Source: Rhizomicrobium sp.
GTDB lineage: Bacteria; Pseudomonadota; Alphaproteobacteria; Micropepsales; Micropepsaceae
Length of the DNA stretch: 64,000 bases
Direction of reading: 5' to 3'
Assembly: GCA_035275465.1 (NCBI GenBank)
Contig: DATEMS010000047.1
Coordinates: 12,960 to 76,959, forward strand
Within the stretch, counting starts at the first letter, position 1; each line of letters opens with the position of its first letter. Below, in pieces: positions 1-64,000 of the stretch. Under the pieces are notes generated by a model. The model was not told the origin of the DNA. It searched no databases and saw nothing but the letters and a program-made list of their open reading frames with translations. The position numbers were made by a program, and so were the translations under genes.

Positions 1-144
1 TGGGAGCGCGGTATCAAGAGCCTTTATTACTGCCGCTCCAAATCCATCAGCCGCGCCGGTTTTGCCGGCCAGTTGGAGAAGAAAGAAAAGGGCGTCACTT
101 CTGCGCCTCGCACCGACTATGAAGAGTGTCTCGCATGTCAGTGA
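1..144 (+). CDS. nrdA: Ribonucleotide reductase alpha subunit, 3' end only (truncated by window edge)
   Basis: Frame 1 reads WERGIKSLYYCRSKSISRAG...TDYEECLACQ*: KSLYY motif and C-terminal CxxC redox pair of class I RNR alpha. It abuts nrdB. Confidence 0.93.
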   Translation, partial: WERGIKSLYYCRSKSISRAGFAGQLEKKEKGVTSAPRTDYEECLACQ

Positions 145-1226
145 AGAATCTGGGATCGGTCGATCCGCGCACACTCATCGGCAAAGGCACGGTCGGCCTT
201 CTGAATGCCACCGGCACCTATGACATCACCCGCTATCCCTGGGCCTATGACTGCTGGAAGCGCCAGCAGCAGACCCACTGGATGGGCGAGGAAGTGCCGC
301 TGGGCTCCGACATTCGCGACTGGCAGTCGGGCCACCTAACGGCAGCCGAAAAAAGCCTGCTGACCCAGATTTTCCGCTTCTTCACCCAGTCGGACGTGGA
401 AGTGGGCGACAATTATCTCAAGCGCTACATCCCCATCTTCCAGCCGCTGGAAGTGCAGATGATGATGGCCGCCTTCACCAATATGGAGACGGTGCATATC
501 GACGCTTATGCGCTGCTGCTCAAGACGCTGGGCATGCCGCAGACCGAATTCGAGGCTTTCCGCGATTATCGCGAGATGAAGGCCAAGGCCGACTACATGC
601 ACACCTTCGGGGTGGGGACCTGCGCCGACGTGGCGCGCACGCTTGCTATGTTCGGCGCCTTCACCGAAGGCATGTCGCTGTTCGCCAGCTTCGCCATGCT
701 GATGAACTTCCCCCGTTTCAACAAGATGAACGGCATGGGCCAGATCGTCTCCTGGTCGGTGCGCGACGAAAGCCTGCACTGCGAAGGCATCACCAAGCTC
801 TATCACGCCTGGGCCGATGAGACGGGCTGCGTCACCAAGCAGGTGCGCGACGATATCCGCGACGTCGCCCATACCATGGTCGGGCTGGAAGAAGGCTTTG
901 TCGATCTGGCCTTTAGCCTGGGCGAGGTTCAGGGCATGACCGCCAAGGAAATCAAATCCTATGTCCGTTATATCGCGGACTGGCGACTGACCCAGCTGAG
1001 GCTGGAGCCGGTGTTCGGCAATTTCGAAGCCACAGAGAGCGGTTATCGTCAGCTCAAGGCGCATCCCTTGCCCTGGCTGGTGGAAATCCTCAATGGCGTA
1101 GAGCACGCCAACTTCTTCGAGCAGCGTGCCACCGAATATTCCAAGGGCGCCTCGCGCGGGTCTTGGGACGGCGAGCAGGGCGTTTGGTCCACCTTCGACA
1201 AGCGCAACCAAATCGCGGCTGAGTAG
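135..1226 (+). CDS. nrdB: Ribonucleotide reductase beta (R2) subunit, class I
   Basis: Ferritin-like ligands present: FFTQSD, ETVHIDAY (ExxH plus radical Tyr), FTEG, RDESLH; C-terminal NFFEQRATEY. Start could be 126, 135 or GTG 141 overlapping the nrdA stop. Confidence 0.96.
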   Translation: MSVKNLGSVDPRTLIGKGTVGLLNATGTYDITRYPWAYDCWKRQQQTHWMGEEVPLGSDIRDWQSGHLTAAEKSLLTQIFRFFTQSDVEVGDNYLKRYIPIFQPLEVQMMMAAFTNMETVHIDAYALLLKTLGMPQTEFEAFRDYREMKAKADYMHTFGVGTCADVARTLAMFGAFTEGMSLFASFAMLMNFPRFNKMNGMGQIVSWSVRDESLHCEGITKLYHAWADETGCVTKQVRDDIRDVAHTMVGLEEGFVDLAFSLGEVQGMTAKEIKSYVRYIADWRLTQLRLEPVFGNFEATESGYRQLKAHPLPWLVEILNGVEHANFFEQRATEYSKGASRGSWDGEQGVWSTFDKRNQIAAE

Positions 1227-1254
1227 TTCTGTTCTTCCTCTAGGGAGACGCGCG

Positions 1255-2010
1255 ATGGCATGGCTTGATCCCTTTCCTTTGGGACTTATCGCCTTCGCGA
1301 TCTTGCTGGCTTTGCTTGCCGCCGCGGAAGCTGGCTATCACGGCCATCGCTGGCTGCTCAAACGGCGGGGTGAGGGCGGCGGCGATAGTCACGACCACCT
1401 CCTGACCGCGATCCTGGGTCTGCTGGCGTTGTTGATGGGCTTCACTTTTTCACTGGCCTTGAACCGCTATGAGGCGCGGCGCGAATTGGTGGTGCAGGAG
1501 GCCAATGCCTTGGGCACGACCTGGCTAAGAGCGCAGTTGGCGGAGCCGGCGCACAAGGTGGAGATCAGCGGCTTGCTGCGTGACTATCTCAACGTCCGCC
1601 TGGCCTGGTCGGAGGCCGCCACCCCGCAAGTGGACGCGCGGACGGATGAGCTGCAGCGGAAATTATGGGCCGCGACCGGGCAAGTGGTGCGCACCGACTC
1701 GCAACTGTCGCGCCCCCTGATAGACGCGATGAATCAGAGTTTCGATCTGGCCGCGACACGTGCCGCGATGCGCTCCGCTCACGTGCCGGACCGGGTGCTG
1801 GATGTTTTGTTGCTTTATGCTCTGTTGTCGGCGGCGATGCTGGGCTATGCCTCGGCGGCCAAGGGCAAGCCGCAGCGCATCGCCACCAGCGCGGTCATGC
1901 TGTTATTGACGCTTGCCATGGTGATGATCCTGGATATCGACCGCCCGCGCAGCGGCGCCATCCAGGTTTCCCAACAGCCTTTGGAAGAACTCAAGCAATC
2001 CTGGCGATAA
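1255..2010 (+). CDS. Membrane protein, DUF4239/bestrophin-like
   Basis: Four hydrophobic segments; LLMGFTFSLALNRYEARRELVVQEANALGT and LDIDRPRSGAI patterns; GGGAG SD before ATG 1255. Confidence 0.7.
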   Translation: MAWLDPFPLGLIAFAILLALLAAAEAGYHGHRWLLKRRGEGGGDSHDHLLTAILGLLALLMGFTFSLALNRYEARRELVVQEANALGTTWLRAQLAEPAHKVEISGLLRDYLNVRLAWSEAATPQVDARTDELQRKLWAATGQVVRTDSQLSRPLIDAMNQSFDLAATRAAMRSAHVPDRVLDVLLLYALLSAAMLGYASAAKGKPQRIATSAVMLLLTLAMVMILDIDRPRSGAIQVSQQPLEELKQSWR

Positions 2011-2083
2011 GGGGCGTCCTGCCGTTAAAGCACCGTCACCGGCAGAATAAAGAAAATCCTCATCCGGGGCTTGGGGGCGGTGG

Positions 2084-2653
2084 CTATTCCGGCGCGCTCA
2101 CGTCATTGCCGCTGTGCGCGAACGTTACCGGCTTGAAGTCCCAGCCTTTCATGATGCGCAGGACCGTCTCCAGTTCGTCCTTGATGGCATTGCGCCGGAT
2201 GGCATTCAGCATCTGCTCATTGTTGAGGAACACGGACGTCGGGTCGCGGCCGCGCGGGCCCGGCAGGGAGAGGAACATGGGTACTGAATTCATGATGCCG
2301 GTCCGGAGAAAATCCTGGAACCATTTCTGCCGCACGATCCGGTTGGGATTGCCCACCAGCATCAGCCCTATGCCGATGCGTAGCTTGAATTGCTCCGGAA
2401 TGCCTTCGGTCTCGACCATGGGCATCACGCCCGATTTGTCGGGCCGCCAGCTTTCGTCGAAAATCGCTTGCGTGCGCCAGGCGCAATAAAAACTGCGGCA
2501 GACCGGCGGGCGGGTGTCATAAATGGCGCAGCCGCCGCCCAGGCAATGCTTACAGGCCACACAGGACTGTTTCTGCATTTCGGGCTGGTCGATCTTTGGC
2601 GTCACGCAACAGACGGTGCAGCCGCCGCATTCCCGCCCTTCGATCAATTTCAT
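2084..2653 (-). CDS. YkgJ-family cysteine-cluster (CxxCxxCC) protein
   Basis: ECGGCTVCC...CKHCLGGGCAIYDTRPPVCRSFYCAW; starts 13 nt after the MBL-rhodanese stop. Confidence 0.8.
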   Translation of the reverse strand: MKLIEGRECGGCTVCCVTPKIDQPEMQKQSCVACKHCLGGGCAIYDTRPPVCRSFYCAWRTQAIFDESWRPDKSGVMPMVETEGIPEQFKLRIGIGLMLVGNPNRIVRQKWFQDFLRTGIMNSVPMFLSLPGPRGRDPTSVFLNNEQMLNAIRRNAIKDELETVLRIMKGWDFKPVTFAHSGNDVSAPE

Positions 2654-2666
2654 GGCGTCCGCGTCC

Positions 2667-3698
2667 TCAAAATGTGCTGAGTGGCAAGCCGCTTTCGCGC
2701 CACGCCTTGATGCCGCCGTCCAGGGCGGCGGCATGGACGTAACCCAGTTCGCGCAAGGTGGCGGCGGCCAGGGTGGAAATATGCCCGAACTCGCACGCCA
2801 CCAGAATGCGGCGGGTGGGATCAGGCAGTTCCTTGTTCACCCGCAATTCCAGTTGTCCGCGCGGCAGATGCTGGGCCCCGGGAATATGACCTGACGCAAA
2901 GGCCTCCTTTTCCCGCACATCCAACAGAATAAGCCCCAGATCGTTGCGGCCCACACGCTCCGCCAATTCGGCCATGGAGACAAAGGGGATGTGGGCGGAA
3001 GCCTCCGACAAAAGCTGCGCCACCGTCTTGCCGCCGCTCATATTGGTGCGCAGCGCCTCGGTCAGATGGGTGGGGGCGTCCAGATTGAGCTGCCGCATCA
3101 TGGCGATGAAGTCGGCGCGCTCGCGCTTTTGCAGCCGCGGATTGGAAACGATCTCCTCGCCGATGCTGGAATGGCTGCGGCCCTTATAGTCGTGCGCCGG
3201 ATAGACCAGCAAAGCCGGGTCTTGTTTCAACAGCCGGTCAAACAGGCTGTCATACAATTGATCGGGGTCGCCGGTGGGAAGATCGGTGCGCCCGGTGCCG
3301 CCGATCAGCAACGTGTCGCCGGTGAAGATACGGTCTTCCGCCACAATGCACATGCTGTCGCGGGTATGGCCGGGCGTGTGCAGCGCGCGCAGCCGCATAG
3401 CGCCCACCCGCAGGATCTCGCCATCGTCCAGCCGGAAATCGGCATAAGGCGCGGGCGAGAGTTTGCTGGCCACCACCGGCACGCCCAGCGTCTTGCCCAA
3501 TTCCTTGGCCGCCGAGAAATGATCGGCATGGGTGTGGGTGTCCAGCACATAGCGGATGCGCACCCCGTCCTTGGCGGCGAAACCCAGATAGCGGTCCATC
3601 TGCGCGATATTGGGATCGATCAGGATGGCGGAGCGCGCTTCCTCGCAGCCCAGCAGATAGGATTGGCAGCCGCCGGTGGCGATCTGTTCGAAAATCAT
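2667..3698 (-). CDS. MBL-fold persulfide dioxygenase (ETHE1-like) fused to a rhodanese domain
   Basis: DTHTHADH, HTPGHT, TGRTDL and PAHDYKG motifs; C-terminal LLDVRE...GHIPGA...ACEFGHIS rhodanese with active Cys. Confidence 0.85.
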   Translation of the reverse strand: MIFEQIATGGCQSYLLGCEEARSAILIDPNIAQMDRYLGFAAKDGVRIRYVLDTHTHADHFSAAKELGKTLGVPVVASKLSPAPYADFRLDDGEILRVGAMRLRALHTPGHTRDSMCIVAEDRIFTGDTLLIGGTGRTDLPTGDPDQLYDSLFDRLLKQDPALLVYPAHDYKGRSHSSIGEEIVSNPRLQKRERADFIAMMRQLNLDAPTHLTEALRTNMSGGKTVAQLLSEASAHIPFVSMAELAERVGRNDLGLILLDVREKEAFASGHIPGAQHLPRGQLELRVNKELPDPTRRILVACEFGHISTLAAATLRELGYVHAAALDGGIKAWRESGLPLSTF

Positions 3699-3732
3699 CG
3701 CATGCCCCAACAAAATCCGCGCGGACTATAGC

Positions 3733-3999
3733 CTATCGGTTTCGCAGCGCCGCCCGGAATTTCTTGTCATTCTTCAGCACGAACTCCCGCCGCATGGCGC
3801 CTTTGCGGGTGCGGTGCTTTTCGGCATAGACCAGGGTCCAGACCCGGCCGCGGGTGGTTTTGGCGCCGACGCGTTTTGGGCCGACTCGCGTATCATTGTG
3901 CTGGGCCAGCCGCCGCTCCAGGTCCAGGGTCCAGCCCACATAGGTCAGGACCCGTCCCCGGGGTGTTTTTGCGGCCAGGACATAGACAAAAGAGGGCAT
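3733..3999 (-). CDS. Small GIY-YIG nuclease family protein (UPF0213-like)
   Basis: FVYVL...TYVGWTLDLERRLAQHN...GAKTTRGR...AMRREFVLK; 88 aa. Confidence 0.85.
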   Translation of the reverse strand: MPSFVYVLAAKTPRGRVLTYVGWTLDLERRLAQHNDTRVGPKRVGAKTTRGRVWTLVYAEKHRTRKGAMRREFVLKNDKKFRAALRNR

Positions 4000-4039
4000 G
4001 GCGTTTCGCGTGGTTCGCCTGATTATAACAAGAAATATC

Positions 4040-5464
4040 ATGAGACGGGCGCCGGCGCTTTTGACGGCCCTGTTGCTCACGGCTTGCGTGGACGCCCCGC
4101 CCACCACGCCGCAAGTGGCGGCGCTGGACCAGAACGATCTGGGCTTGACCGGCGCGGCCGCGCCCCAGGCGCCGCAGCAATGGTGGAAGGCGTTCCAGGA
4201 CCCGCAAGTGGACCGGCTGGCGGGTCTGGTGATGGCGGACAATCCCACCCTGGCGGCGGCGATGGCGCGGCTGAGGGCGGCACAAGCGGAATGGACGGTG
4301 AGCCGCGCGCAAAATCTGCCGCGCCTGGATTTGGACGCCAGCCAGCAGCGCACTTTGTTCAGCCAAAATTCCATCATCCCCCCGCCCTATGGCGGCAGCT
4401 ATCAATGGTTCGGAAATATCACCGCCGCCATGAACTGGAATCTGGATTTCTGGGGCCGCCAAGCGGCGCTGATCGAGAAAGCGCGCCACACCGCGCAAGC
4501 CGCGGCGCTGGACGCGGAGGGCGCGCATCTGGCGCTGTCGGGGGCCTTTGCCCAGGCCTATGTCAATCTGTTTCTCAATTATCAATATGGCGATATCGCC
4601 GATGCCACCGTCGCCCAGCGCGAAGAAATCGTGAAAATCACCCAGGGCCGCCTGAATGCCGGTTTGGAGAATGCCAGCGCGCTGGAGCAGGCCAAGGCGC
4701 TTTTGTCCATCGCCAAGGCCGATCAATTGCGCTTCGCCGCGGCGCGCGAAATGGATTTGCATGCCATCGCGGCCCTGGCGGGGCGGGGCGGGGACCTGTA
4801 TCAGACCATCACCCGTCCCCATCCCAATCTGAACGCCGCGCTGCCTTTGCCGCGGCAACTGCCCGCCGATCTTCTGGCGCGGCGGCCTGACATTCTGGCC
4901 GCCAAGGCGCGGGTGCTGGCGGCGATGGAGGGGCGCGCAGCGGCACAGGCCGATTTTTATCCCGACATCAATCTGGCGGCGGTGGCGGGATTTCAGGCCA
5001 TCGGGTTTTCCAATCTGCTGCGTGGCGACTCCCTCACCTTGGGGGTGGGGCCCGCGCTGCATCTGCCGATTTTCGACGCCGGAAAATTGCGCGCGCAGTA
5101 TGCTCGCGCCACCGCCGATCTGGATCTGGCGGTCGCCGACTACAACGCCGCCGTGCTGGCGGCCATCAAGCAGGTGGCCGATGCCATGACTCAGGTTGCC
5201 AGCCAGGAAGCCCAGCGCGTGCAACAGCAGGATGCGGTGGAGAGCGCCCAGCGCGCCTTCCGCATCGCCGAGGACCGCTATCGCGGCGGCTTGCAGACCC
5301 AGCTTCCCATGCTAACGGCCGAGGCGACCTTGCTGCAGGCGCGCCAGGCGCTGGCCTCGGTGGTGGCGGGCGCCGCCCAGCAACGCATCGCCTTGATGCT
5401 GATGGTGGGCGGCGGCTTTGACCCTTCGGCGCACTACGGCGAATTGCGCCAATCGCTGCCGTAG
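4040..5464 (+). CDS. Outer-membrane efflux lipoprotein, NodT/OprM (TolC) family
   Basis: Lipobox LLLTAC; WNLDFWG, LLARRPDI, FYPDINL and LPIFDAG motifs. Confidence 0.9.
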   Translation: MRRAPALLTALLLTACVDAPPTTPQVAALDQNDLGLTGAAAPQAPQQWWKAFQDPQVDRLAGLVMADNPTLAAAMARLRAAQAEWTVSRAQNLPRLDLDASQQRTLFSQNSIIPPPYGGSYQWFGNITAAMNWNLDFWGRQAALIEKARHTAQAAALDAEGAHLALSGAFAQAYVNLFLNYQYGDIADATVAQREEIVKITQGRLNAGLENASALEQAKALLSIAKADQLRFAAAREMDLHAIAALAGRGGDLYQTITRPHPNLNAALPLPRQLPADLLARRPDILAAKARVLAAMEGRAAAQADFYPDINLAAVAGFQAIGFSNLLRGDSLTLGVGPALHLPIFDAGKLRAQYARATADLDLAVADYNAAVLAAIKQVADAMTQVASQEAQRVQQQDAVESAQRAFRIAEDRYRGGLQTQLPMLTAEATLLQARQALASVVAGAAQQRIALMLMVGGGFDPSAHYGELRQSLP

Positions 5465-5527
5465 CATCACGCATCGTCAAGCCTGCCCGGGTTTGACACG
5501 GCGAATCATGCGCGCAAATAGTGAGGC

Positions 5528-6538
5528 ATGATTCGCGAATCACTGATTCGGCGTCTGCCCGACATCGCCTGCGTTATTCTGTTCGGCGCCGGCTTGGCTC
5601 TGTGCGGCGATGCGGCCTTGGCGGGTTTGCCCAAATTCATGGATGCGGTCGTCCCCGGCATGGCGGCGCAAGCCGGGGTGAGCGGCGGCCCGAGCCAGGA
5701 CACCGCCCATTTCGCCCTGTCGGAAGGTTTTGCGCCAAGCCGCCATGCGCCGCAGGTGCTGTATCCCCTGACGGCCCAGCCCATGCCGGACTGGCTGGTG
5801 GATGCCATCCAGGTCCAAAAGGTTGGCGTGGCGCCGGCCTTGCGGGGACAAAGACCGGTGATCGCCATCTGCATTGACGATCTGGGCGAGGATATCGCCG
5901 GCACCGACAAAGCGATGGCCCTGCCCAAGGACGTGGCGCTGTCGTTTTTGCCTTATGCCGAGTCCACGTCCTTTCTGGCGCAAGCCGCCAGCCGCAAGGG
6001 ACATCTGATCCTGGCGCATGTGCCGATGCAGGCCTTGGGACCCAGCAATCCGGGACCCATGGCGCTCAAGACCGGGATGGCGGGGGATGAGATCGCGCGC
6101 ATCCTGGGCTGGAACCTGGCGCGGGTGCAGGGACTTGTCGGCATCAACAATCATGAAGGCAGCCGCTTTACCGCCGACGCGGCGGCGCTGGCGCCGGTGA
6201 TGGCCACGCTGAAGGCGCGGCGTCTGTTCTTTTTCGATTCCCGCACCGGTCCCACCAGCGCGGTGGGGAGAACCGCGCGCGCGCAAGGCGTGATGACGGC
6301 CGAGCGCGATATTTTCCTGGATGACGATCCGGGGCCCGCCGCCGTCGCCGCCCAGCTTGAGATGCTGGCGCGCATGGCCAAACGCAACGGCGTGGCCATC
6401 GCCATCGGGCACCCCAAGGATGCCACGCTCAGATTGCTGAAAGCATGGCTGGCCCAGGATCATGGCGTGACCCTGGTGCCGCTGGATGTGGCGATAAGGA
6501 TGAAGGCGGAGCGCGCGACGGTGGTTGCGGTGCGTTAG
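5528..6538 (+). CDS. Divergent polysaccharide deacetylase (YibQ/DUF610 family)
   Basis: IAICIDDLG, HVPMQ, GINNHEGS, FFDSRT, RDIFLD and AIGHP motifs; N-terminal membrane anchor. Confidence 0.88.
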   Translation: MIRESLIRRLPDIACVILFGAGLALCGDAALAGLPKFMDAVVPGMAAQAGVSGGPSQDTAHFALSEGFAPSRHAPQVLYPLTAQPMPDWLVDAIQVQKVGVAPALRGQRPVIAICIDDLGEDIAGTDKAMALPKDVALSFLPYAESTSFLAQAASRKGHLILAHVPMQALGPSNPGPMALKTGMAGDEIARILGWNLARVQGLVGINNHEGSRFTADAAALAPVMATLKARRLFFFDSRTGPTSAVGRTARAQGVMTAERDIFLDDDPGPAAVAAQLEMLARMAKRNGVAIAIGHPKDATLRLLKAWLAQDHGVTLVPLDVAIRMKAERATVVAVR

Positions 6539-6686
6539 TTGAGCGGCATGCGGTTGGCGTAGAAACTTGTCAGATTGACCGTCACCGGGGGATCGTAATT
6601 ACTCAGCGCGATCAGGACTACGCCAGCAAATAAATCTACTCTGACCCAATTCTTTGCGGCATTTCTTGCCGCGCCAAAGGGAGGCC

Positions 6687-8261
6687 ATGATGCGGCTAAA
6701 GGGCGTTATTTTTGCTGTGCTTACACTGTTCTCATGCCCTGCCGCCGCGGAAATCGCGTTAACCGACAGCGGTTGGGTGGAAGGCGTCACATCCGAAGGT
6801 GTGACGGTCTATAAAGGCGTTCCGTTCGCCGCGCCGCCAACGGGGGCTTTGCGCTGGCGTCCGCCCCAAGCTGCGGCCGCATGGCGCGGCGTGCGCAAAG
6901 CCGAGACTTTCGCTCCGGCCTGCATGCAGACGGGCGTGTCGATGCCCGGCGAAACACCGCCCGTCATAAGTGAAGACTGTCTTTATTTGAATATCTGGAA
7001 ACCCGCCGATACCAAGGACAAGAAGTTGGCGGTTCTGGTCAAAATCTATGGCGGCGCCTTTTCCAGCGGTTCGGCTTCGATGCCGCTCTATTGGGGCGAT
7101 AAGCTGGCGGGTAAGGGCGTTATCGTCGTCACCTTCGGCTACCGCGTCGGGCCATTTGGCTTCCTTGCACATCCGGAACTCACAAAGGAATCGCCAAACC
7201 ATTCGTCGGGAAATTATGGTCTGCTGGATCAGATCGCTGCGCTGCAATGGGTCAAGCGGAATATAGGGTCCTTTGGAGGAGATGCCGCGCGCGTAACGAT
7301 TGTGGGTCAGTCGGCGGGCGCAAACGCGGTCAGCATGCTTATGGTATCGCCGCGCGCCAAGGGGCTTTTTCAGCGGGCGATAGGGGAGAGCGGCGGTCTG
7401 TTCGAGCCGTTGCAGCTGGGTCCTCAATATTATCTGGCGAACGCCGAGAAGGAAGGCATCGCTTATGCAACGTCCTTGGGCGCGCGCTCACTCGCAGAAT
7501 TGCGTGCCCTTCCGGCGAGTGCACTTTTGCGCGGCAAGGCGGCCACAATTTCGCATGCCGTAATTGAGCCCTTTGTGCTGCCGCTTTCACCCTATGATGT
7601 ATTTGCGGCGGGCGCGCAGAACGATGTGCCGATACTGGTTGGCTCCAATGCCAACGAAGCCGGCTCAATGATAGCCCACCTCGATAGTGTCAAGGCAAGT
7701 TCGTTTGAAACCGATATAGAAAAGCAATTTGGCCGCCTTCCTTCGGAATTGCCGGCGGCTTACCCGCACGCCACGGACCAGCAAGCCCGCGAGGCGCGGC
7801 TCGGATTTGAGCGCGATCTGCGCTTCGGCTGGGATATGTGGGCCTGGGCGCGGCTAGGGGCACTCAAGGGGCGTAGCAATGTCTATTACTATCACTTCAC
7901 GAAAAATCCTCCTTTTCCGCAAGGGTCTGTCTATCAGAATTGGGGAGCGAGCCATTTTGCCGAGCTCTGGTACGTGTTTGACCATCTGGATCAGGAGCAA
8001 TGGAATTGGACGGCTGCCGATCGCAATCTGGCTAATGCAATGTCAAGCTATTGGGTGAATTTCGCCAATGGCGGTGACCCGAATGGTCCTGGTCTTCCGC
8101 ATTGGCCCGCCTTCAAAGGGGGCGACACGAATGTTCAGTATCTAGGCGAAACAATTTCCACCGGCGGTGTTCCGAATCTGCGCGCCTTGGAAATTTTCGA
8201 TAAGGTTTATGATGGGTTGCGTGGCGCGCCATTCGGACAGAAGTCGGCTCCGGGACCCTGA
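6687..8261 (+). CDS. Secreted type-B carboxylesterase/lipase (alpha/beta hydrolase)
   Basis: Signal peptide; GVPFAAPP, EDCLYLNIW, nucleophile GQSAG, GSNANE, ASHFAEL; SD GGGAGG. Confidence 0.9.
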   Translation: MMRLKGVIFAVLTLFSCPAAAEIALTDSGWVEGVTSEGVTVYKGVPFAAPPTGALRWRPPQAAAAWRGVRKAETFAPACMQTGVSMPGETPPVISEDCLYLNIWKPADTKDKKLAVLVKIYGGAFSSGSASMPLYWGDKLAGKGVIVVTFGYRVGPFGFLAHPELTKESPNHSSGNYGLLDQIAALQWVKRNIGSFGGDAARVTIVGQSAGANAVSMLMVSPRAKGLFQRAIGESGGLFEPLQLGPQYYLANAEKEGIAYATSLGARSLAELRALPASALLRGKAATISHAVIEPFVLPLSPYDVFAAGAQNDVPILVGSNANEAGSMIAHLDSVKASSFETDIEKQFGRLPSELPAAYPHATDQQAREARLGFERDLRFGWDMWAWARLGALKGRSNVYYYHFTKNPPFPQGSVYQNWGASHFAELWYVFDHLDQEQWNWTAADRNLANAMSSYWVNFANGGDPNGPGLPHWPAFKGGDTNVQYLGETISTGGVPNLRALEIFDKVYDGLRGAPFGQKSAPGP

Positions 8262-8312
8262 ACGGTGGAATGGAGAAAAAGAGCTACTGTCCCTTCTGGG
8301 CGGCGGAGGCGG

Positions 8313-8339
8313 AGCGCACCGCGCAATTCGCGGTGCGCT
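8313..8339. terminator. 11-bp hairpin between convergent esterase and GNAT genes
   Basis: AGCGCACCGCG-caatt-CGCGGTGCGCT perfect inverted repeat; no long U tract. Confidence 0.5.
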
Positions 8340-8802
8340 AAAGCAGCTTTTCCATCCGGTAATTGCCCAAGGCCTGGCCGTTGGTCTGCACTGTCTGATA
8401 GGCCAGCACCTTGAAGCCATGGCGCTCGAACACCGGGCGCGCGGTGATGCTGACTTCGCTATAGAGCCGCTTGACCCGTTCGCTCTGCGCCCGGGCGGTG
8501 ATGAAGCGCAGCATGGCGCTGCCCACGCCGCGCCGCTGAAAGTCCGGGCTGACATAGAACATGTCGATATGGCCTTCGCTGTCCAGATCGGTGAAGCCCG
8601 CCATCTGCCCGTCATATTCCGCGACAAAGGTCGGTTTGTCGCCGCGGCGGGCGGCGAATGCCGCCATATCGTCGATGTCCGGCGCCCAGGCCGCGATCTG
8701 CGCCGGCGAATAATCCCGGCGCGCGATCTGGCGCACCGCGCGGATGAAAATCTGCGCCAGCGTTTCGCAGTCGCACTCTTGGTAATCGCGGATGGTGATC
8801 AT
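8338..8802 (-). CDS. GNAT family N-acetyltransferase (YafP-like)
   Basis: MFYVSPDFQRRGVGSAML acetyl-CoA motif; SEVSITARPVFERHGF. Confidence 0.88.
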   Translation of the reverse strand: MITIRDYQECDCETLAQIFIRAVRQIARRDYSPAQIAAWAPDIDDMAAFAARRGDKPTFVAEYDGQMAGFTDLDSEGHIDMFYVSPDFQRRGVGSAMLRFITARAQSERVKRLYSEVSITARPVFERHGFKVLAYQTVQTNGQALGNYRMEKLL

Positions 8803-8824
8803 GGGCCCTTCTTGGCGGTGCTGA

Positions 8825-10357
8825 TTATCGGCCGCGTTTCGGCGCCGTGGCGAAACGCACGGCTTCCTCGGCGGCGGCGAGCAGGGCCTTGGATTTGTTG
8901 ATGGTCTCTTGATACTCGGCTTCCGCCTGGCTGTCGGCGACCACACCGCCGCCTGCCTGGACATACATGATTCCGTCTTTCACCAGCGCGGTGCGCAGCA
9001 CAATGCAGGTATCCATCGAGCCGTCAGCAGCGAAATAACCCACCGCGCCCGCATAGGCCGCGCCGCGTTTTTCCTTTTCGAATTCGTCGATGATCTCCAT
9101 GGCGCGGATTTTCGGCGCCCCCGTCAGCGTGCCCGCCGGCAGGCCCGCCGCCAGCGCATCCACCGCGTCGAGCCCGTCACGGATATCGCCTTCGACATTG
9201 GAGACCAGATGCATCACATGGCTGTAGCGTTCGATGAAGAAACTGCCGGTGACGGTGACCGTGCCGGTCTTGGCGACGCGGCCGACATCGTTGCGGCCCA
9301 GATCCACCAGCATCAGATGTTCGGCCCGTTCCTTGGGATCGGCCATCAGATCGTCGGCCAGCGCCTTATCGTCTTGCGGTGTCTTGCCGCGCGGACGGGT
9401 GCCCGCGATGGGACGGATGGTGACCTTGCCGCCGCGCAAGCGCACCAGCACTTCGGGACTGGAGCCCACGATCTGAAATCCCGGCATCGCCAGATAATAA
9501 AGGTAAGGCGAAGGGTTCAGCCGCCGCAAGGCGCGATAGAGCGAGAAGGGCGGCAAGCCAAAGGGGCGGCGGAAGCGCTGGCTGGGCACCACCTGAAACA
9601 CATCGCCCGCCATGATGTATTCCTTGGCGCGGGCAACAACCGCAAAATATTCGTCCTTGGTCATGTTGGACTGGATCGGCACGCCGGTTGGCAGATTGGC
9701 CGGCACTTCTGTGCTGGGCGGGGCAGGGCGCTCCAGCTCGGCCACCGCTTGGTCCAGCCGCGCGGTGCCGCGGGCATAAGCGGTTTTCGCGTCCACATTT
9801 TTGTCCAGCCAGACCGGCGTGATCAGAATGATCTCGTCCTTCACGCTGTCGAAGATGGCGGTGATGGTGGGGCGCAGCAGGATGGCATCCGGCAAGCCCA
9901 GCGTGTCGGGCGGCGGATGGGGCAAATGCTCCACCTGGCGCGCCATGTCATAGCCCAGATAGCCGAACAGGCCGGTGGCCATGGGCGGCAATCCGGCGGG
10001 CACATCCAGGCGCGTCTCGCGCGTCAGCGCCCGCAGGCTTTCCAGCGGTTTTGCCGTTTCGGGCGTGAAGTTGTCGGCTTTGCTGAGCGCGGAGCGATTG
10101 ATCTCGGCCACACCGCCCCGACAGCGCCAGATCAAGTCCGGCTGCAGGCCGATAATGGAATAACGTCCGCGCGCCTCACCGCCTTGCACGCTTTCCAGCA
10201 GAAAGGCGTTGTCGCGCGGTGTGCCGTCCTTGGCGAAACCCAGTTTGAGAAAGGCCGAAACCGGCGTTTCCATATCGGCCACCAGCCGCGTGTAAAGCAG
10301 CTGGGGACGGCCCGCGGCATAGCCCGCGGCGAAAGCCTCAAATTCCGGTTCGATCAT
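8825..10357 (-). CDS. trpE: Anthranilate synthase component I
   Basis: LLESVQGG, GDVFQVVPS, NPSPY, RPIAGTRPRG, EHLMLVDLGRND, YSHVMH, PAGTLTGAPK, QAGGGVVADS. Confidence 0.96.
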   Translation of the reverse strand: MIEPEFEAFAAGYAAGRPQLLYTRLVADMETPVSAFLKLGFAKDGTPRDNAFLLESVQGGEARGRYSIIGLQPDLIWRCRGGVAEINRSALSKADNFTPETAKPLESLRALTRETRLDVPAGLPPMATGLFGYLGYDMARQVEHLPHPPPDTLGLPDAILLRPTITAIFDSVKDEIILITPVWLDKNVDAKTAYARGTARLDQAVAELERPAPPSTEVPANLPTGVPIQSNMTKDEYFAVVARAKEYIMAGDVFQVVPSQRFRRPFGLPPFSLYRALRRLNPSPYLYYLAMPGFQIVGSSPEVLVRLRGGKVTIRPIAGTRPRGKTPQDDKALADDLMADPKERAEHLMLVDLGRNDVGRVAKTGTVTVTGSFFIERYSHVMHLVSNVEGDIRDGLDAVDALAAGLPAGTLTGAPKIRAMEIIDEFEKEKRGAAYAGAVGYFAADGSMDTCIVLRTALVKDGIMYVQAGGGVVADSQAEAEYQETINKSKALLAAAEEAVRFATAPKRGR

Positions 10358-10364
10358 ACCGTCA

Positions 10365-12257
10365 TCACTGGCCGCTGCCGGTGAGGGACGCAACCGCCTG
10401 CTGATTGACCCTCACTTTCTGGCGCTCGCGCGCTGCGGCGGCCAAGGCATTGGTGAAATCCTGTGCCACCGATTGCGAGAAGCGCGCGATACCGCCCTGG
10501 AAGTCGGGGTCCTGGGGACTAAACATGGGATGGGCGATGCCGGTGATGCGGGCGATCACATAATTGCCCGACAGGCCTTGCGGTCCGAATGCCACGCCGC
10601 CGGCGCTCGCGGAGAACAGTTTCTCCGCCATGGCGGCGCTGAACATGGTGTCGTTGACGGTGCGGCTCAGGGCTGGGCTGTGCTGGATCGATACGTTCAA
10701 TTGCCTGGCGACGCTGTCGAGCGATTTCTCCTTGACGGCTTGGTCGGCAAGGCTTTGCGCCTTGGCGGCCAGCGCCTTGGCGCGCTGCTCGCCGGTCCAG
10801 TCCGCCAGCACCTGGGCGCGTACCTGCTCCAGCGTCTTGGCTTTGGGCGGAGTCGTGCCGTTGACATGGATGGCGTAATAGGCCCCCAGCTTGGTGGGGA
10901 AAGGCTCGACGTCCTCGCCGACTTCACCCCGAAACAAGGCGGGCAGGAAATCGGGGTCGGCGGGCACATCGGCCTTGCCGCCGTCCGGCGTCAGGCCGGT
11001 GGCGTCCACGGCGGTGACGCGCACCAGCTTCATGCCGGCCTTTTTGGCGGCCTCGGCCAGCTCGTCGCCGCTGGAGCGCGCATCGGTGAAAAGATTGACC
11101 GCGTCCACCAGCTTGTTGGCGGCCAGCTTATTGGCCAGGTCTTTGCGGATGTCCTCTTTGACATCGGCCAACGCCTTGGAAGAGCCGGGCGTGATCTTGG
11201 TCACCCGCGCCAGGACGAAACCGCCAAAGCCGGTCTTGATAGGCTGGCTGACTTCATTCAGCGGCAGCGCGAAGATGGCTTTGGCGCGGTCGGCATCGGG
11301 AAACTCTTCCTGGGTCAGGGTGCCCAGCGAAATCTGTTCCGGCTTGAGGCCGCGCTCCGCAGCGATGTCCTCGTAGCGGGCGCCCGACGCGATCTTGGCG
11401 TGGGCCGCCCGGGCCTCGGCTTCGGTCTTGAATTCGATCTGCTGCACATCGCGTTTTTCGGCGATGATATAAGTGCTTTTGGCGGCGTCGTAGCTGCGCT
11501 GAATCTGCTCGTCGGTGACGGCGACGGACCCCATCACATCGTCGGGCGCGATGGCGGCATACTGGGCGTCGCGATATTCCGGGGTGGAATAGCGGCCGCT
11601 ATGGCTCTTGAGATAGGCCGCCAGCACCGTGTCGCTGGGTGCGGGGATCTCGCCCGCCTGTTCCGGCGCCAGGATCACATACGCCACCGCGCGCTTTTCG
11701 TTGGCATGCTGGAAGAAGGCCTGGGCATAGGTCACCGGAACGGTGAAGTTGGCTGCCACCGCCTGGAGCAATTGCGCGCGCGTCATGTCGTTGCGCAATT
11801 CGTTGAGGAATTGCGCTTCGGTATAGCCGGCATTGCCGATCGCCTGCATGAAGGTCATGCGGTCGAATTGGCCCAACGTACCGCGGAACGGCGCCATGCT
11901 GCGCACGGCCTGCACCAGCGTGGCGTCGGACGTGATGAGCTTCAACCGATGAGCCTCATTGTTGAGAGCGGTGCGGTCGATCAGGCTTTCCAGCACCATG
12001 CGGGACAGCCCCATCTTTTCCGCCATTTCGGGCGTGATCTCGCTGCCGGTTTCCCGGCCCTGGTTGCGCAAATAATTGCGGTAGGAGCGCTGGAATTCCG
12101 CCGGGCTGATGTCGGTGCCGCCCACAGAGGCCACCGCGGTGGTGGCGCCGCCCGTGAACACGTCGGCGATGCCCCAGACCACAAAACTCAAGGCCAGGCC
12201 GCCCATCAAAAGAATGGCGATCCAGGACTTGGAAAGCGCGTGCATCCATTGAATCAT
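10365..12257 (-). CDS. ppiD: Membrane-anchored periplasmic chaperone/PPIase (SurA N-terminal plus parvulin domain)
   Basis: N-terminal TM (LSFVVWG), SurA-like N domain, YSTPEYR and rotamase-like segment; conserved position between trpE and tpiA. Confidence 0.85.
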   Translation of the reverse strand: MIQWMHALSKSWIAILLMGGLALSFVVWGIADVFTGGATTAVASVGGTDISPAEFQRSYRNYLRNQGRETGSEITPEMAEKMGLSRMVLESLIDRTALNNEAHRLKLITSDATLVQAVRSMAPFRGTLGQFDRMTFMQAIGNAGYTEAQFLNELRNDMTRAQLLQAVAANFTVPVTYAQAFFQHANEKRAVAYVILAPEQAGEIPAPSDTVLAAYLKSHSGRYSTPEYRDAQYAAIAPDDVMGSVAVTDEQIQRSYDAAKSTYIIAEKRDVQQIEFKTEAEARAAHAKIASGARYEDIAAERGLKPEQISLGTLTQEEFPDADRAKAIFALPLNEVSQPIKTGFGGFVLARVTKITPGSSKALADVKEDIRKDLANKLAANKLVDAVNLFTDARSSGDELAEAAKKAGMKLVRVTAVDATGLTPDGGKADVPADPDFLPALFRGEVGEDVEPFPTKLGAYYAIHVNGTTPPKAKTLEQVRAQVLADWTGEQRAKALAAKAQSLADQAVKEKSLDSVARQLNVSIQHSPALSRTVNDTMFSAAMAEKLFSASAGGVAFGPQGLSGNYVIARITGIAHPMFSPQDPDFQGGIARFSQSVAQDFTNALAAAARERQKVRVNQQAVASLTGSGQ

Positions 12258-12406
12258 GAGCGGAAATCCGTGGCTTGAGGCGTGGCGTCCAGGGGCGGCG
12301 GATGATAGGGAGGGGGCGGGTCCCCGGCAAGCCGCGCTTGCAGCGGGTTTTGCCGCCGGAATGCGGGAATTACAAGGTCTTATCGAAAGTCTAAGCGGGG
12401 GTTGGG

Positions 12407-13153
12407 ATGCGTCCTTTGGTGGCCGGAAATTGGAAGATGAACGGGTTGGCGTCCGGTTTGGGCGAACTGACCGCTCTCAAGGATGGGTTGGCCGCGCAGC
12501 CTGCCTCTTGTGACGTATTGGTCTGTCCGCCCGCCACCCTGATCGCCCAGGCCGCCTGGGCGGTGAAAAGCGCCTTTGCCTTGGGCGGCCAGGATTGCCA
12601 TGTCCAATCCAAGGGCGCCTTCACCGGCGATGTGTCCGCCGAGATGCTCAAGGATGCGGGGGCCACTTATGTGATCGTGGGTCATTCCGAACGCCGCCAG
12701 TATCACAAGGAAACCGACGCCGATGTCGCCGCAAAAGCCGCCGCCGCCTGGCGCGCGGGCCTGAAGGCGATCATTTGCATCGGCGAAAGCCTGGCCGAGC
12801 GTGAGACCGGGCAAGCGCCGCATGTGTGCCAGGGTCAGTTGCGGAGCAGCGTGCCGGACGGCGCCCTGGCGTCCAATACGGTGATCGCCTATGAACCGGT
12901 CTGGGCCATCGGCACGGGCAAGACGCCCACCAGCGCCGACATCGCCGCGATGCATGCCCATATCCGCAGTTGTCTGGTGGCCAAGCTGGGACCGCCCGCC
13001 CAAGACATGGCGATCCTGTATGGCGGATCGGTGAACCCCGGCAACGCCGCCGAGATTCTCAATCTGCCGGAGGTCGGCGGCGCTTTGGTTGGCGGCGCCA
13101 GCCTGAAAGCCGCGGATTTCCTGGGCATCATAGCGGCGGTAAGAAGGGCTTAA
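12407..13153 (+). CDS. tpiA: Triosephosphate isomerase
   Basis: GNWKMNG, GHSERR, AYEPVWAIGTG, YGGSV, LVGGASL. Confidence 0.98.
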   Translation: MRPLVAGNWKMNGLASGLGELTALKDGLAAQPASCDVLVCPPATLIAQAAWAVKSAFALGGQDCHVQSKGAFTGDVSAEMLKDAGATYVIVGHSERRQYHKETDADVAAKAAAAWRAGLKAIICIGESLAERETGQAPHVCQGQLRSSVPDGALASNTVIAYEPVWAIGTGKTPTSADIAAMHAHIRSCLVAKLGPPAQDMAILYGGSVNPGNAAEILNLPEVGGALVGGASLKAADFLGIIAAVRRA

Positions 13154-13226
13154 CCACACCGCCTGACCCTTTCTTAACGCAAAGAGTCGCATTCTCGCCG
13201 CAATAACAAAAAGCCTGCGGTGGGTA

Positions 13227-14180
13227 ATGACGAAGCTGTCCTACGACAGTGTTGATGTACTGATCTACGATCCGGTACCGGGCAACCGCACCGCGACGCG
13301 CGCGGCCATGTATGCGCTGGGCTTCCGCAAGACCGAAACGGTGTCCAGCCTCGAAGACTTTCTCATGGCGGTGCAGAAAAATCCGCCGGATATCGCGATC
13401 TGCGAGGCCCAAGGCATGGCCGACGATCTTTGCGCCGCCATCCAGCAAATTCGCCAAGGCGCCACCGGCTACAATCCCTTTCTTGTGATCATTGTCACGG
13501 CTTGGGAAAAAAACACCGCGCTGATCAACCGGGTGGTATCCAGCGGCGCCGACGACATGCTGCTGCGCCCCTTTTCCACCGCCTTGCTGGGAGCCCGCAT
13601 CGAGACCCATATCGACCGCCGCAAGGGTTTCGTGATCACCACCGACTATGTGGGACCCGATCGCCGCCGCGATAGCGCCCGCCCCTCCAATGTCGAATTG
13701 TTCGAGCCGCCCAATTCGTTGAAGATGAAGGCCAAGGACAAGCTTAGCGCCGACGAGATCGCCCGCCGGTTGGACGCGGATCTGAAAGCGGCACGCGAGA
13801 AGCTGATGACCGAAAAGCTGCGCCGCGATTCCTTCCAGATTTGCATCCTGTGGCGGCTGTTGCAGGAACAACCGCTGGTCGCGGACAAGGCGCCTCCCGA
13901 CCTGATCAAGCTGCAGCTTTTGGCCAAGTCCATAGATGCGCGCAGCCGCGACAGCGAATTCGAGGCGGCGGTGGAATGGTGCCAATCGGTTCTGGCGTCC
14001 GCCGAAGGCCTGGCGGTGGGCGTGGACCGCAACGCCTCGATGCATCTGCTGGGCCATGCCGCGCTCAGCCTGCATCATGTCTTTTATCCCGAGAAATCTC
14101 CCGCCGAGCAAATCTCGGAGATCGACGCCACGGTGACCTTGATCCGGGCGCGCACCCAGGCCCAGGCTCTGGCCAGCTAA
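13227..14180 (+). CDS. Atypical receiver-domain protein with Cle-type ARR motif and helical C-terminal domain
   Basis: REC fold pattern, but IAICE at the phospho-Asp position and LLRPF at the conserved KP; YVGPDRRR after the REC domain. Confidence 0.75.
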   Translation: MTKLSYDSVDVLIYDPVPGNRTATRAAMYALGFRKTETVSSLEDFLMAVQKNPPDIAICEAQGMADDLCAAIQQIRQGATGYNPFLVIIVTAWEKNTALINRVVSSGADDMLLRPFSTALLGARIETHIDRRKGFVITTDYVGPDRRRDSARPSNVELFEPPNSLKMKAKDKLSADEIARRLDADLKAAREKLMTEKLRRDSFQICILWRLLQEQPLVADKAPPDLIKLQLLAKSIDARSRDSEFEAAVEWCQSVLASAEGLAVGVDRNASMHLLGHAALSLHHVFYPEKSPAEQISEIDATVTLIRARTQAQALAS

Positions 14181-14317
14181 CGCGGGTCTTTTGCATCTTG
14201 AGTCCCTGCTCAAGCCGCAAAATCCCTCACGTTAGCAAGGAGTTGCCGGGAGATGCCGGTCCGCCTTCCCATTTTCAGGACAATGCTATAAGACCCGGCC
14301 CGAATAAGGGAAAAGCC

Positions 14318-14653
14318 ATGCAGACCATGTTGCTTGTCGCCGAGCTGATCATCGCGGTCGCGCTCATCTGCTTTGTGCTGTTGCAGCGTTCCGAGGGTGG
14401 CGCGTTGGGCATGGGCGGCGGCAGCAGCATGGGCGGACTGTTCACGGCGCGCGGCGCGGCGGACACTTTGACCCGCACCACCTCTATTTTGGCGCTGCTG
14501 TTTTTCCTGACCTGCATCGGTCTGAACATTCTGGCTTTGAAAGGCCGCGATCAGACCTCGATCCTCGATTCGGTTCCGGCGGCCAGCGCGCCGGCCAAAC
14601 CGGCGCCCGCGCCTGTGGCGCCTGCTGGTCCGTCTGTACCCAAGCCTCAATAA
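14318..14653 (+). CDS. secG: Preprotein translocase subunit SecG
   Basis: VLLQRSEGGALGMGGG...LFTARGAADTLTRTT; two TM helices; upstream of pyrG. Confidence 0.95.
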   Translation: MQTMLLVAELIIAVALICFVLLQRSEGGALGMGGGSSMGGLFTARGAADTLTRTTSILALLFFLTCIGLNILALKGRDQTSILDSVPAASAPAKPAPAPVAPAGPSVPKPQ

Positions 14654-14815
14654 GTGAGGCGCGGCACGCGCAGCGTGTGAGCAGGTCCAGATGGACCTGC
14701 GAAAGTGACGAACGCCGCGAGCTTGGGCGAGCGGCCGTGCGGCAACCGGCACGATTCTCCCCGCGCAAGACGCATAGTTGTTAGCGGCGCGAAATATTTT
14801 TCGTTTTGCGCTTGA

Positions 14816-16477
<1,662 letters not shown>

Positions 16478-16537
16478 CTTGGGTTGTTACCCCATAGGCG
16501 ATTTGCTCCGCCTGCGGCCCTGATTTACAAGGGCAGC

Positions 16538-17365
16538 ATGAGCCCCAACAGCACCGTCACATTGGGTGATGTCGAAATCGGCAATGCCAAAAAGCTCGCC
16601 ATTATCGCCGGACCCTGTCAGTTGGAAAGCCGCGGCCATGCCTTCGACATGGCGGGGGCTTTGAAAGAGGCCTGCGGCAAACTGGGCGTGGGATTGATCT
16701 ATAAAACCAGCTTCGACAAGGCCAACCGCACCTCCGCCGCCACGGCGCGCGGTATCGGGCTGGAAAATGCGCTGCCCATCTTCGCCGATATCCGAAAGTC
16801 TTTCGGCCTGCCGGTTTTGACCGATGTGCATGAGCGCGACCAATGCGCCGCGGTGGCCCAAGCGGTGGATGTGCTGCAGATCCCCGCCTTTCTGTCGCGC
16901 CAGACCGATCTGCTGGTGGCGGCCGCCCATACCGGCAAGGCCATCAATGTGAAAAAGGGTCAGTTTTTATCGCCCTGGGACATGAAGAATGTGATCGCCA
17001 AGATCACCGGGGCGGGCAATGCCAATGTGCTGGTGACCGAGCGCGGCGTGAGCTTCGGCTACAACACCCTGGTGTCGGACATGCGGGCGCTGCCGATCAT
17101 GGCGGGGTTCGGCGCGCCGGTGGTGTTCGACGCGACGCACTCTGTGCAACAGCCGGGCGCGGCAGGCGACAAGAGCGGCGGCGACCGCACCATGGTGCCG
17201 TATCTGGCGCGCGCCGCCGTTGCGGCTGGTGTGGCGTGTGTCTTCCTGGAAGTGCATCAGGACCCCGATCATGCGCCCAGCGACGGGCCCAACATGGTCA
17301 AGCTCAAGGATTTTCCGGCACTGCTAGAGCAGTTGGTGGAGATCGATGCGGTGGTGAAGCGGTAA
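16538..17365 (+). CDS. kdsA: KDO8P synthase
   Basis: IAGPCQLES, KTSFDKANRTS, QIPAFLSRQTDL, NVKKGQF, DATHSVQQPG. Confidence 0.98.
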   Translation: MSPNSTVTLGDVEIGNAKKLAIIAGPCQLESRGHAFDMAGALKEACGKLGVGLIYKTSFDKANRTSAATARGIGLENALPIFADIRKSFGLPVLTDVHERDQCAAVAQAVDVLQIPAFLSRQTDLLVAAAHTGKAINVKKGQFLSPWDMKNVIAKITGAGNANVLVTERGVSFGYNTLVSDMRALPIMAGFGAPVVFDATHSVQQPGAAGDKSGGDRTMVPYLARAAVAAGVACVFLEVHQDPDHAPSDGPNMVKLKDFPALLEQLVEIDAVVKR

Positions 17366-17367
17366 TC

Positions 17368-17443
17368 TTCATGCTGAGCCTCCTGAGCTTGCGAAGGGCG
17401 AAGCATGAGGGTGCTCCCCACCCTTCGACAAGCTCAGGGTGAG
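17368..17443. repeat. Extragenic palindromic repeat (CCTGAGCTTG(T)CGAAGG family)
   Basis: CCTGAGCTTGCGAAGGG (17382-17398) pairs with CCCTTCGACAAGCTCAGG (17420-17437) with one bulge; between convergent kdsA and MAPEG genes. Confidence 0.75.
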
Positions 17444-17452
17444 GACGCTACT

Positions 17453-17860
17453 TCAAACCGCCATCCACGCTTGCACGATGCCGATGAACGCCAGCACGAC
17501 CAGGATCAGGGTGGGGAAGATGGTGGGCGCGAAACCCGGGAACCGCTGTTTCGCGGTGCCATAGACAAAGCCATACGTGATGCGGCCCGCGCACCAGATC
17601 AGGCCCAGAATGGGCGGCGCCCAGCCCTGAAAATAGAGCGCCGCCAGCCACAGCGACGGCACGAAGATGACGAACTGTTCGACCGTATTGCCCTGGATGC
17701 GCAGTGCGCGATCCAGTTCGGGCGCCCCCGTCATGGCCGGGGCGTCTATCTTCGTCCGGCGGCGGGCCCGCGCCACGCCGATGGCGAAGGCGACGCTGAT
17801 CAGGACCGCCAGCAAGGTGGCGATGGCGGTCAACAGGATAGCAGGCGTGGAAAGCATCAT
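17453..17860 (-). CDS. MAPEG family membrane protein
   Basis: RARRRTKIDAPAMTGAPELDRALRIQGNTVEQ...GRITYGFVY; four TM segments. Confidence 0.88.
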   Translation of the reverse strand: MMLSTPAILLTAIATLLAVLISVAFAIGVARARRRTKIDAPAMTGAPELDRALRIQGNTVEQFVIFVPSLWLAALYFQGWAPPILGLIWCAGRITYGFVYGTAKQRFPGFAPTIFPTLILVVLAFIGIVQAWMAV

Positions 17861-17929
17861 TTTGATTCACTCCATCCAATCCAGCTTGAAGCGGGCGGCG
17901 CGCGCCTCTAGAACCCGGAGCCAGTATAA

Positions 17930-19216
<1,287 letters not shown>

Positions 19217-19222
19217 GTCCGC

Positions 19223-19453
19223 TCAGCCGCGATCTATGTCGGCCGGAAGTTGCGGCGGCCGGCCGACCGGCAGGGGGCGTGGCTGGCCCGCTTTACCGCA
19301 AGCCCCCGCCTCGCGGCAGCGGTCGAACAGGTTGCCGCCCGTCAGTTCAATCACCATGGCGTTCAATACCGGTGCGGGCCGCATCACCAGGAACAATGCT
19401 GCGCCGCCCAAAAAGGCCGCCACAAACCACAGCACTGCCGTCAGCCTTTGCAT
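19223..19453 (-). CDS. Small hypothetical secreted/membrane protein (possible remnant)
   Basis: 76-aa ORF with hydrophobic N-terminus filling the eno-ftsB gap; LTGGNLFDRC...C pattern. Confidence 0.4.
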   Translation of the reverse strand: MQRLTAVLWFVAAFLGGAALFLVMRPAPVLNAMVIELTGGNLFDRCREAGACGKAGQPRPLPVGRPPQLPADIDRG

Positions 19454-19568
19454 GGCGCCAGTGTAGCGGATTTTGAGGTCCGGCTTAACGTCTTGGCCGG
19501 TTAAGTTCCTTGAATCCTTTACCCATTTTTCCTTGACGGGGCGAATCAGTGTGTGATTCGTTGGGGAC

Positions 19569-19883
19569 ATGCGAATCAAGCGTTCGGTCACCCGCTTTTT
19601 CACCGTTCTGATTGTTCCGGCGATCTCGCTGGGGGTGGTGAGCTACTTCGGGACCTATGCCATCTGGGGCAATCGGGGCATTCTGGCGCTGGAAGATACC
19701 CAGTCCCAATTGGGCATCCAGCAGCAAAAACTGGCCCAGCTGCAATCCAACCGCGCGCGGTTGGAGCATCGCATCGCCCTGATGGGGCCGGACGCCGATC
19801 CCGACTTGGTGGAAGAGTTGGCGCGGGTCCAGCTGATGGACGGCGCCCCCAATCAGGTCGCGATTTCGCGCAACCGTCACTGA
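19569..19883 (+). CDS. ftsB: Septum formation initiator FtsB/DivIC
   Basis: TM ending in YFGTYAIWGNRG, coiled coil, DPDLVEELAR; conserved position downstream of eno. Confidence 0.88.
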   Translation: MRIKRSVTRFFTVLIVPAISLGVVSYFGTYAIWGNRGILALEDTQSQLGIQQQKLAQLQSNRARLEHRIALMGPDADPDLVEELARVQLMDGAPNQVAISRNRH

Positions 19884-20124
19884 TCCTTTTCCAACTTTGA
19901 TGGGGCGTGTCCTGTCGGCGGGCACGCATTTCTTTGCGCCGGGCGGCCTTCGCGCCTCACGAAGCTTTCGTTCTAGGGGCCGGAACGGCAACAAGATTTC
20001 AGGCTTTGCGAACACTGTTCAGAAGTGCAGCGCAATAAAATAACAATGTCCTTGCCAAGTCGCTTTGGGCTTGCCACAAGGCTTTCCAGCTTGACCAAAA
20101 CCAAGAAAACGGCGCTCCCAAAAC

Positions 20125-21099
20125 ATGCCCGATGCTGCAAAAAGCAATTCTGAATCCCTGAAGAAACTCTACCACGACATGCTGCTGATCCGCCGATTCG
20201 AAGAACGGGCGGGGCAGCTTTACGGCATGGGCCTGATCGGCGGCTTCTGCCATCTCTATATCGGCCAGGAAGCGGTGGTGGTGGGCCTGATGGGTGCCGC
20301 CAAGCAGGGCGACCAGCAGATCACCGCCTATCGCGACCACGGCCATATGCTGGCCCAGGACGTCGATCCCAAGGCGGTGATGGCCGAACTGACGGGGCGT
20401 TCCACCGGCCTGTCGCGGGGCAAGGGCGGCTCGATGCACATGTTCTCGTCCGAGAAGAAATTCTATGGCGGCCACGGCATTGTCGGCGCCCAGGTGCCGA
20501 TCGGCACCGGCCTGGCTTTCGCCAACAAATATCGCGGCAATGATGCGGTCTGCCTGACCTATTTCGGCGACGGCGCCGCCAATCAGGGTCAGGTCTATGA
20601 AAGCTTCAACATGGCCGAGCTGTGGAAGCTGCCGGTCGTCTATGTGATCGAGAACAACCAGTATGCCATGGGCACCAGCGTGGCGCGGTCGTCCGCGGTG
20701 GCGGACTTTTCCAAGCGTGGCGCCTCCTTCGGCATTCCCGGCATGAGTGTGGACGGCATGGACGTGGAGGCGGTGCAGGCCGCAGGCCTGGAAGCGTTCG
20801 AATTCTGCCGCGGCGGCAAAGGCCCGATCATCCTGGAGATGAAGACCTACCGCTATCGCGGCCATTCCATGTCGGACCCGGCCAAATACCGCAGCAAGGA
20901 AGAACTGACCGAGATGCGCGAGAAGCGCGATCCGATCGAGAATTTCGGCAAGAAGCTGATCGAGCGCGGCTTGGTGAATGAGGAAGATCTGAAGCAGATG
21001 GATGCCGAGGTGAAGCGGGTGGTGGTCGCCGCCGCCGAATTCGCCACCGAGAGTCCGGAACCTGGCCTGGCTGAACTTTATACGGACATATACGCCTGA
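20125..21099 (+). CDS. pdhA: Pyruvate dehydrogenase E1 alpha
   Basis: [28 protein letters not shown]...[15 protein letters not shown]. Confidence 0.98.
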
Positions 21100-22511
21100 T
21101 GAGCACCCAAATCCTGATGCCCGCGCTGTCGCCCACCATGGAAGAGGGCAAGCTGTCCAAATGGCTGGTCAAGGAGGGCGATACCGTCAAGTCCGGCACC
21201 ATCCTGGCCGAGATCGAGACCGACAAGGCCACCATGGAATTCGAGGCCGTGGACGAAGGCAAGATCGGCCAGATTCTGGTGGCCGAAGGCACCGAAGGCG
21301 TGAAAGTCAATTCGCCTATCGCGCTCCTGCTGGCCGATGGCGAAGCGCCGGGCGCCGCGCCGGTGAAAGCTAAAGCGCCGCAGGTCCCCCTCACCCAAAG
21401 CGGTGCGGATGGAAAGAGCGCCGCCTCACGTCCCCTCTCCCCCCAAGGGGGAGAGGGCGCAGCGCGAAGCGCTGCGGGTGAGGGGGTGGAAGTCGCCGCC
21501 GATCCGGAAGTCCCCGAAGGCACGCAATTCGTCAATCAGACGGTGCGCGACGCGCTGCGCGACGCCATGGCGGAAGAAATGCGCCGCGACGATCTAGTAT
21601 TCCTGATGGGCGAAGAAGTCGCCGAATATCAGGGCGCCTATAAAATTTCCCAAGGGTTGCTGGAGGAATTCGGTGCCCGCCGGGTGATCGACACGCCGAT
21701 TACCGAACATGGTTTCACCGGGCTTGGCATCGGTGCGGCCTTTGACGGTCTCAAACCCATCGTCGAATTCATGACCTGGAACTTCGCCATGCAGGCGATG
21801 GATCAGCTGATCAACTCCGCCGCCAAGACCCGCTACATGTCCGGCGGCCAGATGAGCTGCCCCATCGTGTTCCGCGGCCCCAATGGCGCGGCCGCCCGCG
21901 TCGCCGCCCAGCACAGCCAGGATTACAGCGCCTGGTATGCCAGTGTGCCGGGCATGAAAGTCGTCGCGCCCTATTTTGCCGCCGACGCCAAGGGCTTGCT
22001 GAAAGCCGCCATCCGCGATCCCAATCCGGTGATCTTCCTGGAAAATGAGATCGTTTATGGCCGGTCGTTCCCGGTTCCCAAGCTGGACGATTTCGTGCTG
22101 CCGATCGGCAAGGCGCGCATCTGCCGCGCCGGTGCGGACGTCACCATCGTGGCTTACTCGATCACGGTCGGCCAGGCGCTGGAAGCCGCCGAGAAGCTGG
22201 CAGAGGAGGGTATCGACGCCGAGGTGATCGATCTTCGCACCCTGCGTCCGCTGGATATGGACACGGTGCTGGAGAGCGTGAAGAAGACCAACCGCATCGT
22301 CACCATGGAGCAGGGCTGGCCGGTCTGTTCGGTGGGCTCGGAGATTTGTGCGCGCGTGGCGTTGGAGGCCTTCGATTATCTCGATGCCCCGCCGACCAAG
22401 GTCTCGGGCAAGGATGTGCCCATGCCCTATGCCGCCAATCTGGAAAAGCTGGCGCTGCCGACGGTTGAGGACCTGATTCAGGCCGTCAAAGCCGTCTGTT
22501 ACAAGGCTTAA
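21099..22511 (+). CDS. pdhB: Pyruvate dehydrogenase E1 beta with N-terminal lipoyl domain
   Basis: Lipoyl ETDKA motif; [36 protein letters not shown]. Confidence 0.98.
21386..21486. repeat. Palindromic repeat element inserted in frame inside pdhB
   Basis: Outer stem CCCCCTCACCC/GGGTGAGGGGG; inner stems CCCTCTCCCCC-caa-GGGGGAGAGGG and CGCAGCGC-gaa-GCGCTGCG; same family as extragenic copies at 30243 and 34179. Confidence 0.85.
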
Positions 22512-22515
22512 GCAC

Positions 22516-23823
22516 ATGGCCACCAACATTCTCATGCCGGCACTATCGCCCACCATGGAAGAGGGCAAGCTCGCCAAGTGGCTTGTGAAGGAAGGCGACA
22601 CCGTCAAGTCCGGCACCATCCTGGCCGAGATCGAGACCGACAAGGCCACCATGGAATTCGAAGCGGTGGACGAGGGCAAGATCGGCAAGATCCTGGTCCC
22701 CGAAGGCAGCGAAGGCGTCAAGGTCAACGCCCCCATCGCGGTGTTGCTGGATGACGGCGAAAAACTGGGCGATGTGGATATCGCGGGCGCCATGAAAGAC
22801 ATCAAGGCGGCGGTGAAAGCCGAGGCCGGTGCGCCCGCGCCCAAAGCTGCTATTCCTGCGGCTCCCGTACCCGCCGCCAAGGTGGATGGCGCGCGCATCT
22901 TTGCTTCGCCGCTGGCCAAGCGCATCGCCGCGACCAAAGGCATTGATATTTCCGCACTGGCCGGCTCGGGTCCGCGCGGGCGCATTGTTAAGTCGGACGT
23001 GGAAAATGCCAAACCGGGTGCGAAACCCGCTGGCGCCGCCACCAGCACCACCGCAGGTGGCGCGTCAACAAGTCCCGGCGTGGCGCCGCTGCCCGATGCG
23101 CGGCTGCTCTATCCGGCGGGTTCCTATGAAGAAACCCCGCATGACAATATGCGCAAGGCTATCGCCAAGCGCCTGACCAGCGCCAAGACGCTGATCCCGC
23201 ATTACTACCTGACCATCGATTGCAATCTGAATGCCCTGATGGCGGTGCGCGAAAAGATGAACGCCGCCGCGCCCAAGGGTAAAGATAAGGTCCCGGCCTA
23301 TAAATTGTCGGTCAACGACTTCATCATGAAGGCCTCGGCCATGGCCTTGATGAAGCATCCGGATGTGAACGCCTCCTGGACCGACACCGCCATCCTGCGC
23401 CACAAGGACGCCGATGTCGGCGTGGCGGTGGCGCTGGATTTCGGCCTGATCACACCCATCGTCTTCAAGGCCCAGACCAAGGGGCTGGTGGAGATCAGCA
23501 ACGAGGTCAAGACCCTGGCCGCCTTGGCCAAGGAAAAGAAACTCAAACCCAATCAGTATGAGGGCGGCGGCTTCTCGGTCTCCAATCTGGGCATGTACGG
23601 CATCAAGAATTTCACCTCCATCATCAACCCGCCGCAAAGCTGCATTATCGCGGTGGGCGCGGGCGAAGAGCGCGCCATTGTCGTGAACGGCAAGATCGAA
23701 GTCGCCACGGTGATGACGGTCACCATGTCGGCGGATCACCGGGTGGTGGACGGCGGCACCGGCGCTAAGTTCCTGGCCACCCTCAAACAGTTCATCGAGG
23801 AACCAGCCTCGATGCTGCTGTAA
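22516..23823 (+). CDS. pdhC: Dihydrolipoamide acetyltransferase (E2)
   Basis: Lipoyl ETDKA, E3-binding ASPLAKRIA...[13 protein letters not shown], catalytic SADHRVVDG. Confidence 0.97.
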
Positions 23824-23833
23824 GGGGCGCGTC

Positions 23834-25234
<1,401 letters not shown>

Positions 25235-25240
25235 TTCCCA

Positions 25241-25320
25241 TTCGTCATGGCCCGCTTTATGCGGGCCATCCATACGGTGACAGGGTTATGGATGGCCCGG
25301 ACAAGCCGGGCCATGACGAA
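25241..25320. repeat. Extragenic palindromic repeat (GTCATGGCCC...GGGCCATGAC family)
   Basis: 13-bp outer stem TTCGTCATGGCCC/GGGCCATGACGAA with internal hairpins GGCCCGC/GCGGGCC and GCCCGG/CCGGGC, directly after the lpdA stop. Confidence 0.85.
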
Positions 25321-25388
25321 AGCGTTATTGAAGCCACCGCTTACCTCCTCGCTCCTGCTTCTTGCCGCGCGGCATGCTATGATTTTTC

Positions 25389-25661
25389 ATGATCGACACG
25401 GTTAAGCTGCTTCATGAAATTTGGGAGGATTTCGACGAGGATGGCTCTTCTCTACCCAGTTGTTGTTTGGCTGGGCCTGATGGAGACAGCTTCAGGGAAA
25501 TGCTAGGCCCTAAAGCGCACATGGTTCACGTCTTCAAAGCCGGCAGTCACTATGAGGCGATGACAATCTATAATAAATTCCTAGGCCGTGAGCCGTATCA
25601 GACAGATCATCCATCGGATTTTGAGCCATATCCATCTGCATGGGCTGCGCGGCAATGCTGA
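25389..25661 (+). CDS. Hypothetical 90-aa protein, AT-richer codon usage
   Basis: Clean ORF filling the lpdA-SCO gap; HEIWED...CCLAGPDGD...AGSHYEAMTIY. Confidence 0.6.
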   Translation: MIDTVKLLHEIWEDFDEDGSSLPSCCLAGPDGDSFREMLGPKAHMVHVFKAGSHYEAMTIYNKFLGREPYQTDHPSDFEPYPSAWAARQC

Positions 25662-25744
25662 TAAAGACGTTCTTTTGCCACTTGGTCTCTCCCAACAATC
25701 GGCTGCACCGAGAAGTGGCGCTCGGCCGGGGATGACATGCAGAG

Positions 25745-26293
25745 TTAGTTGAGCAACCGCTTCACATCTTCGGCCATTGCATTGGCGTTACTGGTGTCCG
25801 TGGTGACCAGGCGGGCGCGGCCTTTGCGGTCGAAGAAAAACACCGCATTGGAATGGGTCACCTCATAGGGCGGCCCTTTTTTCACGTCATAGGCAACGCG
25901 ATAGGTACGGGCGAGGGCGGCGAGTTGATTGGCCGTGCTGCGCAGGCCCACCACTTGCGGCGAGAAGGCGCGCGCGTAATCGGCCATCACGTGATCGCTG
26001 TCGCGCTCCGGGTCCACGGTGACGAACAAAATCGCCACATCAGGGCTGTTCACCTTGGCCAGCATGTCGGTCAGGTTGGCCAGGGTGGCGGGGCAAACAT
26101 CGGGGCAGTGGCTATAGCCGAAAAAGAGCGCCACCACCTTGCCGCGAAAGGCTTCGGCCGTGACCGGTTTGCCGCCGGAGGTCATGCGGAATTCCAGCTT
26201 GGGCATGGCGCCGGAAATATCGGTCATGTGCCAGCTTGGCTTCGAGCAGCCGGACAGGGCCAGCATTGCGAAAATCAGGATTGCGGTGCGCAT
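25745..26293 (-). CDS. SCO family copper chaperone lipoprotein
   Basis: Lipobox ALSGC; FFGYSHCPDVCP (CxxxC), TVDPERD, conserved His in VTHSN. Confidence 0.93.
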   Translation of the reverse strand: MRTAILIFAMLALSGCSKPSWHMTDISGAMPKLEFRMTSGGKPVTAEAFRGKVVALFFGYSHCPDVCPATLANLTDMLAKVNSPDVAILFVTVDPERDSDHVMADYARAFSPQVVGLRSTANQLAALARTYRVAYDVKKGPPYEVTHSNAVFFFDRKGRARLVTTDTSNANAMAEDVKRLLN

Positions 26294-26350
26294 GGGCCGC
26301 GTCCTTATCACGCTGGGCGATACCGTCCTAGGCGCATAAGATCGCGCCCC

Positions 26351-26941
26351 ATGTATATCCCAGACCATTTCCGCGAAGACCGGCCCGAAGTGCTGCACGA
26401 TGCCATGCGGCGGATCGGCTTTGCCACGCTGGTGACGCAGGGGTTGGATGCCAATCACCTGCCGATGTTGCTCGAAGGTAATGTGTTGCGCGGTCATGTC
26501 GCCCGCGCCAATCCGGTGTGGAAGGGGGGCGTGGGCGAGGCGCTGGCGGTTTTCCTGGGGCCGCATGCCTATGTCTCGCCCAACTGGTATCCCGGCAAGG
26601 CTGCGACCGGCAAAGCGGTGCCGACCTGGAACTACATCACCGTGCATGCCAGGGGCACAATCCATTGGATTGAGGATGCCGAATGGTTGCGCGCCAATGT
26701 CGGGGCGTTGAGCGCCGAGCATGAAGCGGGCAGGGATCAGCCCTGGAAGATTGAGGATGCGCCGGCCAGCTACATCGAGGGAATGTTGCGCGCCATCGTC
26801 GGGTTTGAGTTGAGAATTGAGGCGCTGGCCGGCAAATGGAAGCTCAGTCAGAACCGCGACGAAGCCGACCGAGCAGGGGTGCGCGAGGGCTTGCTGCGTG
26901 ATGGGCAGGACGATCTTTCGCGTCTGATGGACCGATCCTGA
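26351..26941 (+). CDS. PaiB-family (FMN-binding split-barrel) protein
   Basis: MYIPDHF, GHVARANP, HAYVSPNWY, VPTWNY, GKWKLSQNR. Confidence 0.9.
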   Translation: MYIPDHFREDRPEVLHDAMRRIGFATLVTQGLDANHLPMLLEGNVLRGHVARANPVWKGGVGEALAVFLGPHAYVSPNWYPGKAATGKAVPTWNYITVHARGTIHWIEDAEWLRANVGALSAEHEAGRDQPWKIEDAPASYIEGMLRAIVGFELRIEALAGKWKLSQNRDEADRAGVREGLLRDGQDDLSRLMDRS

Positions 26942-27828
26942 TGCGCGCCTGGTTATGGTATGCGGCGCTCTTGCTGCTGGGCGCAGGTCTCTATCTGGTC
27001 TGCCGTCTCTATCCTGCCTATCTGCCCTTCTGGCTGCCCTGGGAATTTTCCTGGCCGATCTATCTGGCGACGGCGCTCACCTTGGCCTGGTTTTTCCATG
27101 GATTGAAGCTGTTGCCGAAAGACCGGCATCCGCCGCTATGGCGGCTGGCCTGTTTTGTGCTGGGCCTGGCCAGTTTCTGGATCGTGCTGCAAACCGGCAT
27201 CGATTATTACGCCCAGCACATGTTCTTTGTGCACCGGGCGGCGCATTTTGTGCTGCATCATTTCGGCGCCTTCCTGATCGCGCTGGGCATGAGCGGGCCG
27301 GTCTTATTTGCCGGCATGCCCGATTTTCTCAAACCCTTGGTGACGGCGCGCCCGGTTCAGGCCGTGATGTCGTTCTTGCAGCATCCTGTGATGGCGCCGT
27401 TCTTGTTCGTGGGGCTGCTCTATTTCTGGCTGATTCCCAGCCTTCACACCCGGGTGATGCTGGACGCCAATCTGTATGAATTCATGAACTGGACCATGGC
27501 CGTCAATGGCGTGATGTTCTGGGCCCTGATCCTGGATTCCCGCGCCAAGCCGCCCGCGCGGCTGTCGCATCTGATGCGCGCGCTCCTGATCCTGGTGATC
27601 GAATTGCCCCAGATGGTCTTGGGTTCCATCCTGTCGCTGACGGAACGCGACATCTATCCGGTCTATACCATTTGCGGCCGTGTGCTGGACATGACGGCGC
27701 TGAACGATCAACATTATGGCGGGCTGATCATCTGGCTGCCCGGCACCTTGACCAGCTTCGCCGCCATGATTGTGGTATTGGTGACCATGCGCTTGAACGA
27801 GGAAAGGCAGGAACGTGAGATCGCTTAG
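26941..27828 (+). CDS. Cytochrome c oxidase assembly factor, Caa3_CtaG-like membrane protein
   Basis: Multi-TM; HMFFVHRAAHFVLHH and DQHYGGLIIWLPG motifs; TGATG coupling to the PaiB-like gene. Confidence 0.8.
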   Translation: MRAWLWYAALLLLGAGLYLVCRLYPAYLPFWLPWEFSWPIYLATALTLAWFFHGLKLLPKDRHPPLWRLACFVLGLASFWIVLQTGIDYYAQHMFFVHRAAHFVLHHFGAFLIALGMSGPVLFAGMPDFLKPLVTARPVQAVMSFLQHPVMAPFLFVGLLYFWLIPSLHTRVMLDANLYEFMNWTMAVNGVMFWALILDSRAKPPARLSHLMRALLILVIELPQMVLGSILSLTERDIYPVYTICGRVLDMTALNDQHYGGLIIWLPGTLTSFAAMIVVLVTMRLNEERQEREIA

Positions 27829-28231
27829 TATTGTGCTGTTGCTGGCCATGAGTGTGGGGGCGCAGGCCGCGCCTTTTGATGTTACCGATGCCTGGTTCCG
27901 GGCGCTGCCGGGCAAGCTGCCCGCGGGCGGCTATTTCACCGCCCAGAACAACAACCGGCGCGATGTCGCCATCACCGGCGCGCTCTCGGATGCCTGCGGC
28001 ATGCTGATGATTCACAAATCCAGCAGCAAAGGCGGCATGAGCAGCATGGAGATGGTGGACAAGGTGAACGTGCCCGCCGCGGGGAAAATAGCGTTTGCGC
28101 CGGGTGGCTATCACCTGATGTGCACCGAGCCCAAGGTGAAGATCGGGGCCAAGGTGCCGGTGATCCTCAATCTGTCCGACGGCACCGCCGTGGCCGTGGC
28201 TTTCACTGTCAAAGGCGCCAGCGGAAAATGA
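27815..28231 (+). CDS. Periplasmic copper chaperone PCu(A)C
   Basis: Signal peptide; exact H-X10-M-X21-H-X-M motif (IHKSSSKGGMSSMEM...GGYHLM). Confidence 0.92.
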   Translation: MRSLSIVLLLAMSVGAQAAPFDVTDAWFRALPGKLPAGGYFTAQNNNRRDVAITGALSDACGMLMIHKSSSKGGMSSMEMVDKVNVPAAGKIAFAPGGYHLMCTEPKVKIGAKVPVILNLSDGTAVAVAFTVKGASGK

Positions 28232-28257
28232 TACGTCTTCGCCGCGCGCTCTAAGAG

Positions 28258-28599
28258 TTGGCCATGATGCAGGGGCGCATCTTCTGGCTGGTCTGGCTGC
28301 TGGTCGGCTGCCAGATGGCGTGGATGACGCTGCGCGCCTTTCAAGCGCCCTGGACGTGGAATCTCTATCAAATTCTGGCGGCGATTTTTCTGGCCGCGCT
28401 GTTGACGGGCGTGGTTTTGCTGGCGTTGCTGTGGCAGCGCGGTGGCCTGGAGGGGATCAGGATCAAGGCGGCCGACTTCGAGGCCGAGATTGAAACTCCC
28501 GGCAGCGCGATCGGCCGCAACTGGAATATCGCCTTCTGGATCGTGGCGATCCTGACAGCGATGGTCTATTTCCATATGGAAGGCGGACTGGCCAGTTAG
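28258..28599 (+). CDS. Hypothetical membrane protein (3 TM)
   Basis: 113-aa ORF with three hydrophobic segments and host-like codon usage. Confidence 0.6.
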   Translation: MAMMQGRIFWLVWLLVGCQMAWMTLRAFQAPWTWNLYQILAAIFLAALLTGVVLLALLWQRGGLEGIRIKAADFEAEIETPGSAIGRNWNIAFWIVAILTAMVYFHMEGGLAS

Positions 28600-28713
28600 T
28601 GTGCACCGAGCCCAAGATGAAGATCGGCGGCAAGGTGCCGGTGACCTTGCATCTGTGGAGCGGCAATTCGGTGACGGTGGCGTTTTGTGGTGCGGGGCGC
28701 GGTGGGGAAGTAA
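28600..28713 (+). pseudogene. 3' remnant of a second PCuAC gene copy
   Basis: Aligns with 28119-28231; reads CTEPKMKIGGKVPVTLHLWSGNSVTVAF then, after one extra T, VVRGAVGK*, versus CTEPKVKIGAKVPVILNLSDGTAVAVAFTVKGASGK*. Confidence 0.8.
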
Positions 28714-28723
28714 GGGGGCTACT

Positions 28724-29665
28724 TTGGGGCGCGCGCGTAACAGCATAGCGGCTTTTTCCATGATCGTTGCGATGAGGGGGCAGGCATGGGCTGCCGACTA
28801 CGAAACCGCGCTCAAATTGCCTTCTGCCGCCAAGATGGAATTCACGATTGCTCGCAGCCGGAGTGGACAAGGCACCGGAGTGATGGCCGGAAAGACTGTG
28901 ATATTTCGCTATCGTCAGGATATTGCGCCCTTAAATGCTGGCTACCGTGTCCATCAGGTTCTGACCGGGACAGATGCGCCCGACGACCTTGACCCAGTAG
29001 CTCAGGCCGTGCTTCAGAAAGCTGCTGCCGAGACTGGCGATCTGACATATGAAACTGATGACGCACTGACACCCGTTAGGATTTTAAATTGGCAGGCTTA
29101 CATAAATTCAGTGCTGGCGGCGGCGGTCAAGGGACCGGCCGGCCAGGGCAATATGGCACTTGAAGACACGCGCAAGACTTTTCAGGGGATGACGCCCGAG
29201 CAGGGGGCCAGCCTTCTGAAAGAGCAGGGCATGGCTGCGGTACCCCAGAATGCCGTACTGAACCTTACCGAGCCTAATAGGGCGACCTCTGAGGTTCGCA
29301 ATCCTCTGGGTGGGGGTCCGATCGTGACCAATCAGTCCTTGGAACTGGAGAGCGTCGACAAGGACCGCAAACAGGCCGTGATCCATTACCGCCAGGAACT
29401 CGACCCAGAATCGGCAAGCCGGAGCACGCGCGAGGTTTTACTTGCTCTGACCGCGCATCAGCCGACGGGGATGCGCAAGCCCACTCCAGAGGATCTGGCA
29501 CATCTGAAAATCGAAAATACATTGGATTGCCGTTATCAGATGGACTTGGAGACGGGCCTTGCTACTCGTACCGAATGCGTCTCGGTTACCAGCGGTGTCG
29601 ATGAAAAAATGGCGCCGCAAAGCCGGACGGACCGCTGGATAATTACCCAGCGGATTTTGCCTTAG
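28724..29665 (+). CDS. Hypothetical secreted protein, atypical codon usage
   Basis: Long open frame; probable TTG start after AGGGGG, giving a signal peptide ending QAWA-AD; no family recognised. Confidence 0.6.
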   Translation: MGRARNSIAAFSMIVAMRGQAWAADYETALKLPSAAKMEFTIARSRSGQGTGVMAGKTVIFRYRQDIAPLNAGYRVHQVLTGTDAPDDLDPVAQAVLQKAAAETGDLTYETDDALTPVRILNWQAYINSVLAAAVKGPAGQGNMALEDTRKTFQGMTPEQGASLLKEQGMAAVPQNAVLNLTEPNRATSEVRNPLGGGPIVTNQSLELESVDKDRKQAVIHYRQELDPESASRSTREVLLALTAHQPTGMRKPTPEDLAHLKIENTLDCRYQMDLETGLATRTECVSVTSGVDEKMAPQSRTDRWIITQRILP

Positions 29666-29669
29666 CTAT

Positions 29670-30197
29670 TTACCGGGCGTCCTCTGTCTGCAGCTCCGCA
29701 TAGCTCACATGGCATGAGCCGCCATGCTTTTGAAAATAGCGCTGGTGATAGTCCTCGGCCTTCCAGAAGGTGGGCGCGGGCTCGATCTGGGTGACCACCG
29801 GCTGCTGCCACTTGCCCGATGCCTCCACCTTGGCCTTTTCTTCGGCCGCGATACGCGCCTGGTCTTCGCCATGGGTGAAGATCACCGAGCGATACTGGGT
29901 GCCGAAATCCGGCCCCTGGCGGTTCCTCTGGGTGGGATTGTGCATGCGGAAGAACAGCGCGACCAGGGTGCGATAGGGCAGCTGGGCCGGATCGAACGTC
30001 ACCTCGACCACCTCGGCATGGTAGGTGTCGCCATTGCAGATCTGCTTGTAGGTCGGGTTGTTGGTGGTGCCGCCAGCATAGCCTGAGACCGCATCGCTGA
30101 CCCCTGGAACCTGGCGGAAGAAGTCCTCAACGCCCCAGAAGCAGCCCGCGCCGAATGATGCTTTTTGAAGAGGGGCCTTTTCCATCTCAAACCTCAT
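29670..30197 (-). CDS. msrA: Peptide-methionine (S)-S-oxide reductase
   Basis: GAGCFWG, GYAGG, HAEVV, NRQGPDFGTQYRS, AEDYHQRY. Confidence 0.97.
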   Translation of the reverse strand: MRFEMEKAPLQKASFGAGCFWGVEDFFRQVPGVSDAVSGYAGGTTNNPTYKQICNGDTYHAEVVEVTFDPAQLPYRTLVALFFRMHNPTQRNRQGPDFGTQYRSVIFTHGEDQARIAAEEKAKVEASGKWQQPVVTQIEPAPTFWKAEDYHQRYFQKHGGSCHVSYAELQTEDAR

Positions 30198-30242
30198 GCC
30201 GGAACTACTCCCATAATACGTTCGAGGGCGGTGTTCGTTACA

Positions 30243-30338
30243 CCCCTCATCCGGCTCGGTGCTTACGCACCTCGCCACCTTCTCCCACAAGGGGAGAAGG
30301 AAAGAAGGCCCTCTCCCTTGTGGGCTCGGGTGAGGGGG
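30243..30338. repeat. Extragenic palindromic repeat (CCCCTCA..CC / CTTCTCCC family)
   Basis: CCCCTCATCC...GGGTGAGGGG outer stem and CCTTCTCCC-acaag-GGGAGAAGG inner stem, upstream of msrA. Confidence 0.8.
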
Positions 30339-30555
30339 ACGGTGGCGCTGCCCAGCCATGACAAGAGCGAGGCGGCGAGAGCAATCCAGACGGGTGCGCC
30401 TGCCGGTTTCAACGGCTATAGAAGCACATGACCACCGTGCATGTTTTTCTTGTCATTGGGCCGAATTCCGCTGCCTCGTTCCTGCCATTCAACTTTAGCC
30501 TCTCCCATTATCCTATTGTTATAACAAGGCTTGTTTTGGCAGGGGAGGGAGCTCC

Positions 30556-31629
30556 GTGAACATTGTCATCATTGGCGCGGGCGTAGCGGGATTGGGGATC
30601 GGCTGGCGGCTGTTGCAGGCCGGCTCTGCCGTCACGGTCCTGGAGCGGAGCCAGCCGGCGGCAGGCGCTACCTGGGCGGCGGCGGGCATGTTGGCGGTCA
30701 CCGCCGAACTGGAGGAAGCCGCCGATGCCGAACGGGCGCTGGCGCTTCGGGCCAATGCTCTTTGGCCCGGCTTTGCCGCCGAGCTGGAAGCCGCCAGCGG
30801 CCAAGGCGTGTTCCTCAACCGGGTTGGGGCGCTGCTGTTGGCCGCCGACGCCGCCGAGCTGGAAGTGATGCGCGCCCGGGCGGACGGCGAATTGCGTGTT
30901 CTGGATGCGAAAGAGGCGCGTGCCTTGGTGCCGCTGTTGGGCGGGACCAGCGTCGGCGGGCTGTGGTCGCCGCGCGAGGCGCATATCGATAACCGCGCCC
31001 TGGGTGAAGCCCTGGCTATCGCCTTTCTGAAAGCGGGCGGGGTTTTGCATGCCAATGAAGCGGCGGTGGCGATCGAGCCCGGTCCGCGGGTGCTCACGCC
31101 CTATGGCCGCTACCAAGCCGATGCGGTGGTGATCGCGGCGGGTGCCTGGAGCGGTTTGCTGAATATCCCCATCGTGCCGGTCAAGGGCGAGGTGATCGCG
31201 CTGGTGCCGCCGCCGGGCGCGGCCTTGCCCGGACCGGTGGTGTGGGGCGCGGGCGTCTATTGCGTGCCGCGTCCGCATCTGGGAGACGCGGGACAGTTGT
31301 TGATCGGCGCCACCGTACAGGACGAAGGCTTCGACACCAGCCCCACGCATCAAGCGCGCGACCAATTGCGCGCGGCGGCGCAGCGGGTAATGCCGTCCCT
31401 GAAAGATTGGGCGCTGGCGGATCATTGGGCGGGTCTTCGGCCCAAAAGCCCGGATGGTTTGCCGCTGCTGGGGCCTTGCGGCATGGACGGTGTGTTTGCG
31501 GCAGGCGGGCAATATCGCAACGGCATCCTGTTCGCGCCGGCCATCGCCCAGGAGATGGCGGATCTGGTGATGGGCAAGGGCGCGGTGATCCCCGATTTCG
31601 ATCCGCAACGATTTTCCCGGAGCACATGA
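30556..31629 (+). CDS. FAD-dependent glycine oxidase ThiO-like / D-amino-acid oxidase family
   Basis: IIGAGVAG, ATWAAAGML, PVKGE, WAGLRP, GQYRNGILFAP; no thiS/thiG next to it. Confidence 0.85.
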   Translation: MNIVIIGAGVAGLGIGWRLLQAGSAVTVLERSQPAAGATWAAAGMLAVTAELEEAADAERALALRANALWPGFAAELEAASGQGVFLNRVGALLLAADAAELEVMRARADGELRVLDAKEARALVPLLGGTSVGGLWSPREAHIDNRALGEALAIAFLKAGGVLHANEAAVAIEPGPRVLTPYGRYQADAVVIAAGAWSGLLNIPIVPVKGEVIALVPPPGAALPGPVVWGAGVYCVPRPHLGDAGQLLIGATVQDEGFDTSPTHQARDQLRAAAQRVMPSLKDWALADHWAGLRPKSPDGLPLLGPCGMDGVFAAGGQYRNGILFAPAIAQEMADLVMGKGAVIPDFDPQRFSRST

Positions 31630-32030
31630 TGGCCGATTTCACGGTGGACCCGGCGATCCAATCGCTGACTCATAAGTTGGCGGATTGGCCGCTCGCCCGC
31701 GTCTTTCTTTACAATGACAGCCGCTATCATTGGGGCCTGCTGGTGCCGCGCCGCGCGGGCGCCATCGAAATTTGCGATTTGAGCGGCGAGGATCAAGTTC
31801 AGCTGATGGCGGAAATCGTCAAATTGTCCGGCCTGATCCGCGCTTTGCCGGGGGTGGAAAAGCTTAACGTCGGCGCCTTGGGCAATCGGGTGCCGCAACT
31901 GCACATTCATGTGATCGGGCGGCGCCAGGGCGATCCCGCCTGGCCGGGGCCGGCATGGGGTCACAGCGACCCGGTTCCCTGGAAAGACCCCGCCCAAGCG
32001 CCGCTTTTGCGGGCGGTAAGCAATGCTTAA
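31626..32030 (+). CDS. HIT family protein
   Basis: GNRVPQLHIHVIGR histidine triad; DPAWPGPAWG; ATGA overlap with the oxidase. Confidence 0.9.
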   Translation: MMADFTVDPAIQSLTHKLADWPLARVFLYNDSRYHWGLLVPRRAGAIEICDLSGEDQVQLMAEIVKLSGLIRALPGVEKLNVGALGNRVPQLHIHVIGRRQGDPAWPGPAWGHSDPVPWKDPAQAPLLRAVSNA

Positions 32031-32034
32031 CCAT
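32027..32034 (+). promoter_or_regulatory. Possible CtrA half-site TTAACCAT
   Basis: Exact TTAACCAT 20 nt upstream of the transglycosylase start; overlaps the HIT stop codon. Confidence 0.4.
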
Positions 32035-32054
32035 AAGCGCGCAAAAAAGGCCGC

Positions 32055-32936
32055 ATGCAGGTCGAAGGCGCACTCGGAACTGAACGGCCCGGAGCCGAGC
32101 GGATCGTCGCCGCACTAAAGAACGCCGCCGCCGCGACCGGATCGGATTTCCACTATCTGCTGGGCACCGCTATGCGCGAGTCCAGCCTCAAGCCCAACGC
32201 CCAATCCAGCTCTTCCTCCGCCACCGGACTGTTTCAATTTATCGATCAGACCTGGCTGGGATTGGTGAAGGAGCATGGCGCCCAGTATGGTTTGGGCGAT
32301 CTGGCCGCCGCGATCACCAAAGGGCCCAATGGCCGTTATCGCGCCCAAGCCGAAGCCAAGGACACGATCCTGGCCTTGCGCAAGAATCCGGAAGTCTGCG
32401 CGCTGATGGCGGGCGAGCACGCCAAAAGCAGCCAAAGCGTGTTGCGCGCCAATCTGGGCCGCGACATATGCGGCGGCGAGCTTTACGCCGCCCATTTCCT
32501 GGGACCGGATGCGGCCTCCAAACTGATCAAGCTGGCGCAGAGCGATCCGTCCGCCAGCGCCGTGGCGCAATTCCCGCAGGCCGCCGCCGCCAACAAAAAC
32601 GTTTTCTTCCATGCCGACGGCACCGCCAAATCGGTGCGCGAGGTTTACGATTGGGCGCTGCGCCAGCCGGGCAGCACCGACACCCTGCGCCAGGCGCCCG
32701 ACGCTGTTGCGCCGCCACAGGCCCCGCTGACGCCGGAAAGCGCGCTTGTGCGCGTGGCCTCGGCCCAGGACGCCCAGATTCAGTCGCTGCTGGCGAGTGT
32801 GATGAATTGGCAGCCGCGCGGCCATGCGATGTTCGGCGGCCTGTTCGGATTGGACAGCGCCACGCCCAGTTCGGCGATGAGTTTCGGACCTGGACTGCTG
32901 AGCGTCTTGTCTCAGTCCAACGAGACTAAGTCTTAG
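32055..32936 (+). CDS. Lytic transglycosylase (SLT-like) domain protein
   Basis: AMRESSLKP (catalytic Glu), SATGLFQFIDQTW, LYAAHFLG, AAANKNVF. Confidence 0.85.
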   Translation: MQVEGALGTERPGAERIVAALKNAAAATGSDFHYLLGTAMRESSLKPNAQSSSSSATGLFQFIDQTWLGLVKEHGAQYGLGDLAAAITKGPNGRYRAQAEAKDTILALRKNPEVCALMAGEHAKSSQSVLRANLGRDICGGELYAAHFLGPDAASKLIKLAQSDPSASAVAQFPQAAAANKNVFFHADGTAKSVREVYDWALRQPGSTDTLRQAPDAVAPPQAPLTPESALVRVASAQDAQIQSLLASVMNWQPRGHAMFGGLFGLDSATPSSAMSFGPGLLSVLSQSNETKS

Positions 32937-32974
32937 AGTGTGATCCGGTTTCCCTGAAACCGGATCACACTCTA
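32934..32974. repeat. 19-bp perfect palindrome (TAGAG...CTCTA repeat type) / bidirectional terminator
   Basis: TAGAGTGTGATCCGGTTTC-cct-GAAACCGGATCACACTCTA between convergent genes. Confidence 0.8.
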
Positions 32975-32996
32975 GAATTTTGGTTTGTCGCGCAAT

Positions 32997-33515
32997 TTAC
33001 CGGAAAATCGATCCCGATTTTCCGGATTGCGCTTTTGCCGTCAGCACTTCGTCCACCCGCGCATCCAATTCCGCGCAGAGTGCCTGGGCGATCTTGTCGC
33101 CAGTGTCCTTCAGGCCCTGTTTGTGGATCACTTGAATGGCGTTGACATGGGCGTCCACCAGCTGGAGCGGGATGGCAGCCCCCGGCGGCAAATCCCCGAT
33201 CATGCGCGTCAGCGACGATGCCACCCGCGCGATCAGGGGGAAATTGAAGGTGGGGGCCTGGCCCTTGATGTCATGGGCGGTGCGCAGCAGCGCGGCGCGG
33301 GCCTCATCATCCGGGGTGGCGGCATAGCGGGCGCGGGCGGCGATCAGCGCTTTTACATCCGTGGCGATCCAATCGTCGAATTCGCCTTTCAGCGCATCCA
33401 TTGCCTGTTCGGCGCGCTGGATGGCGGCCATGTCAACGCCGCCTTTGCCGCCGCCGACTTTGGCCTTCAGCATATTGGGCGGCATGAAAAGCTCGATGGG
33501 TTTTTGGCGCGCCAT
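32997..33515 (-). CDS. Stand-alone Hpt (histidine phosphotransfer) domain protein
   Basis: AHDIKGQAPTFNFPLI (H-x-x-K-G motif), helical; 3 nt downstream of the CheY-like gene. Confidence 0.82.
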   Translation of the reverse strand: MARQKPIELFMPPNMLKAKVGGGKGGVDMAAIQRAEQAMDALKGEFDDWIATDVKALIAARARYAATPDDEARAALLRTAHDIKGQAPTFNFPLIARVASSLTRMIGDLPPGAAIPLQLVDAHVNAIQVIHKQGLKDTGDKIAQALCAELDARVDEVLTAKAQSGKSGSIFR

Positions 33516-33518
33516 GGG

Positions 33519-34031
33519 CTACTCCGCTGCCTGCTTCTTGGCTGTTTCGCTACGGCGCTCGGGGCCGTGATATTCATCGGCGCTGCGGCGGCGGCGGCAG
33601 GGACCGAAGAAACCGCCGGTACGCACATAGGGACGGGGCTGTTCGATCACCGCCACCAGGCGCGACATCATGGTCTTGACCGAAACCGGCTTGACGATGA
33701 ATTCATTGACCCCGGCATCGCGCGCTTGGCGCACATGATCCAGCGACGTGTGTCCGGTCAGCATGATCACCGGCACAAAGGGATTGGGCGCCTGCGGGTT
33801 GGTGCGGATCATGCGGATCAGGTCCAGGCCCGACATGCCTTCCATCACCCAGTCCAGCACCACCACATCGGGATTGGTGTCGCGCAAGGAAGCCCAGGCG
33901 CGGTCGCCGCTATCGGCTTCCATGATTTGTACCACGCCGAAGGCCTGAAGAATCGTGGTGACGAGCTTGCGCATATGGACATTGTCGTCCACCACCAGCA
34001 CTTTCAGACGGTCGAAACGATAATCGCCCAT
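33519..34031 (-). CDS. CheY-like receiver with tandem ARR motif (Cle-type c-di-GMP effector)
   Basis: Intact DD, phospho-Asp (VVLDW), T and KP; C-terminal FFGPCRR and YHGPERR match the [Y/F]xGPx[R/K]R repeat of Caulobacter Cle proteins. Confidence 0.85.
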   Translation of the reverse strand: MGDYRFDRLKVLVVDDNVHMRKLVTTILQAFGVVQIMEADSGDRAWASLRDTNPDVVVLDWVMEGMSGLDLIRMIRTNPQAPNPFVPVIMLTGHTSLDHVRQARDAGVNEFIVKPVSVKTMMSRLVAVIEQPRPYVRTGGFFGPCRRRRSADEYHGPERRSETAKKQAAE

Positions 34032-34178
34032 GCCCCAACACCCGGCTCCGGCCGGGACTTTCTACAGGCGTCATATAGCTTAATGGGGCTTAAGCGTTGG
34101 TGAATGGGGGCAACATTCTGCCCCTACGGCCCTTCTCGAGCGCCGCATATCGCGGCGCGACCCTCAACATTCGCCAGC

Positions 34179-34267
34179 TTCCTTCCCCCTTCGTGCGCAG
34201 CACAGGAAGGGGGAAGGTGTCGCAGCGAAGTGTCGGCGGAGCCGACCTGAGCTGCGACGGATGGGGG
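34179..34267. repeat. Extragenic palindromic repeat (CCTTCCCCC family)
   Basis: CCTTCCCCCTT/AAGGGGGAAGG, GTCGCAGC/GCTGCGAC and GTCGGC/GCCGAC stems immediately after the nadK stop. Confidence 0.8.
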
Positions 34268-35020
34268 TCAATCAGAAAACTGTTCCGCCAGAATGCGCTC
34301 GTCCAGGCTATGGCCGGCATCGTAGAGCATGGTCATGGAAATGGTCCGGTCCTCGGCCACGTCCACGGCCACCACGTCGCGCACTTCCGAATCGTCGGCC
34401 ACCGCGCTAACCGGACGCTTGCCGCTTTCTAGAATCTCGAACCGCACCTGGGCGCGGTGGGGCAGAAGCGCCCCGCGCCAGCGGCGGGGACGGAAGGCCG
34501 AGATCGGGGTCAGCGCCAAAAGATCGGCGTCGATCGGCAGGATAGGGCCATGGGCGGACAGATTGTAGGCCGTGGAACCGGCAGGCGTCGCCACCAGCAC
34601 GCCATCGCAGATCAGCTCGGAAATGCGGGGTCTCTCATCCACCAGAATGCGAATCTTGGCGGCCTGGCGGGTTTCGCGCAGCAGCGAGACTTCGTTGAAG
34701 GCATGCGCCTCCTTGGTGCCGGCCTGGGTATGGGCCACCATTTTGAGGGGGTGGATCACCGCCCTTTCCGCCGCCGCCAGCCGCTCCAACAGATCGCCCT
34801 GATGATACTCGTTCATCAAGAAGCCGACAGTGCCGCGGTTCATGCCATAGATCGGCCTGTCCTTGCCGATGAAGGCATGCAGGGTTTGCAACATGAAGCC
34901 GTCGCCGCCCAGCGCCACCACAATATCCGCCGCCTCCGGCCCGGCATCGCCATAGCGGGCACGCAAGCTGGCCAGCGAATCTTCGGCTTGCGGCACGGCC
35001 GTGAAATGCAGTTTGGTCAT
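34268..35020 (-). CDS. nadK: NAD kinase
   Basis: [46 protein letters not shown]. Confidence 0.96.
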
Positions 35021-35078
35021 CGGGACGCCCTAAAAACCGTGACAGACTAACACGGCAAGGCCCAAAAAGGAGGGGGCG

Positions 35079-36179
35079 CTAGGCGGATGGTATCGCGCCG
35101 CGCAGCTCTTCCATCGCGGTCTGGCGGGTGAAGCTGTTGAAGATCGAATCCACCGTCACGATGTCGGAATTGCTCAGACTTGCGGACATGCTGCGCGCCT
35201 GGCGCGACAGGTTGTACACGGTGGTGAACACGGCGCGGTCGATACCGACGGCGCGGCAGGACAGGGCCACGATGCGCGCCCCGCTGGTATAGAAGCTGGT
35301 GCGGAAGGATGTCAGCGGAATCTCCAACAGCCGCGCGAAAGCCAGATCGAACAGATCCACCTGGCCTTGGCTAAGGACCCGCATCAGGAAGCCGGCTTTG
35401 AGCTGGCCGCTGCTGGCGAGTTTTTCCACCAATTTTGCCGCGCTGTCGGGCGGCGGATCGTGCGGACCGGCAGGCTGGCTATTGATCACTTGTGCGGCGG
35501 AGGCGAGCGCCGCATCGACGGTCTTGGGCGCGATCTTGTAGGTATCCTGGATGAAGGTCTTGAGCGCGTCGCAAACCCACTCGCACATCTTGTTGGCCAG
35601 TTGCGGGGGCAGGTCCGGACGGTGGACGAGCGGTTCCTGCAAGCCGGTCAAGGCGCGCGATTTTTCCACCAGCGTCGCGTAGCTGGCGTCGGAAATCTTG
35701 GCAGTGGCGTTGCGCACCAAGGCGGTCAGCACGGATTCGTGATTGGACTTGGCGAGCGCGTCGGTGACGGGAATTCCGATATGCGGCCGCGCCGCCACAG
35801 CCTCCTGATGCGCGATGCCGGCCTCGGCGATCAGCCTGAGCACGTCGGTTTCGGTGAGGAGGGGAGAATTCAGGATCAGGGGGCGAGCGACTTCGATGGA
35901 GTCGTCCACCAAAAGCAGGATCATGTCATGCGGCGCGGTGGTGTCTTCCGCCAAGCGCTGGGCCAGCGCAATGCGGATCGCCATTTCCACATCATGGGTG
36001 AGGCGGCGCAGAATTTCGCGCATCAACTCGCGTTCGCGCTCGTTGAGCCCCGCGCCCTGAATGCGATAAAGAGAGGCGACGGCGAGGTATATCTCCTCGC
36101 GGCTGGCGCCGGATTGTGGATTCATGGCGAGCTGAGCCAGGCGGCCCATGTCGCTCATATCGTGTGCGGTAAGCCCCAC
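35079..36179 (-). CDS. DUF2336 domain protein
   Basis: LAQRLAEDTTAPHDMILLLVDDSIEVARPLILNSPLLTETD...HQEAVAAR...LVRNATAKIS pattern. Confidence 0.82.
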   Translation of the reverse strand: MGLTAHDMSDMGRLAQLAMNPQSGASREEIYLAVASLYRIQGAGLNERERELMREILRRLTHDVEMAIRIALAQRLAEDTTAPHDMILLLVDDSIEVARPLILNSPLLTETDVLRLIAEAGIAHQEAVAARPHIGIPVTDALAKSNHESVLTALVRNATAKISDASYATLVEKSRALTGLQEPLVHRPDLPPQLANKMCEWVCDALKTFIQDTYKIAPKTVDAALASAAQVINSQPAGPHDPPPDSAAKLVEKLASSGQLKAGFLMRVLSQGQVDLFDLAFARLLEIPLTSFRTSFYTSGARIVALSCRAVGIDRAVFTTVYNLSRQARSMSASLSNSDIVTVDSIFNSFTRQTAMEELRGAIPSA

Positions 36180-36246
36180 GTGATTGCCCCAAATGCATTC
36201 TGCATAGGCCGCTGAATTGGCCTGCTACGGTTACTAACAGGGGTGT

Positions 36247-36262
36247 GTTAACAGGCGCTTAA
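36247..36262 (-). promoter_or_regulatory. Full CtrA-binding site TTAA-N7-TTAAC
   Basis: Minus strand TTAAGCGCCTGTTAAC, about 70 nt upstream of the DUF2336 start. Confidence 0.75.
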
Positions 36263-36324
36263 ATGTGAAACTTCCGTTCCTTAGCCGTTCTCAATTCGCG
36301 GAAAAATGGCCTGATCGGCCGCTA

Positions 36325-36681
36325 TTAGCGGGCGGCCTTGGAAAGCCAAAGCCGTTTGAGGAAGCTCAGTTTGGGTTCGGTGAGTTCCGACAAAGGGTAG
36401 GTTTTCTTGAAAGTGACGCCCACTTCGGAACCGTCGTTCCAGATCACTTTTGCATCATAGGCGATGCGGTCTCGAACATTGATCAAATAGAAGTCGGTGG
36501 GGAATTGCTGGTTCTTGCCCATCACGATGCGCGCGCCGGTCTGCGATACGTTGCGGATGGTGCAATCGAAACTGCGCGCGCCATCGGCATAGGCGACGAT
36601 GCCCGCCAGCAGAACCCGCTTGCGCCGCGCCGGACGCCGCTCGGCCGGCGGCGGTACGTCATCGCCAAATTCGCTGCCCAA
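36325..36681 (-). CDS. Single-domain PilZ protein
   Basis: ERRPARRKR (RxxxR) and RNVSQTGA (D/NxSxxG) c-di-GMP motifs. Confidence 0.88.
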   Translation of the reverse strand: MGSEFGDDVPPPAERRPARRKRVLLAGIVAYADGARSFDCTIRNVSQTGARIVMGKNQQFPTDFYLINVRDRIAYDAKVIWNDGSEVGVTFKKTYPLSELTEPKLSFLKRLWLSKAAR

Positions 36682-37063
36682 TCCTATTGCCTCACCCCAT
36701 CACTGGCCACATAGCCATCTGCCACCTTGCCGGCCTGTTTCCCGGCCGGTGATCGCTTTAGCGGCATGCAAGCCTTATTCCCTGCCAATCGGCTCTGTCT
36801 CCCAACAACGCCTGAGGTCCAGGGATGGCGGGTCGGACATGATAAATTTGCGACACTTTGCGACAAAATAATAATGACAAACTATCAAAATTTCACTGAA
36901 AATATGTCCTGACGCCGAATTTTAAGGCAAGACGAATATTTGGTCGCTAAGCCGGATAGGCCGGAAAAGATGTTCATAAATGCAGCGTAGGGGTGAGTCG
37001 GCGAACGCTCTTGCCTAAAGTTCCCGAACTTGCCGGGGCCAAGGTTAGGCAAGGGGGGGGATT

Positions 37064-37438
37064 GTGGAATTGACCGAAAATCTGCGGCTGGTCCCGGTGG
37101 GCCCGCGGCCGGCTCTGCTGGCGGGGGATGGTCGCCGCCCAGAGGAGGAGAGGCTGGAAGCGGTCTTCGAGTCGCTGGGACGGGATTCGGTTCTCCGGCT
37201 GATCTCGGCGCCGCATCCCTTTGGCCTGCCGCCCCGGGACAAGCTTGCCGCCAAGCGCTGGCTTTCGCGCCAAGACAGCGCGCGCCGGCGCGGCAAGGAT
37301 CTCACCATTCTCCTGGCGTTGGTTGCCACCGGATTGGCGGCGGCGCTCCTGTTTCTGTCCCTCTCTTTCGCCATCTATCCGTCGCATATGTCCCGCGTTG
37401 GCGGGAGCGTGACGGCACGCCAGGCCGCGCCGCTTTAG
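37064..37438 (+). CDS. Hypothetical bitopic membrane protein
   Basis: 124-aa ORF, one C-terminal TM, G-rich SD; divergent from the PilZ gene. Confidence 0.5.
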   Translation: MELTENLRLVPVGPRPALLAGDGRRPEEERLEAVFESLGRDSVLRLISAPHPFGLPPRDKLAAKRWLSRQDSARRRGKDLTILLALVATGLAAALLFLSLSFAIYPSHMSRVGGSVTARQAAPL

Positions 37439-37472
37439 TCTTGCGTGTGCCACCCAAAAGGTGTGCCTTGCG

Positions 37473-38957
37473 ATGATGCGCAAAGCCCATCTGCTGGCGA
37501 TCGATCAGGGCACGACCTCAACCCGCGCCATTCTGTTTGATGAGGCCGCGCGCCCTCTGCGCAGTCACGCCGTGGCGCTGCGCCAGATTTTTCCCGCCAA
37601 TGGCTGGGTCGAACATGATCCGCGCGAGATATGGCAGGCGGCGCTGGAATGCTGCCGCGTGGTGCTCAAGGGAATAGAGGCGGATAGGGTTGCCGCCATA
37701 GGCATTACCAATCAGCGCGAGACGTCCCTGATCTGGGACAAAGGATCGGGAGAGCCACTGCACAACGCCATTGTCTGGCAAGACCGCCGTGGGGCGCAGC
37801 GTTGCGCTACGCTCAAACGCCGAGGATGGGAGCCTAAGATCGCGGCCAAGACCGGTCTTTTGCTCGATCCTTATTTCTCGGCGACCAAGCTGGAATGGCT
37901 GCTCAAGAATGTGAAGGGACTCAAAGACCGGGGCGGGCGTTTTAAAAAAAACATTGCCTTCGGCACCATCGACAGCTGGCTGATCTTCAATCTCACCAAG
38001 GGCAGGGTGCATGCCAGCGATGTCACAAATGCGTCCCGAACCATGCTGTGGAATCTCAAGACACGCGATTGGGACGCCGAACTGCTGAAACTGTTCGGGA
38101 TTCCGCGCGCCATCTTGCCTCAAATACGCGAAAGCCGCGGCGATTTCGGCGTCACCGATCCCTTGTTGCTGGGTGCGCCGATCCCGATTTTGGGCGTGGC
38201 GGGCGATCAGCAGGCAGCGAGTTTCGGTCAGGCCTGTTTTTCGCCCGGCGATGTGAAGTCCACCTATGGAACGGGGTGTTTCGTCTTAGTGAACACCGGA
38301 AAAGGGGTCCCGCACTCGAAAAACCGGTTATTGGCCACTACACTGGCGCGCAAGCACTATGCCATCGAAGGCAGCATCTTCATCGCGGGCGCGGTGATAC
38401 AATGGCTGCGCGATGGCTTGGGATTGTTGGCGACCGCCGCTGAAAGTGAGGCGATGGCCAAGCGCGCCAAAGTGGCGGATGGGCTCTATGTCGTGCCTGC
38501 CTTCACCGGATTGGGCGCGCCTTATTGGGATCCGCGCGCGCGCGGCGCGATCGTGGGTCTGACGCGTGACAGCGGCAGGTGCGAAATCGTGCGCGCCGCG
38601 CTGGATGCTGTTTGCTACCAGACGCGTGATTTGCTGGAAGCCATACGCCGGGACATGCGGTCGGCGGGCCTGAAACGGCTGAAGAGGCTGAAAGTGGATG
38701 GCGGCATGGTCGCCAATGACTGGTTTTGCCAGCGTTTGGCCGATTTAACTGGCTTTGTCGTAGAACGACCGCGTGTTACCGAAACCACCGCGCTGGGCGC
38801 GGCCTATCTGGCGGGACTTGGCGCCGGATTGTTCGAGAACGAGAAAGACATTGCCGCGTGCTGGGCGTTGGATCGCCGCTTCAAACCGGTGATGAAGAAG
38901 CAGGCTCGCGACCGCCTTTATGACGGTTGGAAGACGGCGGTCTCCCGGGTGCGATAG
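37473..38957 (+). CDS. glpK: Glycerol kinase
   Basis: AIDQGTTSTRA, GITNQRET, WQDRR, DPYFSATK, GDQQAA, KSTYGTG, PAFTGLGAPYWD, VDGGM. Confidence 0.95.
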   Translation: MMRKAHLLAIDQGTTSTRAILFDEAARPLRSHAVALRQIFPANGWVEHDPREIWQAALECCRVVLKGIEADRVAAIGITNQRETSLIWDKGSGEPLHNAIVWQDRRGAQRCATLKRRGWEPKIAAKTGLLLDPYFSATKLEWLLKNVKGLKDRGGRFKKNIAFGTIDSWLIFNLTKGRVHASDVTNASRTMLWNLKTRDWDAELLKLFGIPRAILPQIRESRGDFGVTDPLLLGAPIPILGVAGDQQAASFGQACFSPGDVKSTYGTGCFVLVNTGKGVPHSKNRLLATTLARKHYAIEGSIFIAGAVIQWLRDGLGLLATAAESEAMAKRAKVADGLYVVPAFTGLGAPYWDPRARGAIVGLTRDSGRCEIVRAALDAVCYQTRDLLEAIRRDMRSAGLKRLKRLKVDGGMVANDWFCQRLADLTGFVVERPRVTETTALGAAYLAGLGAGLFENEKDIAACWALDRRFKPVMKKQARDRLYDGWKTAVSRVR

Positions 38958-39145
38958 GGGTGTTCCAAACGAGAGCACCCGTTGTCCTCAACACGTACAT
39001 CCATCTTGTGGCACTCTCCGCTACAGCTAATGTCGGAGTAAACGCGCGCTGTATGGGCTTGCAGAGTTTGTGCGATTGACGGTGGGCGTTGGCGGGCTGA
39101 AGTTTTGCATCGGTGGGGGTACAAGTGTCTGGTCAAGTCGTTGTC

Positions 39146-39739
39146 ATGGAGCGCGCGCGTATTGGGCGCCGCAAGCCGGAGAGTCTTGTGCGGTTGAAAC
39201 AGGCCGCACGCAAATTGTTCGTCGAGCGCGGATACGACGCCACAAGGCCGCAGGATATCGCGCGCGAAGCGGGATTGGGGCATGGCACTTTCTATCTCCA
39301 CTATCCCGACAAGCGCGCCTGTTTTCTGTCTTTTGTCGAGGATGCGCGGCTGGAGCTGGACGATCATGTGCGCGCCCATCGCTTGCAAGGCGCCAATCTG
39401 GAAACGCGCATCGCCACTACCTTGACCGCGATCTATGACTATGCCGATCGTAATCCGGGTGTGCTGCGCGCCGCCATGGCGGATGAGCGGATGATCGACG
39501 CCGACAGCGTCGCCACGCGGCCTTTGCTGGCGCAATGGGGCGCCGAATGGGCCGGCATGATCCGCAGCGCCGCCGACGGCGGCAGCGCTTGCACCTCTTA
39601 TGACGCCGACATTATCGGGCCAGCGATTGTAGGCGCCTTGCACCAAGCCGGACGCGAAAGCCATCGCTGCGGCCGCCAGCGCGAGGAACTGGTCAAGAAC
39701 ATGACCAGCTTTCTCACCAAGGCTTTGAAGCCGGATTGA
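39146..39739 (+). CDS. TetR/AcrR family regulator
   Basis: AARKLFVERGYDATRPQDIAREAGLGHGTFYLHYPDK HTH. Confidence 0.9.
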   Translation: MERARIGRRKPESLVRLKQAARKLFVERGYDATRPQDIAREAGLGHGTFYLHYPDKRACFLSFVEDARLELDDHVRAHRLQGANLETRIATTLTAIYDYADRNPGVLRAAMADERMIDADSVATRPLLAQWGAEWAGMIRSAADGGSACTSYDADIIGPAIVGALHQAGRESHRCGRQREELVKNMTSFLTKALKPD

Positions 39740-39805
39740 CCGCAGGCGGCGGGTAAATCTCTTCCCTCACCCAGGAGAGGGCGTTGCATTTGCCTATACT
39801 GGAGA

Positions 39806-40339
39806 ATGAATCGCTTCTATAGAGGCGCGATGCGTTCCCTGGGAATTTCTTCCGCTATACTTCTTGCCGCCGCACCGGTTCAGGCCGCTTCTATCGGCGA
39901 GCCTGTCTTGCGCGATGGCGTTGCGATCGCGGCCAAGACCATGACTGGTTTGGAACTGGACCGGCTGCCCGCCGGCATGAGCCGCAGCGCCGATGCGGTG
40001 TTTCTGGTAGCGGATGTCCATGTCGCTAAAGATGGTGTGCATGGTTTTAGCGAAAACGCGTTCATTCCCTATTTGTCGATCAGCTATGCCCTGACCAAGG
40101 ACGGTGCGCCCACCTTCAAGAAGGCGGGTTTGCTTTATCCTGTCGCCGCCAAAAGCGGCCCGCACTATGCCGCCAGCGCCGACATGGCGGGCCCGGGCAT
40201 TTACCATCTCACTTATATCGTTTCGCCTCCCAGTTCGCGCGGCATGATACGCCAGACCGACAAGACGGGCGGCGTGCCGGACTGGTGGAAGCCGATCACC
40301 GTCCAATGGACCTTTACCTATGCGGGTAACGCCCAATGA
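39806..40339 (+). CDS. Periplasmic P19/Tp34/FtrA-fold protein (iron-transporter family), degenerate metal site
   Basis: Signal peptide; FIPYLSISY, GPHY, GPGIYHLTY, WWKPITVQWTFTY. Start could be 39830. Confidence 0.8.
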   Translation: MNRFYRGAMRSLGISSAILLAAAPVQAASIGEPVLRDGVAIAAKTMTGLELDRLPAGMSRSADAVFLVADVHVAKDGVHGFSENAFIPYLSISYALTKDGAPTFKKAGLLYPVAAKSGPHYAASADMAGPGIYHLTYIVSPPSSRGMIRQTDKTGGVPDWWKPITVQWTFTYAGNAQ

Positions 40340-40451
40340 AAAACCGGCGCTGGTGCGGATGCCGCCGCGGCAATGGAACTGCGGCAAAATAATTTCAAAT
40401 TGTGCCGATTCTGGAACCGGGTGGTAACGGGTGTCGCGCTAGCCTGTAACC

Positions 40452-42140
40452 ATGACAGACGTGGTGCGTAGCGAAACCTGTCCGGATGAGGGCATGCGGG
40501 GGCGGTTGTTGGGTACCGCTCAGGCCTTTGTGCTGAACGGGAACCAGGATTTTTCGCTGGCGTCCCTATGCCGTGAAGCCGGCGTGGACGGTTCCGTCTT
40601 TCGCAACCACTTCAGCAGCAAGGCCGAATTGATGGGGGCTCTGATGCGTGACCAAGCCCAGCACCAGGTCCAGCCCAAGGCTGTTGCTCAAACCATTCCG
40701 GAACCTCCCCGTCCAATCACGGTATTGGAACCCGGATCAGCCTCTAAGGCGGAGCTTGAGCCGTCCGTTTTCACACCCGACGCATGGCTCGAGCGCCGCC
40801 TTAGAGTCTTTGAACGCACCTTGAACGCCCTGGAAGCCAAAGCTGAGACCACGGCCCGGGAACAGGCCCGCGTTATCGCGCAGTTGGAGGAAAGACTGGC
40901 GGCACAGGGAACGGCAAGCGAGGGATTACCGGCGGTTGCGCAGGCTGCGATGGTGGCGCCGCAACCGGCGCCTCTCTTGCCGCCGACATTGCCGGCCGAG
41001 CCGTCTGCCGCGCCGGTTTTGGCGCCCAATGCCATGCACCAACCGGACGCCGCCCCGGAAGCGCCAGCGGAAGTATCAGCGGCAGTGTCGGTGAACCTGT
41101 TGGTGGAAGAGCCGCCCTTGGCGAGCGAGCCGCCGGGGCCACAGCCGTTTCGGGAAGCGTGGCAACAAGAACTCCCTTTGATGCCACTCGCGCAAGACAC
41201 CAAGGCGCCGGCCGCTCCGCCAGATGAGGGGCCTGCGGGGCAGATCCTGATTTCTGAAGGCAAGACTTGCGACGATACTCTTTCCGGTGATAGGCCCGTG
41301 CCCGAAAACAAGACCCAGGCGGAAACCCCCAGTCTGTTGCGAAACACCTATGACGGCGCTTTTACGACGGTGGAACCGCAGACGCGTTTGAACAATGCCG
41401 GGCGCGTGCGCTGGCTGGCGGGTGGCGCTTTGTCGTTGGTGATCTTGTTCCTTTGCTTGGGACTTTTCCTGGACCGGCGTTCCGGTCCCACCGCTATCGC
41501 GCGTCAGATTGACGGCGTTGCGCGTCGGCAAGCAGCCGATACCATCATGAGCCGTACAAAAGCCTTGGCCGACGCGGGCAATCCCCGCGCCCAGGCACGG
41601 CTGGCATTGGCGTATCTGCGCGGGCAGGGCTCCGCGGGAGACGCCAATGCCGCGTATCTTTGGAGTCTGTCGGCGGCGCGGGAAGGCAATCCTGTCGCCC
41701 AATATCTTTTGGGCGTTCAGTACCTGCATGGCGACCGCGTCAAGGCCGATCCGGCGGCGGCCGTGCAATGGTTTCAGCGCGCCGCGGACAAGGGCAATCT
41801 GAAGGCGATGCACAATCTTGCCATCGCCTATGCCAATGGCCAGGGCGTCGAAAAGGATGAAGCCAAGGCGGTGGAATGGTTCGCCAGGGCCGCCAAGCAT
41901 GGCTATGTGGATTCGGTTTTTAATCTCGCCGTGATGTATGAGCGTGGCGCCGGCGTGCCGCAGGATCCGCTGCAGGCCTTCAAATGGTACAGTATCGCGG
42001 CGATGGCGGGTGATGCTTCCGCCAAGGAACGGCTGGCCACCTTGCGCGGCGAGATGACGGCGGACGAGATCAAGCTGGCCAGCAACGCGGCGCAAGCCTT
42101 TGAACCGGCCCCCGCAGCGGAAGACGCCAACACGCTTTAA
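40452..42140 (+). CDS. TetR-like HTH + coiled coil + Pro-rich linker + TM + Sel1-repeat protein
   Basis: N-terminal LCREAGVDGSVFRNHFSSKAEL; TM around aa 320-340; about four Sel1 repeats (AQYLLG..Y..G, AMHNLAIAYANGQG, SVFNLAVMYERGAG). Confidence 0.82.
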   Translation: MTDVVRSETCPDEGMRGRLLGTAQAFVLNGNQDFSLASLCREAGVDGSVFRNHFSSKAELMGALMRDQAQHQVQPKAVAQTIPEPPRPITVLEPGSASKAELEPSVFTPDAWLERRLRVFERTLNALEAKAETTAREQARVIAQLEERLAAQGTASEGLPAVAQAAMVAPQPAPLLPPTLPAEPSAAPVLAPNAMHQPDAAPEAPAEVSAAVSVNLLVEEPPLASEPPGPQPFREAWQQELPLMPLAQDTKAPAAPPDEGPAGQILISEGKTCDDTLSGDRPVPENKTQAETPSLLRNTYDGAFTTVEPQTRLNNAGRVRWLAGGALSLVILFLCLGLFLDRRSGPTAIARQIDGVARRQAADTIMSRTKALADAGNPRAQARLALAYLRGQGSAGDANAAYLWSLSAAREGNPVAQYLLGVQYLHGDRVKADPAAAVQWFQRAADKGNLKAMHNLAIAYANGQGVEKDEAKAVEWFARAAKHGYVDSVFNLAVMYERGAGVPQDPLQAFKWYSIAAMAGDASAKERLATLRGEMTADEIKLASNAAQAFEPAPAAEDANTL

Positions 42141-43018
42141 TTTTTTGGTCCGGTATTTTCCGGATCGGGCGGGCGCCTCAGGCTGCCGTAATGGCTGGCC
42201 CAGACCTTGGTGAATTCGGCGCCCAGCAAGAAAATCTGTGCCGAGAAATAGACCCATATCAGAAGCACGATAATGCCGCCCGCCGCGCCATAAATATTGG
42301 CAGTGACGAAATTGACCAGGTAATAACCGATCAAACTCTGCCCCGCCTCGAACAAAAGCGCGGTGCCGAAGCTTGCCACCAACACGTCCCGCCACAACAA
42401 TTTCCTGTTGGGCAGCACCTTGTAGATGGCGGCAAACAGAAGAGCGACGGTCAGGAAGCCGATCCCGAAATTGATCGCCGGGATTGTGGCGTCATATATG
42501 TCGGTGTAACGGTCCAGCACTTCGCCCAACAGGCGGATCCCCGTGGCCATGACCATGGAGGCCAGCAACAACACCCCCAGCCCGATGACCAGGGTAAGGC
42601 TCAACACCCGGCCGCGCAGCAGTTGATAAAAATAAGATTCATGGCGGGGCGCCTTCCAGACCACATTCAGCGCGTCCTCTATTTCGGTGAAGAATCCAGA
42701 TGCGGTGACGATCAGGGCGATGACGCCGATCAGGCTGCTGGCCAGGGTATGGTCGCCGCTTCTGACATGCAGGATGGCGAGCTGCACCATATCGGCGCTT
42801 TCCGATGTCATGATCCGGGTCAACTGATCATGCACCGCGCTGCTGGCGGCATCCTGGCCCAGGCCCAGCGCGGCGATCGCGGTGGCGATAAACAGAACCG
42901 GCGCGATGGCGGTGACGGCATAAAAGGAAATAGCCGCACCGCGCGTCAGGGCGTTGTCATCGACAAAGGCTTCGACGCCTTCCTTGAACAGCATCCAGAC
43001 GGTCAGGCGGCGGCCCAC
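42137..43018 (-). CDS. YihY/virulence factor BrkB family membrane protein
   Basis: GAAISFY, IEDALNVVW, IYKVLP, YGAAGGIIVLLIWVYFSAQIFLLGAE. Confidence 0.92.
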   Translation of the reverse strand: MGRRLTVWMLFKEGVEAFVDDNALTRGAAISFYAVTAIAPVLFIATAIAALGLGQDAASSAVHDQLTRIMTSESADMVQLAILHVRSGDHTLASSLIGVIALIVTASGFFTEIEDALNVVWKAPRHESYFYQLLRGRVLSLTLVIGLGVLLLASMVMATGIRLLGEVLDRYTDIYDATIPAINFGIGFLTVALLFAAIYKVLPNRKLLWRDVLVASFGTALLFEAGQSLIGYYLVNFVTANIYGAAGGIIVLLIWVYFSAQIFLLGAEFTKVWASHYGSLRRPPDPENTGPKN

Positions 43019-43101
43019 GGCGTTCTCATGGCTTGTGAAATAGAATCAAGGATGGGTTCCCTGTGGTTCCCCCAACGTAACAGGCCTGAAGAAAGTTTCA
43101 T

Positions 43102-43302
43102 CTAGTGCCCCGATTCCGAAATTCGCACGATCACGATATCGGGTTTTGGCGAATTTCGGAATCGTGAGGACGCTAGCCAACTTATTGATTCCTAGTGTCG
43201 TTTTGGTTTCGAAGTTCGCCAAGGGCTCGATACTGATGATAGGGCGAACTTCAAAACCACGACACTAGGCGCAAACCACGGTGCGCCTCGGACGTTAGCC
43301 AA
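43102..43302. other. Two related long hairpins, each with a 22-nt loop (candidate structured RNA/DNA element)
   Basis: 16-bp perfect stem 43111-26/43149-64; about 26-bp stem 43191-220/43243-69; 7-bp stem 43267-88; direct repeat GGACGYTAGCCAA at 43168 and 43290. Confidence 0.7.
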
Positions 43303-43323
43303 AGGAGGGTCACCGTTAAGGCA

Positions 43324-45360
43324 TTGATAGGCATGGCCGTTACCGGAGAGTCGCACAAGCCAGGATTGACATGGATGCGCGCGGCGCTGCGCGAGCGTAT
43401 CGTTTCGGATTTCCGCGATTTCCGCTTCACCTGGGCTGGTTTCTTCAAATGGAGCGGCATCACCCTGGCGGCGTTTCTGTTCGCCGCCATCGTGACGCTT
43501 TATTTCCTGGACTGGAACCAGATGCGCGGGCCCATCGGCCGCTATCTGTCGCACCAGACCGGGCGGCAGGTGCGGATCGACGGCAAGCTTGCGGTAAAAT
43601 TGTTTACTTGGCAGCCCGGTATCGATGCCCATGGCGTCTATGTTGGAAATCCCGATTGGGTGCAGGAACCGCAAGCGGCAAAGGCGGATCGTTTCCGTGT
43701 TGAACTCAGGCTGATGCCGCTGCTGTTGGGCAAGTTGATCGTGCCCCTGGTCCAGATCGACCGGCCCGACATTCTATTGGTGCGCGATGCTTCGGGCCGC
43801 ACCAATTGGGACAGCGGCGGCCGCAATCCCAATGCGGCATTCCAGCTTCCGCCTATCCGGCGCTTTCTGATCCGCGACGGCCATGTGCAAATCAACGATG
43901 CGGTGCGCAAGCTCCATTTTACCGGCACGGTCACCTCCGAGGAAAATGCCGGGGGCGGGCGGGCGGCTTTCACCCTGACGGGGGCAGGCAACTTGAACAA
44001 AAGCAAGTTCCTGGCCGACATCAAAGGCGGACCGCTGTTGAATGTGGATCAAAGCAGGCCTTATACTTTCACCGCCGATGTGCGCGCCGGTGAAACGCGC
44101 GCCCTGGTCAACGGCGCTATCACCCAGCCTTTTCATCTGGACCGGTTTACCGCCGGGATCCAGGTCAGCGGCCCGACCTTGTCCGATTTGTATTTTTTGA
44201 CGGGACTGGTTTTGCCCAACACGCCGCCCTACCGCATGAGCCTGTCGGTGACGCGGGACGGCGGCTTTTATCGGCTCACCGATATCGCCGCCATGGTGGG
44301 GAGCAGCGATCTGCACGGCAATTTGTCGGTGGATGCCTCAGGCGATATCCCGTCTTTAAAGGGCCGGGTGACTTCGCGGGTTCTGGATTTCAAGGATTTG
44401 GGTCCTTTGATCGGCGGGGGAAAGCGTATGCCGGCCGCCGGCCGCTATCTGTTGCCCGAAACGGTGCTGCACACCGAGCGGCTGCGCCAGACCAATGCGG
44501 AAGTGGACTATAGCGCGACCGCCATCCAGTCGCGCGATTTTCCGCTGCGCAGCCTGGATACCCATATCAGCCTGCAGGGCGGTGTACTGAACCTCAAGCC
44601 GCTGGCCTTCGGCTTTGTCCAAGGCAAGCTCAGCGGCGCGATCAGGATCGATGCGCGCAAGGCTATTCCCACCAGTTCGGTGGACGCGCGCATCACCGAC
44701 ATCCGAGCCGAGAATTTCATCAAGAGCAGCGACAAACCCATCTTTGGCATGTTGGAAGCCCGCGCGGTCCTGACCGGAACCGGCAAGTCGGTCCATGACA
44801 CCGCGTCGAACGCAAATGGCAGCTTTACCGCCGTGGTGCCCAGCGGCGGCATGCGTCACAGCCTGGCGGAATGGACGGGCATAGACGTGCTGACGGCGCT
44901 GAGCCTCAATCTGGCGGGCGACAATTCCAACACAAATTTGCGTTGTGCGGTTGCCAGCTTCGGCGCCAAGGATGGGGTTTTGACCAGCCAGCACATCGTG
45001 ATTGACACCGATCCGGTGCGGGTGGATGGGACCGGACGCATCAATCTGCGCGACGAAACACTGGATATGCGCCTGCAAGGAAAGCCGAAAAATTTCCAGC
45101 TGATGCGGGTGCGCGCGCCCATCACGGTGAAGGGGGCCTGGGCCCATCCGGCGCTGGGCGTGGAGGCGGGACCGGTGTTGGCGCAGGGCGGTTTGGGCGC
45201 GGCGCTAGGCCTGCTTAATCCTTTGGCGGCGATTCTGGCTTTCATCGATCCCGGGCTGGCCAAGGACGCCAATTGCGGGCCGCTTTTGGCCGATGCCAAG
45301 GCAAAGGGGGCTCCTGTCAGGCAATCTACGGTGCGTAACGCACAGGCGCCACGGAATTAA
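43324..45360 (+). CDS. AsmA family protein (YhjG-like bridge-like lipid transfer fold)
   Basis: N-terminal TM, LDWNQMRGPI, GRTNW, NTPPYR, NTNLRCAVASF, RAPITVKG. Start uncertain (43324-43372). Confidence 0.88.
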   Translation: MIGMAVTGESHKPGLTWMRAALRERIVSDFRDFRFTWAGFFKWSGITLAAFLFAAIVTLYFLDWNQMRGPIGRYLSHQTGRQVRIDGKLAVKLFTWQPGIDAHGVYVGNPDWVQEPQAAKADRFRVELRLMPLLLGKLIVPLVQIDRPDILLVRDASGRTNWDSGGRNPNAAFQLPPIRRFLIRDGHVQINDAVRKLHFTGTVTSEENAGGGRAAFTLTGAGNLNKSKFLADIKGGPLLNVDQSRPYTFTADVRAGETRALVNGAITQPFHLDRFTAGIQVSGPTLSDLYFLTGLVLPNTPPYRMSLSVTRDGGFYRLTDIAAMVGSSDLHGNLSVDASGDIPSLKGRVTSRVLDFKDLGPLIGGGKRMPAAGRYLLPETVLHTERLRQTNAEVDYSATAIQSRDFPLRSLDTHISLQGGVLNLKPLAFGFVQGKLSGAIRIDARKAIPTSSVDARITDIRAENFIKSSDKPIFGMLEARAVLTGTGKSVHDTASNANGSFTAVVPSGGMRHSLAEWTGIDVLTALSLNLAGDNSNTNLRCAVASFGAKDGVLTSQHIVIDTDPVRVDGTGRINLRDETLDMRLQGKPKNFQLMRVRAPITVKGAWAHPALGVEAGPVLAQGGLGAALGLLNPLAAILAFIDPGLAKDANCGPLLADAKAKGAPVRQSTVRNAQAPRN

Positions 45361-45435
45361 CGTTTTTCCGCGGCCCGGCTATGGAAATTGCCCGACCAAG
45401 GTGTTACCCAGCCGCGTCATTTGCACACCGGTACA

Positions 45436-46437
45436 ATGCGCCCGTCAGACCTATCCCGTATTCTATTGCGTTACTGCGTCCCCGATGTGCGGCGTGCCCT
45501 GTTTGAAGTGGCGGTGACCGCGATTCCCTTGGCGATTCTGTGGGCGCTGATGTGGTGGTCGCTGGGCGTGGGCTATTGGCTGACGCTTTTCTTAGCGGTC
45601 CCGGCGGCCGGCTTCATGGTGCGGTTGTTCATCATCCAACATGACTGTGGCCATGGCGCTTTCTTTCGCCATCGCGCGGCCAATAGCTGGCTGGGCCGGG
45701 TGCTGGGGGTTCTTACCCTGACCCCCTATGATTATTGGAAGCGTAATCACGCCATCCACCATGCCACCTCCAGCAACCTCGACCGCAGGGGCATTGGCGA
45801 TATCGATATCCTGACGGTGGAGGAATATCGCGGCAAGCCATGGCTGGGACGTTTGCTGTATCGCGTGTATCGCAGCGCGCCGGTAATGTTCGTGATCGGT
45901 CCCGCCTATATGTTCTTTCTGCAGCATCGGCTGCCCTTTCATCAGATGCGTGACGGCTGGCGGCCCTGGATCAGCACCATGGCGACCAATGCCGCGATTT
46001 TACTGACCATGGTGGGCATGATTTGGCTTGTGGGCGTGGGGCCCTTTGTGATGGTGCATCTGCCGATCATGCTGCTGGCGGCGTCGATGGGCGTGTGGCT
46101 GTTCTATGTGCAGCATCAGTTCGAGGGCGTGGCCTGGGCCCGCACCGGCAGTTGGTCGCATCACGAGGCGGCGATGATGGGCAGTTCCTATTACGACCTG
46201 CCGGGCCTGCTGCGCTGGTTCAGCGGCAATATCGGCATCCATCACATTCATCATCTCAACAGCCGCATTCCCTATTACCGGCTGCCGCATGTGCTGCAAG
46301 ATCATCCGGAGTTGAAGGCGGTTGGGCGTTTGACCTTGCGCGATAGCTTAAAGAGCGTACGGCTTTCGCTATGGTGCGAAAAGCGCGAGCAGCTGGTGTC
46401 CTTTCGCAATGCCGCGGCGGGCAAGCTGCCGGAATAA
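45436..46437 (+). CDS. Membrane fatty acid desaturase (Des-like)
   Basis: Three His boxes: HDCGH, HAIHH, HHIHH; FYVQHQFE. Confidence 0.92.
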   Translation: MRPSDLSRILLRYCVPDVRRALFEVAVTAIPLAILWALMWWSLGVGYWLTLFLAVPAAGFMVRLFIIQHDCGHGAFFRHRAANSWLGRVLGVLTLTPYDYWKRNHAIHHATSSNLDRRGIGDIDILTVEEYRGKPWLGRLLYRVYRSAPVMFVIGPAYMFFLQHRLPFHQMRDGWRPWISTMATNAAILLTMVGMIWLVGVGPFVMVHLPIMLLAASMGVWLFYVQHQFEGVAWARTGSWSHHEAAMMGSSYYDLPGLLRWFSGNIGIHHIHHLNSRIPYYRLPHVLQDHPELKAVGRLTLRDSLKSVRLSLWCEKREQLVSFRNAAAGKLPE

Positions 46438-46524
46438 GCGCTTTGACCGTGCCATGCCGGGACGTTCATCGGCGTCGGCGGTGACAAAACTTCATTCCCC
46501 GCGCTTGCGCTTGTCCGGCCGCTG

Positions 46525-49341
46525 TTGGATTCTGACGGCATGGCGGAGGACCGGGTTCGGGATATAGGGCGTTGGCGCAAAGGCCTGGCCTTTGCCCTAT
46601 TGCTGTGCTGGGCGTGGCCCGCATCGGCCACGGACTGGCCGCGCAACGATGTGCCATCCGATCCCGCGCTGCGGCAGGCTGTTCTGCCCAACGGCATGCG
46701 CTATGTCATCATGTCCAACCGCGTGCCGGCGGGCGCGCTATCCGTGCGCCTCAGCATGGGGGTGGGGGCGGTTCATGAGGCCGCCGATCAGCGCGGTTTT
46801 GCCCATTTTGTCGAGCATATGGCTTTCCGCGGATCGGAAAATTATCCCGATGGCGAAATCATGCGCAGTCTGGAGCGGTTGGGCCTGCGTTTCGGCGCCG
46901 ACGTCAATGCCACCACCGGGCAGTATCAGACCATCTATCGTTTTGACCTGCCCGGCGCCGACGCCAAAAGCACGGGAGAGGCGCTGGCCATTCTGCGGGA
47001 TATTGCCGGAAATCTGAATTTCGATTCCCCCGCGGTGGAAACCGAAGCCGGCGTGGTGATGTCGGAATCCGCCTTGCGGGGAACACCAGCCTTCCAGTCT
47101 TTGGCGCGGGAATTGGAGTTTCAGTTGCAGGACCCGCGTGCCAGCGCCATGGCGGGAAGCGTATCCGACATTGTCCAACATCCCCAGGCTGAACAATTGC
47201 AGCGCTTTTACAGGGCCTTTTACCGTCCCGAGCGCGCGGTACTGACCGTGGTGGGCGATGTGGATGCCGGTCCGATGGCGGCGGAAATCGCCGCGCGTTT
47301 TTCGGACTGGCACGGGGTGGGCGCGCGCGGCGAAGATCCGGTGTTCCAGGTGCCCCTGGGCCGGGGCTTGGAAGCGCGTGTTCATGTGGAGGGTGCGGCG
47401 CCCGCGCGTGTCGTGATGGCGTGGGTAAGGCCGCCGCTGCTGCATCCGGTGGACCGCGCGGGCTGGAAGCGCATGCATGTGAACGGCGTGGTCATGCAGT
47501 TGCTCAGCCGGCGGCTGGCGGCAATAGCAGCCTTGCCCGATCGTCCTTTTGTCGCGCCGCAGGCAGGGCGGCGCGAAGCGCGCCGCGCCGCGGAAATTTT
47601 TACGCTGTCGGCGGGCTATGAAGGCGGCAATTGGCAAAAAGCGGTTGCGGGTTTGACACAGACGCTGCGTACGTCGCGTGCGCCTTTCTCGCAAGCGGAA
47701 ATCGACTCTGTGGTTTTGGCGCAGAAAACCAGTTGGGCCGGCAGGGAAGTAGCCACTCGGACCACACCTGCTATCGCCACGGCGCTGGCGTCGGACGGCG
47801 GGGTGGAGGATATCAATGTCAGCCCCGCCCAGGCGCGCACGGCCGCCGACGAGGATTTTGCCGGGCTGACGCCCGCGATCATTGCGGCAGCCATGGACGA
47901 GATGTTCGGCGGCGATCCGTTGATTTTTGTTTCCAGCCGCGCGCCGATCGCGAATGCAGAGGCGGCGTTGCTGGATGCTTATCGGGCGCAGAACGGCCCG
48001 GCGGAGGATGCGGCGCCGCCAACCGTCCAAGCGGTCAAATGGCCCTATACTCGTTTCGGTTCGCCGGGCAGGGTGGTGGAAACCGGCGGGGCGCCCGATC
48101 TGGGCGTTACGGCTGTCAGTTTTTCCAACAATGTCCGCTTGCTGGTTCGGCCCTCCAAGCTGCGGGCCAACCAAGTGCTGGTCTCGGTCAAGCTGGGATA
48201 TGGCCGTTTGGGTTTGCCCAAGGATCGTCCCGCCGCGGCTTGGATTCTGGCCGGGCTGGTGCCCAGCGGATTGGGAGCCTTGTCCGCCAACGAGATGGTC
48301 TTAGCCTTGCCGGGGAAAAGCTATGGCGCGAACTTCGCCGTCAATGACGGCGCTTTCAGTTTCATCGGCAGCACCACCAGCCGCGATCTGGAAACTCAGC
48401 TCCAGATTTTTGCCGCCTATCTCAAAGATCCGGGGTTTCGCGGCCGGGATTTCGATCGCTTTAAGCAACAGGCGGTGCGGCGGCTGTCGTCGGACAACGC
48501 CACGCCGGCAGGCAAGATGGGACAACAAGCGTCCGAGATATGGCACAATGGGGATAAGCGTTGGGCCACGCCTTCGCCGCAGGATGTGCAGGCCGCCACG
48601 ATGGACGAGCTTTTGCAGTTAGCCCGGCCCATGCTGAACGATGCCCCTGTGGAGGTTGTGATCACCGGCGACACGACAGTGGAGGATGCAACGCGGTTGG
48701 TGGCGGCGACGCTGGGCGCGCTTCCCATGCGAAAAAAATATGAACTGGCGTTGACGCCGGACAACAATGTGGCCTTTCCGTCAGGGGCCGCCGAGACTGT
48801 CGCACTCAAGACGTCTGTCCGCTCCGCACAAGCGATGGCCAGCGTGGCCTGGGCCGCGCCCGGCTTTTTCGTCGACTTGAATGACGATGCGGCATTGCGA
48901 ATTTTAAGCGCGGTGCTGCGGGACAAATTGATCGAAGCGTTGCGGGGCACAGGTCTCAGCTATTTGGTGCAGGTCAACCAATCTTCTTCATCCGCCTTCG
49001 ACTATGGCACTATCGCGGCCAGCGCCACCATGCCGCCGGACAAGGTGCAATTGTTCTATGACGCGGTGGACCGGATCGTGGGTGAGTTAAGGGCCGGGAA
49101 GATTGGCGCCGACGCGTTTCAGCGCAGTCTGACGCCTGCTGTTGAAAGCCATCGCCGTGTCGGTCAGACCAATGACTATTGGCTGGGTGTGCTGGCCAAT
49201 GGCTGGGACGATTCGCCGAAATTCAACCGGGCGCGAACATATGGGGATATCCTGGCGAAGGTGACGCGGGAGGACGTGGCAGCGGCGGCGCGTCAATATC
49301 TGGTGCCGGAGCGGATGGTGCGGATCACGGCGGGGCCGTGA
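46525..49341 (+). CDS. Secreted M16 family zinc metallopeptidase (PqqL-like)
   Basis: LPNGMRY, GFAHFVEHMAFRGS (HxxEH), NATT, FYRPERAVLTVVGD; signal peptide. Confidence 0.92.
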   Translation: MDSDGMAEDRVRDIGRWRKGLAFALLLCWAWPASATDWPRNDVPSDPALRQAVLPNGMRYVIMSNRVPAGALSVRLSMGVGAVHEAADQRGFAHFVEHMAFRGSENYPDGEIMRSLERLGLRFGADVNATTGQYQTIYRFDLPGADAKSTGEALAILRDIAGNLNFDSPAVETEAGVVMSESALRGTPAFQSLARELEFQLQDPRASAMAGSVSDIVQHPQAEQLQRFYRAFYRPERAVLTVVGDVDAGPMAAEIAARFSDWHGVGARGEDPVFQVPLGRGLEARVHVEGAAPARVVMAWVRPPLLHPVDRAGWKRMHVNGVVMQLLSRRLAAIAALPDRPFVAPQAGRREARRAAEIFTLSAGYEGGNWQKAVAGLTQTLRTSRAPFSQAEIDSVVLAQKTSWAGREVATRTTPAIATALASDGGVEDINVSPAQARTAADEDFAGLTPAIIAAAMDEMFGGDPLIFVSSRAPIANAEAALLDAYRAQNGPAEDAAPPTVQAVKWPYTRFGSPGRVVETGGAPDLGVTAVSFSNNVRLLVRPSKLRANQVLVSVKLGYGRLGLPKDRPAAAWILAGLVPSGLGALSANEMVLALPGKSYGANFAVNDGAFSFIGSTTSRDLETQLQIFAAYLKDPGFRGRDFDRFKQQAVRRLSSDNATPAGKMGQQASEIWHNGDKRWATPSPQDVQAATMDELLQLARPMLNDAPVEVVITGDTTVEDATRLVAATLGALPMRKKYELALTPDNNVAFPSGAAETVALKTSVRSAQAMASVAWAAPGFFVDLNDDAALRILSAVLRDKLIEALRGTGLSYLVQVNQSSSSAFDYGTIAASATMPPDKVQLFYDAVDRIVGELRAGKIGADAFQRSLTPAVESHRRVGQTNDYWLGVLANGWDDSPKFNRARTYGDILAKVTREDVAAAARQYLVPERMVRITAGP

Positions 49342-49508
49342 CGGACATGATCGATGCCATCGCCAAGCGTGCCGCTTTCGGCGACCTTCCCGCCCGAGGC
49401 TGTTAATCCTTGGGGCCAGGGCTGGGCAATGCTGCTTCAGGCAAGATTCTCAACGGATTTTTCGGCATCTTCGCGCGCCAAGGATGCCAAATTGGCGCCG
49501 CCGTCTTT

Positions 49509-49522
49509 TTGATTCAGGTCAA
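49509..49522 (+). promoter_or_regulatory. FNR/FixK-type box
   Basis: TTGAT-TCAG-GTCAA, one mismatch to TTGAT-N4-ATCAA, ending 60 nt upstream of ATG 49583. Confidence 0.6.
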
Positions 49523-49582
49523 ATTCAGCGCAAGGCAACCGTGCGACGGTAGCGCCACGAGACCTGACTGAGGAAAAATGGC

Positions 49583-49930
49583 ATGGCTCTACTGCGCAAT
49601 CTTTTTCTGGCCTGCGTGCTGATGACGCTGCCGGGCCTCGCCCATGCCGACACCAAGCCTGCGCCTGGCGCCGGCATGACCTGTCCCATGATGGGTAACG
49701 CGGCCGCGATACGCCAGGATATGGGCGCGATGATGACCGACATGAGTGCGATGATGAAGGACATCCATGATCCGGCCATAAAGGCGCGCATGCAGAAGAT
49801 GCATGAGCAGATGGCGACAATGATGGCCAATATGCATGGAATGCACGGCGGCATGATGCGGGGCAGCCCGGACAGCGCGCCCGCCGCAGCCGCCCCGGAC
49901 GATCACGGGGCCCATCATCCCAAGCAATGA
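49583..49930 (+). CDS. Small secreted Met/His-rich protein (candidate Cu/Ag binding)
   Basis: Signal peptide ending AHA; 18 Met and 7 His in the 93-aa mature part. Confidence 0.75.
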   Translation: MALLRNLFLACVLMTLPGLAHADTKPAPGAGMTCPMMGNAAAIRQDMGAMMTDMSAMMKDIHDPAIKARMQKMHEQMATMMANMHGMHGGMMRGSPDSAPAAAAPDDHGAHHPKQ

Positions 49931-49960
49931 TTTTTCTTTTGCCGAAAGGAAGATAGCGCC

Positions 49961-50272
49961 ATGACCAAATCTCAACCGCTGGCCTACATGCCAGCCATGT
50001 TTGCAACCTGCATGCTGTTCCAGGTTATTTTTGTCCTTTGCACCGCTCTATGGATTTTGTTTCCCGATCTGAAAGGCCACGCCCTGCTGACGGAAATTTT
50101 TCCCGGATTCCGGCTTCTCGACGTGACCAGCTTCGTTTACGGCCTCATTGCAAGTGGCACATATGGTTGGTTCGTGGCGGCGGTGTTCGTTTTTTTCAAT
50201 AATCTCTGGCCGCGCGTCGCACGTGTCGGATCGAAGGCGCACCAAGTCCGGCGCGTTCGCCTGGGAGGCTGA
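49961..50272 (+). CDS. Small membrane protein, DUF5676-like
   Basis: Two TM segments; HALLTEIFPGFRLL..TSFVYGLI...YGWFVAAVFVFFNN pattern. Confidence 0.65.
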   Translation: MTKSQPLAYMPAMFATCMLFQVIFVLCTALWILFPDLKGHALLTEIFPGFRLLDVTSFVYGLIASGTYGWFVAAVFVFFNNLWPRVARVGSKAHQVRRVRLGG

Positions 50273-50411
50273 ATCCGGCTTTTTCGCCTATCCGGCAAAA
50301 ATCAACCGCAATATTTTGGGGTCGGCCGCTTGCGGTTCCCGGTGGAAACCCCATCTTTCAGCGCGGGTATTTTGCCCCCAAAGGTTATCCGGGGGCTTTG
50401 AAGGAGGGTTC

Positions 50412-51068
50412 ATGTCAATTTGGAAACAGTTGCCCAAACTGGCCGCCGCATTCGGCCTGGCGCTTGTGATGGCGGGTTGCGGCGTCAACACCATTCCCAC
50501 CAAGGATCAGACCGTGAAAGCCCGTTGGGCCGATGTGCAGGCCGCCTATCAGCGGCGCGCCGATCTGATTCCCAATCTGGCCAATACCGTGGCGGCTTAT
50601 GCCAAGCAGGAGCAAACGGTGCTGACGGCGGTGACCCAGGCGCGCGCTTCGGCCACCCAAGTCCGGGTGGATGCCTCCACCATCACCGATCCCGCAAAAT
50701 TCGCCGAATTTCAGGCGGCACAGGACAGATTGTCCGGTGTGCTGGGCCGCTTGATGATGATCAGCGAGAATTACCCCGACCTGAAGTCCAACCAGAACTT
50801 TCTGGCGCTGCAATCGCAACTGGAAGGCACCGAGAACCGCATCGATATCGCGCGGCGCGACTACAATGCCGCGGTACAGGACTACAACACCGAGTTGGTG
50901 ACCATTCCCGGTTCGCTGTGGGCGGCGACTTTCTATCGCTCGTACAAGCAGGCGACGCCGTTTGCCGCCAGCGCCGCGGCCCAGTCCGCGCCGTCGGTGT
51001 TTCCGGGCGCCCAGCAGGGTGCGCCGCCGCCCGCGCCCCAAGCCGCGCAGCCGGGTACGAAACCTTAA
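50412..51068 (+). CDS. lemA: LemA family lipoprotein
   Basis: YQRRADLIPNL, SENYPDLKSNQNF, QLEGTENRI, ARRDYN; SD AGGAGG. Confidence 0.95.
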   Translation: MSIWKQLPKLAAAFGLALVMAGCGVNTIPTKDQTVKARWADVQAAYQRRADLIPNLANTVAAYAKQEQTVLTAVTQARASATQVRVDASTITDPAKFAEFQAAQDRLSGVLGRLMMISENYPDLKSNQNFLALQSQLEGTENRIDIARRDYNAAVQDYNTELVTIPGSLWAATFYRSYKQATPFAASAAAQSAPSVFPGAQQGAPPPAPQAAQPGTKP

Positions 51069-51086
51069 ATGAAGCATTCGGCCTAA

Positions 51087-51854
51087 ATGGCGCGGCTGGC
51101 TACGGCCTTACTCGCGTTCTTCGTCCTTCTGACTCCTGCCTTTTTTGATGGGAAGGTTTGGGCGGCGCCGAATTCTGCGGCGCGGCCCAACTTTCCTCAA
51201 CTCAGCGGGCGGGTGGTGGACGACGCCCATATCCTGTCGCCTGCCACCCAGGCCGATCTCACCCAAAAGCTGGAAGCGCTGGAGAAAAAAACCGCGCGCC
51301 AGCTGGTGGTGGTGACGCTGTCTTCGCTGCAGGGCTATGAGATTTCCGATTACGGCTATCAACTGGGCCGCGCCTGGGGCATCGGCCAGAAGGCGATGAA
51401 CAACGGCATCCTGTTTATCGTCGCGCCCCATGAGCGGCGCACCCGTATCGAGGTGGGCTATGGGCTGGAGCCCATCGTCACCGATGCCTTGTCTTCGGTG
51501 ATCATTCAGACGCAAGTCCTGCCGAAATTTCGCAACCGGGATTTCGACGGCGGCGTACGCGCCGGCGCCGATGCCTTGATCGAGCAATTGTCGCTGGATT
51601 TGTCGGAAGCCGAGAAACGCGCCGCCGCCGCCCGGCAGCAATTGCAGCAGAGCGGCGATGACAATGGCGGCGGGATCGGGTTGATCGCCGCGCTTGTCAT
51701 TATCTTTTTCATTTTGCGGATGTTCGGCGGCTGGGGATTGCTGCCGCTTATTTTCATGGGCCATGGCGGGGGCCGCCACCGCGGCGGTTTTGGCGGTGGC
51801 GGCTGGTCCGGCGGCGGTGGATTTGGCGGCGGCGGTTCGTCGGGGAGTTGGTGA
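51087..51854 (+). CDS. TPM-domain protein (YgcG-like) with Gly-rich tail
   Basis: [25 protein letters not shown]-terminal [13 protein letters not shown]. Confidence 0.92.
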
Positions 51855-52540
51855 TGCTGAAGGAAGCCGACAAGGCGCGCATCGGTGCGGCGATCGCGGA
51901 CGCCGAGAGCAAAACCTCGGGCGAGATTTTTTGCGTGCTGGCGGATGAGGTGTCGCGCTATCGGGAGGTGCCGCTGCTGTGGGCGGCGGTTGCTGCTTTC
52001 GCCGTGCCGCCCGCGATGGTGTTGGCGGGATTGCACCGGCTGGCGCTGACATCCAGTTGGACGGACGACAGCGCCCGCGGCATGGCCCATGGCATGGAAA
52101 GTTTGATCCTATACGCGCTCTCCAGCTATGCGCTGTTGCAGGCGGCGGTGTTTTTGTGCGTCGCCGTCATCGTGGCGCTTCCCAGTGTGCGGCGGCGGCT
52201 GACGCCGGGGCCGCTCAAAGCGCATCGCGTGCGTCAGGCGGCGCGCCGGCATTTTGTGGCGGCAGGGGCGCGGCTGTCGGCGGCCGAACCGCATGTGTTG
52301 ATTTTCGCCTGTCTCACCGACCGGCGGGTGGAATTGGTGGCGCATGAGAGCATTCACAAAGCGGTGGGCGAGGGGCCTTGGAACGACAGCGTCGCCGCGG
52401 TGGTGGAGGGGATGAAATCGGGCCGCGAGGCGGACGGCTTCATCACGGCCATCGAAATCTGCGGCGCGGCCTTGGCGCGGCATTTTCCCGCCACGGGCGC
52501 GCCCAAGAACCGCTTTCCCAACAGCTTGATGGAAATTTAA
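51848..52540 (+). CDS. TPM-domain membrane protein (LemA operon third gene)
   Basis: AESKTSGEI, two TMs, VLIF...RRVELVA; overlaps the upstream gene. Confidence 0.85.
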
Positions 52541-52541
52541 G

Positions 52542-52898
52542 CTATTTGGCCTTGCCGCGGCGTTTGGCCAGGGCAAGCAGCGTTTTGATCTCCGCCTGCG
52601 CCGCGCGGGCCGCGCCGCTTTCGATCCGGCGATAGCTGTCCAGCAGGGTCTTTCCCAGCTCGGTCAGGCGCGCGCCGCCGCCGGCATTGCCGCCGATGCT
52701 GGTGGTGACAATCTCGCCCCCGAAGCTTTCCTGCATGTTGCGGATCAAGAGCCAGGCCTTGCGGTAGCTCATGCCCATCGCCGCCGCGGATTTGCGGATG
52801 GAGCCATGTTCGGCAACGCCGTCCAGCAGCTCCATCATGCCCGGCCCCAGCGCGTGCCGGTGTTCGTCCAGATAGATTCGGATGGAGAGCCGCGCCAT
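52542..52898 (-). CDS. Stand-alone ModE N-terminal winged-HTH regulator (no TOBE domains)
   Basis: LGPGMMELL...GSIRKSAAAMGMSYRKAWLLI...GGNAGGGARLT. Confidence 0.88.
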   Translation of the reverse strand: MARLSIRIYLDEHRHALGPGMMELLDGVAEHGSIRKSAAAMGMSYRKAWLLIRNMQESFGGEIVTTSIGGNAGGGARLTELGKTLLDSYRRIESGAARAAQAEIKTLLALAKRRGKAK

Positions 52899-52994
52899 GG
52901 CGGCAGACTGGCGCAGCCTTGCGCCTGCGTCCAGCCGGGGCTGCTGCTTAAAGCGCAAGTAGCGGCTGACGCGCTTGGGCGCGCGTCGCCTGCG

Positions 52995-53189
52995 TTATTG
53001 AAAGAGGTGGTAGCCGGCCCAGATGGCCAGAACCCAAAGCAAAGCGGTGCCCAAAATCACGAAAAGCCCCCGCTGCGCTCCACGCGCGGATTCTTCCAAG
53101 ACGCTTCCTGTTCTTTTGTATCGCTCGGTCACGCTGCTCACTCCATCCGCCCAAGTGCGATGCCATTCCCTAGAGGCAAAGAACTCCAC
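52995..53189 (-). CDS. Small hypothetical membrane protein
   Basis: 64 aa, one C-terminal TM, GAGGGA SD-like upstream of GTG; upstream of the ModE-like gene on the same strand. Confidence 0.45.
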   Translation of the reverse strand: MEFFASREWHRTWADGVSSVTERYKRTGSVLEESARGAQRGLFVILGTALLWVLAIWAGYHLFQ

Positions 53190-53331
53190 CCAGGCCAGAG
53201 TCCCTCTTCAGCATTTTTCGTGCCAATTCGGGACGGGTTGAAACGCTTGGTAAATTTTTGGGCATGTAATCCTAGTTTACATTTTCGTGACGAATTGTCG
53301 GTGAAACTGTAAACAAGGCTTTACGTACCGA

Positions 53332-53351
53332 TATAACCTTTTCAGGTTATA
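53332..53351. promoter_or_regulatory. Palindromic operator candidate
   Basis: TATAACCT-tttc-AGGTTATA perfect 8-bp inverted repeat in an AT-rich intergenic region. Confidence 0.55.
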
Positions 53352-53471
53352 AGGTTTTTTGCGGTTTTGAGCTGTTGGAGACAGGCCAGAGGCAAAAACC
53401 CAACAGCGCGAGGCTGTTAGTTAATAAAAATGGTAAATGGCGACGGCAGCAGCAGCGGATCCTGGAACTGA

Positions 53472-54665
53472 TTATTCCACAGGCTTAATCCGGTCCCCGT
53501 CGTGCAGCTTGTCGAGATTATCGCCGGCCAGACGCTCCCCGGCTGAAATCCCCGACAGAATCGTCACCGATTGTTGGCTTGCGGGGCCGAGCGCCACTTC
53601 GCGCCGTTCGATTTTGTCGTCGGCGGCAATCACAAATACGCTGCCGGTGCGTCCGCTGCCCAACACCGCATTGGGCGGCACGCTGACGCGCGAAACCACC
53701 GGCCCGGCGCCTTTTTCCGGCGCGGTCATGAAACCGACCCGCGCCGCCATGTTCGGCAGGATGCGCGGATCCTTGGTCTTGATGCGGACACGCACCGCCA
53801 CGGTACCTTTGCTCTGGTCGGCGGTGGGGATGATGGCGATCACCGAACCGGGAATGTCCCAATCGGGATAGGCGTTGAGATGGATGGTGGCCGCGCCGCC
53901 GATCTGGACCCGGTCAATGTAGTTCTCGCTGACATCCACCTGGACCTCCAGCGAATCCATATCCACAATGGTGACAATGCCGGTGCGGGTGTCGCCGCCG
54001 CCCGCCGCCGAGGGCGCCACCACTTCGCCCACCTGCGCCACCTTGACGGTGACGATGCCGCTGAAGGGCGCGCGCACCAGCGTGTCGCGCAGATTGCTTT
54101 GGGCATAGGCCACTTGCGCCAACGCCACGTCATGCTGGGTGCGGGCATTGTCAAACAGGGTGCGCTGGTTCTGCACCGCGTCGGTGGAGATTGCGCCCTG
54201 GGTCTTCAGCGCCTGATAGCGGGCATAGGTGGGCGCGGCATTGTCTAGCGCGGCCTTGGCCTGACGCGCCAAGGCCTGGGCCTGATGCAGCGCCGCCAGA
54301 TAATTGGAGTCATCCAGCCGCGCGACAATGTCGCCTGCCTTGACCGCCTGACCTTCCTCAAAATTCACTTCCGAAATTTTTCCCAGGATTTTTGCCGAGA
54401 GCGTGGCTTTGCGCCGCGCCACCACATAGCCGGATGCGTCCAGCCCCACGCCGGCGCCGCCTTCCGCGTTGCCTTGCGCTGTTGCCGTCACGATATGAAC
54501 GGGAATGCGGTTATCGGGCCAAAAGAACCAGGCACCGGCGGCGATGACAATCACGCCGGCGCCGCCGATGGCGGGCCACATCCAACCGGGCCGGTGATGG
54601 CTGACCGGCGCGCGCTGAATCTTAAGCGAATCCAGCAGCGCGGATTTTTCGATGTCCCGACTCAC
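53472..54665 (-). CDS. Periplasmic adaptor (MacA-like membrane fusion protein)
   Basis: TM anchor, ASGYVVA, VRAPFSGIVT, DVSENYI, ILPNMAARV. Confidence 0.9.
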   Translation of the reverse strand: MSRDIEKSALLDSLKIQRAPVSHHRPGWMWPAIGGAGVIVIAAGAWFFWPDNRIPVHIVTATAQGNAEGGAGVGLDASGYVVARRKATLSAKILGKISEVNFEEGQAVKAGDIVARLDDSNYLAALHQAQALARQAKAALDNAAPTYARYQALKTQGAISTDAVQNQRTLFDNARTQHDVALAQVAYAQSNLRDTLVRAPFSGIVTVKVAQVGEVVAPSAAGGGDTRTGIVTIVDMDSLEVQVDVSENYIDRVQIGGAATIHLNAYPDWDIPGSVIAIIPTADQSKGTVAVRVRIKTKDPRILPNMAARVGFMTAPEKGAGPVVSRVSVPPNAVLGSGRTGSVFVIAADDKIERREVALGPASQQSVTILSGISAGERLAGDNLDKLHDGDRIKPVE

Positions 54666-54678
54666 CTGGCTTCCCGGT

Positions 54679-55836
54679 TCATGTCGCTCTCAGGGCTTCA
54701 ACCACCGGGCGCCGCGCCGCGCGAATGGAGGGGAACAACCCGCCCAATAGCGCCACGCCCACAGCCCAGAAGATGCCAAACCCTATCAGAGATGGCGAGA
54801 CGGTGAGGGTGAAAATATTCCAGCCCCAGGTGCTGCTCTTACCGTCATTGAGCAGCCAGGCAATGGCCGCCCCCGCCAGGGCGCCGATGGCCGCCAGGGT
54901 GACCGCTTCCAGGATCACCGACACGGACACGGGAAAGGCACCGTAGCCCAGCGCCCGCAGGGTCGCGATCTCGCGCGCGCGGGTACTGACGGCGGCGTAC
55001 ATGGTGTTGAGGCAGCCGAACAGGGCGCCGATCGCCATAATGATGCCAACCACATAGGCCATCAGAACGAGAAAGCGGGTGGATTGGCTGCTGAATTTGG
55101 CATACCAGTCGGAATGGCGTTCCACCGTCACCGACAAAGCGGGATTGGTGGTGAGCGCCTTTTTGAAGGCGTCGAAGGACTCCTGCGACGCCAACCGGAC
55201 CAGGATGGTGTTGTAGGTGGCGCGGCGAAGCGCGGTCAGCATGGTCTCGGTATCGCCGATCACCTGACCATCCAAAATATCGCCCGTGGTATAGACGCCC
55301 ACGATGGGCCATGCGCCGTCCGGCAGGATGACGGAGTCGCCGATCTGCATATTCTGGAACAGCGTCTGAGCACTCACCCCCACGATCATCTCGCGCTTGC
55401 CGGGCTCGAACATGCGGCCTTTCACCAACTGGAATTCCGGCCTGAGCGCTGCGCCATAGGATCCGAAACCGCGCATGGTGGTGTAGCCCTTGGTGCCGTT
55501 GGCGCGCAGGATGGGCAGACCCATATTGAGGCCGCGATCGGCCATGGGCTTGCCGTCCTTGTCCTTGGCGATGCCCGGCGCGTCGATAATCAGGGGCGCC
55601 ATGGCGCGGGTGATGGTGCTTTGGCTTTCGTAGTCGGCTCCTTTCGACACTACGATAGCGCGGCCCGGATCGCCGGCATGGGCATAGGACTTCTGCATGC
55701 CTTCGGTCAGTGACATCATAGACAGCAGGACGCCGATGGTGGCGCCAAGGCCCACAACAATCACCATGGATTGCCAGAAGCGGCTCTTGAGGCTTTTGAA
55801 GTTCAAGGCGGAAACGATCAGGATTTGGCGCAGCAT
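54679..55836 (-). CDS. ABC transporter permease (MacB/FtsX family)
   Basis: N-terminal TM, periplasmic domain, NTMYAAVSTRAREIATLRALG, GLFPSIRAAR. Confidence 0.9.
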   Translation of the reverse strand: MLRQILIVSALNFKSLKSRFWQSMVIVVGLGATIGVLLSMMSLTEGMQKSYAHAGDPGRAIVVSKGADYESQSTITRAMAPLIIDAPGIAKDKDGKPMADRGLNMGLPILRANGTKGYTTMRGFGSYGAALRPEFQLVKGRMFEPGKREMIVGVSAQTLFQNMQIGDSVILPDGAWPIVGVYTTGDILDGQVIGDTETMLTALRRATYNTILVRLASQESFDAFKKALTTNPALSVTVERHSDWYAKFSSQSTRFLVLMAYVVGIIMAIGALFGCLNTMYAAVSTRAREIATLRALGYGAFPVSVSVILEAVTLAAIGALAGAAIAWLLNDGKSSTWGWNIFTLTVSPSLIGFGIFWAVGVALLGGLFPSIRAARRPVVEALRAT

Positions 55837-55853
55837 GGTCTAACGTCCCGGCT

Positions 55854-57017
55854 TTATGTTCGCCCAGAAAGGGCGGTTGCGATATCCATTTGTTTGAGAC
55901 GCAGGGCCGGAAGCGCCGAGCTGACCAATGCCACCAGCGCGGCAGCCAGCATCGCCCAGAACACGACCATGGCGGACACTGTGGGGATGGGAATGCCGTT
56001 GCCGGACATCAGTTTGGGGATCAGGCTGGAAACCAGAGCGGCCAGTCCCACGCCCAGAACCGCGCCGATCAGACAGGGCAGGGCGGCTTCGGCGAATACC
56101 AGAAGGATCACGCCGGTATCGGTAAAGCCGACGGTCTTGAGGGTGGCGAATTCCGCAAAACGTTCACGCACCGCCTGGGCGATGCTGTTGGCAGTGAGAA
56201 AAAGCACCATGAACATGCCGGCAAGCGCGATCTCGCGATCCGCGGCGGCGATGTCTATGCCGGTATTGGCAGCGACATCCAGCGCCGCTTTTTCGGTGGT
56301 GGATTGCAGGGGAACGGCGGAATTGGCGAAGGTGGCATCAATCTTCTGCGCCACCTCGGCGGCGCGGTCGGGATTGCCCGACTGGATGAAGAATTGGCCT
56401 GCCTTGCCCTGCTGCGCCAAGGGACGTGCTTTGTCCAAATAATCGTAATTGCCCATCATGAAGCCGTCGGTGAAGTAGGAAATGTCGTCGGCCACGCTGA
56501 GAATATGGAAAACCCAGCTGGTGCTGCCGTCGGCCTTCTTGGTCCGGGGAGCGATCATGGTGAAGCTGTCGCCGGGTTTCAGCTTCCAACGCTCCGCCGC
56601 TATTTTACTGATAATCAGGCCCTGGCGGTTATTCTTGAGCAGGTCCCATTGCTGCGCGGTTATCGGCCAGTCGGTCATCACGGTGCGAACCTTGTCGTCC
56701 ATCATCCAGGCAAAGGCGCGATTCTTAGGATCTGCATGATAGCCGCCTAGGGCCGCCGCCGTGCCCACCCCGGAAACGCCGGGAAGCGCTTCGATCTGGC
56801 GCGCCAGCGCCACCGGCAAAGTGCTGTTGCCGGTGGCGAAACGGGCCCAAGACCAGATACGGTCTGCGCGCGCCTGTTCCTGCATTTTGTCGAAGGTGGC
56901 GTTCATGCCAATGGTCAGCCCGAACAGGGTGAAAGCCACCATCACTGACAGAAAAGTGAGGATGGCGCGGGTGGGCTTGCGCATGATCGCGGCCCAGACG
57001 AGGGGAAGATATTTCAT
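55854..57017 (-). CDS. ABC transporter permease (MacB/FtsX family)
   Basis: RKPTRAILT, QAVRERFAEFATLKTVGF, LPALRLKQM. Confidence 0.9.
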   Translation of the reverse strand: MKYLPLVWAAIMRKPTRAILTFLSVMVAFTLFGLTIGMNATFDKMQEQARADRIWSWARFATGNSTLPVALARQIEALPGVSGVGTAAALGGYHADPKNRAFAWMMDDKVRTVMTDWPITAQQWDLLKNNRQGLIISKIAAERWKLKPGDSFTMIAPRTKKADGSTSWVFHILSVADDISYFTDGFMMGNYDYLDKARPLAQQGKAGQFFIQSGNPDRAAEVAQKIDATFANSAVPLQSTTEKAALDVAANTGIDIAAADREIALAGMFMVLFLTANSIAQAVRERFAEFATLKTVGFTDTGVILLVFAEAALPCLIGAVLGVGLAALVSSLIPKLMSGNGIPIPTVSAMVVFWAMLAAALVALVSSALPALRLKQMDIATALSGRT

Positions 57018-57028
57018 CTGGGCCGCCC

Positions 57029-57721
57029 CTATGCCGCCGCCAGGACACGTTCGATCAACTGGCCCTTGTCCATTTCCAACTGGCGGCTGGCATGGTCTGC
57101 GGCCTTGGGATCGTGGGTGACCATCACGATGGTTTTTTTGTGCTGGCGATTGAGCTGTTGCAGCAGGGACAGGATTTCATCCGCCGAGGCGCGGTCCAGA
57201 TCGCCAGTGGGTTCGTCGCAGAGCAGGATCGGCGGATCGGCAACGATGGCGCGCGCGATGCCGACACGCTGTTGCTGGCCGCCCGACATTTCGCCCGGTT
57301 TGTGCGATGCGCGGTCCTTCAGGCCCACAATTTCCAGCGCCACCTCGACGCGGCGGCGGCGTTCGGATTTGGACAGATTGGTGAGCAGCAAGGGCAGTTC
57401 GACATTGCCCGAAGCCGACAGCATGGGCATCAGATTGTAGAACTGAAAAATAAAACCGATATGGCTGCCGCGCCATTTGGTGAGCTGGCCGCCGGACAGT
57501 TTTTCCAGATGCTCGCCGCCCACGACGACCTCGCCGGAATTGGCGCGGTCCAATCCGCCCACCAGATTGAGGATGGTGGTCTTGCCCGAGCCCGAGGGAC
57601 CCATCAGCGAGACGAACTCGCCTTCCGGGATTTCCAGGCTTAAGCCGTGCAGGACTTCGACGGATTCCTTGCCCCGGCGATAGTGTTTTGTGACCTGACG
57701 CAGCGAAATGGCGGAGGACAT
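57029..57721 (-). CDS. ABC transporter ATP-binding protein (LolD/MacB-type)
   Basis: Walker A GPSGSGKT, signature MSGGQQQR, CDEPTG, VTHD. Confidence 0.95.
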   Translation of the reverse strand: MSSAISLRQVTKHYRRGKESVEVLHGLSLEIPEGEFVSLMGPSGSGKTTILNLVGGLDRANSGEVVVGGEHLEKLSGGQLTKWRGSHIGFIFQFYNLMPMLSASGNVELPLLLTNLSKSERRRRVEVALEIVGLKDRASHKPGEMSGGQQQRVGIARAIVADPPILLCDEPTGDLDRASADEILSLLQQLNRQHKKTIVMVTHDPKAADHASRQLEMDKGQLIERVLAAA

Positions 57722-57902
57722 GCGCGGGGCTCCCGGGTTGCGAGTTATATCTGGCAAGCTACCGTGCATAGCACGATAGCAATGTCCAGGGGTTTTTCTG
57801 ACAAATACTCAGGTTTGCCGAAATGCCGGGGTGGAAGGTTTTACGCTTGGGCAGGCATGACCGGTTGCGCGCTTGGCGCACGCAACCGCAAGAAGATGCA
57901 AA

Positions 57903-58469
57903 TCAGTTGCTGTCAGAATTACGGCCGCGTCCGCGCCAGCCGCCATTGTTGCTGTTGGCTTGGGGTTCGGCGGACTGTGTGGGCGCGGCACTGCGCGTCT
58001 CGGAACGGTTTAGCTGCCAAGCATTGCCGCGGGTGATGCGGTCACCATTGGGCAGATAATTGCCGGGATTTTGCGCGCGATCGGCGCTGCGGTCATAGCC
58101 GCCGTCGCGGTTGCCGCCGGGATTGATGGCGGCACGGTTGTCGTTGCCGCGACTATCGTTTCGGTTGTCGCTGCGGTCGTGGTTGCGGTCCTGGCCGCCA
58201 TCGCGATCTCTACGATTCCATCCGCCGCGATTGCCGTCACGACCATAATGATAAGCGCCGCGATAGGCGCCACGATAGTCGTTATGTGGAATATAAACGC
58301 GGTTATGGCCGTAATAATAGTAATCGGGATCGTAGTAACCGCTATAGTAGCTGCCATAAGAACCGCCGCGGTAATGGCCGTCATGACCGTCATAGGCGCA
58401 GCCGCCGAGCAGCGACAGGCCGGCAACGGCGCCAAGCGCCAAAGCGGTGCGGGACATCAGGGTCTTCAT
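57903..58469 (-). CDS. Low-complexity lipoprotein (Tyr/Gly-rich then Arg/Asp/Asn-rich)
   Basis: Lipobox LLGGC; YYSGYYDPDYYYYG and RDRDGGQDRNHDRSDNRND segments. Confidence 0.7.
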   Translation of the reverse strand: MKTLMSRTALALGAVAGLSLLGGCAYDGHDGHYRGGSYGSYYSGYYDPDYYYYGHNRVYIPHNDYRGAYRGAYHYGRDGNRGGWNRRDRDGGQDRNHDRSDNRNDSRGNDNRAAINPGGNRDGGYDRSADRAQNPGNYLPNGDRITRGNAWQLNRSETRSAAPTQSAEPQANSNNGGWRGRGRNSDSN

Positions 58470-58523
58470 GATCATCTCCACTGCCGGAAGATTTTCCGGC
58501 GACTAAAGGATCGCAAAGCCGGG

Positions 58524-58540
58524 ATGAACCGGACATGAAC
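58524..58540. promoter_or_regulatory. 11-bp-period direct repeat ATGAAC-N5-ATGAAC (OmpR-family-like site)
   Basis: Two exact hexamers about 55 nt upstream of the lipoprotein start. Confidence 0.4.
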
Positions 58541-58607
58541 GGTTCTTAAGCGTTAAAAACGCTGTTTTTACGGCCTTTTTTGGGCATACCCACGCCAGTG
58601 GGACGAC

Positions 58608-59282
58608 TCAGCGCGGCGTATCTGCGAACAGCCATGGCAGAAGCCGTGACGCCAGGATCGTTGCCAGTACTTGGGCTGCGATAAAGCCGGGCGCGGAGGC
58701 TGGCGCAATGCCTGAGAAGGTGTCGGTCAAGGTCCGCGCCAATGTCACGGCGGGATTGGCGAAGCTGGTGGAAGCGGTGAACCAATAAGCGCCGGTTATG
58801 TAAAGCCCGACCAGCATGGGAATGGCGGGCGGTGAAAATCGAAGGCCGCCCGCAATGGTCAGAAGCAATCCAAAGGTGGCGATGAATTCGGACAGCCATT
58901 GCGCCGGGCCGTCGCGCAAATGGCCGGAGGCTTGCAGCAAGGCTTGGCCGAACATGGCATGCGCCAGCCACACGCCCAGAATCGCCGCCGCGCCTTGCGC
59001 CGCCACATAAAGCGCGGCGGTGGGCGAATCGGCCTGGCGGTGGAGCAGGGCATATAGCGTGACGCAGGGATTGAAATGCGCGCCGGACAATGGTCCAAAA
59101 ATCGTGATCAGCACCACCAGTACCGCGCCCGTCGCCAGCGCGTTGGCCAGAAGGGCGACGGCCATGTTTCCGCCCGCCAACTGTTCGGCCATGATGCCGG
59201 AACCCACCACCGTGGTCAGCAAAAGCAAGGTGCCGAGAAATTCCGCGGCCAGACGGCGGGCCAGGTGGCTGGAAAATGTCAT
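58608..59282 (-). CDS. aqpS: Arsenic-associated aquaporin (MIP family, AqpS-like)
   Basis: AEFLGT, SGAHFNPC, AYWFTASTSFANPAVTLAR; coupled to arsC. Confidence 0.85.
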   Translation of the reverse strand: MTFSSHLARRLAAEFLGTLLLLTTVVGSGIMAEQLAGGNMAVALLANALATGAVLVVLITIFGPLSGAHFNPCVTLYALLHRQADSPTAALYVAAQGAAAILGVWLAHAMFGQALLQASGHLRDGPAQWLSEFIATFGLLLTIAGGLRFSPPAIPMLVGLYITGAYWFTASTSFANPAVTLARTLTDTFSGIAPASAPGFIAAQVLATILASRLLPWLFADTPR

Positions 59283-59701
59283 CACACCAGCCGCTTGCCG
59301 TTTACGTCCACCACCTGTTCGCCGTCTTCCTTGGTGAAGGCGCCGCGCTGGGGATCGGGCAGAATGTCCAGCACCACTTCCGAAGGACGGCAAAGTTTCA
59401 CGCCCAGGGGAGTCACCACAATGGGACGGTTGATCAGGATAGGGTGAGCGAGCATGGCGTCCAGAAGTTCACTGTCGCTTTTGGCGGGATCGTCCAGCCC
59501 CAACTCATGATAAGGCGTGCCTTTTTCGCGCAGAAGCTGGCGCGGCGACATGCCCATGCGTTCGAGCAGCGACATCAGCTCGGCCCGGCTTGGCGGGGTC
59601 TTCAGATATTCGATGACGGTAGGTTCGGCGCCGCTATTTTCGATCAGCCCCAGCGTGTTGCGCGAGGTGCCGCAAGCGGGATTGTGATAGATGGCGATCA
59701 T
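59282..59701 (-). CDS. arsC: Arsenate reductase, glutaredoxin-dependent
   Basis: YHNPACGTSRN, HPILINRPIV, LCRPSE. Confidence 0.96.
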   Translation of the reverse strand: MIAIYHNPACGTSRNTLGLIENSGAEPTVIEYLKTPPSRAELMSLLERMGMSPRQLLREKGTPYHELGLDDPAKSDSELLDAMLAHPILINRPIVVTPLGVKLCRPSEVVLDILPDPQRGAFTKEDGEQVVDVNGKRLV

Positions 59702-60046
59702 TCAGCAGCACGCAGAACGTTTGGCGATGGCGACAAGGGGCTGGCAGATCGTGGCGTCGCCGTTGCAGCAATCCTCCATCAGAAAGCCCAGCAATTTGCT
59801 CATGCGTTCATAGTCGGCGGAATAGAAGACGGATCGTCCCTCGCGGCGCGCATGGATCAACCCGGCATTGACCAGCACCGTCAAGCTGGCGGACAGGGTG
59901 TTCGGCAGAACATGGAGTTTTCTGGCGATATCGCCGGCGGAAACACCATCGCCGCCGGCGCGCACCAGCAGGCGAAAGACGGAAAGCCGCCCCTCATGCG
60001 CCAGAGCGGAGAGGGCTTCGACGGAATTGGAAAGCTTGGACGCCAT
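59702..60046 (-). CDS. arsR: ArsR/SmtB regulator with C-terminal Cys ligands
   Basis: LSALAHEGRLSVFRLLV..G..G.SAG HTH; EDCCNGDATIC and terminal CC. Confidence 0.9.
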   Translation of the reverse strand: MASKLSNSVEALSALAHEGRLSVFRLLVRAGGDGVSAGDIARKLHVLPNTLSASLTVLVNAGLIHARREGRSVFYSADYERMSKLLGFLMEDCCNGDATICQPLVAIAKRSACC

Positions 60047-60239
60047 CAGCAGCAGGCCTTTGGGTTTGATTTTGGCGGGCCGCAAGCCGGGGTGCGGCTC
60101 ACAATTTTTCCAGGCTTCCACAATTCCAGAAGGGCGGCACCCACGTCAACCCGGCCTCTGCGGATGGCCGTAAAATATTTCCACAAACGGAGAAATGTCA
60201 TTATTGCGTCACGGAAATGATAATACGATAATCGTGGAA

Positions 60240-60848
60240 ATGTCGAATGAATATAAAATCCCGGTCGCATCCGCTTCCCGGCGCAATTGCGGTGCTTGCA
60301 CGCTTTGCTGCAAATTGCTGGGGGTTCAGGAAATCCGCAAACCCGCAGGTATGATGTGCGAGCAATGCGATGAAGGCAGCGGTTGCCGCATCTATGACAG
60401 CCGGCCCAGGCAATGCCGGCTTTTCAATTGTTACTTCCTGACCAATCCCCGGCTGCGCGAACAATGGCGGCCGTCGAAATCGCGCATGGTGATAGTGGTG
60501 TCCCCGGACGGTTTGCGGCTGGGGGTATTTGTCGATCCTGCCCGGCCGGGCGCGTGGCGGCGCGAGCCTTTTTACGCCACGTTGAAGGCGTGGTCGCGCC
60601 AAGCCCTCGCCACGCCCGGGGTCATGGGTCAGGTGCTTGTCTCGGTCGGCAAGCACACGACTGTTATTTTGCCCGACCGCAATGTGGATGTCGGCATGGT
60701 GGAGGAGGACGAAGTGGTCATCACCGAGGCGATGCCGGGGTTAAAAAATCTGTCGTTTAACGCCTTCAAGCTCAAGCGCGACGATCCGCGCGCAATATCC
60801 ATACTCGGTTCCATCCAACAGAGATCGGATTCTGGGTATATTTTTTGA
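60240..60848 (+). CDS. YkgJ-family cysteine-cluster protein (second paralogue)
   Basis: NCGACTLCC...CEQCDEGSGCRIYDSRPRQCRLFNCYF...WRPSKS (9 Cys). Confidence 0.8.
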   Translation: MSNEYKIPVASASRRNCGACTLCCKLLGVQEIRKPAGMMCEQCDEGSGCRIYDSRPRQCRLFNCYFLTNPRLREQWRPSKSRMVIVVSPDGLRLGVFVDPARPGAWRREPFYATLKAWSRQALATPGVMGQVLVSVGKHTTVILPDRNVDVGMVEEDEVVITEAMPGLKNLSFNAFKLKRDDPRAISILGSIQQRSDSGYIF

Positions 60849-60861
60849 TAGGGAGGGCGAG

Positions 60862-61359
60862 GTGACCGATTGCGTCTATAACGTGCTTTTCCTTTGCACC
60901 GGAAATTCCGCGCGTTCGATTTTGGCGGAAGCAATCCTGAACAAAGTGGGAGAGGGAAAGTTTGCGGCCTACTCCGCCGGATCGCAGCCCAAAGGCGCGG
61001 TGCATCCTCAAGCCCTGGCGCTGTTGGAAAGACTGCATTTTCCCATCGCGGGCCTGAAGTCCAAAAGCTGGGAAGAGTTCGCGCGGGCCGATGCGCCGCA
61101 GTTGGATTTCGTTTTCACGGTTTGCGACAATGCGGCGAGTGAAGTGTGTCCGGTCTGGCCGGGCCAGCCGATGACGGCGCATTGGGGCGTGCCCGATCCC
61201 GCGGCGGTGGAAGGGACGGACGCGCAGATCGCCAAGGCTTTTCGGGAGGTATTTCTCACCTTGCAGCGGCGCATCGACATTTTCGCCAATTTGCCGATAC
61301 GGGGCCTCGATCGCATGGCGCTCCGCAAGCAGTTGGATGAGATCGGGAAAGGCGTCTAG
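60862..61359 (+). CDS. arsC: Arsenate reductase, LMW-PTP/thioredoxin type
   Basis: LFLCTGNSARS, SAGSQPKG, FTVCDNAA.EVCPVWPG, HWGVPDP. Confidence 0.9.
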   Translation: MTDCVYNVLFLCTGNSARSILAEAILNKVGEGKFAAYSAGSQPKGAVHPQALALLERLHFPIAGLKSKSWEEFARADAPQLDFVFTVCDNAASEVCPVWPGQPMTAHWGVPDPAAVEGTDAQIAKAFREVFLTLQRRIDIFANLPIRGLDRMALRKQLDEIGKGV

Positions 61360-61374
61360 CCAATGGTTTTAATA

Positions 61375-61388
61375 TTGATATTTATCAA
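61375..61388. promoter_or_regulatory. Perfect FNR/FixK-type box
   Basis: TTGAT-ATTT-ATCAA; arms extend to TATTGAT/ATCAATA. Confidence 0.6.
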
Positions 61389-61400
61389 TAGCTTATAAGG

Positions 61401-61442
61401 CCATTCCAAATTAATGACCAATGGGTTATTAATTTGGAATGG
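61401..61442. promoter_or_regulatory. 42-bp palindrome overlapping the TetR start codon (probable autoregulatory operator)
   Basis: CCATTCCAAATTAAT-N12-ATTAATTTGGAATGG with perfect 15-bp arms. Confidence 0.75.
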
Positions 61443-62056
61443 CCAAACGCTGGCAACGCCGCAAAGAAGCGCGCACCGCAGAGATTCTGGAAGCGGCGCT
61501 TGGCCAATTCGCGCAAAAGGGTTTTGCCGCCACCAAGCTGGATGACGTTGCCAAGAGCGCCGGCATCACCAAGGGCACCATCTATCTTTATTTCGACAGC
61601 AAGCAGGCTTTGTTCGAGGCCTTGGCGCAAGGGTCGATCGGCGCGCAGATGGATGCGGTGAAGGCGCAGTTGGAAAATTTTTCAGGGTCGAGCGCCGAAC
61701 TGCTCAAGCTGGTGCTCAACACCATGGGGCATTTCGCGCAAACCAGCGACCGGGTGGTGTTGCCGCGCATGGTCATGGCGGAAGCCGCCAACTTCCCCAA
61801 GCTGGCGCAATTCTGGCGGCGCGAGATCATCGCGCGCGGGCTTGGTATTTTTACCTTCATCATCCGGCGCGGGGTGGAGCGCGGCGAATTTCGCGCCGTG
61901 GATCCGGAGCATGCGGCGCGGCTGTGCGTAGCGCCGGTGCTGATGATTGTGTTGTGGCGCACCACCTTCGCGCGTTTCGATGAGACGCCTTACGACCATC
62001 AAGCCTTGATCGAAACCCATCTGGAAACCTTGCTGACGGGGTTGAAAGCGCCATGA
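61439..62056 (+). CDS. TetR/AcrR family regulator
   Basis: FAQKGFAATKLDDVAKSAGITKGTIYLYFDSKQALF. Confidence 0.93.
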   Translation: MAKRWQRRKEARTAEILEAALGQFAQKGFAATKLDDVAKSAGITKGTIYLYFDSKQALFEALAQGSIGAQMDAVKAQLENFSGSSAELLKLVLNTMGHFAQTSDRVVLPRMVMAEAANFPKLAQFWRREIIARGLGIFTFIIRRGVERGEFRAVDPEHAARLCVAPVLMIVLWRTTFARFDETPYDHQALIETHLETLLTGLKAP

Positions 62057-62874
62057 GAAAAACTGCTGTTCTGATTGCTCTTATGCTGGCCGCCTGCAAG
62101 CCCGCCGTCCAGGACGAGCCCTGGCTGGGTTATGGCGAGGGCGATGCCGCTTTCATCAGCGCGCCGCAATCAGGATGGGTTACCCAGATGAAGGTGGAGC
62201 GCGGTAGCCAAGTACAGCGTGGTGAGCTGTTGTTTGTGCTGGATTCCACCCGCGAGCAGGCGGGTACCGAGCAGGCGCGCGCGCAACTGGATCAGGCGCG
62301 CGCCAATTTGCGGCAGGAAATCGCCAATCGGGACTATGCCCGCATCACCCTGGATCGGCAGAACCGCTTGGCGCGTGACAATGCCGGCACGCCGACCCAG
62401 CGCGATCTGGCGCAGTCGAATTTCCGCCAATCCCAGGCGCGGGTGGGGGAACTCAGGGCCCAGATCGCGCAGATGCAAGCAAGTCTTTCCGGTGCCGCTT
62501 ATGGTCTGAGCCAAAGACAGGTGATCGCCCAAACCGAAGGGCGGGTGCAGGACATCTATTTCCGCGAGGGCGAGTATATTCCCGCTGCGACGCCGGCGAT
62601 CTCCATTCTGCCGCCCAAGAATGTGTTTGCGCGTTTCTTTGTGCCGGAGACCCAGCTGGCGCGGGTCCGGCTGGGTCAAAAGGTGCGCATCACCTGCGAT
62701 GGCTGCAAGTCGATGCAAGCCACCGTCACCTTCATCGCCGCGCGGGAGGAATTCACCCAGCCGGTGATTTTCAGTGTGGGCAATCGCGAAAAGCTGGTGT
62801 TCAAGGCGGAAGCGCGGTTGCCGCAAGGATTGCCCATCCATCCCGGCCAGCCGTTGGAAGTGCGCCCGTTATGA
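62053..62874 (+). CDS. HlyD-family membrane fusion protein (YbhG-like)
   Basis: GYGEGD, LLFVLD, EFTQPVIFS...REKLVF, PGQPLEV; ATGA overlap. Confidence 0.88.
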   Translation: MRKTAVLIALMLAACKPAVQDEPWLGYGEGDAAFISAPQSGWVTQMKVERGSQVQRGELLFVLDSTREQAGTEQARAQLDQARANLRQEIANRDYARITLDRQNRLARDNAGTPTQRDLAQSNFRQSQARVGELRAQIAQMQASLSGAAYGLSQRQVIAQTEGRVQDIYFREGEYIPAATPAISILPPKNVFARFFVPETQLARVRLGQKVRITCDGCKSMQATVTFIAAREEFTQPVIFSVGNREKLVFKAEARLPQGLPIHPGQPLEVRPL

Positions 62875-63794
62875 ACGGCGGAGGGATGAACGGTGAATTG
62901 GCGATTGACGTTAAAGGCCTAACCAAGCGCTTTGGCGGCAAAGTCGCGGTGGATCACATCGACATCGCGGTGCCCAAGGGCCAGGTGTGGGGCTTTCTGG
63001 GTCCCAATGGTTCGGGCAAGACCACCACCATCCGCATGTTGTGCGGTCTTCTGACGGCCGATGATGGCAGCGGCACGTGTCTGGGATTGGACATCCGCAC
63101 ACAGGCCGAGGCGATCAAGCGCCAGGTCGGCTATATGACCCAGCGTTTCAGTTTTTGGGAAGACCTGTCCATCCGCGAGAATCTGGAATTCGTGGCGCGG
63201 CTTTATCAGGTGGACGGCGCCCGCGTGGATCAGACTCTGGAACGGCTGGGCCTGGCGGAACGCCAGCATCAATTGGCGGCGCATTTGTCCGGCGGTTGGA
63301 AACAGCGCCTGGCGCTGGCGGCTTGCCTGCTGCACGACCCGAAATTGCTGTTGCTGGATGAACCCACCGCCGGGGTGGATCCCAAGGCACGGCGCGATTT
63401 CTGGGAGCAGATCCATGCCTTGAGCGATTTGGGGCTCACGGTGCTGGTTTCCACCCACTATATGGACGAGGCCGAGCGGTGCGACCGCATCGTTTACATT
63501 ATGAAAGGCAGGCTGGTCGCCACCGGCACCGTGGGCGAGGTGATCGCGCGCTCGCGGCTTTCCACCTTTGTGCTGGAAGGCAAAGATGTGCGCGCCTTGG
63601 AAAGCGAAGTGCAGGACAGGCCAGGCGTGGACTATGCGGGGTTTTTCGGCGCGGCATTGCATGTGAGCGGGCGCGACCGCGAGGCCTTGGCCAAGGCGGT
63701 GGCGCCCTATCATGGCCGCCCCGGCATTGCCGTGCATGAGGCCGCGCCCAGCTTGGAGGACGTCTTCATCCAGCTTCAGGAGAAGGCGGGATGA
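62871..63794 (+). CDS. ABC-2 exporter ATP-binding subunit (YbhF-like)
   Basis: GPNGSGKTT, LSGGWKQR, LDEPTAGVDP, STHYMDEAE. Confidence 0.95.
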   Translation: MNGGGMNGELAIDVKGLTKRFGGKVAVDHIDIAVPKGQVWGFLGPNGSGKTTTIRMLCGLLTADDGSGTCLGLDIRTQAEAIKRQVGYMTQRFSFWEDLSIRENLEFVARLYQVDGARVDQTLERLGLAERQHQLAAHLSGGWKQRLALAACLLHDPKLLLLDEPTAGVDPKARRDFWEQIHALSDLGLTVLVSTHYMDEAERCDRIVYIMKGRLVATGTVGEVIARSRLSTFVLEGKDVRALESEVQDRPGVDYAGFFGAALHVSGRDREALAKAVAPYHGRPGIAVHEAAPSLEDVFIQLQEKAG

Positions 63795-64000
63795 CGCATT
63801 TTTTGCATCGTCGTTTTTCTTTGGCGCGGGTATGGGCCATTCTGGTCAAAGAAGTGCTGCAGATCCGGCGGGACCGGCTGACCCTGGCCATGATCATCGG
63901 CGTGCCCTTGATGCAACTGACCCTGTTCGGCTTCGCCATCAACTTCAATCCCAAGGCGCTGCCCACCGCGGTCGCCATCGCCGATCCGGGCACATTTTCA
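63791..64000 (+). CDS. ABC-2 exporter permease (YbhS/R-like), truncated by window edge
   Basis: KEVLQIRRDRLTLAMIIGVPLMQLTLFGFAIN; ATGA overlap. Confidence 0.9.
   Translation, partial: MTHFLHRRFSLARVWAILVKEVLQIRRDRLTLAMIIGVPLMQLTLFGFAINFNPKALPTAVAIADPGTFS

Follow-up and report, generated by a model that had tools for sequence, protein, structure and literature searches.

A palindromic repeat of BoxC/PIT/TM type in frame in the pyruvate dehydrogenase E1-beta linker of Rhizomicrobium

How does an essential enzyme come to contain a palindromic repeat that is translated as part of the protein, and what keeps the repeat in place? To our knowledge, in-frame "selfish" palindromes are textbook knowledge only for Rickettsia, and for three decades the BoxC/PIT/TM repeats have remained an orphan family. 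The question is raised by a Rhizomicrobium MAG, from which a stretch of 64,000 nt (the window) was analyzed. In its pdhB, the linker between lipoyl domain and core includes, in frame, a GC-rich palindromic element of 101 nt.

Host gene and anatomy of the element

pdhB (21099 to 22511, forward strand) is an intact ORF of 470 aa with the Pfam domains Biotin_lipoyl (residues 4 to 76), Transket_pyr (148 to 319), and Transketolase_C (337 to 458). Because it combines a lipoyl domain with two E1-beta domains, we assign it as alphaproteobacterial PdhB, i.e., pyruvate dehydrogenase E1 beta with an N-terminal lipoyl domain. Its best protein matches come from Rhizomicrobium MAGs from soil and rhizosphere, and it is 85 to 93% identical to Rhizomicrobium PdhB proteins. 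The lipoyl domain is encoded at 21108 to 21326 (forward strand), and the element follows at 21386 to 21486 on the same strand, where 35 stop-free codons (codons 96 to 130; 21384 to 21488, forward strand) specify a peptide of which 63% is Gly, Ala, Ser, or Pro. Three of the six reading frames of the 101 nt are free of stops. The initial annotation had placed a 101-nt multi-hairpin element with a GCGAAGC mini-hairpin in frame in this linker, and its coordinates were exact. Because an AlphaFold2 model of PdhB had low overall confidence (mean pLDDT of 37.5), its low values in the linker are uninformative. None of the public RNA runs searched for the stretch contains it.

The element reads CCCCCTCACCC-AAA-GCGGTGC-GGATGGAAAGA-GCGCCGC-CTCACGTC-CCCTCTCCCCC-CAA-GGGGGAGAGGG-C-GCAGCGC-GAA-GCGCTGC-GGGTGAGGGGG. 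Its two ends, CCCCCTCACCC at 21386 to 21396 and GGGTGAGGGGG at 21476 to 21486, are complementary at 11 of 11 positions and form perfect terminal inverted repeats. The left block is the C-rich complement of a G-rich third-strand block, and the right block, a mirror repeat of the purine arm, is the putative third strand. Between them lie three hairpins. Hairpin 1 (GCGGTGC/GCGCCGC, 21400 to 21424) is the variable part that separates the pdhB type of element from the pdhC type described below, and its stems decay without compensation when alleles are compared. The central pyrimidine/purine hairpin, or CT hairpin (CCCTCTCCCCC-CAA-GGGGGAGAGGG, 21433 to 21457), has 11 bp and a 3-nt loop and is the core of the triplex motif. 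Hairpin 3, a mini-hairpin (GCAGCGC-GAA-GCGCTGC, 21459 to 21475), includes the GCGAAGC at 21464 to 21470; a second version, GGTGCGGC-GAAG-GCCGCACC, which is also fully paired, is found in pdhC alleles. We note that the two versions of hairpin 3 are out of register in the allele alignment and that invariant helices hold no covariation information.

As RNA, the element folds at −76.6 kcal/mol (z = −5.8), and 0 of 200 shuffles were as good; the value for DNA is −39.7 kcal/mol (z = −6.8), which no shuffle matched. The CT-hairpin pattern occurs once in the window against an expectation of 0.00. The element is not an assembly artefact because five other independent assemblies have a copy at the same site and a 301-nt unitig from a public run, spanning 21266 to 21566, agrees with the window at every position. 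This unitig is unbranched and its depth equals that of the flanks; at this flank depth of 9.5, the source sample holds no near-identical second copy. Target-site duplications were found neither around the element in pdhB (...CGCAGGT / TGGAAGT...) nor around the pdhC element of the closest relative (...GGAAGT / CTAGAAT...).

Repeat family and comparison with known repeats

Its layout marks this stretch as a repeat copy from the BoxC/PIT/TM "intrastrand triplex" superfamily, in which a central CCCTCTCCCC/GGGGAGAGGG hairpin is framed by a spacer hairpin on either side and by outer CCCCTCACCC and GGGTGAGGGG blocks. Pattern searches of viral contigs yielded 21 loci with the end pair CCCCTCACCC-N60-90-GGGTGAGGGG and 22 loci with the right half of the element and a spacer of 12 to 30 nt. 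These loci are mosaics in which the CCCTCTCCCC/GGGGAGAGGG hairpin and GGGTGAGGGG recur, in many cases together with a small GC hairpin whose loop is of GAA type. An architecture-pattern scan of metagenome contigs added five copies, none of them in PDH genes and all with flanks that suggest an intergenic position. Two soil-metagenome copies are 77% and 71% identical to the window element and have the left spacer in common. A very specific right-half pattern had no match in the metagenome contigs, a collection that evidently does not include the samples of two of the pdhB carriers described below (L002 and L003), and a search of Rfam with the element returned no family at E ≤ 1.

Within the window, the initial annotation had named relatives at 30243 and 34179. 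The first is a distant intergenic relative (30243 to 30338), which reads CCCCTCATCC ... CCTTCTCCC-ACAA-GGGGAGAAGG ... GGGTGAGGGGG, is 41% identical to the element, and, like it, has the terminal blocks and a CT hairpin (nhmmer E = 0.014); it is absent from the orthologous spacer of the closest relative. The second (34176 to 34268) resembles the element in architecture only, with a CT-rich hairpin, a second hairpin, and GGATGGGGG, and was not found by nhmmer with the element at E ≤ 10. The underlying proposal, that repeat-derived DNA with dispersed intergenic relatives is translated in frame here as in Rickettsia, holds.

The best-known members of the superfamily are the TM_ECO elements of Escherichia coli, which were described as BoxC repeats in the 1990s and as PIT elements in 2000 (Holder et al. 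2015, NAR 43:10126, PMC4666352). TM_ECO reads CCCTC(T/G)CCC-loop-GGGAGAGGG-TTA/CCG-GGGTGAGGG (PMC4666352, Table 1 motifs); it is present in 23 copies in E. coli K-12, all intergenic, and TM motifs are carried by >260 genomes, form a triplex in vitro, and occupy loci that are more variable between strains (PMC4666352). Like TM_ECO, the element has CCCTCTCCC(C) and GGGAGAGGG separated by one loop, followed by GGGTGAGGG(G) behind a second. Its perfect 11-bp hairpin with a 3-nt loop at 21433 to 21457 falls within the 9- to 12-bp pyrimidine/purine hairpin by which TM_ECO is defined, and the third block, GGGTGAGGGGG, mirrors the purine arm GGGGGAGAGGG with one T for A. Inverted pairing of units and strong variation of carrier loci between close strains are likewise shared with BoxC/PIT/TM_ECO.

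The element also departs from TM_ECO in several respects. E. coli units are 34 to 37 nt long with a 3-nt second loop, which is TTA or CCG (loops of 1 to 6 nt were searched; PMC4666352), whereas the element has an 18-nt spacer (21458 to 21475) with a mini-hairpin of its own; as the right-half loci on viral contigs indicate, this long-loop variant is common elsewhere. Unlike in TM_ECO, a single central hairpin serves two opposed third-strand blocks, one per strand, and these blocks are set off from it by spacer hairpins of ~19 to 35 nt. Finally, TM_ECO is always intergenic (PMC4666352), whereas here the whole 101 nt lie in frame inside the essential pdhB.

Among repeats known from coding sequences, the closest parallel is the RPE, palindromes of ~100 to 150 bp that occur in frame in conserved genes as well as between genes (Ogata et al. 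2000, Science, and 2002, Genome Res, as summarized in PMC10969869) and, according to the same summary, in dozens of unrelated genes of R. conorii. As in the RPE so summarized, a palindromic repeat lies in frame in a conserved gene and its peptide is placed where the fold tolerates it. Unlike the RPE of that account, the element resides in a free-living, GC-rich soil alphaproteobacterium, is by host, GC content, and modules probably of BoxC type and not a member of RPE-1 to RPE-10, replaces linker sequence, and is polymorphic between near-identical strains; in contrast to the many genes affected in R. conorii, the PDH linkers alone were affected in the pdh loci and peptide searches reported below. 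Intragenic GTAG/CGTC-tagged REPs lie wholly within ORFs, where they encode 20 to 80 residues; their presumed neutrality is put down to the modular nature of the host proteins, and most of the targets listed function in DNA repair (Di Nocera, De Gregorio and Rocco 2013, BMC Genomics 14:522, PMC3733652). The element shares with them that an extragenic-type palindrome lies entirely inside an ORF. The tetranucleotide in front of its CT hairpin varies within the family, being CGTC in pdhB-type copies, TGTC (L004) or GTTC (L128 and L129) in pdhC copies, and TTTC or CTTC in intergenic relatives. With MITEs, the element shares a length of ~100 nt, perfect 11-bp terminal inverted repeats, the absence of coding capacity of its own, and the existence of larger units with the same ends; unlike MITEs, it has no target-site duplication, and the larger units encode a DUF559 endonuclease and not a known transposase.

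These larger units were found at related loci. Three DUF559 (PF04480) endonuclease genes (in L049, L078, and L108) were identified, and 3 of 3 are bracketed by inverted TM units: one flank has CT hairpin, mini-hairpin, and GGGTGAGGGGG, and the opposite flank has their reverse complement. In these units, the CT hairpins form the outer ends, whereas the 101-nt element has the reverse arrangement. The 64-kb window contains no DUF559 gene, and our literature search found no paper that ties DUF559 to BoxC/TM repeats. On the strength of the bracketing, the DUF559 endonuclease is a candidate mobility partner of the element family.

Linker alleles of pdhB and pdhC

Five other, diverged Rhizomicrobium pdhB alleles carry the element at the same site and in the same frame (the DNA was detailed for L001, L002, L003, and L047). 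Among the best 120 PdhB relatives, the element peptide is present in 3, a region search added a fourth with a partial copy, and 114 are element-free; a search of genome contigs for related loci returned mostly distant relatives (best 85% among the matches listed). Compared with the window, the carriers are 84 to 95% identical in element DNA, 82 to 87% identical in pdhB DNA outside the element, and 63 to 76% identical at the four-fold sites of pdhB. Their short linker flanks differ, and the distance of the element to the conserved flanks varies by a few codons from allele to allele. In a PdhB tree from which the linker was excluded, the four carriers do not cluster and need 4 changes, at least 2 of them forced, and the window protein falls into a trio (98% support) with two element-free proteins. 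Sharing among alleles with 82 to 87% DNA identity, together with the lack of a near-identical second copy in the source sample, speaks against the initial annotation's suggestion that the family is active here.

The closest relative, L004 (GCA_035281345.1), is syntenic with the window, 94 to 98% identical at the nucleotide level, and has an ordinary pdhB linker. (In the flanking gene, the first 900 nt are 97 to 98% identical and the 3' third is 93% identical.) The blastn blocks between the two end at 21363 and restart at 21489, which leaves in the window a 125-nt cassette (21364 to 21488, forward strand) with no homology to L004, in which the element is preceded by 22 nt of left linker and followed by 2 nt. 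At the same site, L004 has 89 nt of ordinary Ala/Pro/Lys/Glu linker, and the sequences immediately on either side are identical. Aligning PdhB with relatives had been proposed as a way to define the empty site: L004 is element-free, with ordinary linker where the window has the cassette. The exchange of 125 nt for 89 nt amounts to a net gain of 12 aa, and the window linker of 69 residues lies within the range of 50 to 71 (median 58), with carriers among the longest. Simple addition to and lengthening of the swinging arm, as had been suggested, is not supported. The data show that this stretch derives from a repeat, lies in frame, is old and polymorphic, and takes the place of linker sequence.

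A sister element, which the initial annotation had missed, lies in the pdhC linker of many relatives, the nearest one included. The window pdhC (E2; 22516 to 23823, forward strand) has an ordinary, element-free lipoyl-to-PSBD linker at 22818 to 22896, whereas pdhC of L004 has a 104-nt element (positions 2702 to 2805 of that locus, −74.5 kcal/mol) in frame in this linker; window and L004 thus differ by cassette swaps at both the pdhB and the pdhC linker. About 26 of the best 120 PdhC relatives carry the peptide (strict pattern VPLTPAAANGKAAASVPLSPKGGEG...GEG), among them decayed or truncated copies and copies into which a 36-nt hairpin is nested, and about 94 are element-free. The distribution of the element over the PdhC tree requires 15 changes, of which at least 4 are forced, and the element-free PdhC of the window is sister, at 99% identity, to a carrier. 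The pdhC elements of L128, L129, and L130 have the same length and layout and a hairpin 1 that differs from the pdhB type. The type of hairpin 1 strictly follows the site, being B-type in 5 of 5 pdhB copies and C-type in all pdhC copies. On the six contigs that contain both genes, the element is in either the pdhB or the pdhC linker and never in both. A recombination tract is not directly visible.

The lipoyl-domain coding segments of the two genes have a 62-nt tract in common (21183 to 21244 in pdhB, forward strand, identical to 22600 to 22661 in pdhC). This tract is a sign of gene conversion between these segments and therefore suggests that the two genes exchange sequence. We considered and rejected a direct transfer of an L004-type pdhC element as the origin of the pdhB element: the two are 70% identical, and because hairpins 1 and 3 differ, there was no recent transfer of the element from pdhC to pdhB.

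To place these alleles in a wider context, we surveyed 1.56 Mb around pdhB in 80 alphaproteobacterial genomes, the window, and L004. The surveyed pdh loci contain 31 CT hairpins, of which 9 are in frame, all in PDH linkers, and the remaining 22 look intergenic. Outside Rhizomicrobium, in-frame TM-type hairpins are present in pdhB and pdhC of a Methyloceanibacter MAG, in pdhB of a Hyphomicrobiaceae MAG, and in pdhC of two other alphaproteobacterial MAGs. Searches with the element peptide matched PdhB and PdhC and no other protein family. A profile of the peptide gave five weak matches among 1.84 billion representative proteins; three of these were inspected and are repetitive low-complexity ORFs, two of which resemble translated repeat arrays. 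The flexible tethers of the PDH complex thus appear to be a recurrent landing place for TM-type elements in several alphaproteobacterial lineages. A recurrent linker motif, PGGGAA(Q/H)Q, was considered as a second small palindrome but is not an obvious one, as the one DNA example folds weakly.

Origin and maintenance of the element

The reading that we consider probable is that an old in-frame BoxC/PIT/TM copy was fixed in the PdhB tether and is now a patchy allele, with linker cassettes that probably recombine. A copy of the dispersed palindrome of ~100 nt would have entered the disordered tether that joins the lipoyl domain to the E1-beta core and would have been fixed there in frame. Translation would use the single stop-free frame that yields a peptide rich in Gly, Ala, Ser, and Pro, and this disordered stretch would act as tether. 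The peptide would substitute for the middle of the usual Ala/Pro/Lys/Glu linker, so that little effect on the enzyme is expected. The pdhB and the pdhC alleles probably arose once each, and the distribution of both in Rhizomicrobium is now patchy. The patchiness likely reflects homologous recombination of whole linker cassettes with crossovers in the conserved flanks, and the known instability of TM loci may contribute. PDH lipoyl linkers would be the coding sites with such elements because ~100 extra in-frame bases are tolerated there, a tolerance that may also explain their persistence.

The pattern of conservation bears on this reading. Among four-fold-type columns, 16 of 19 are invariant in the element, compared with 96 of 180 in the gene core (P = 0.013). 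The terminal blocks are invariant over eight alleles, synonymous positions included, and the CT hairpin is nearly so. The element DNA is thus more conserved than the four-fold sites of the same gene, which is unexplained. Since a purely neutral passenger is not expected to be conserved above the synonymous rate, the ratio of 16/19 to 96/180 counts against an old, neutrally inherited allele.

An alternative is recent or recurrent transposition, in which an active family, perhaps mobilized by a DUF559-type or other enzyme, independently entered the pdhB and pdhC linkers, and selection kept the Gly/Ala/Ser-rich frame. Repeated independent insertion of a conserved source would give three of the observed features at once, i.e., the variable flanks and exact element positions among carriers, the scatter of carriers on the PdhB and PdhC gene trees, and conservation of the element above that of neutral sites. 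The shared frame is weak evidence for common descent because only three of the six frames are open and one of these is linker-like. Moreover, the window and L004 clearly differ by movements of other repeat families, as exemplified by a clean insertion of ~98 nt at 32937 to 33034, and the DUF559 genes in L049, L078, and L108 are bracketed by inverted TM units. We nevertheless regard transposition as unlikely. Random draws from a pool of elements would not give a hairpin-1 type that is strictly bound to its site, target-site duplications are absent, linker sequence was replaced and not added to, and the closest non-PDH copies found are only 71 to 77% identical. In addition, the unitig is unbranched at flank depth, so that no sibling sharing 31-mers is present in the sample.

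A second alternative is that selection keeps the element as a nucleic acid structure. A strong mRNA or DNA fold directly behind the lipoyl-domain codons could pause ribosomes or polymerases, or the element could be a protein-binding or recombination site that favors the exchange of linker cassettes. Because element DNA is conserved above the synonymous rate, the structure itself may have a role. The evidence that points to such a role comprises the conserved terminal blocks and CT hairpin over eight alleles, including synonymous positions; the excess of invariant four-fold-type columns described above; the two fully paired versions of hairpin 3; the presence of TM-type elements at the same kind of pdhB/pdhC site in four further alphaproteobacterial lineages; and the reported instability of TM loci (PMC4666352). 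Against it, most of the best 120 relatives do without the element (114 for PdhB and ~94 for PdhC), decayed, truncated, and interrupted copies persist, hairpin 1 decays without compensating changes, and PIT elements had no promoter, terminator, or polymerase-blocking activity in vivo (PMC4666352). Recurrence in PDH linkers is also predicted by simple tolerance, and the sample is small. On balance, selection for structure in this element seems improbable. It is similarly doubtful that TM-type elements are maintained across the Alphaproteobacteria as a nucleic acid module behind the PDH E1-beta and E2 lipoyl segments, whether for a structural role or for the exchange of linker cassettes. By pausing translation, such a module could give the lipoyl domain time to fold and become lipoylated, or it could drive cassette exchange between strains, and the DUF559 endonuclease of the family could recognize the structure.

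That there is no repeat at all, but an assembly chimera or a low-complexity linker with chance hairpins, is very hard to credit: linkers are compositionally biased and GC-rich and MAG assemblies can be chimeric at repeats, but six independent assemblies are concordant, the unitig shows no difference, the fold z scores are −5.8 to −6.8, and the modules match those of dispersed intergenic elements one for one.

In-frame palindromic repeats were already known from the Rickettsia RPE and the intragenic REPs of many species, and the case described here adds the BoxC/TM family, with a TM-type element read in frame inside an essential enzyme of a free-living soil bacterium despite the description of this family as strictly intergenic. 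Unusual features are that sister alleles occupy two linkers, that their presence turns over between strains that are nearly identical, and that the element is conserved above the neutral level. For annotation, these results are a warning that odd 'PLSPxGGEG...GEG' stretches in proteins are repeat-derived. The association with DUF559 provides a concrete lead on how the family moves. Strains that are otherwise 97 to 99% identical have either an element-bearing or an ordinary linker, and together they offer a natural series in which to address how much linker sequence matters, whether selection acts on DNA or RNA structure, and how the family moves.

Indels and repeats in the window and its closest relative

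We compared 13.5 kb of the window with L004, its closest relative (GCA_035281345.1), and found that, with the sole exception of a gap of ~640 nt, all indels map to repeat elements or linkers. The exception is a gene-sized gap on the L004 side that corresponds to positions 26317-26956 of the window. Because the related loci L128 and L130 and the contig encoding the protein P0127 have a gene for a PF04299 (FMN_bind_2) protein at this position, the gap is probably the result of a deletion in L004.

Immediately 3' of lpdA, the two sequences share a GTCAT(G/T)(G/C)CCGC-family hairpin repeat (window 25241-25320; L004 5255-5340), whose two versions have diverged from each other. Beyond this repeat, the window contains ~400 additional bases, including a small ORF, that L004 lacks. 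A separate hairpin repeat of the AGTGTGATCCGGTTTCCCTGAAACCGGATCACACTCT... type forms a clean insertion of ~98 nt in the window (32937-33034) and is missing at 11776-11777 in L004, which is 94-96% identical to the window.

Repeats and probable sequence exchange in pdhB and pdhC

At the extreme 5' end of pdhC, L001 (2484-2630) and L130 (3311-3500) carry a repeat of 150-190 nt of the GTCATGCCCGCGAAAGCGGGCAT / GTCATGGCCCGG type. In both loci, the first ~40 nt of pdhC are found twice, flanking the repeat, so that an old start survives as a remnant ahead of the element, with a new, intact start behind it.

The pdhC element, i.e., the palindromic repeat lying in frame in the pdhC linker of many relatives, spans 3836-3972 in L130, which derives from a Rhizomicrobium MAG, and itself contains an insert there. 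An extra 36-nt hairpin is nested in the 3' arm of the central hairpin without loss of the frame (peptide SEGRARDQARPV); the same insert is present in the proteins P0133 and P0184. Different relatives repeatedly show the short motif (P)PGGGAA(Q/H/N)Q in the pdhB linker and in both pdhC linkers (P0008, P0011, P0026, P0136, P0147, and P0195, among others), a pattern reminiscent of another small insert. In the single DNA example, L001 3128-3151, we detected no clear palindrome.

Within the window, 62 nt of the lipoyl-domain coding parts of pdhB (21183-21244) and pdhC (22600-22661) are identical. This identity, which extends to synonymous sites, points to gene conversion between these paralogous parts of the two genes.

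DUF559 genes with triplex-motif ends

We identified three genes for DUF559 (PF04480) endonucleases, in L049 (1875-2327), L078 (14902-15378), and L108 (140-584), each with inverted triplex-motif (TM) units on both sides. In L108, the gene together with its inverted TM ends (110-620) forms an insertion at the 5' end of a putative carB-like gene starting MP(K/R)RTDI..ILIIGAGP, and the 5' coding segment of this carB-like gene is found on either side of the insert. This bracketing by inverted TM units makes all three DUF559 genes candidates for the role of autonomous partner to the BoxC/TM repeats.

What the first reader, a model, noticed from the sequence alone, without database searches (positions are those of the whole stretch)
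40452..42140. TetR-type HTH joined through a membrane helix to periplasmic Sel1 repeats
Seen: aa 15-65 match the TetR N-terminal HTH (RLLGTA...FSLASLCREAGVDGSVFRNHFSSKAEL), but there is no TetR ligand domain. Instead come a coiled coil (DAWLERRLRVFER...), a roughly 200-aa Pro/Ala/Glu-rich spacer, one TM and about four Sel1 repeats. Known: ToxR/CadC-type transmembrane regulators use OmpR-type wHTH, and PodJ has coiled coil-TM-Sel1 without an HTH. Inference: an undescribed one-component transmembrane regulator, or a chromosome-to-pole tether, sensing a periplasmic partner. The upstream degenerate P19 protein is a candidate partner.
Basis: partly seen in the sequence, partly recalled or inferred. 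Interest (0 to 1): 0.72.

Follow-up and report, generated by a model that had tools for sequence, protein, structure and literature searches.

The report
Membrane-anchored TetR-head, Sel1-tail protein family
A soil Alphaproteobacterium (Rhizomicrobium) encodes a real, conserved and expressed single-pass membrane protein that puts a TetR-type DNA-binding head in the cytoplasm and a PodJ-like Sel1 repeat domain in the periplasm, a combination nobody has described or tested, so its function is still inferred.

Summary
Window 40452-42140(+) encodes a 562-aa protein with these parts: a TetR-type helix-turn-helix (aa 11-72), a flexible linker, one long helix carrying a near-invariant motif (aa 107-155), about 160 aa of Pro/Ala/Glu-rich disorder, one TM helix (aa 316-344, N-terminus inside) and a periplasmic Sel1 solenoid (aa 365-549).

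TetR_N is below Pfam's threshold in this copy (20.6 vs 24 bits). It is secure for the family: 56 of 72 orthologues hit it, distant relatives score 41-54 bits, and profile and fold searches return only TetR regulators.

More than 70 independent assemblies carry the same single ORF, all folded modules are under purifying selection, and metatranscriptome contigs cover the gene.

The family is confined to Rhizomicrobium/Micropepsales-like Alphaproteobacteria (at least 658 proteins) and carries only automatic names. Its chassis resembles the polarity scaffold PodJ, but it lacks PodJ's peptidoglycan-binding domain and its N-terminal coiled coils.

The best reading is a membrane-anchored DNA-binding regulator or tether dimerised by a coiled coil. 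That is inference. One subclade lost the HTH, this copy lost three conserved basic HTH residues, and no operator was found. P19 as a partner is not supported.

The parts
40398..40427 (+). Conserved 30-nt non-coding element (AATTGTGCCGATTCTGGAACCGGGTGGTAA) 25 nt upstream of the ATG. Probably the gene's own promoter or leader region.
   Evidence: Found in about 50 orthologous loci whatever gene lies upstream. No Rfam match. Not called by the sigma-70 scan. Dyad symmetry is no better than shuffles.
40452..42140 (+). Complete CDS, 562 aa plus stop. GTG 40461 is an equally plausible start; both lie upstream of the HTH.
   Evidence: the family N-termini align to this start. Overall dN/dS vs L002 is 0.30. 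Metatranscriptome contigs cover the gene.
40482..40667 (+). TetR-type DNA-binding domain (helices a1-a4, aa 11-72). Recognition helix aa 47-53.
   Evidence: Pfam TetR_N 20.6 bits. Family census 56/72. PDB profile hits are TetR only. AF2 model plus Foldseek. Residue conservation. dN/dS 0.18.
40668..40769 (+). Flexible Pro-rich linker 1 (aa 73-106), variable in length across the family.
   Evidence: pLDDT below 50. Its length varies widely between members, from almost no linker to several tens of residues longer (L012, L015), and it shows poor conservation.
40770..40916 (+). Long helix / coiled coil (aa 107-155) starting with the near-invariant motif PDAWLERRLRVFER(A/T)L.
   Evidence: pLDDT above 90, single helix. 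Heptad register. Motif conservation, including in a pattern-independent search. dN/dS 0.15.
40917..41396 (+). Acidic Pro/Ala/Glu-rich intrinsically disordered region (aa 156-315). In this lineage its end has lost the family's juxtamembrane helix.
   Evidence: pLDDT about 40. Composition. dN/dS 0.51. Juxtamembrane motif lost without a frameshift.
41397..41483 (+). Single transmembrane helix (aa 316-344), signal-anchor, N-terminus in / C-terminus out.
   Evidence: Hydropathy 2.57. Helix in the model. Conserved sequence RxRWLAxGALSLVxLFLCxGL. Positive-inside rule 3.9 vs 1.0.
41484..42137 (+). Periplasmic part: short linker (aa 345-364), Sel1 solenoid of about five hairpins (aa 365-549), and a conserved C-terminal tail ending ...ANTL.
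   Evidence: Pfam Sel1 E=1e-36. PDB Sel1 proteins up to E=2e-71. pLDDT about 97. hhalign to the PodJ periplasmic domain: probability 99.9, 40% identity over 157 columns. dN/dS 0.12.

Best explanation
SHOWN: this is a member of a conserved family of bitopic inner-membrane proteins in Rhizomicrobium/Micropepsales-type Alphaproteobacteria. From N- to C-terminus it has:
- a TetR-type three-helix DNA-binding head with no TetR ligand/dimerisation domain;
- a flexible linker;
- a roughly 45-residue helix with heptad character that begins with a near-invariant W-L-E-R-R-L-R-V-F-E-R motif;
- a long acidic Pro-rich disordered spacer;
- in most members, a juxtamembrane helix;
- one TM helix with the N-terminus inside;
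- a periplasmic Sel1 solenoid homologous to the periplasmic repeat domain of PodJ.

INFERRED mechanism:
- The coiled coil replaces the missing TetR C-domain as the oligomerisation device, so two or more loosely tethered HTH heads can bind DNA with avidity while the protein stays in the membrane.
- The 160-aa disordered spacer gives the heads reach into the nucleoid.
- The periplasmic Sel1 domain binds an envelope or periplasmic protein.
- The molecule therefore couples an envelope-side interaction, or a position in the envelope, to DNA binding. That would make it either a ToxR/CadC-style membrane-integrated one-component regulator or a DNA-envelope tether on a PodJ-like chassis.

The window's own copy is a divergent but still selected member. 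It keeps R51, H53 and K57 of the recognition region but has Q24, N29 and G47 where the family has Arg/Lys, and it has lost the juxtamembrane helix. Its DNA affinity or specificity may differ from the family norm.
For: Architecture and reality:
-.
- More than 70 independent full-length ORFs.
- Census: Sel1 71/72, TetR_N 56/72.
- At least 658 database members at E<=1e-30.
- About 109 clusters at 50% identity carry the N-terminal module.

TetR head:
-.
- Basic residues at DNA-facing positions are conserved family-wide: R24 47/56, R/K47 51/56, R51 51/56, K/R57 56/56.
- The HTH is as conserved as the other folded modules and is under purifying selection, dN/dS 0.18.

Topology: positive-inside rule across 64 homologues.

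Oligomerising helix.

PodJ-type periplasmic module: hhalign probability 99.9. The juxtamembrane motif finds its best match at the equivalent PodJ position (weak, E=0.002-0.006).

Expression: metatranscriptome contigs over the HTH, IDR and Sel1 parts.

Precedents that membrane-integrated regulators bind DNA while tethered: CadC and ToxR (titles and abstracts of PMC6320335 and PMC10629549).
Against: - No DNA target is known, and the conserved upstream element has no dyad symmetry above chance.
- One orthologous subclade (L060/61/63/65/67) deleted the HTH cleanly yet kept everything else. The HTH is therefore accessory to a core function that lies in the motif helix, TM and Sel1 parts.
- An isolated TetR_N head on a floppy linker is not the geometry by which TetR dimers normally read palindromes (knowledge of TetR structures).
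- This copy's HTH has lost three conserved basic residues and scores below Pfam's threshold.
- The every-position conservation of the motif helix suggests a specific partner, not just dimerisation.
- Genomic context is housekeeping/envelope and gives no functional pointer.
- The Sel1 similarity to PodJ is not clearly greater per residue than to generic Sel1 proteins in the PDB.
Confidence: 0.45

Rival explanations
1. It is a PodJ-like envelope or polar scaffold. The core function is protein scaffolding, and the TetR-like head is a minor add-on used for protein-protein contact or for loose, non-specific nucleoid contact, not for gene regulation. In this reading the motif helix binds a cytoplasmic partner, the acidic IDR acts as a spacer or client-binding region, and the Sel1 domain binds an envelope structure, possibly at a pole.
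For: - The chassis follows PodJ's order: coiled coil, acidic Pro-rich IDR, juxtamembrane helix, TM, Sel1.
- PodJ's layout, and the fact that its periplasmic part alone can reach the pole, come from PMC8980812 and PMC10127582.
- JGI's automatic annotation labels several members 'localization factor PodJL'.
- Longer relatives (P0400, 771 aa; P0395) have several hundred residues of extra coiled coil, closer to PodJ.
- An HTH-less subclade exists.
- The motif helix is conserved at all positions, as expected for a partner-binding surface.
Against: - There is no detectable homology to PodJ's cytoplasmic coiled coils or N-terminal domain.
- There is no PG_binding_1 domain.
- The Sel1 similarity is not demonstrably PodJ-specific.
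- The HTH keeps DNA-facing basic residues and is under purifying selection in most of the family, which is unexpected for a vestige.
- No polarity, pilus or cell-cycle genes lie nearby.
Confidence: 0.3
2. It is a latent transcription factor released by regulated proteolysis. As with PodJ, which is processed from its long to its short form by dedicated proteases, a periplasmic cue would trigger cleavage. Intramembrane or juxtamembrane cleavage would then free the HTH-coiled-coil dimer to act as a soluble regulator.
For: - PodJ is proteolysed once per cell cycle from PodJL to PodJS and then degraded (PMC8980812).
- The family shares PodJ's periplasmic module and possibly its juxtamembrane segment.
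- A long disordered, protease-accessible spacer separates the HTH-coiled coil from the membrane.
Against: - There is no direct evidence. No protease gene is a conserved neighbour: the M16 peptidase at 46525 in the window is not syntenic by my test.
- The window lineage has lost the juxtamembrane motif.
- ToxR/CadC precedents act without release.
Confidence: 0.12
3. It is a dedicated regulator or sensor of the neighbouring Ftr (P19/FtrA-FtrB-FtrC) iron-uptake system. The Sel1 domain would bind periplasmic FtrA/P19 or FtrB, and the HTH would control ftr transcription.
For: - 48 of 73 loci with enough flank have Ftr genes just upstream on the same strand. These include very distant relatives in which the other synteny has decayed.
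- P19 is periplasmic, as is the Sel1 domain.
Against: - 25 of 73 loci have no Ftr gene upstream.
- In L072 and L080 an opposite-strand beta-lactamase-family gene intervenes, and in other loci unrelated genes do.
- The target has its own conserved upstream element.
- The window lineage lost FtrB and FtrC and its P19 is degenerating, yet the target remains under purifying selection.
- A canonical TetR regulator already sits at the head of the cluster.
Confidence: 0.1
4. It is an artefact: a mis-assembled or mis-called fusion of a small TetR-like gene with a Sel1 gene, or a chance HTH-like match.
For: The TetR_N score in this copy is below Pfam's gathering threshold.
Against: - More than 70 independent assemblies carry the same uninterrupted ORF.
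- An independent strain's DNA contig spans 40587-42113.
- Family-level TetR_N support is strong.
- All folded modules are under purifying selection.
Confidence: 0.01

Closest known systems
PodJ (localization factor PodJL/PodJS of Caulobacter crescentus and relatives)
   Same: - Alphaproteobacterial bitopic inner-membrane protein with the same order of parts: cytoplasmic coiled coil, acidic Pro-rich disordered region, juxtamembrane Ala/Arg-rich helix, a single TM (N-terminus in), and periplasmic Sel1/TPR repeats.
- The periplasmic repeat domain and its C-terminal tail are homologous (hhalign probability 99.9, 40% identity over 157 columns).
- The juxtamembrane motif aligns at the equivalent position, but weakly.
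   Different: - No C-terminal peptidoglycan-binding domain.
- One short coiled coil instead of six, with no sequence homology to PodJ's cytoplasmic region or its N-terminal domain.
- About 450-560 aa instead of about 820-975 aa.
- A TetR-type HTH sits at the tip, which PodJ lacks.
- Polar localisation and PleC/PopZ recruitment are untested.
ToxR / CadC / TcpP-type membrane-integrated one-component regulators
   Same: A cytoplasmic N-terminal DNA-binding domain, a flexible or disordered linker, a single TM and a periplasmic domain. These proteins bind DNA while remaining in the membrane (PMC6320335 and PMC10629549, listed).
   Different: - The DNA-binding domain is an OmpR-type winged helix, not TetR-type.
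- The periplasmic domains are unrelated folds, not Sel1.
- They have no coiled coil and much shorter linkers.
- There is no homology, only analogy of layout.
TetR/AcrR family regulators (TFRs)
   Same: The N-terminal helix-turn-helix domain: Pfam TetR_N, about 25-35% identity and 1.1-2.6 A rmsd to many TFR structures.
   Different: - The whole ligand-binding/dimerisation domain (helices a4-a9) is absent. It is replaced by a linker, a coiled coil, an IDR, a TM and Sel1.
- The protein is membrane-anchored.
- No palindromic operator was identified.
Periplasmic Sel1-repeat signalling and scaffold proteins (ExoR, MotX, AlgK, MerG)
   Same: A periplasmic Sel1 solenoid used for protein-protein interaction. 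There are weak NCBIfam similarities to MerG, AlgK, MotX and ExoR (E=4e-21 to 4e-10, all far below their cut-offs).
   Different: Those are soluble or lipoprotein periplasmic proteins with no cytoplasmic module. None reaches the family-specific score, so this protein is not a member of any of them.

Membership tests
TetR/AcrR family transcription regulators | N-terminal three-helix HTH matching TetR_N (PF00440) | tested here: met
   This copy scores 20.6 bits, below the gathering cut-off of 24. However, 56/72 orthologues match (best E=2.7e-11), distant relatives score 41-54 bits, and profile-vs-PDB and Foldseek searches return only TetR regulators.
TetR/AcrR family transcription regulators | C-terminal all-helical ligand-binding and dimerisation domain (a4-a9) | tested here: not met
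   No TetR_C family hit even at E<=1. After a4 the model shows disorder, then one long helix, then 160 aa of disorder.
TetR/AcrR family transcription regulators | Dimer binding to a palindromic operator, usually near its own gene | tested here: inconclusive
   A conserved upstream element exists, but its dyad symmetry is no better than shuffled controls. DNA binding itself cannot be tested with these tools.
PodJ polarity scaffold | Periplasmic Sel1/TPR repeat domain after a single TM, with the N-terminus cytoplasmic | tested here: met
   hhalign of A4 vs the PodJ alignment A5: probability 99.9, E=4e-35. Topology by the positive-inside rule. Caveat: the similarity is not clearly greater than to generic Sel1 proteins.
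PodJ polarity scaffold | C-terminal peptidoglycan-binding domain (PG_binding_1) | tested here: not met
   Most PodJ-type proteins tested have it (P0232, P0179, P0203, P0246, P0223), although two retrieved with them, P0226 (named PodJS by its source) and P0205, show Sel1 only. The window protein ends 13 aa after the Sel1 cap, and Pfam finds no PG-binding domain. None was found in the 72 family members.
PodJ polarity scaffold | Extended N-terminal coiled-coil region (CC1-6) homologous to PodJ's, plus the PodJ N-terminal domain | tested here: not met
   Profile-profile comparison of the N-terminal and coiled-coil regions gives E about 0.01, probability 3-5%. Only one helix of about 45 aa is present.
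PodJ polarity scaffold | Intrinsically disordered acidic region between the coiled coils and the TM | tested here: met
   aa 154-315 have pLDDT about 40. The region is P/A/E-rich with net charge -11. This is a shared property of layout, not sequence homology.
PodJ polarity scaffold | Polar localisation and recruitment of PleC/PopZ; processing from PodJL to PodJS | not testable with these tools
   These features are defined experimentally (PMC8980812; PMC10127582).
ToxR/CadC-type membrane-integrated one-component regulators | OmpR-type winged-helix DNA-binding domain at the cytoplasmic N-terminus | tested here: not met
   The N-terminal domain is TetR-type. There is no Trans_reg_C hit.
ToxR/CadC-type membrane-integrated one-component regulators | Single TM linking a cytoplasmic DNA-binding domain to a periplasmic domain | tested here: met
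Sel1-like repeat (SLR) proteins | Tandem Sel1 repeats above the Pfam PF08238 threshold | tested here: met
   124.5 bits vs a cut-off of 30.7, 4 repeats. PDB SLR proteins match up to E=2e-71.

The most novel reading that the evidence does not exclude
This would be the first TetR-type membrane-integrated DNA-binding protein. In this reading, a family in Micropepsales binds specific chromosomal sites through coiled-coil-paired TetR heads while it remains anchored in the inner membrane by a PodJ-type periplasmic Sel1 module. Gene expression or chromosome position would thus be wired directly to an envelope, possibly polar, landmark. The near-invariant WLERRLRVFER helix would be the docking site for a still unknown conserved partner.
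Probability: 0.3. Interest if true: 0.75.

Novelty: new variant of a known kind. Interest (0 to 1): 0.55.

Why it matters
Membrane-integrated DNA-binding proteins are rare, and the characterised examples I compared with here (ToxR, CadC) use an OmpR-type winged helix. A TetR head with its ligand domain replaced by a coiled coil and a transmembrane PodJ-like chassis would be a second, independent solution to the same problem. It would also show that TetR DNA-binding domains can work outside the canonical TetR dimer.

The family links two well-studied subjects, TetR regulators and the PodJ polarity scaffold, in an abundant but little-studied order of soil and rhizosphere Alphaproteobacteria. The record title for locus L028 (Rhizobiales bacterium dw_265) does not carry a MAG label, so it may come from an isolate, and two Rhizomicrobium species are named in the NCBI taxonomy. 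That would make experiments feasible.

Practically, hundreds of database entries now called 'TPR repeat protein', 'AcrR family regulator', 'PodJL' or 'hypothetical' are one family and could be annotated consistently.

Tried and rejected
1. Operator hunt. The conserved upstream element looked partly palindromic (CGATTC-TG-GAACCG). The HTH-less clade lacks that core, which suggested an autoregulatory operator. Across 51 loci the best 6+6 dyad averaged 4.1/6 vs about 4.0/6 in shuffles, so I rejected the idea.

2. Promoter type of that element. The sigma-54 and EcfG/ECF readings were inspected by eye and dropped, because the GG of a -24 box is not conserved and the spacing to CGTT is wrong. The sigma-70 scan does not call it. 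Rfam finds nothing.

3. Frameshift as the cause of the lost juxtamembrane motif in the window lineage. The other two frames carry stops and no motif.

4. PodJ's N-terminal domain as a ribbon-helix-helix. This would have made PodJ and this family parallel 'DNA-binding-fold-tipped' scaffolds. There is no PDB or Pfam support. I had no structure-prediction jobs left to test it by fold.

5. Homology of the motif helix or HTH to PodJ's cytoplasmic region. Not significant.

6. Ftr/P19 operon coupling. This looks like regional synteny only.

The shallower alignment A1 was used instead.

8. Literature searches for TetR+Sel1, for membrane-anchored TetR and for membrane-tethered TetR-like proteins returned nothing relevant.

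9. Neighbourhood survey for pilus, flagellar or cell-cycle genes: none found.
Full report
1. THE OBSERVATION

Window 40452-42140(+) is an uninterrupted 562-aa ORF with an in-frame stop 9 nt upstream.

Pfam finds four Sel1 repeats (E=1e-36). It also finds a near full-length TetR_N match (aa 22-64 = model positions 5-47 of 47) that scores only 20.6 bits against a gathering cut-off of 24. No TetR C-terminal family appears, even at E<=1. NCBIfam gives only sub-threshold similarities: MerG, AlgK, MotX and ExoR for the Sel1 part, and FasR and BetI for the HTH.

Hydropathy shows one strong TM segment around aa 320-340. Candidate starts ATG 40452, GTG 40461 and ATG 40494 all precede the HTH.

2. IS THE TetR HEAD REAL?

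The N-terminal 158 aa retrieved 22 homologues, mostly contig-end fragments, that share the HTH and an invariant PDAWLERRLRVFERAL motif.

A profile of these sequences hits only TetR-family structures in the PDB, always over their N-terminal DNA-binding domain (best 3jsj, E=7e-7; 109 hits at E<=1).

AlphaFold2 on this alignment gives four helices (aa 11-28, 36-43, 47-53, 57-71) at pLDDT above 90, a disordered stretch at aa 73-103, and one long helix at aa 109-155. Foldseek against the PDB returns TetR regulators for all 50 top hits. They align over about 60 residues at 1.1-2.6 A rmsd. The E-values are modest (0.014-0.15) because the domain is small.

Of 72 full-length orthologues, 56 hit TetR_N (best E=2.7e-11). 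Longer, more distant relatives found by the exhaustive search score 41-54 bits. The TetR_N assignment is therefore secure for the family. This copy is simply a weak-scoring member.

3. IS IT ONE GENE?

A scan of one genome per GTDB species returned 80 loci. Nearly all are MAGs labelled Rhizomicrobium, Micropepsales or 'Alphaproteobacteria', and two are 93-94% identical to the window. The window is therefore from a Rhizomicrobium-like organism (order Micropepsales).

At practically every locus the match lies in a single ORF of 400-660 aa. Each has one TM followed by about 240 aa of Sel1 domain.

A profile search of the 5.8-billion-protein set found at least 658 proteins at E<=1e-30, and the top 120 are all full-length. 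Public runs that hold the sequence are rhizosphere and plant metagenomes. An independent strain's DNA contig spans 40587-42113. An assembly fusion is excluded.

4. IS IT EXPRESSED AND UNDER SELECTION?

Contigs from two rhizosphere metatranscriptomes cover 40401-40737 (5' end and HTH), 41105-41319 (IDR), 41680-41859 (Sel1) and the 3' end. The caveat is that such libraries can contain DNA.

Against the L002 orthologue, dN/dS is 0.18 for the HTH, 0.15 for the coiled coil, 0.14 for the TM, 0.12 for the periplasmic part and 0.51 for the disordered region. The counts are small.

5. ANATOMY OF THE WHOLE PROTEIN

The full-length AF2 model (64-sequence alignment) gives:
- HTH, aa 11-72;
- disorder;
- a long helix, aa 111-153;
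- disorder, aa 154-315 (pLDDT about 40);
- a TM helix, aa 316-344;
- a short linker;
- a Sel1 solenoid of about five hairpins plus a cap, aa 365-549 (pLDDT about 97).

Family conservation follows the same pattern. The mean top-residue frequency is 0.68 for the HTH, 0.80 for the motif helix, 0.21 for the IDR, 0.77 for the TM and 0.79 for Sel1.

The positive-inside rule across 64 homologues (K+R 3.9 in the 15 residues before the TM vs 1.0 after) puts the N-terminus in the cytoplasm and Sel1 in the periplasm. The helix at aa 109-155 has a heptad register with 7 of 14 a/d positions L/I/V/M/F.

The motif at its start is conserved at every position. Exact ERRLRVFER occurs in 119 of 120 profile-search hits. 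In the pattern-independent exhaustive search there are 31 exact copies plus at least 18 close variants among 76 proteins of 300 aa or more. The 80 loci were retrieved with this very pattern, so only searches count as unbiased. No Pfam or NCBIfam model covers the motif.

6. WHAT IS PARTICULAR ABOUT THIS COPY?

The family conserves basic residues at HTH positions that face DNA in TetR-DNA complexes. (The mapping comes from the alignment to 3jsj; the contact roles come from my knowledge of the TetR and QacR complexes.) The counts are R24 47/56, R29 36/56, R/K47 at the start of the recognition helix 51/56, R51 51/56, H53 32/56 and K/R57 56/56. The window protein keeps R51, H53 and K57 but has Q24, N29 and G47.

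The window/L002 lineage has also replaced the family's juxtamembrane helix (SKEEMADVLQxARxxARAAA) with unrelated sequence, and no frameshift explains this.

It is a divergent but still constrained member.

7. VARIATION IN THE FAMILY

A subclade at the same syntenic position (L060, L061, L063, L065, L067) lacks the HTH cleanly. These genes start about 40 aa before the motif, no HTH remnant exists in any frame, and they keep the upstream element, motif helix, TM and Sel1. The HTH is therefore accessory to a conserved core.

Conversely, longer relatives (P0400 at 771 aa, P0358, P0363, P0385, P0392, P0395) combine a strong TetR_N with the same motif, several hundred residues of extra coiled coil, a juxtamembrane (S/A)ARRAA helix, a TM and Sel1.

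All names attached to any member are automatic and inconsistent: TPR repeat protein, SEL1-like repeat protein, localization factor PodJL, AcrR/TetR family regulator, hypothetical.

8. RELATION TO PodJ

I used an approximate recollection of Caulobacter PodJ only as bait. The database returned real PodJ-type proteins from Caulobacter, Phenylobacterium and relatives. Most of the full-length examples I tested are about 820-830 aa and carry Sel1 plus PG_binding_1.

The window protein is 43% identical to one of them over aa 416-552. Profile-profile comparison aligns 157 columns of Sel1 plus the C-terminal tail at 40% identity, probability 99.9.

The family's juxtamembrane profile, scanned over the whole 590-aa cytoplasmic part of PodJ, finds its best match about 40 aa before PodJ's TM. 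That is the equivalent position, but the match is weak (E=0.002-0.006). The HTH, linker and motif helix have no counterpart in PodJ. No family member has PG_binding_1.

Generic Sel1 proteins in the PDB score about as well per residue as PodJ does. A specifically PodJ-derived origin of the periplasmic module is therefore plausible but not proven.

According to PMC8980812, PodJ has six cytoplasmic coiled coils, an IDR, a TM, a periplasmic TPR domain and a PG-binding domain. Its cytoplasmic and periplasmic parts can each reach the pole, and it is processed from PodJL to PodJS. PMC10127582 gives the same layout.

9. CONTEXT

Synteny across the clade runs DUF2336 - GlpK - TetR - FtrA(P19) - FtrB - FtrC - target - YihY/BrkB (convergent) - AsmA.

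Of 73 loci with enough flank, 48 have Ftr genes just upstream, including very distant relatives, and 25 have none. In some loci an opposite-strand beta-lactamase-family gene or unrelated genes intervene. The window lineage has lost FtrB and FtrC altogether.

A 30-nt element (window 40398-40427) is conserved immediately upstream of the target in about 50 loci, whatever gene precedes it. It has no Rfam match, is not called as a sigma-70 promoter and has no dyad symmetry beyond chance. I read it as the gene's own promoter or leader.

The rest of the window is housekeeping and envelope genes: a desaturase, an M16 peptidase, LemA/TPM, MacB-type efflux systems, SLT, MsrA and a CtaG-like gene.

10. 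INTERPRETATION

Shown: a conserved, expressed, selected bitopic membrane protein with a TetR-type head inside and a PodJ-like Sel1 domain outside.

Inferred: the coiled coil substitutes for the missing TetR dimerisation domain. The acidic disordered spacer lets the heads reach DNA from the membrane. The Sel1 domain binds an envelope partner. The protein thus links an envelope interaction or location to DNA binding, as ToxR and CadC do with a different DNA-binding fold.

I put this at about 0.45. A mainly scaffolding, PodJ-like role with an accessory head is at about 0.3, a proteolytically released factor at about 0.12, and an Ftr-dedicated sensor at about 0.1. These readings overlap in part.

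The main arguments against a primary DNA-binding role are the HTH-less subclade, the floppy tether, the absence of an identifiable operator, and this copy's loss of basic residues.

11. NOVELTY AND VERDICT

I found no description of a TetR_N-TM-Sel1 protein, and database names are inconsistent. It is built from known modules on a known kind of chassis, so I rate it a new variant of a known kind.

It is interesting (0.55) because it would be an independent, TetR-based version of the membrane-integrated regulator, and because it bridges TetR and PodJ biology. Its function is still untested, and it is confined to one little-studied order.

Noticed in passing
window 39806-40339 (+): The P19/FtrA homologue is a full-length match to FetP/P19 structures (E=4e-29). 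It is an orphan: FtrB (cupredoxin) and FtrC (FTR1 permease), present in most related loci, are absent from the whole 64-kb window. It has Gln where FetP and the L049 orthologue have a His (GMHRHTD / GFIRHVD vs GMIRQTD). It is the fastest-evolving gene in the neighbourhood (88.7% identity to L002 vs 95-96% for neighbours). It is probably losing its iron-uptake role.
   Followed up: partly
window 40398-40427 (+): A conserved 30-nt non-coding element, AATTG(C/T)GCCGATTCTGGAACCGGGTGGTAA, lies just upstream of the target in about 50 orthologous loci regardless of the upstream gene. It has no Rfam match, no sigma-70 call and no significant dyad symmetry. Its promoter type is unknown.
   Followed up: partly
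L060:3377-4585, L061:5854-7065, L063:5875-7089, L065:3746-4927, L067:5854-7059: Orthologues at the same syntenic position have cleanly lost the TetR-type HTH but keep the upstream element, the WLERRLRVFER helix, the TM and Sel1.
   Followed up: yes
window 41290-41396 (aa ~281-315) and L002: This lineage has replaced the family-wide juxtamembrane helix (SKEEMADVLQxARxxARAAA) with unrelated sequence. No frameshift explains it. The same lineage also lost three conserved basic HTH residues.
   Followed up: yes
window 40776-40823 (aa 109-124): The motif PDAWLERRLRVFER(A/T)L is conserved at every position across a family whose members are otherwise only 30-55% identical. That is more than a coiled coil needs. 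It is covered by no Pfam or NCBIfam model, and its partner is unknown.
   Followed up: partly
window 35079-36179 (-) and 36325-36681 (-): A DUF2336 protein lies next to a small (118-aa) PilZ-domain protein. DUF2336 is syntenic with the target region in 31 of 80 loci. This may be a c-di-GMP-related pair of unknown function.
   Followed up: no
window 39113-39739 (+): A canonical TetR regulator (TetR_N E=3e-14 plus a weak TetR_C_32 match) heads the Ftr cluster and is syntenic in 35 of 80 loci. It is the more obvious candidate regulator of the ftr genes.
   Followed up: no
window 42137-42140: The target's stop codon overlaps by 4 nt the stop of the convergent YihY/BrkB-family gene (42137-43018, minus strand). 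This convergent pair is the most persistent neighbour relationship (48 of 80 loci).
   Followed up: no
L039 and L046 (same MAG, JAZJZY01): One genome carries two family members. One is in the conserved syntenic context and the other is elsewhere, so paralogues exist.
   Followed up: no

Follow-up and report, generated by a model that had tools for sequence, protein, structure and literature searches.

The divergent yihY and asmA genes of a Rhizomicrobium sp. contig are separated by a region that contains two long hairpins, and the question raised by this locus is whether these structures belong to an RNA gene or a control site of its own or whether they represent something that occurs elsewhere as well. 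The stretch of DNA analysed, 64,000 nucleotides in all, is called the window and its positions are used throughout. An earlier note made from its letters had proposed an unannotated ncRNA, a processed repeat-loop RNA or a cruciform or recombinase site. Our analysis indicates that the segment 43102-43268 is, almost beyond doubt, a copy of a dispersed DNA repeat. The best explanation overall, which we consider fairly likely, is a non-coding, non-autonomous repeat dispersed among alphaproteobacteria and akin to MITEs and REPINs.

Anatomy of the hairpin doublet

The whole element (43102-43268, 167 nt, non-coding, with no strand of its own) is a doublet made of a first unit (U1), a linker and a second unit (U2). 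Its limits are given by two kinds of data: the jump in contig depth and the loose contig ends described below start at 43102 and stop at 43268 or 43269, and nhmmer places two units at 43102-43176 and 43192-43268. U1 (43102-43176, plus strand), the hairpin bearing GANTC, was delineated from its fold and matches the family profile with an E value of 1.7e-14. Its perfect 16-bp core pairs CGATTCCGAAATTCGC (43111-43126) with GCGAATTTCGGAATCG (43149-43164), as the earlier note had described apart from a shift of about 1 nt in the coordinates, and encloses a loop of 22 nt (43127-43148), the middle of which is GATATC (43135-43140). The outer stem of U1 is imperfect, with the bulged bases on the 3' arm, and runs from CTAGTG (from 43102) to CGCTAG (up to 43176), CTAG terminating both sides. 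The 15-nt linker (43177-43191, plus strand) reads CCAACTTATTGATTC, for a family consensus of CAAnnTATTGATT.

U2 (43192-43268, entered on the plus strand, with its best profile match on the minus strand at an E value of 1.3e-12) belongs to the 75-78-nt class, is inverted with respect to U1 and distinct from it in sequence, and reads CTAGTGTCG...CGACACTAG from end to end. Its stem, previously estimated at about 26 bp with a 3-nt bulge and one mismatch, was found to comprise 25 bp and to show, besides a TTT bulge in its 5' arm, a single C·A mismatch (43210/43253). The loop of U2 (43221-43242) is also 22 nt long, the equality of the two loops being as reported before, and has GATACT at its centre, versus GATATC in most other copies. 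On metagenome contigs, other copies have a G at 43253, which repairs the mismatch, TC at 43233/4, an A at 43172 and one C fewer at 43177; the window copy carries a few private changes.

Folding energies are low on both strands. As RNA, the region folds at -92.5 kcal/mol on the plus strand (z -6.5) and at -91.8 kcal/mol on the minus strand (z -7.8), and in each case none of 200 shuffles is equally stable; as single-stranded DNA, each hairpin folds on either strand at -20 to -24 kcal/mol (z -4.8 to -9.3). The third stem drawn at this locus does exist in a weak form at 43269-43288, but it is a chance-level fold (z 0.11, 89 of 200 shuffles as good) and lies outside the element, in an ancestral flank (43269-43302, plus strand) that is kept in element-free loci. 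Similarly, the motif GGACGYTAGCCAA that was thought to follow each unit is present twice, at 43168 and 43290, but its two copies differ in origin: the first consists of the 3' end of hairpin 1 and the start of the linker, and the second belongs to the flank and is kept in relatives without the element, the conserved box GGACGTTAGCCAA (43290-43302) being found upstream of asmA in most relatives. A terminator search of 43102-43302 returned no terminator-like site and confirmed that a U tract is absent, and no promoter consensus was found within the element. Rfam gave no match for the whole window at the gathering threshold and nothing meaningful for 43000-43400 at E values up to 10, where the best sub-threshold match was a plant miRNA model (E 1.1, 17 bits).

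The element belongs to a family dispersed in Alphaproteobacteria

Contigs from four metagenomes containing the locus (X1-X4) were aligned to 42800-43600. The summed contig depth rises over the element from about 15 to 550-990 in X1, from 5 to 185-430 in X2 and from 14 to 125-380 in X3, with a similar picture in X4, and the rise is confined to approximately 43097-43285. About 100 contigs lie over the element with mutually unrelated flanks and with loose ends from 43102 to 43268 or 43269. Several of them run from the 3' arm of U1 through the linker into U2, which implies that the two-hairpin layout recurs elsewhere.

When one genome per species was scanned for the pattern CGAANTTCGC-N20-26-GCGAANTTCG, at least 120 stretches were found, 80 of which were listed; the pattern itself imposed the core motif, and the conservation of the core among these stretches is therefore partly a matter of ascertainment. 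Almost all of the matches listed are alphaproteobacterial, their hosts including Xanthobacteraceae (Bradyrhizobium, Afipia, Nitrobacter), Hyphomicrobium, Mesorhizobium, Devosia, Rhizomicrobium/Micropepsaceae, Caulobacterales and Rhodospirillaceae. The common unit reads CTAGTGTCC-CGATTC-CGAAGTTCGC on its 5' side, followed by a loop of 21-25 nt, and GCGAACTTCG-GAATC-(A)AAG-GGACACTAG on its 3' side, one arm being longer by 2-4 nt. Its size is 75-78 nt, with a stem of 25-28 bp, a 2-4-nt bulge in one arm and CTAG limits. A profile built from these units and run with nhmmer identified 208 units across the 0.88 Mb of scan loci, among them, once the seeded clusters are set aside, some 19 clusters, a density of about one in 46 kb; this figure is in line with the single copy of the 64-kb window and with the 40- to 65-fold excess in depth. 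Profile and repeat searches detected no second copy within the 64-kb window, and two subfamily queries run in the distant mode of blastn found no copy among 72,556 plasmids.

The units are organised in a regular manner. Among the adjacent unit pairs, 68 of 72 are in a plus/minus arrangement with linkers of 12-15 nt, and the order of U1 and U2 is fixed relative to the linker CAAnnTATTGATT, which sets the orientation of the doublet. In oriented doublets, the first unit is of the TGTCCC/GATTC type and the second is of a different TGTGG or TGTCG type. A doublet of about 165 nt is the usual form of the family, many seemingly single units possessing a diverged partner. The copy in the window is such a canonical doublet and represents the Micropepsales subtype, which also occurs in Mesorhizobium sp. 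LHD-90 (locus L052). The loops change faster than the stems and have a lineage-specific centre, GATATC in the subtype of the window and TGCGGCA in Xanthobacteraceae. According to crude ORF calling, the copies are intergenic and lie between genes of every orientation. In an Afipia genome (locus L060), two doublets at 834-998 and 4374-4535 bracket the dnaK-dnaJ operon, which indicates that copies adjoin core housekeeping genes.

A repeat match, which the earlier note had itself named as refuting its proposal, was hence found in the form of a high-copy dispersed family. Since copies occur in numerous genera and at numerous unrelated loci, a locus-private RNA gene is ruled out. The window copy is an ordinary member of a widespread repeat and, most likely, a mobile element that is not autonomous and is of the CIR, MITE or REPIN kind.

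A probable insertion between yihY and asmA

The gene of the YihY/BrkB family lies on the minus strand (42137-43018) and is divergent from that of the AsmA family, which lies on the plus strand with a conserved ATG at 43334. Since the flanking genes are divergent, the element occupies a divergent control region, at a distance of 83 nt from where yihY starts and of 65 nt from the ATG of asmA. Eight relatives keep yihY and asmA, or yihY at least, and none of their eight syntenic loci (L001, L011-L013 and L134-L137, about 130 kb searched) contains a unit of the family; the closest relative is L001, whose YihY is 96% identical to that of the window. The homologues of YihY indicate that the window comes from a Rhizomicrobium-like alphaproteobacterium. 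The intergenic region upstream of yihY measures 305 nt in the window and 146-190 nt in the relatives, and the extra 165 nt or so of the yihY-asmA region is explained by the element. A structured ncRNA specific to this locus, as had been suggested, or a regulatory operator of yihY/asmA would suit the position of the hairpins in a divergent control region and the covariation of the two units with each other; however, the element is repeated at a large number of unrelated loci across many genera, and the eight syntenic relatives keep their yihY and asmA (or yihY) without it. The dispersal data refute this locus-specific reading, which is scarcely credible, and a false ncRNA candidate can be removed from the annotation.

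The insertion point can be read by comparing the filled site of the window with an empty one. At L135, the sequence is TTTCAC-CTAG-GCGG, versus TTTCAT-CTAG[163 nt]-GCGC in the window; the flanks are collinear and the net gain is 163 nt relative to the one CTAG of the empty site. The insertion gap placed by MAFFT is ambiguous, and the junction was taken from direct reading and from a pairwise alignment. The filled-versus-empty evidence consists of this one comparison, as the fetched loci yielded no further filled and empty pair, L039 and L023 being orthologous and both filled. The CTAG tetranucleotide is rare in the background (0.38 per kb), and abutting units in L124 and L034 have one CTAG in common. 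Taken together, the single CTAG of L135, the shared CTAGs and the rarity of this motif fit an insertion at CTAG. On the other hand, variant termini covary as inverted repeats (CCAG...CTGG) in 11 cases versus 2 as direct repeats, which means that the CTAG ends belong to the element and argues against a simple target-site duplication. That CTAG would be a mere duplication of the target is at odds with this inverted-repeat covariation of the termini, and oriented doublets display no visible flanking direct repeat beyond CTAG.

From these comparisons, we infer that the copy in the window was recently inserted into the control region of the divergent yihY and asmA, where it may incidentally alter the spacing of the promoters, the local structure of the DNA and the sites of methylation. 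The end of U1 deserves a comment. In 43168-43180, the G at 43172 and the extra C at 43177 differ from the family consensus, and both private changes raise the likeness of this segment to the flank box located 122 nt downstream (43290-43302), and the flank box itself, compared with that of L001, shows one change, toward the element. This likeness between the U1 end and the flank box may reflect short-tract homogenisation.

Some features of the flanks and of the relatives are worth recording. A pair of GGTTCCC boxes separated by 3 to about 10 nt is present at 43055-43085 in the window, and also in L001, L011 and L134-L137, upstream of yihY; in most relatives the pair is followed by AACGT(A/C)AC, and the element is inserted just beyond. 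These boxes look like a regulatory site of the divergent promoter. On the asmA side, a conserved box GCGTTAGC(C/G)AA(A/G)GGAG lies some 30-45 nt upstream of the asmA ATG, at 43290-43310 in the window and at the corresponding place in most relatives; this box explains the second GGACGTTAGCCAA, and before it stands a small hairpin that is specific to the lineage. In L001, the site reads TTGG and not CTAG. At 9990-10030 of this locus (reverse strand), a 13-nt tandem duplication, GAAAGTTTCACTT twice, is found exactly at the element site, together with a 12-mer, AAACCACGACAC, identical to the arm end of U2. A deletion, or a remnant, in the history of the L001 site is conceivable. The gene call of the public copy of YihY that is 96% identical gives 328 amino acids, with a start about 35 codons upstream of that of the 293-residue protein of the window, and this start (L001, 10001) is probably over-extended into the intergenic region.

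Stem covariation points to a constraint on DNA

An alignment of 148 units (A1) was the source of all pairing figures. Standard pairs account for 96.5% of the stem cells, and changes on both sides are observed in 18 of the 24 pairs. The number of compensatory cells reaches 333 versus 68 in shuffles, none of 500 shuffles attaining 333, and slid controls, in which the arms are shifted, are just 21-45% paired. The selection on structure proposed from the single locus is thereby borne out, the stems covarying over 148 copies. The same is true of the A/T versus G/C covariation of the two cores, which is real and recurs throughout the family (columns 23/63: GC 118, AU 23), the difference between A-T and G-C in the cores being the commonest such change in that family column.

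The nature of the constraint can be approached through the mismatches. G·T and A·C mismatches are both rare and similar in number (10 versus 10 in U1, 11 versus 8 in U2); being equally rare, they indicate a constraint that is symmetric between the strands, as for DNA. This strand symmetry fits a DNA palindrome, whether as a hairpin of single-stranded DNA, a cruciform or a symmetric protein site, and does not fit an RNA read off one strand. The orientation of doublets with respect to the neighbouring genes, as judged from crude gene calls, is unbiased as well (23 versus 16 and 12 versus 14). Selection at the RNA level was thus sought through wobble asymmetry and orientation bias, and neither test gave a signal. 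Among the options first put forward, a cruciform or recombinase site comes closest to the data, and the palindromes are kept at the DNA level. Neither the unannotated ncRNA nor the processed repeat-loop RNA, both taken as private to the locus, is supported, in view of the high-copy dispersal, the strand-symmetric pairing and the lack of orientation bias; in addition, no Rfam match and no discrete transcript of the window copy were seen.

A role in RNA could nevertheless be envisaged for the family as a whole, the co-transcribed hairpins serving as targets of RNase III or RNase E, as barriers to 3' exonucleases or as a source of small RNA. Comparable roles have reportedly been put forward for elements of the REP, ERIC and Correia families. 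Metatranscriptome contigs do include other family copies inside longer transcripts, for example a 436-nt contig that ends in U1 and the linker, which suggests that part of the copies are transcribed together with adjacent genes, and the RNA fold is very stable (-92 kcal/mol). Nonetheless, RNA libraries may hold DNA and carry-over is possible, and in the metatranscriptomes of the same study the window copy is without coverage and no transcript of it was seen. Moreover, G·U pairs are tolerated no better than A·C mismatches, orientation is unbiased relative to gene ends, a U tract and an Rfam family are lacking, and the window copy lies between divergent gene starts and not in a 3' UTR. A function at the RNA level is on these grounds very unlikely.

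Relationship with known repeats

The closest counterpart that we know by description is the CIR family (CcrM-associated intergenic repeats, CIR1-CIR4; Chen & Shapiro 2003, J Bacteriol 185:4997), which is present in Caulobacter crescentus, Brucella and other alphaproteobacteria (PMC2229807). According to a later account, CIR elements are strictly intergenic, conserved across alphaproteobacteria and devoid of a known mechanism (Delihas 2008, PMC2229807), and are depicted as two long inverted repeats forming two arms and a linker, with TA termini and a conserved GANTC (PMC2229807). By this account, the window family shares with CIR its dispersal, its intergenic place, the arms and linker, the TA ends and the conserved GANTC sites, and no transposase is mentioned there as known for CIR. 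Two differences appear: the length reported for CIR is about 110 bp, versus about 165 bp for the window family, and GANTC is placed by Delihas at the terminal loop, whereas it is found in the stems and linker of the window family (PMC2229807). Judged by description, the window family has about an even chance of being the CIR family itself; the two probably belong to one kind of element and may be identical. A two-hairpin repeat of the CIR type, bounded by CTAG and bearing GANTC, spans many alphaproteobacterial orders, the uncultured Micropepsales included.

REP sequences are defined by stems that are rich in GC, measure 20-40 nt and bear either a GTAG or a CGTC tag (PMC3733652), whereas the units of the window family, with their 75-78 nt, loops of 21-25 nt and CTAG ends, fall outside this definition. 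As in REPINs, an inverted doublet would be the replicating unit, copies are numerous, the palindromes are extragenic, changes in the arms are compensatory, no target duplication beyond CTAG is seen and plasmids are devoid of copies. Where the enzyme mobilising REPINs is known, it is a RAYT (Y1/HUH), encoded by a single-copy gene that lies away from most copies. Rarity in Alphaproteobacteria has been reported for the Group 1 RAYTs, which form the largest group and have the widest distribution (PMC5581495).

With MITEs, the window family has in common its terminal inverted repeats and its non-coding, intergenic and small character; CTAG flanks the filled site on either side and is present as a single copy in the empty site of L135. 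MITEs derived from insertion sequences that target TA or CTAG include Correia/NEMIS, RUP and Nezha, related to the IS630 and IS5 families. The terminal TAGTG of the window family resembles the Correia end TATAGTGG. Contrary to what is expected of MITEs, the termini covary in an inverted and not in a direct manner, and no parent insertion sequence with the same ends was seen in the 0.88 Mb of loci; furthermore, since the inner CTAGs flank a conserved linker, not all CTAGs can be target duplications.

Other palindromic repeats of alphaproteobacteria were considered. The Br-REP1 and Br-REP2 sequences of Bradyrhizobium have consensus sequences that differ from the window family (PMC5082802). RIME1 and RIME2 (Rhizobium-specific intergenic mosaic elements) and Bru-RS1/2 of Brucella are intergenic palindromic mosaics of about 100 bp, and the Bru-RS elements are hot spots for the insertion of IS711 at YTAR sites (PMC3163539). 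RIME1, compared by description, resembles the window family in that two large palindromes are described for it, and RIME and Bru-RS appear similar to the family in concept. RIMEs have been reported absent from Bradyrhizobium, where the window family is present. Within the literature searched, no source was found in which the element's sequence strings are printed.

GANTC sites and a possible role for the host

GANTC is the site of the alphaproteobacterial methyltransferase CcrM. The window copy has GATTC in the 5' arm of U1 (43112-43116), its partner GAATC in the 3' arm (43159-43163) and a further GATTC in the linker (43187-43191). In the family, GANTC reaches a density of 14.8 per kb in the units versus 1.9 per kb in the background, an enrichment of about 8-fold. 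At least one such site is carried by 52 of 62 U1 units, and zero by 41 of 62 U2 units; half of the doublets have another one at the linker junction. The 2003 abstract of Chen and Shapiro is said to place a CcrM site centrally in one CIR repeat, as opposed to the mid-arm position seen in U1 of the window family and its absence from most U2.

It is therefore worth considering that the repeat could be a DNA element kept by the host, the paired GANTC sites and the cruciform-prone palindrome being used by CcrM, GcrA or a nucleoid protein for replication-linked epigenetic control or for chromosome structure, which was the original speculation for CIR. Besides the enrichment itself, the commonest double change in the stem falls on the N of GANTC (UA 102, AU 41) and leaves the site intact, the sequence is kept across orders, copies are absent from the 72,556 plasmids and adjoin core genes such as dnaK-dnaJ, and an orthologous copy is kept in L039 and L023, the flanks of which are about 88% identical. 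Yet 64 of 181 units are without any GANTC, including most U2 and the U2 of the window; close relatives live without the element at this locus; and the retention of GANTC could be inherited from master copies. A maintenance of the repeat by the host for such a function is unlikely, and the preferred reading remains that of a dispersed, non-autonomous MITE- or REPIN-like repeat.

Possible mobilisation in trans

As such a repeat, the element would move as DNA by means of an enzyme supplied in trans, which would recognise the hairpin or palindrome as well as the CTAG target; target duplication would be absent apart from the shared CTAG, and the whole would work like a MITE or a REPIN. We lean toward the view that the family is, or was, mobile through such a trans-acting enzyme. 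In the 8-kb stretches around some 135 clusters, all-against-all clustering of the ORFs and Pfam searches revealed no transposase beside the copies; the neighbours are ordinary (SDR, ABC transporter, TctC, DnaK/DnaJ and TPR proteins), and the genes bracketed by units are housekeeping ones such as dnaK-dnaJ. Matching termini 1-2 kb apart, a possible mark of a parent insertion sequence, were not seen in the 0.88 Mb of loci. The absence of an enzyme nearby and of plasmid copies are traits of REPIN-like or orphan MITE families, the enzyme of which is encoded elsewhere by a single-copy gene.

Purely selfish repeats do not usually keep their sequence over several orders as this family does. A bolder scenario would be that of a long-lived replicator confined to the chromosome, mobilised by a hairpin-recognising enzyme with insertion at CTAG and no target duplication of the conventional type, and the U1 unit of which would have been co-opted as a paired methylation platform for CcrM/GcrA. 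We regard this combination as quite improbable; if true, it would mean a REPIN-like partnership with the host in a clade without described RAYT systems, and a new insertion chemistry. The remaining interest of the family lies in the mobilising enzyme and in the link with CcrM sites.

Other repeats and palindromes in the window

Three further sites of the window were noticed in the course of this work. A second palindromic doublet is present at 25243-25320 and consists of two small GC-rich hairpins, GGCCCGC...GCGGGCC and GGCCCGG...CCGGGCC, with 34-nt inverted arms that are 88% complementary. In X1, the contig depth rises there from about 15 to 110-200, and the contigs have unrelated loose ends, which implies that this doublet is also dispersed; it looks like a classical REP/REPIN. 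At 61399-61444, GGCCATTCCAAATTAATGACC and GGTTATTAATTTGGAATGGCC form a near-perfect palindrome with 21-nt arms that are 95% complementary around a 4-nt spacer; its AT content is high for this genome, and it might serve as an operator or as a terminator. Finally, the segments 21099-21354 and 22516-22771 constitute a direct repeat of 256 nt with 84% identity, separated by 1.4 kb, which probably lies in paralogous or internally repeated coding sequence.
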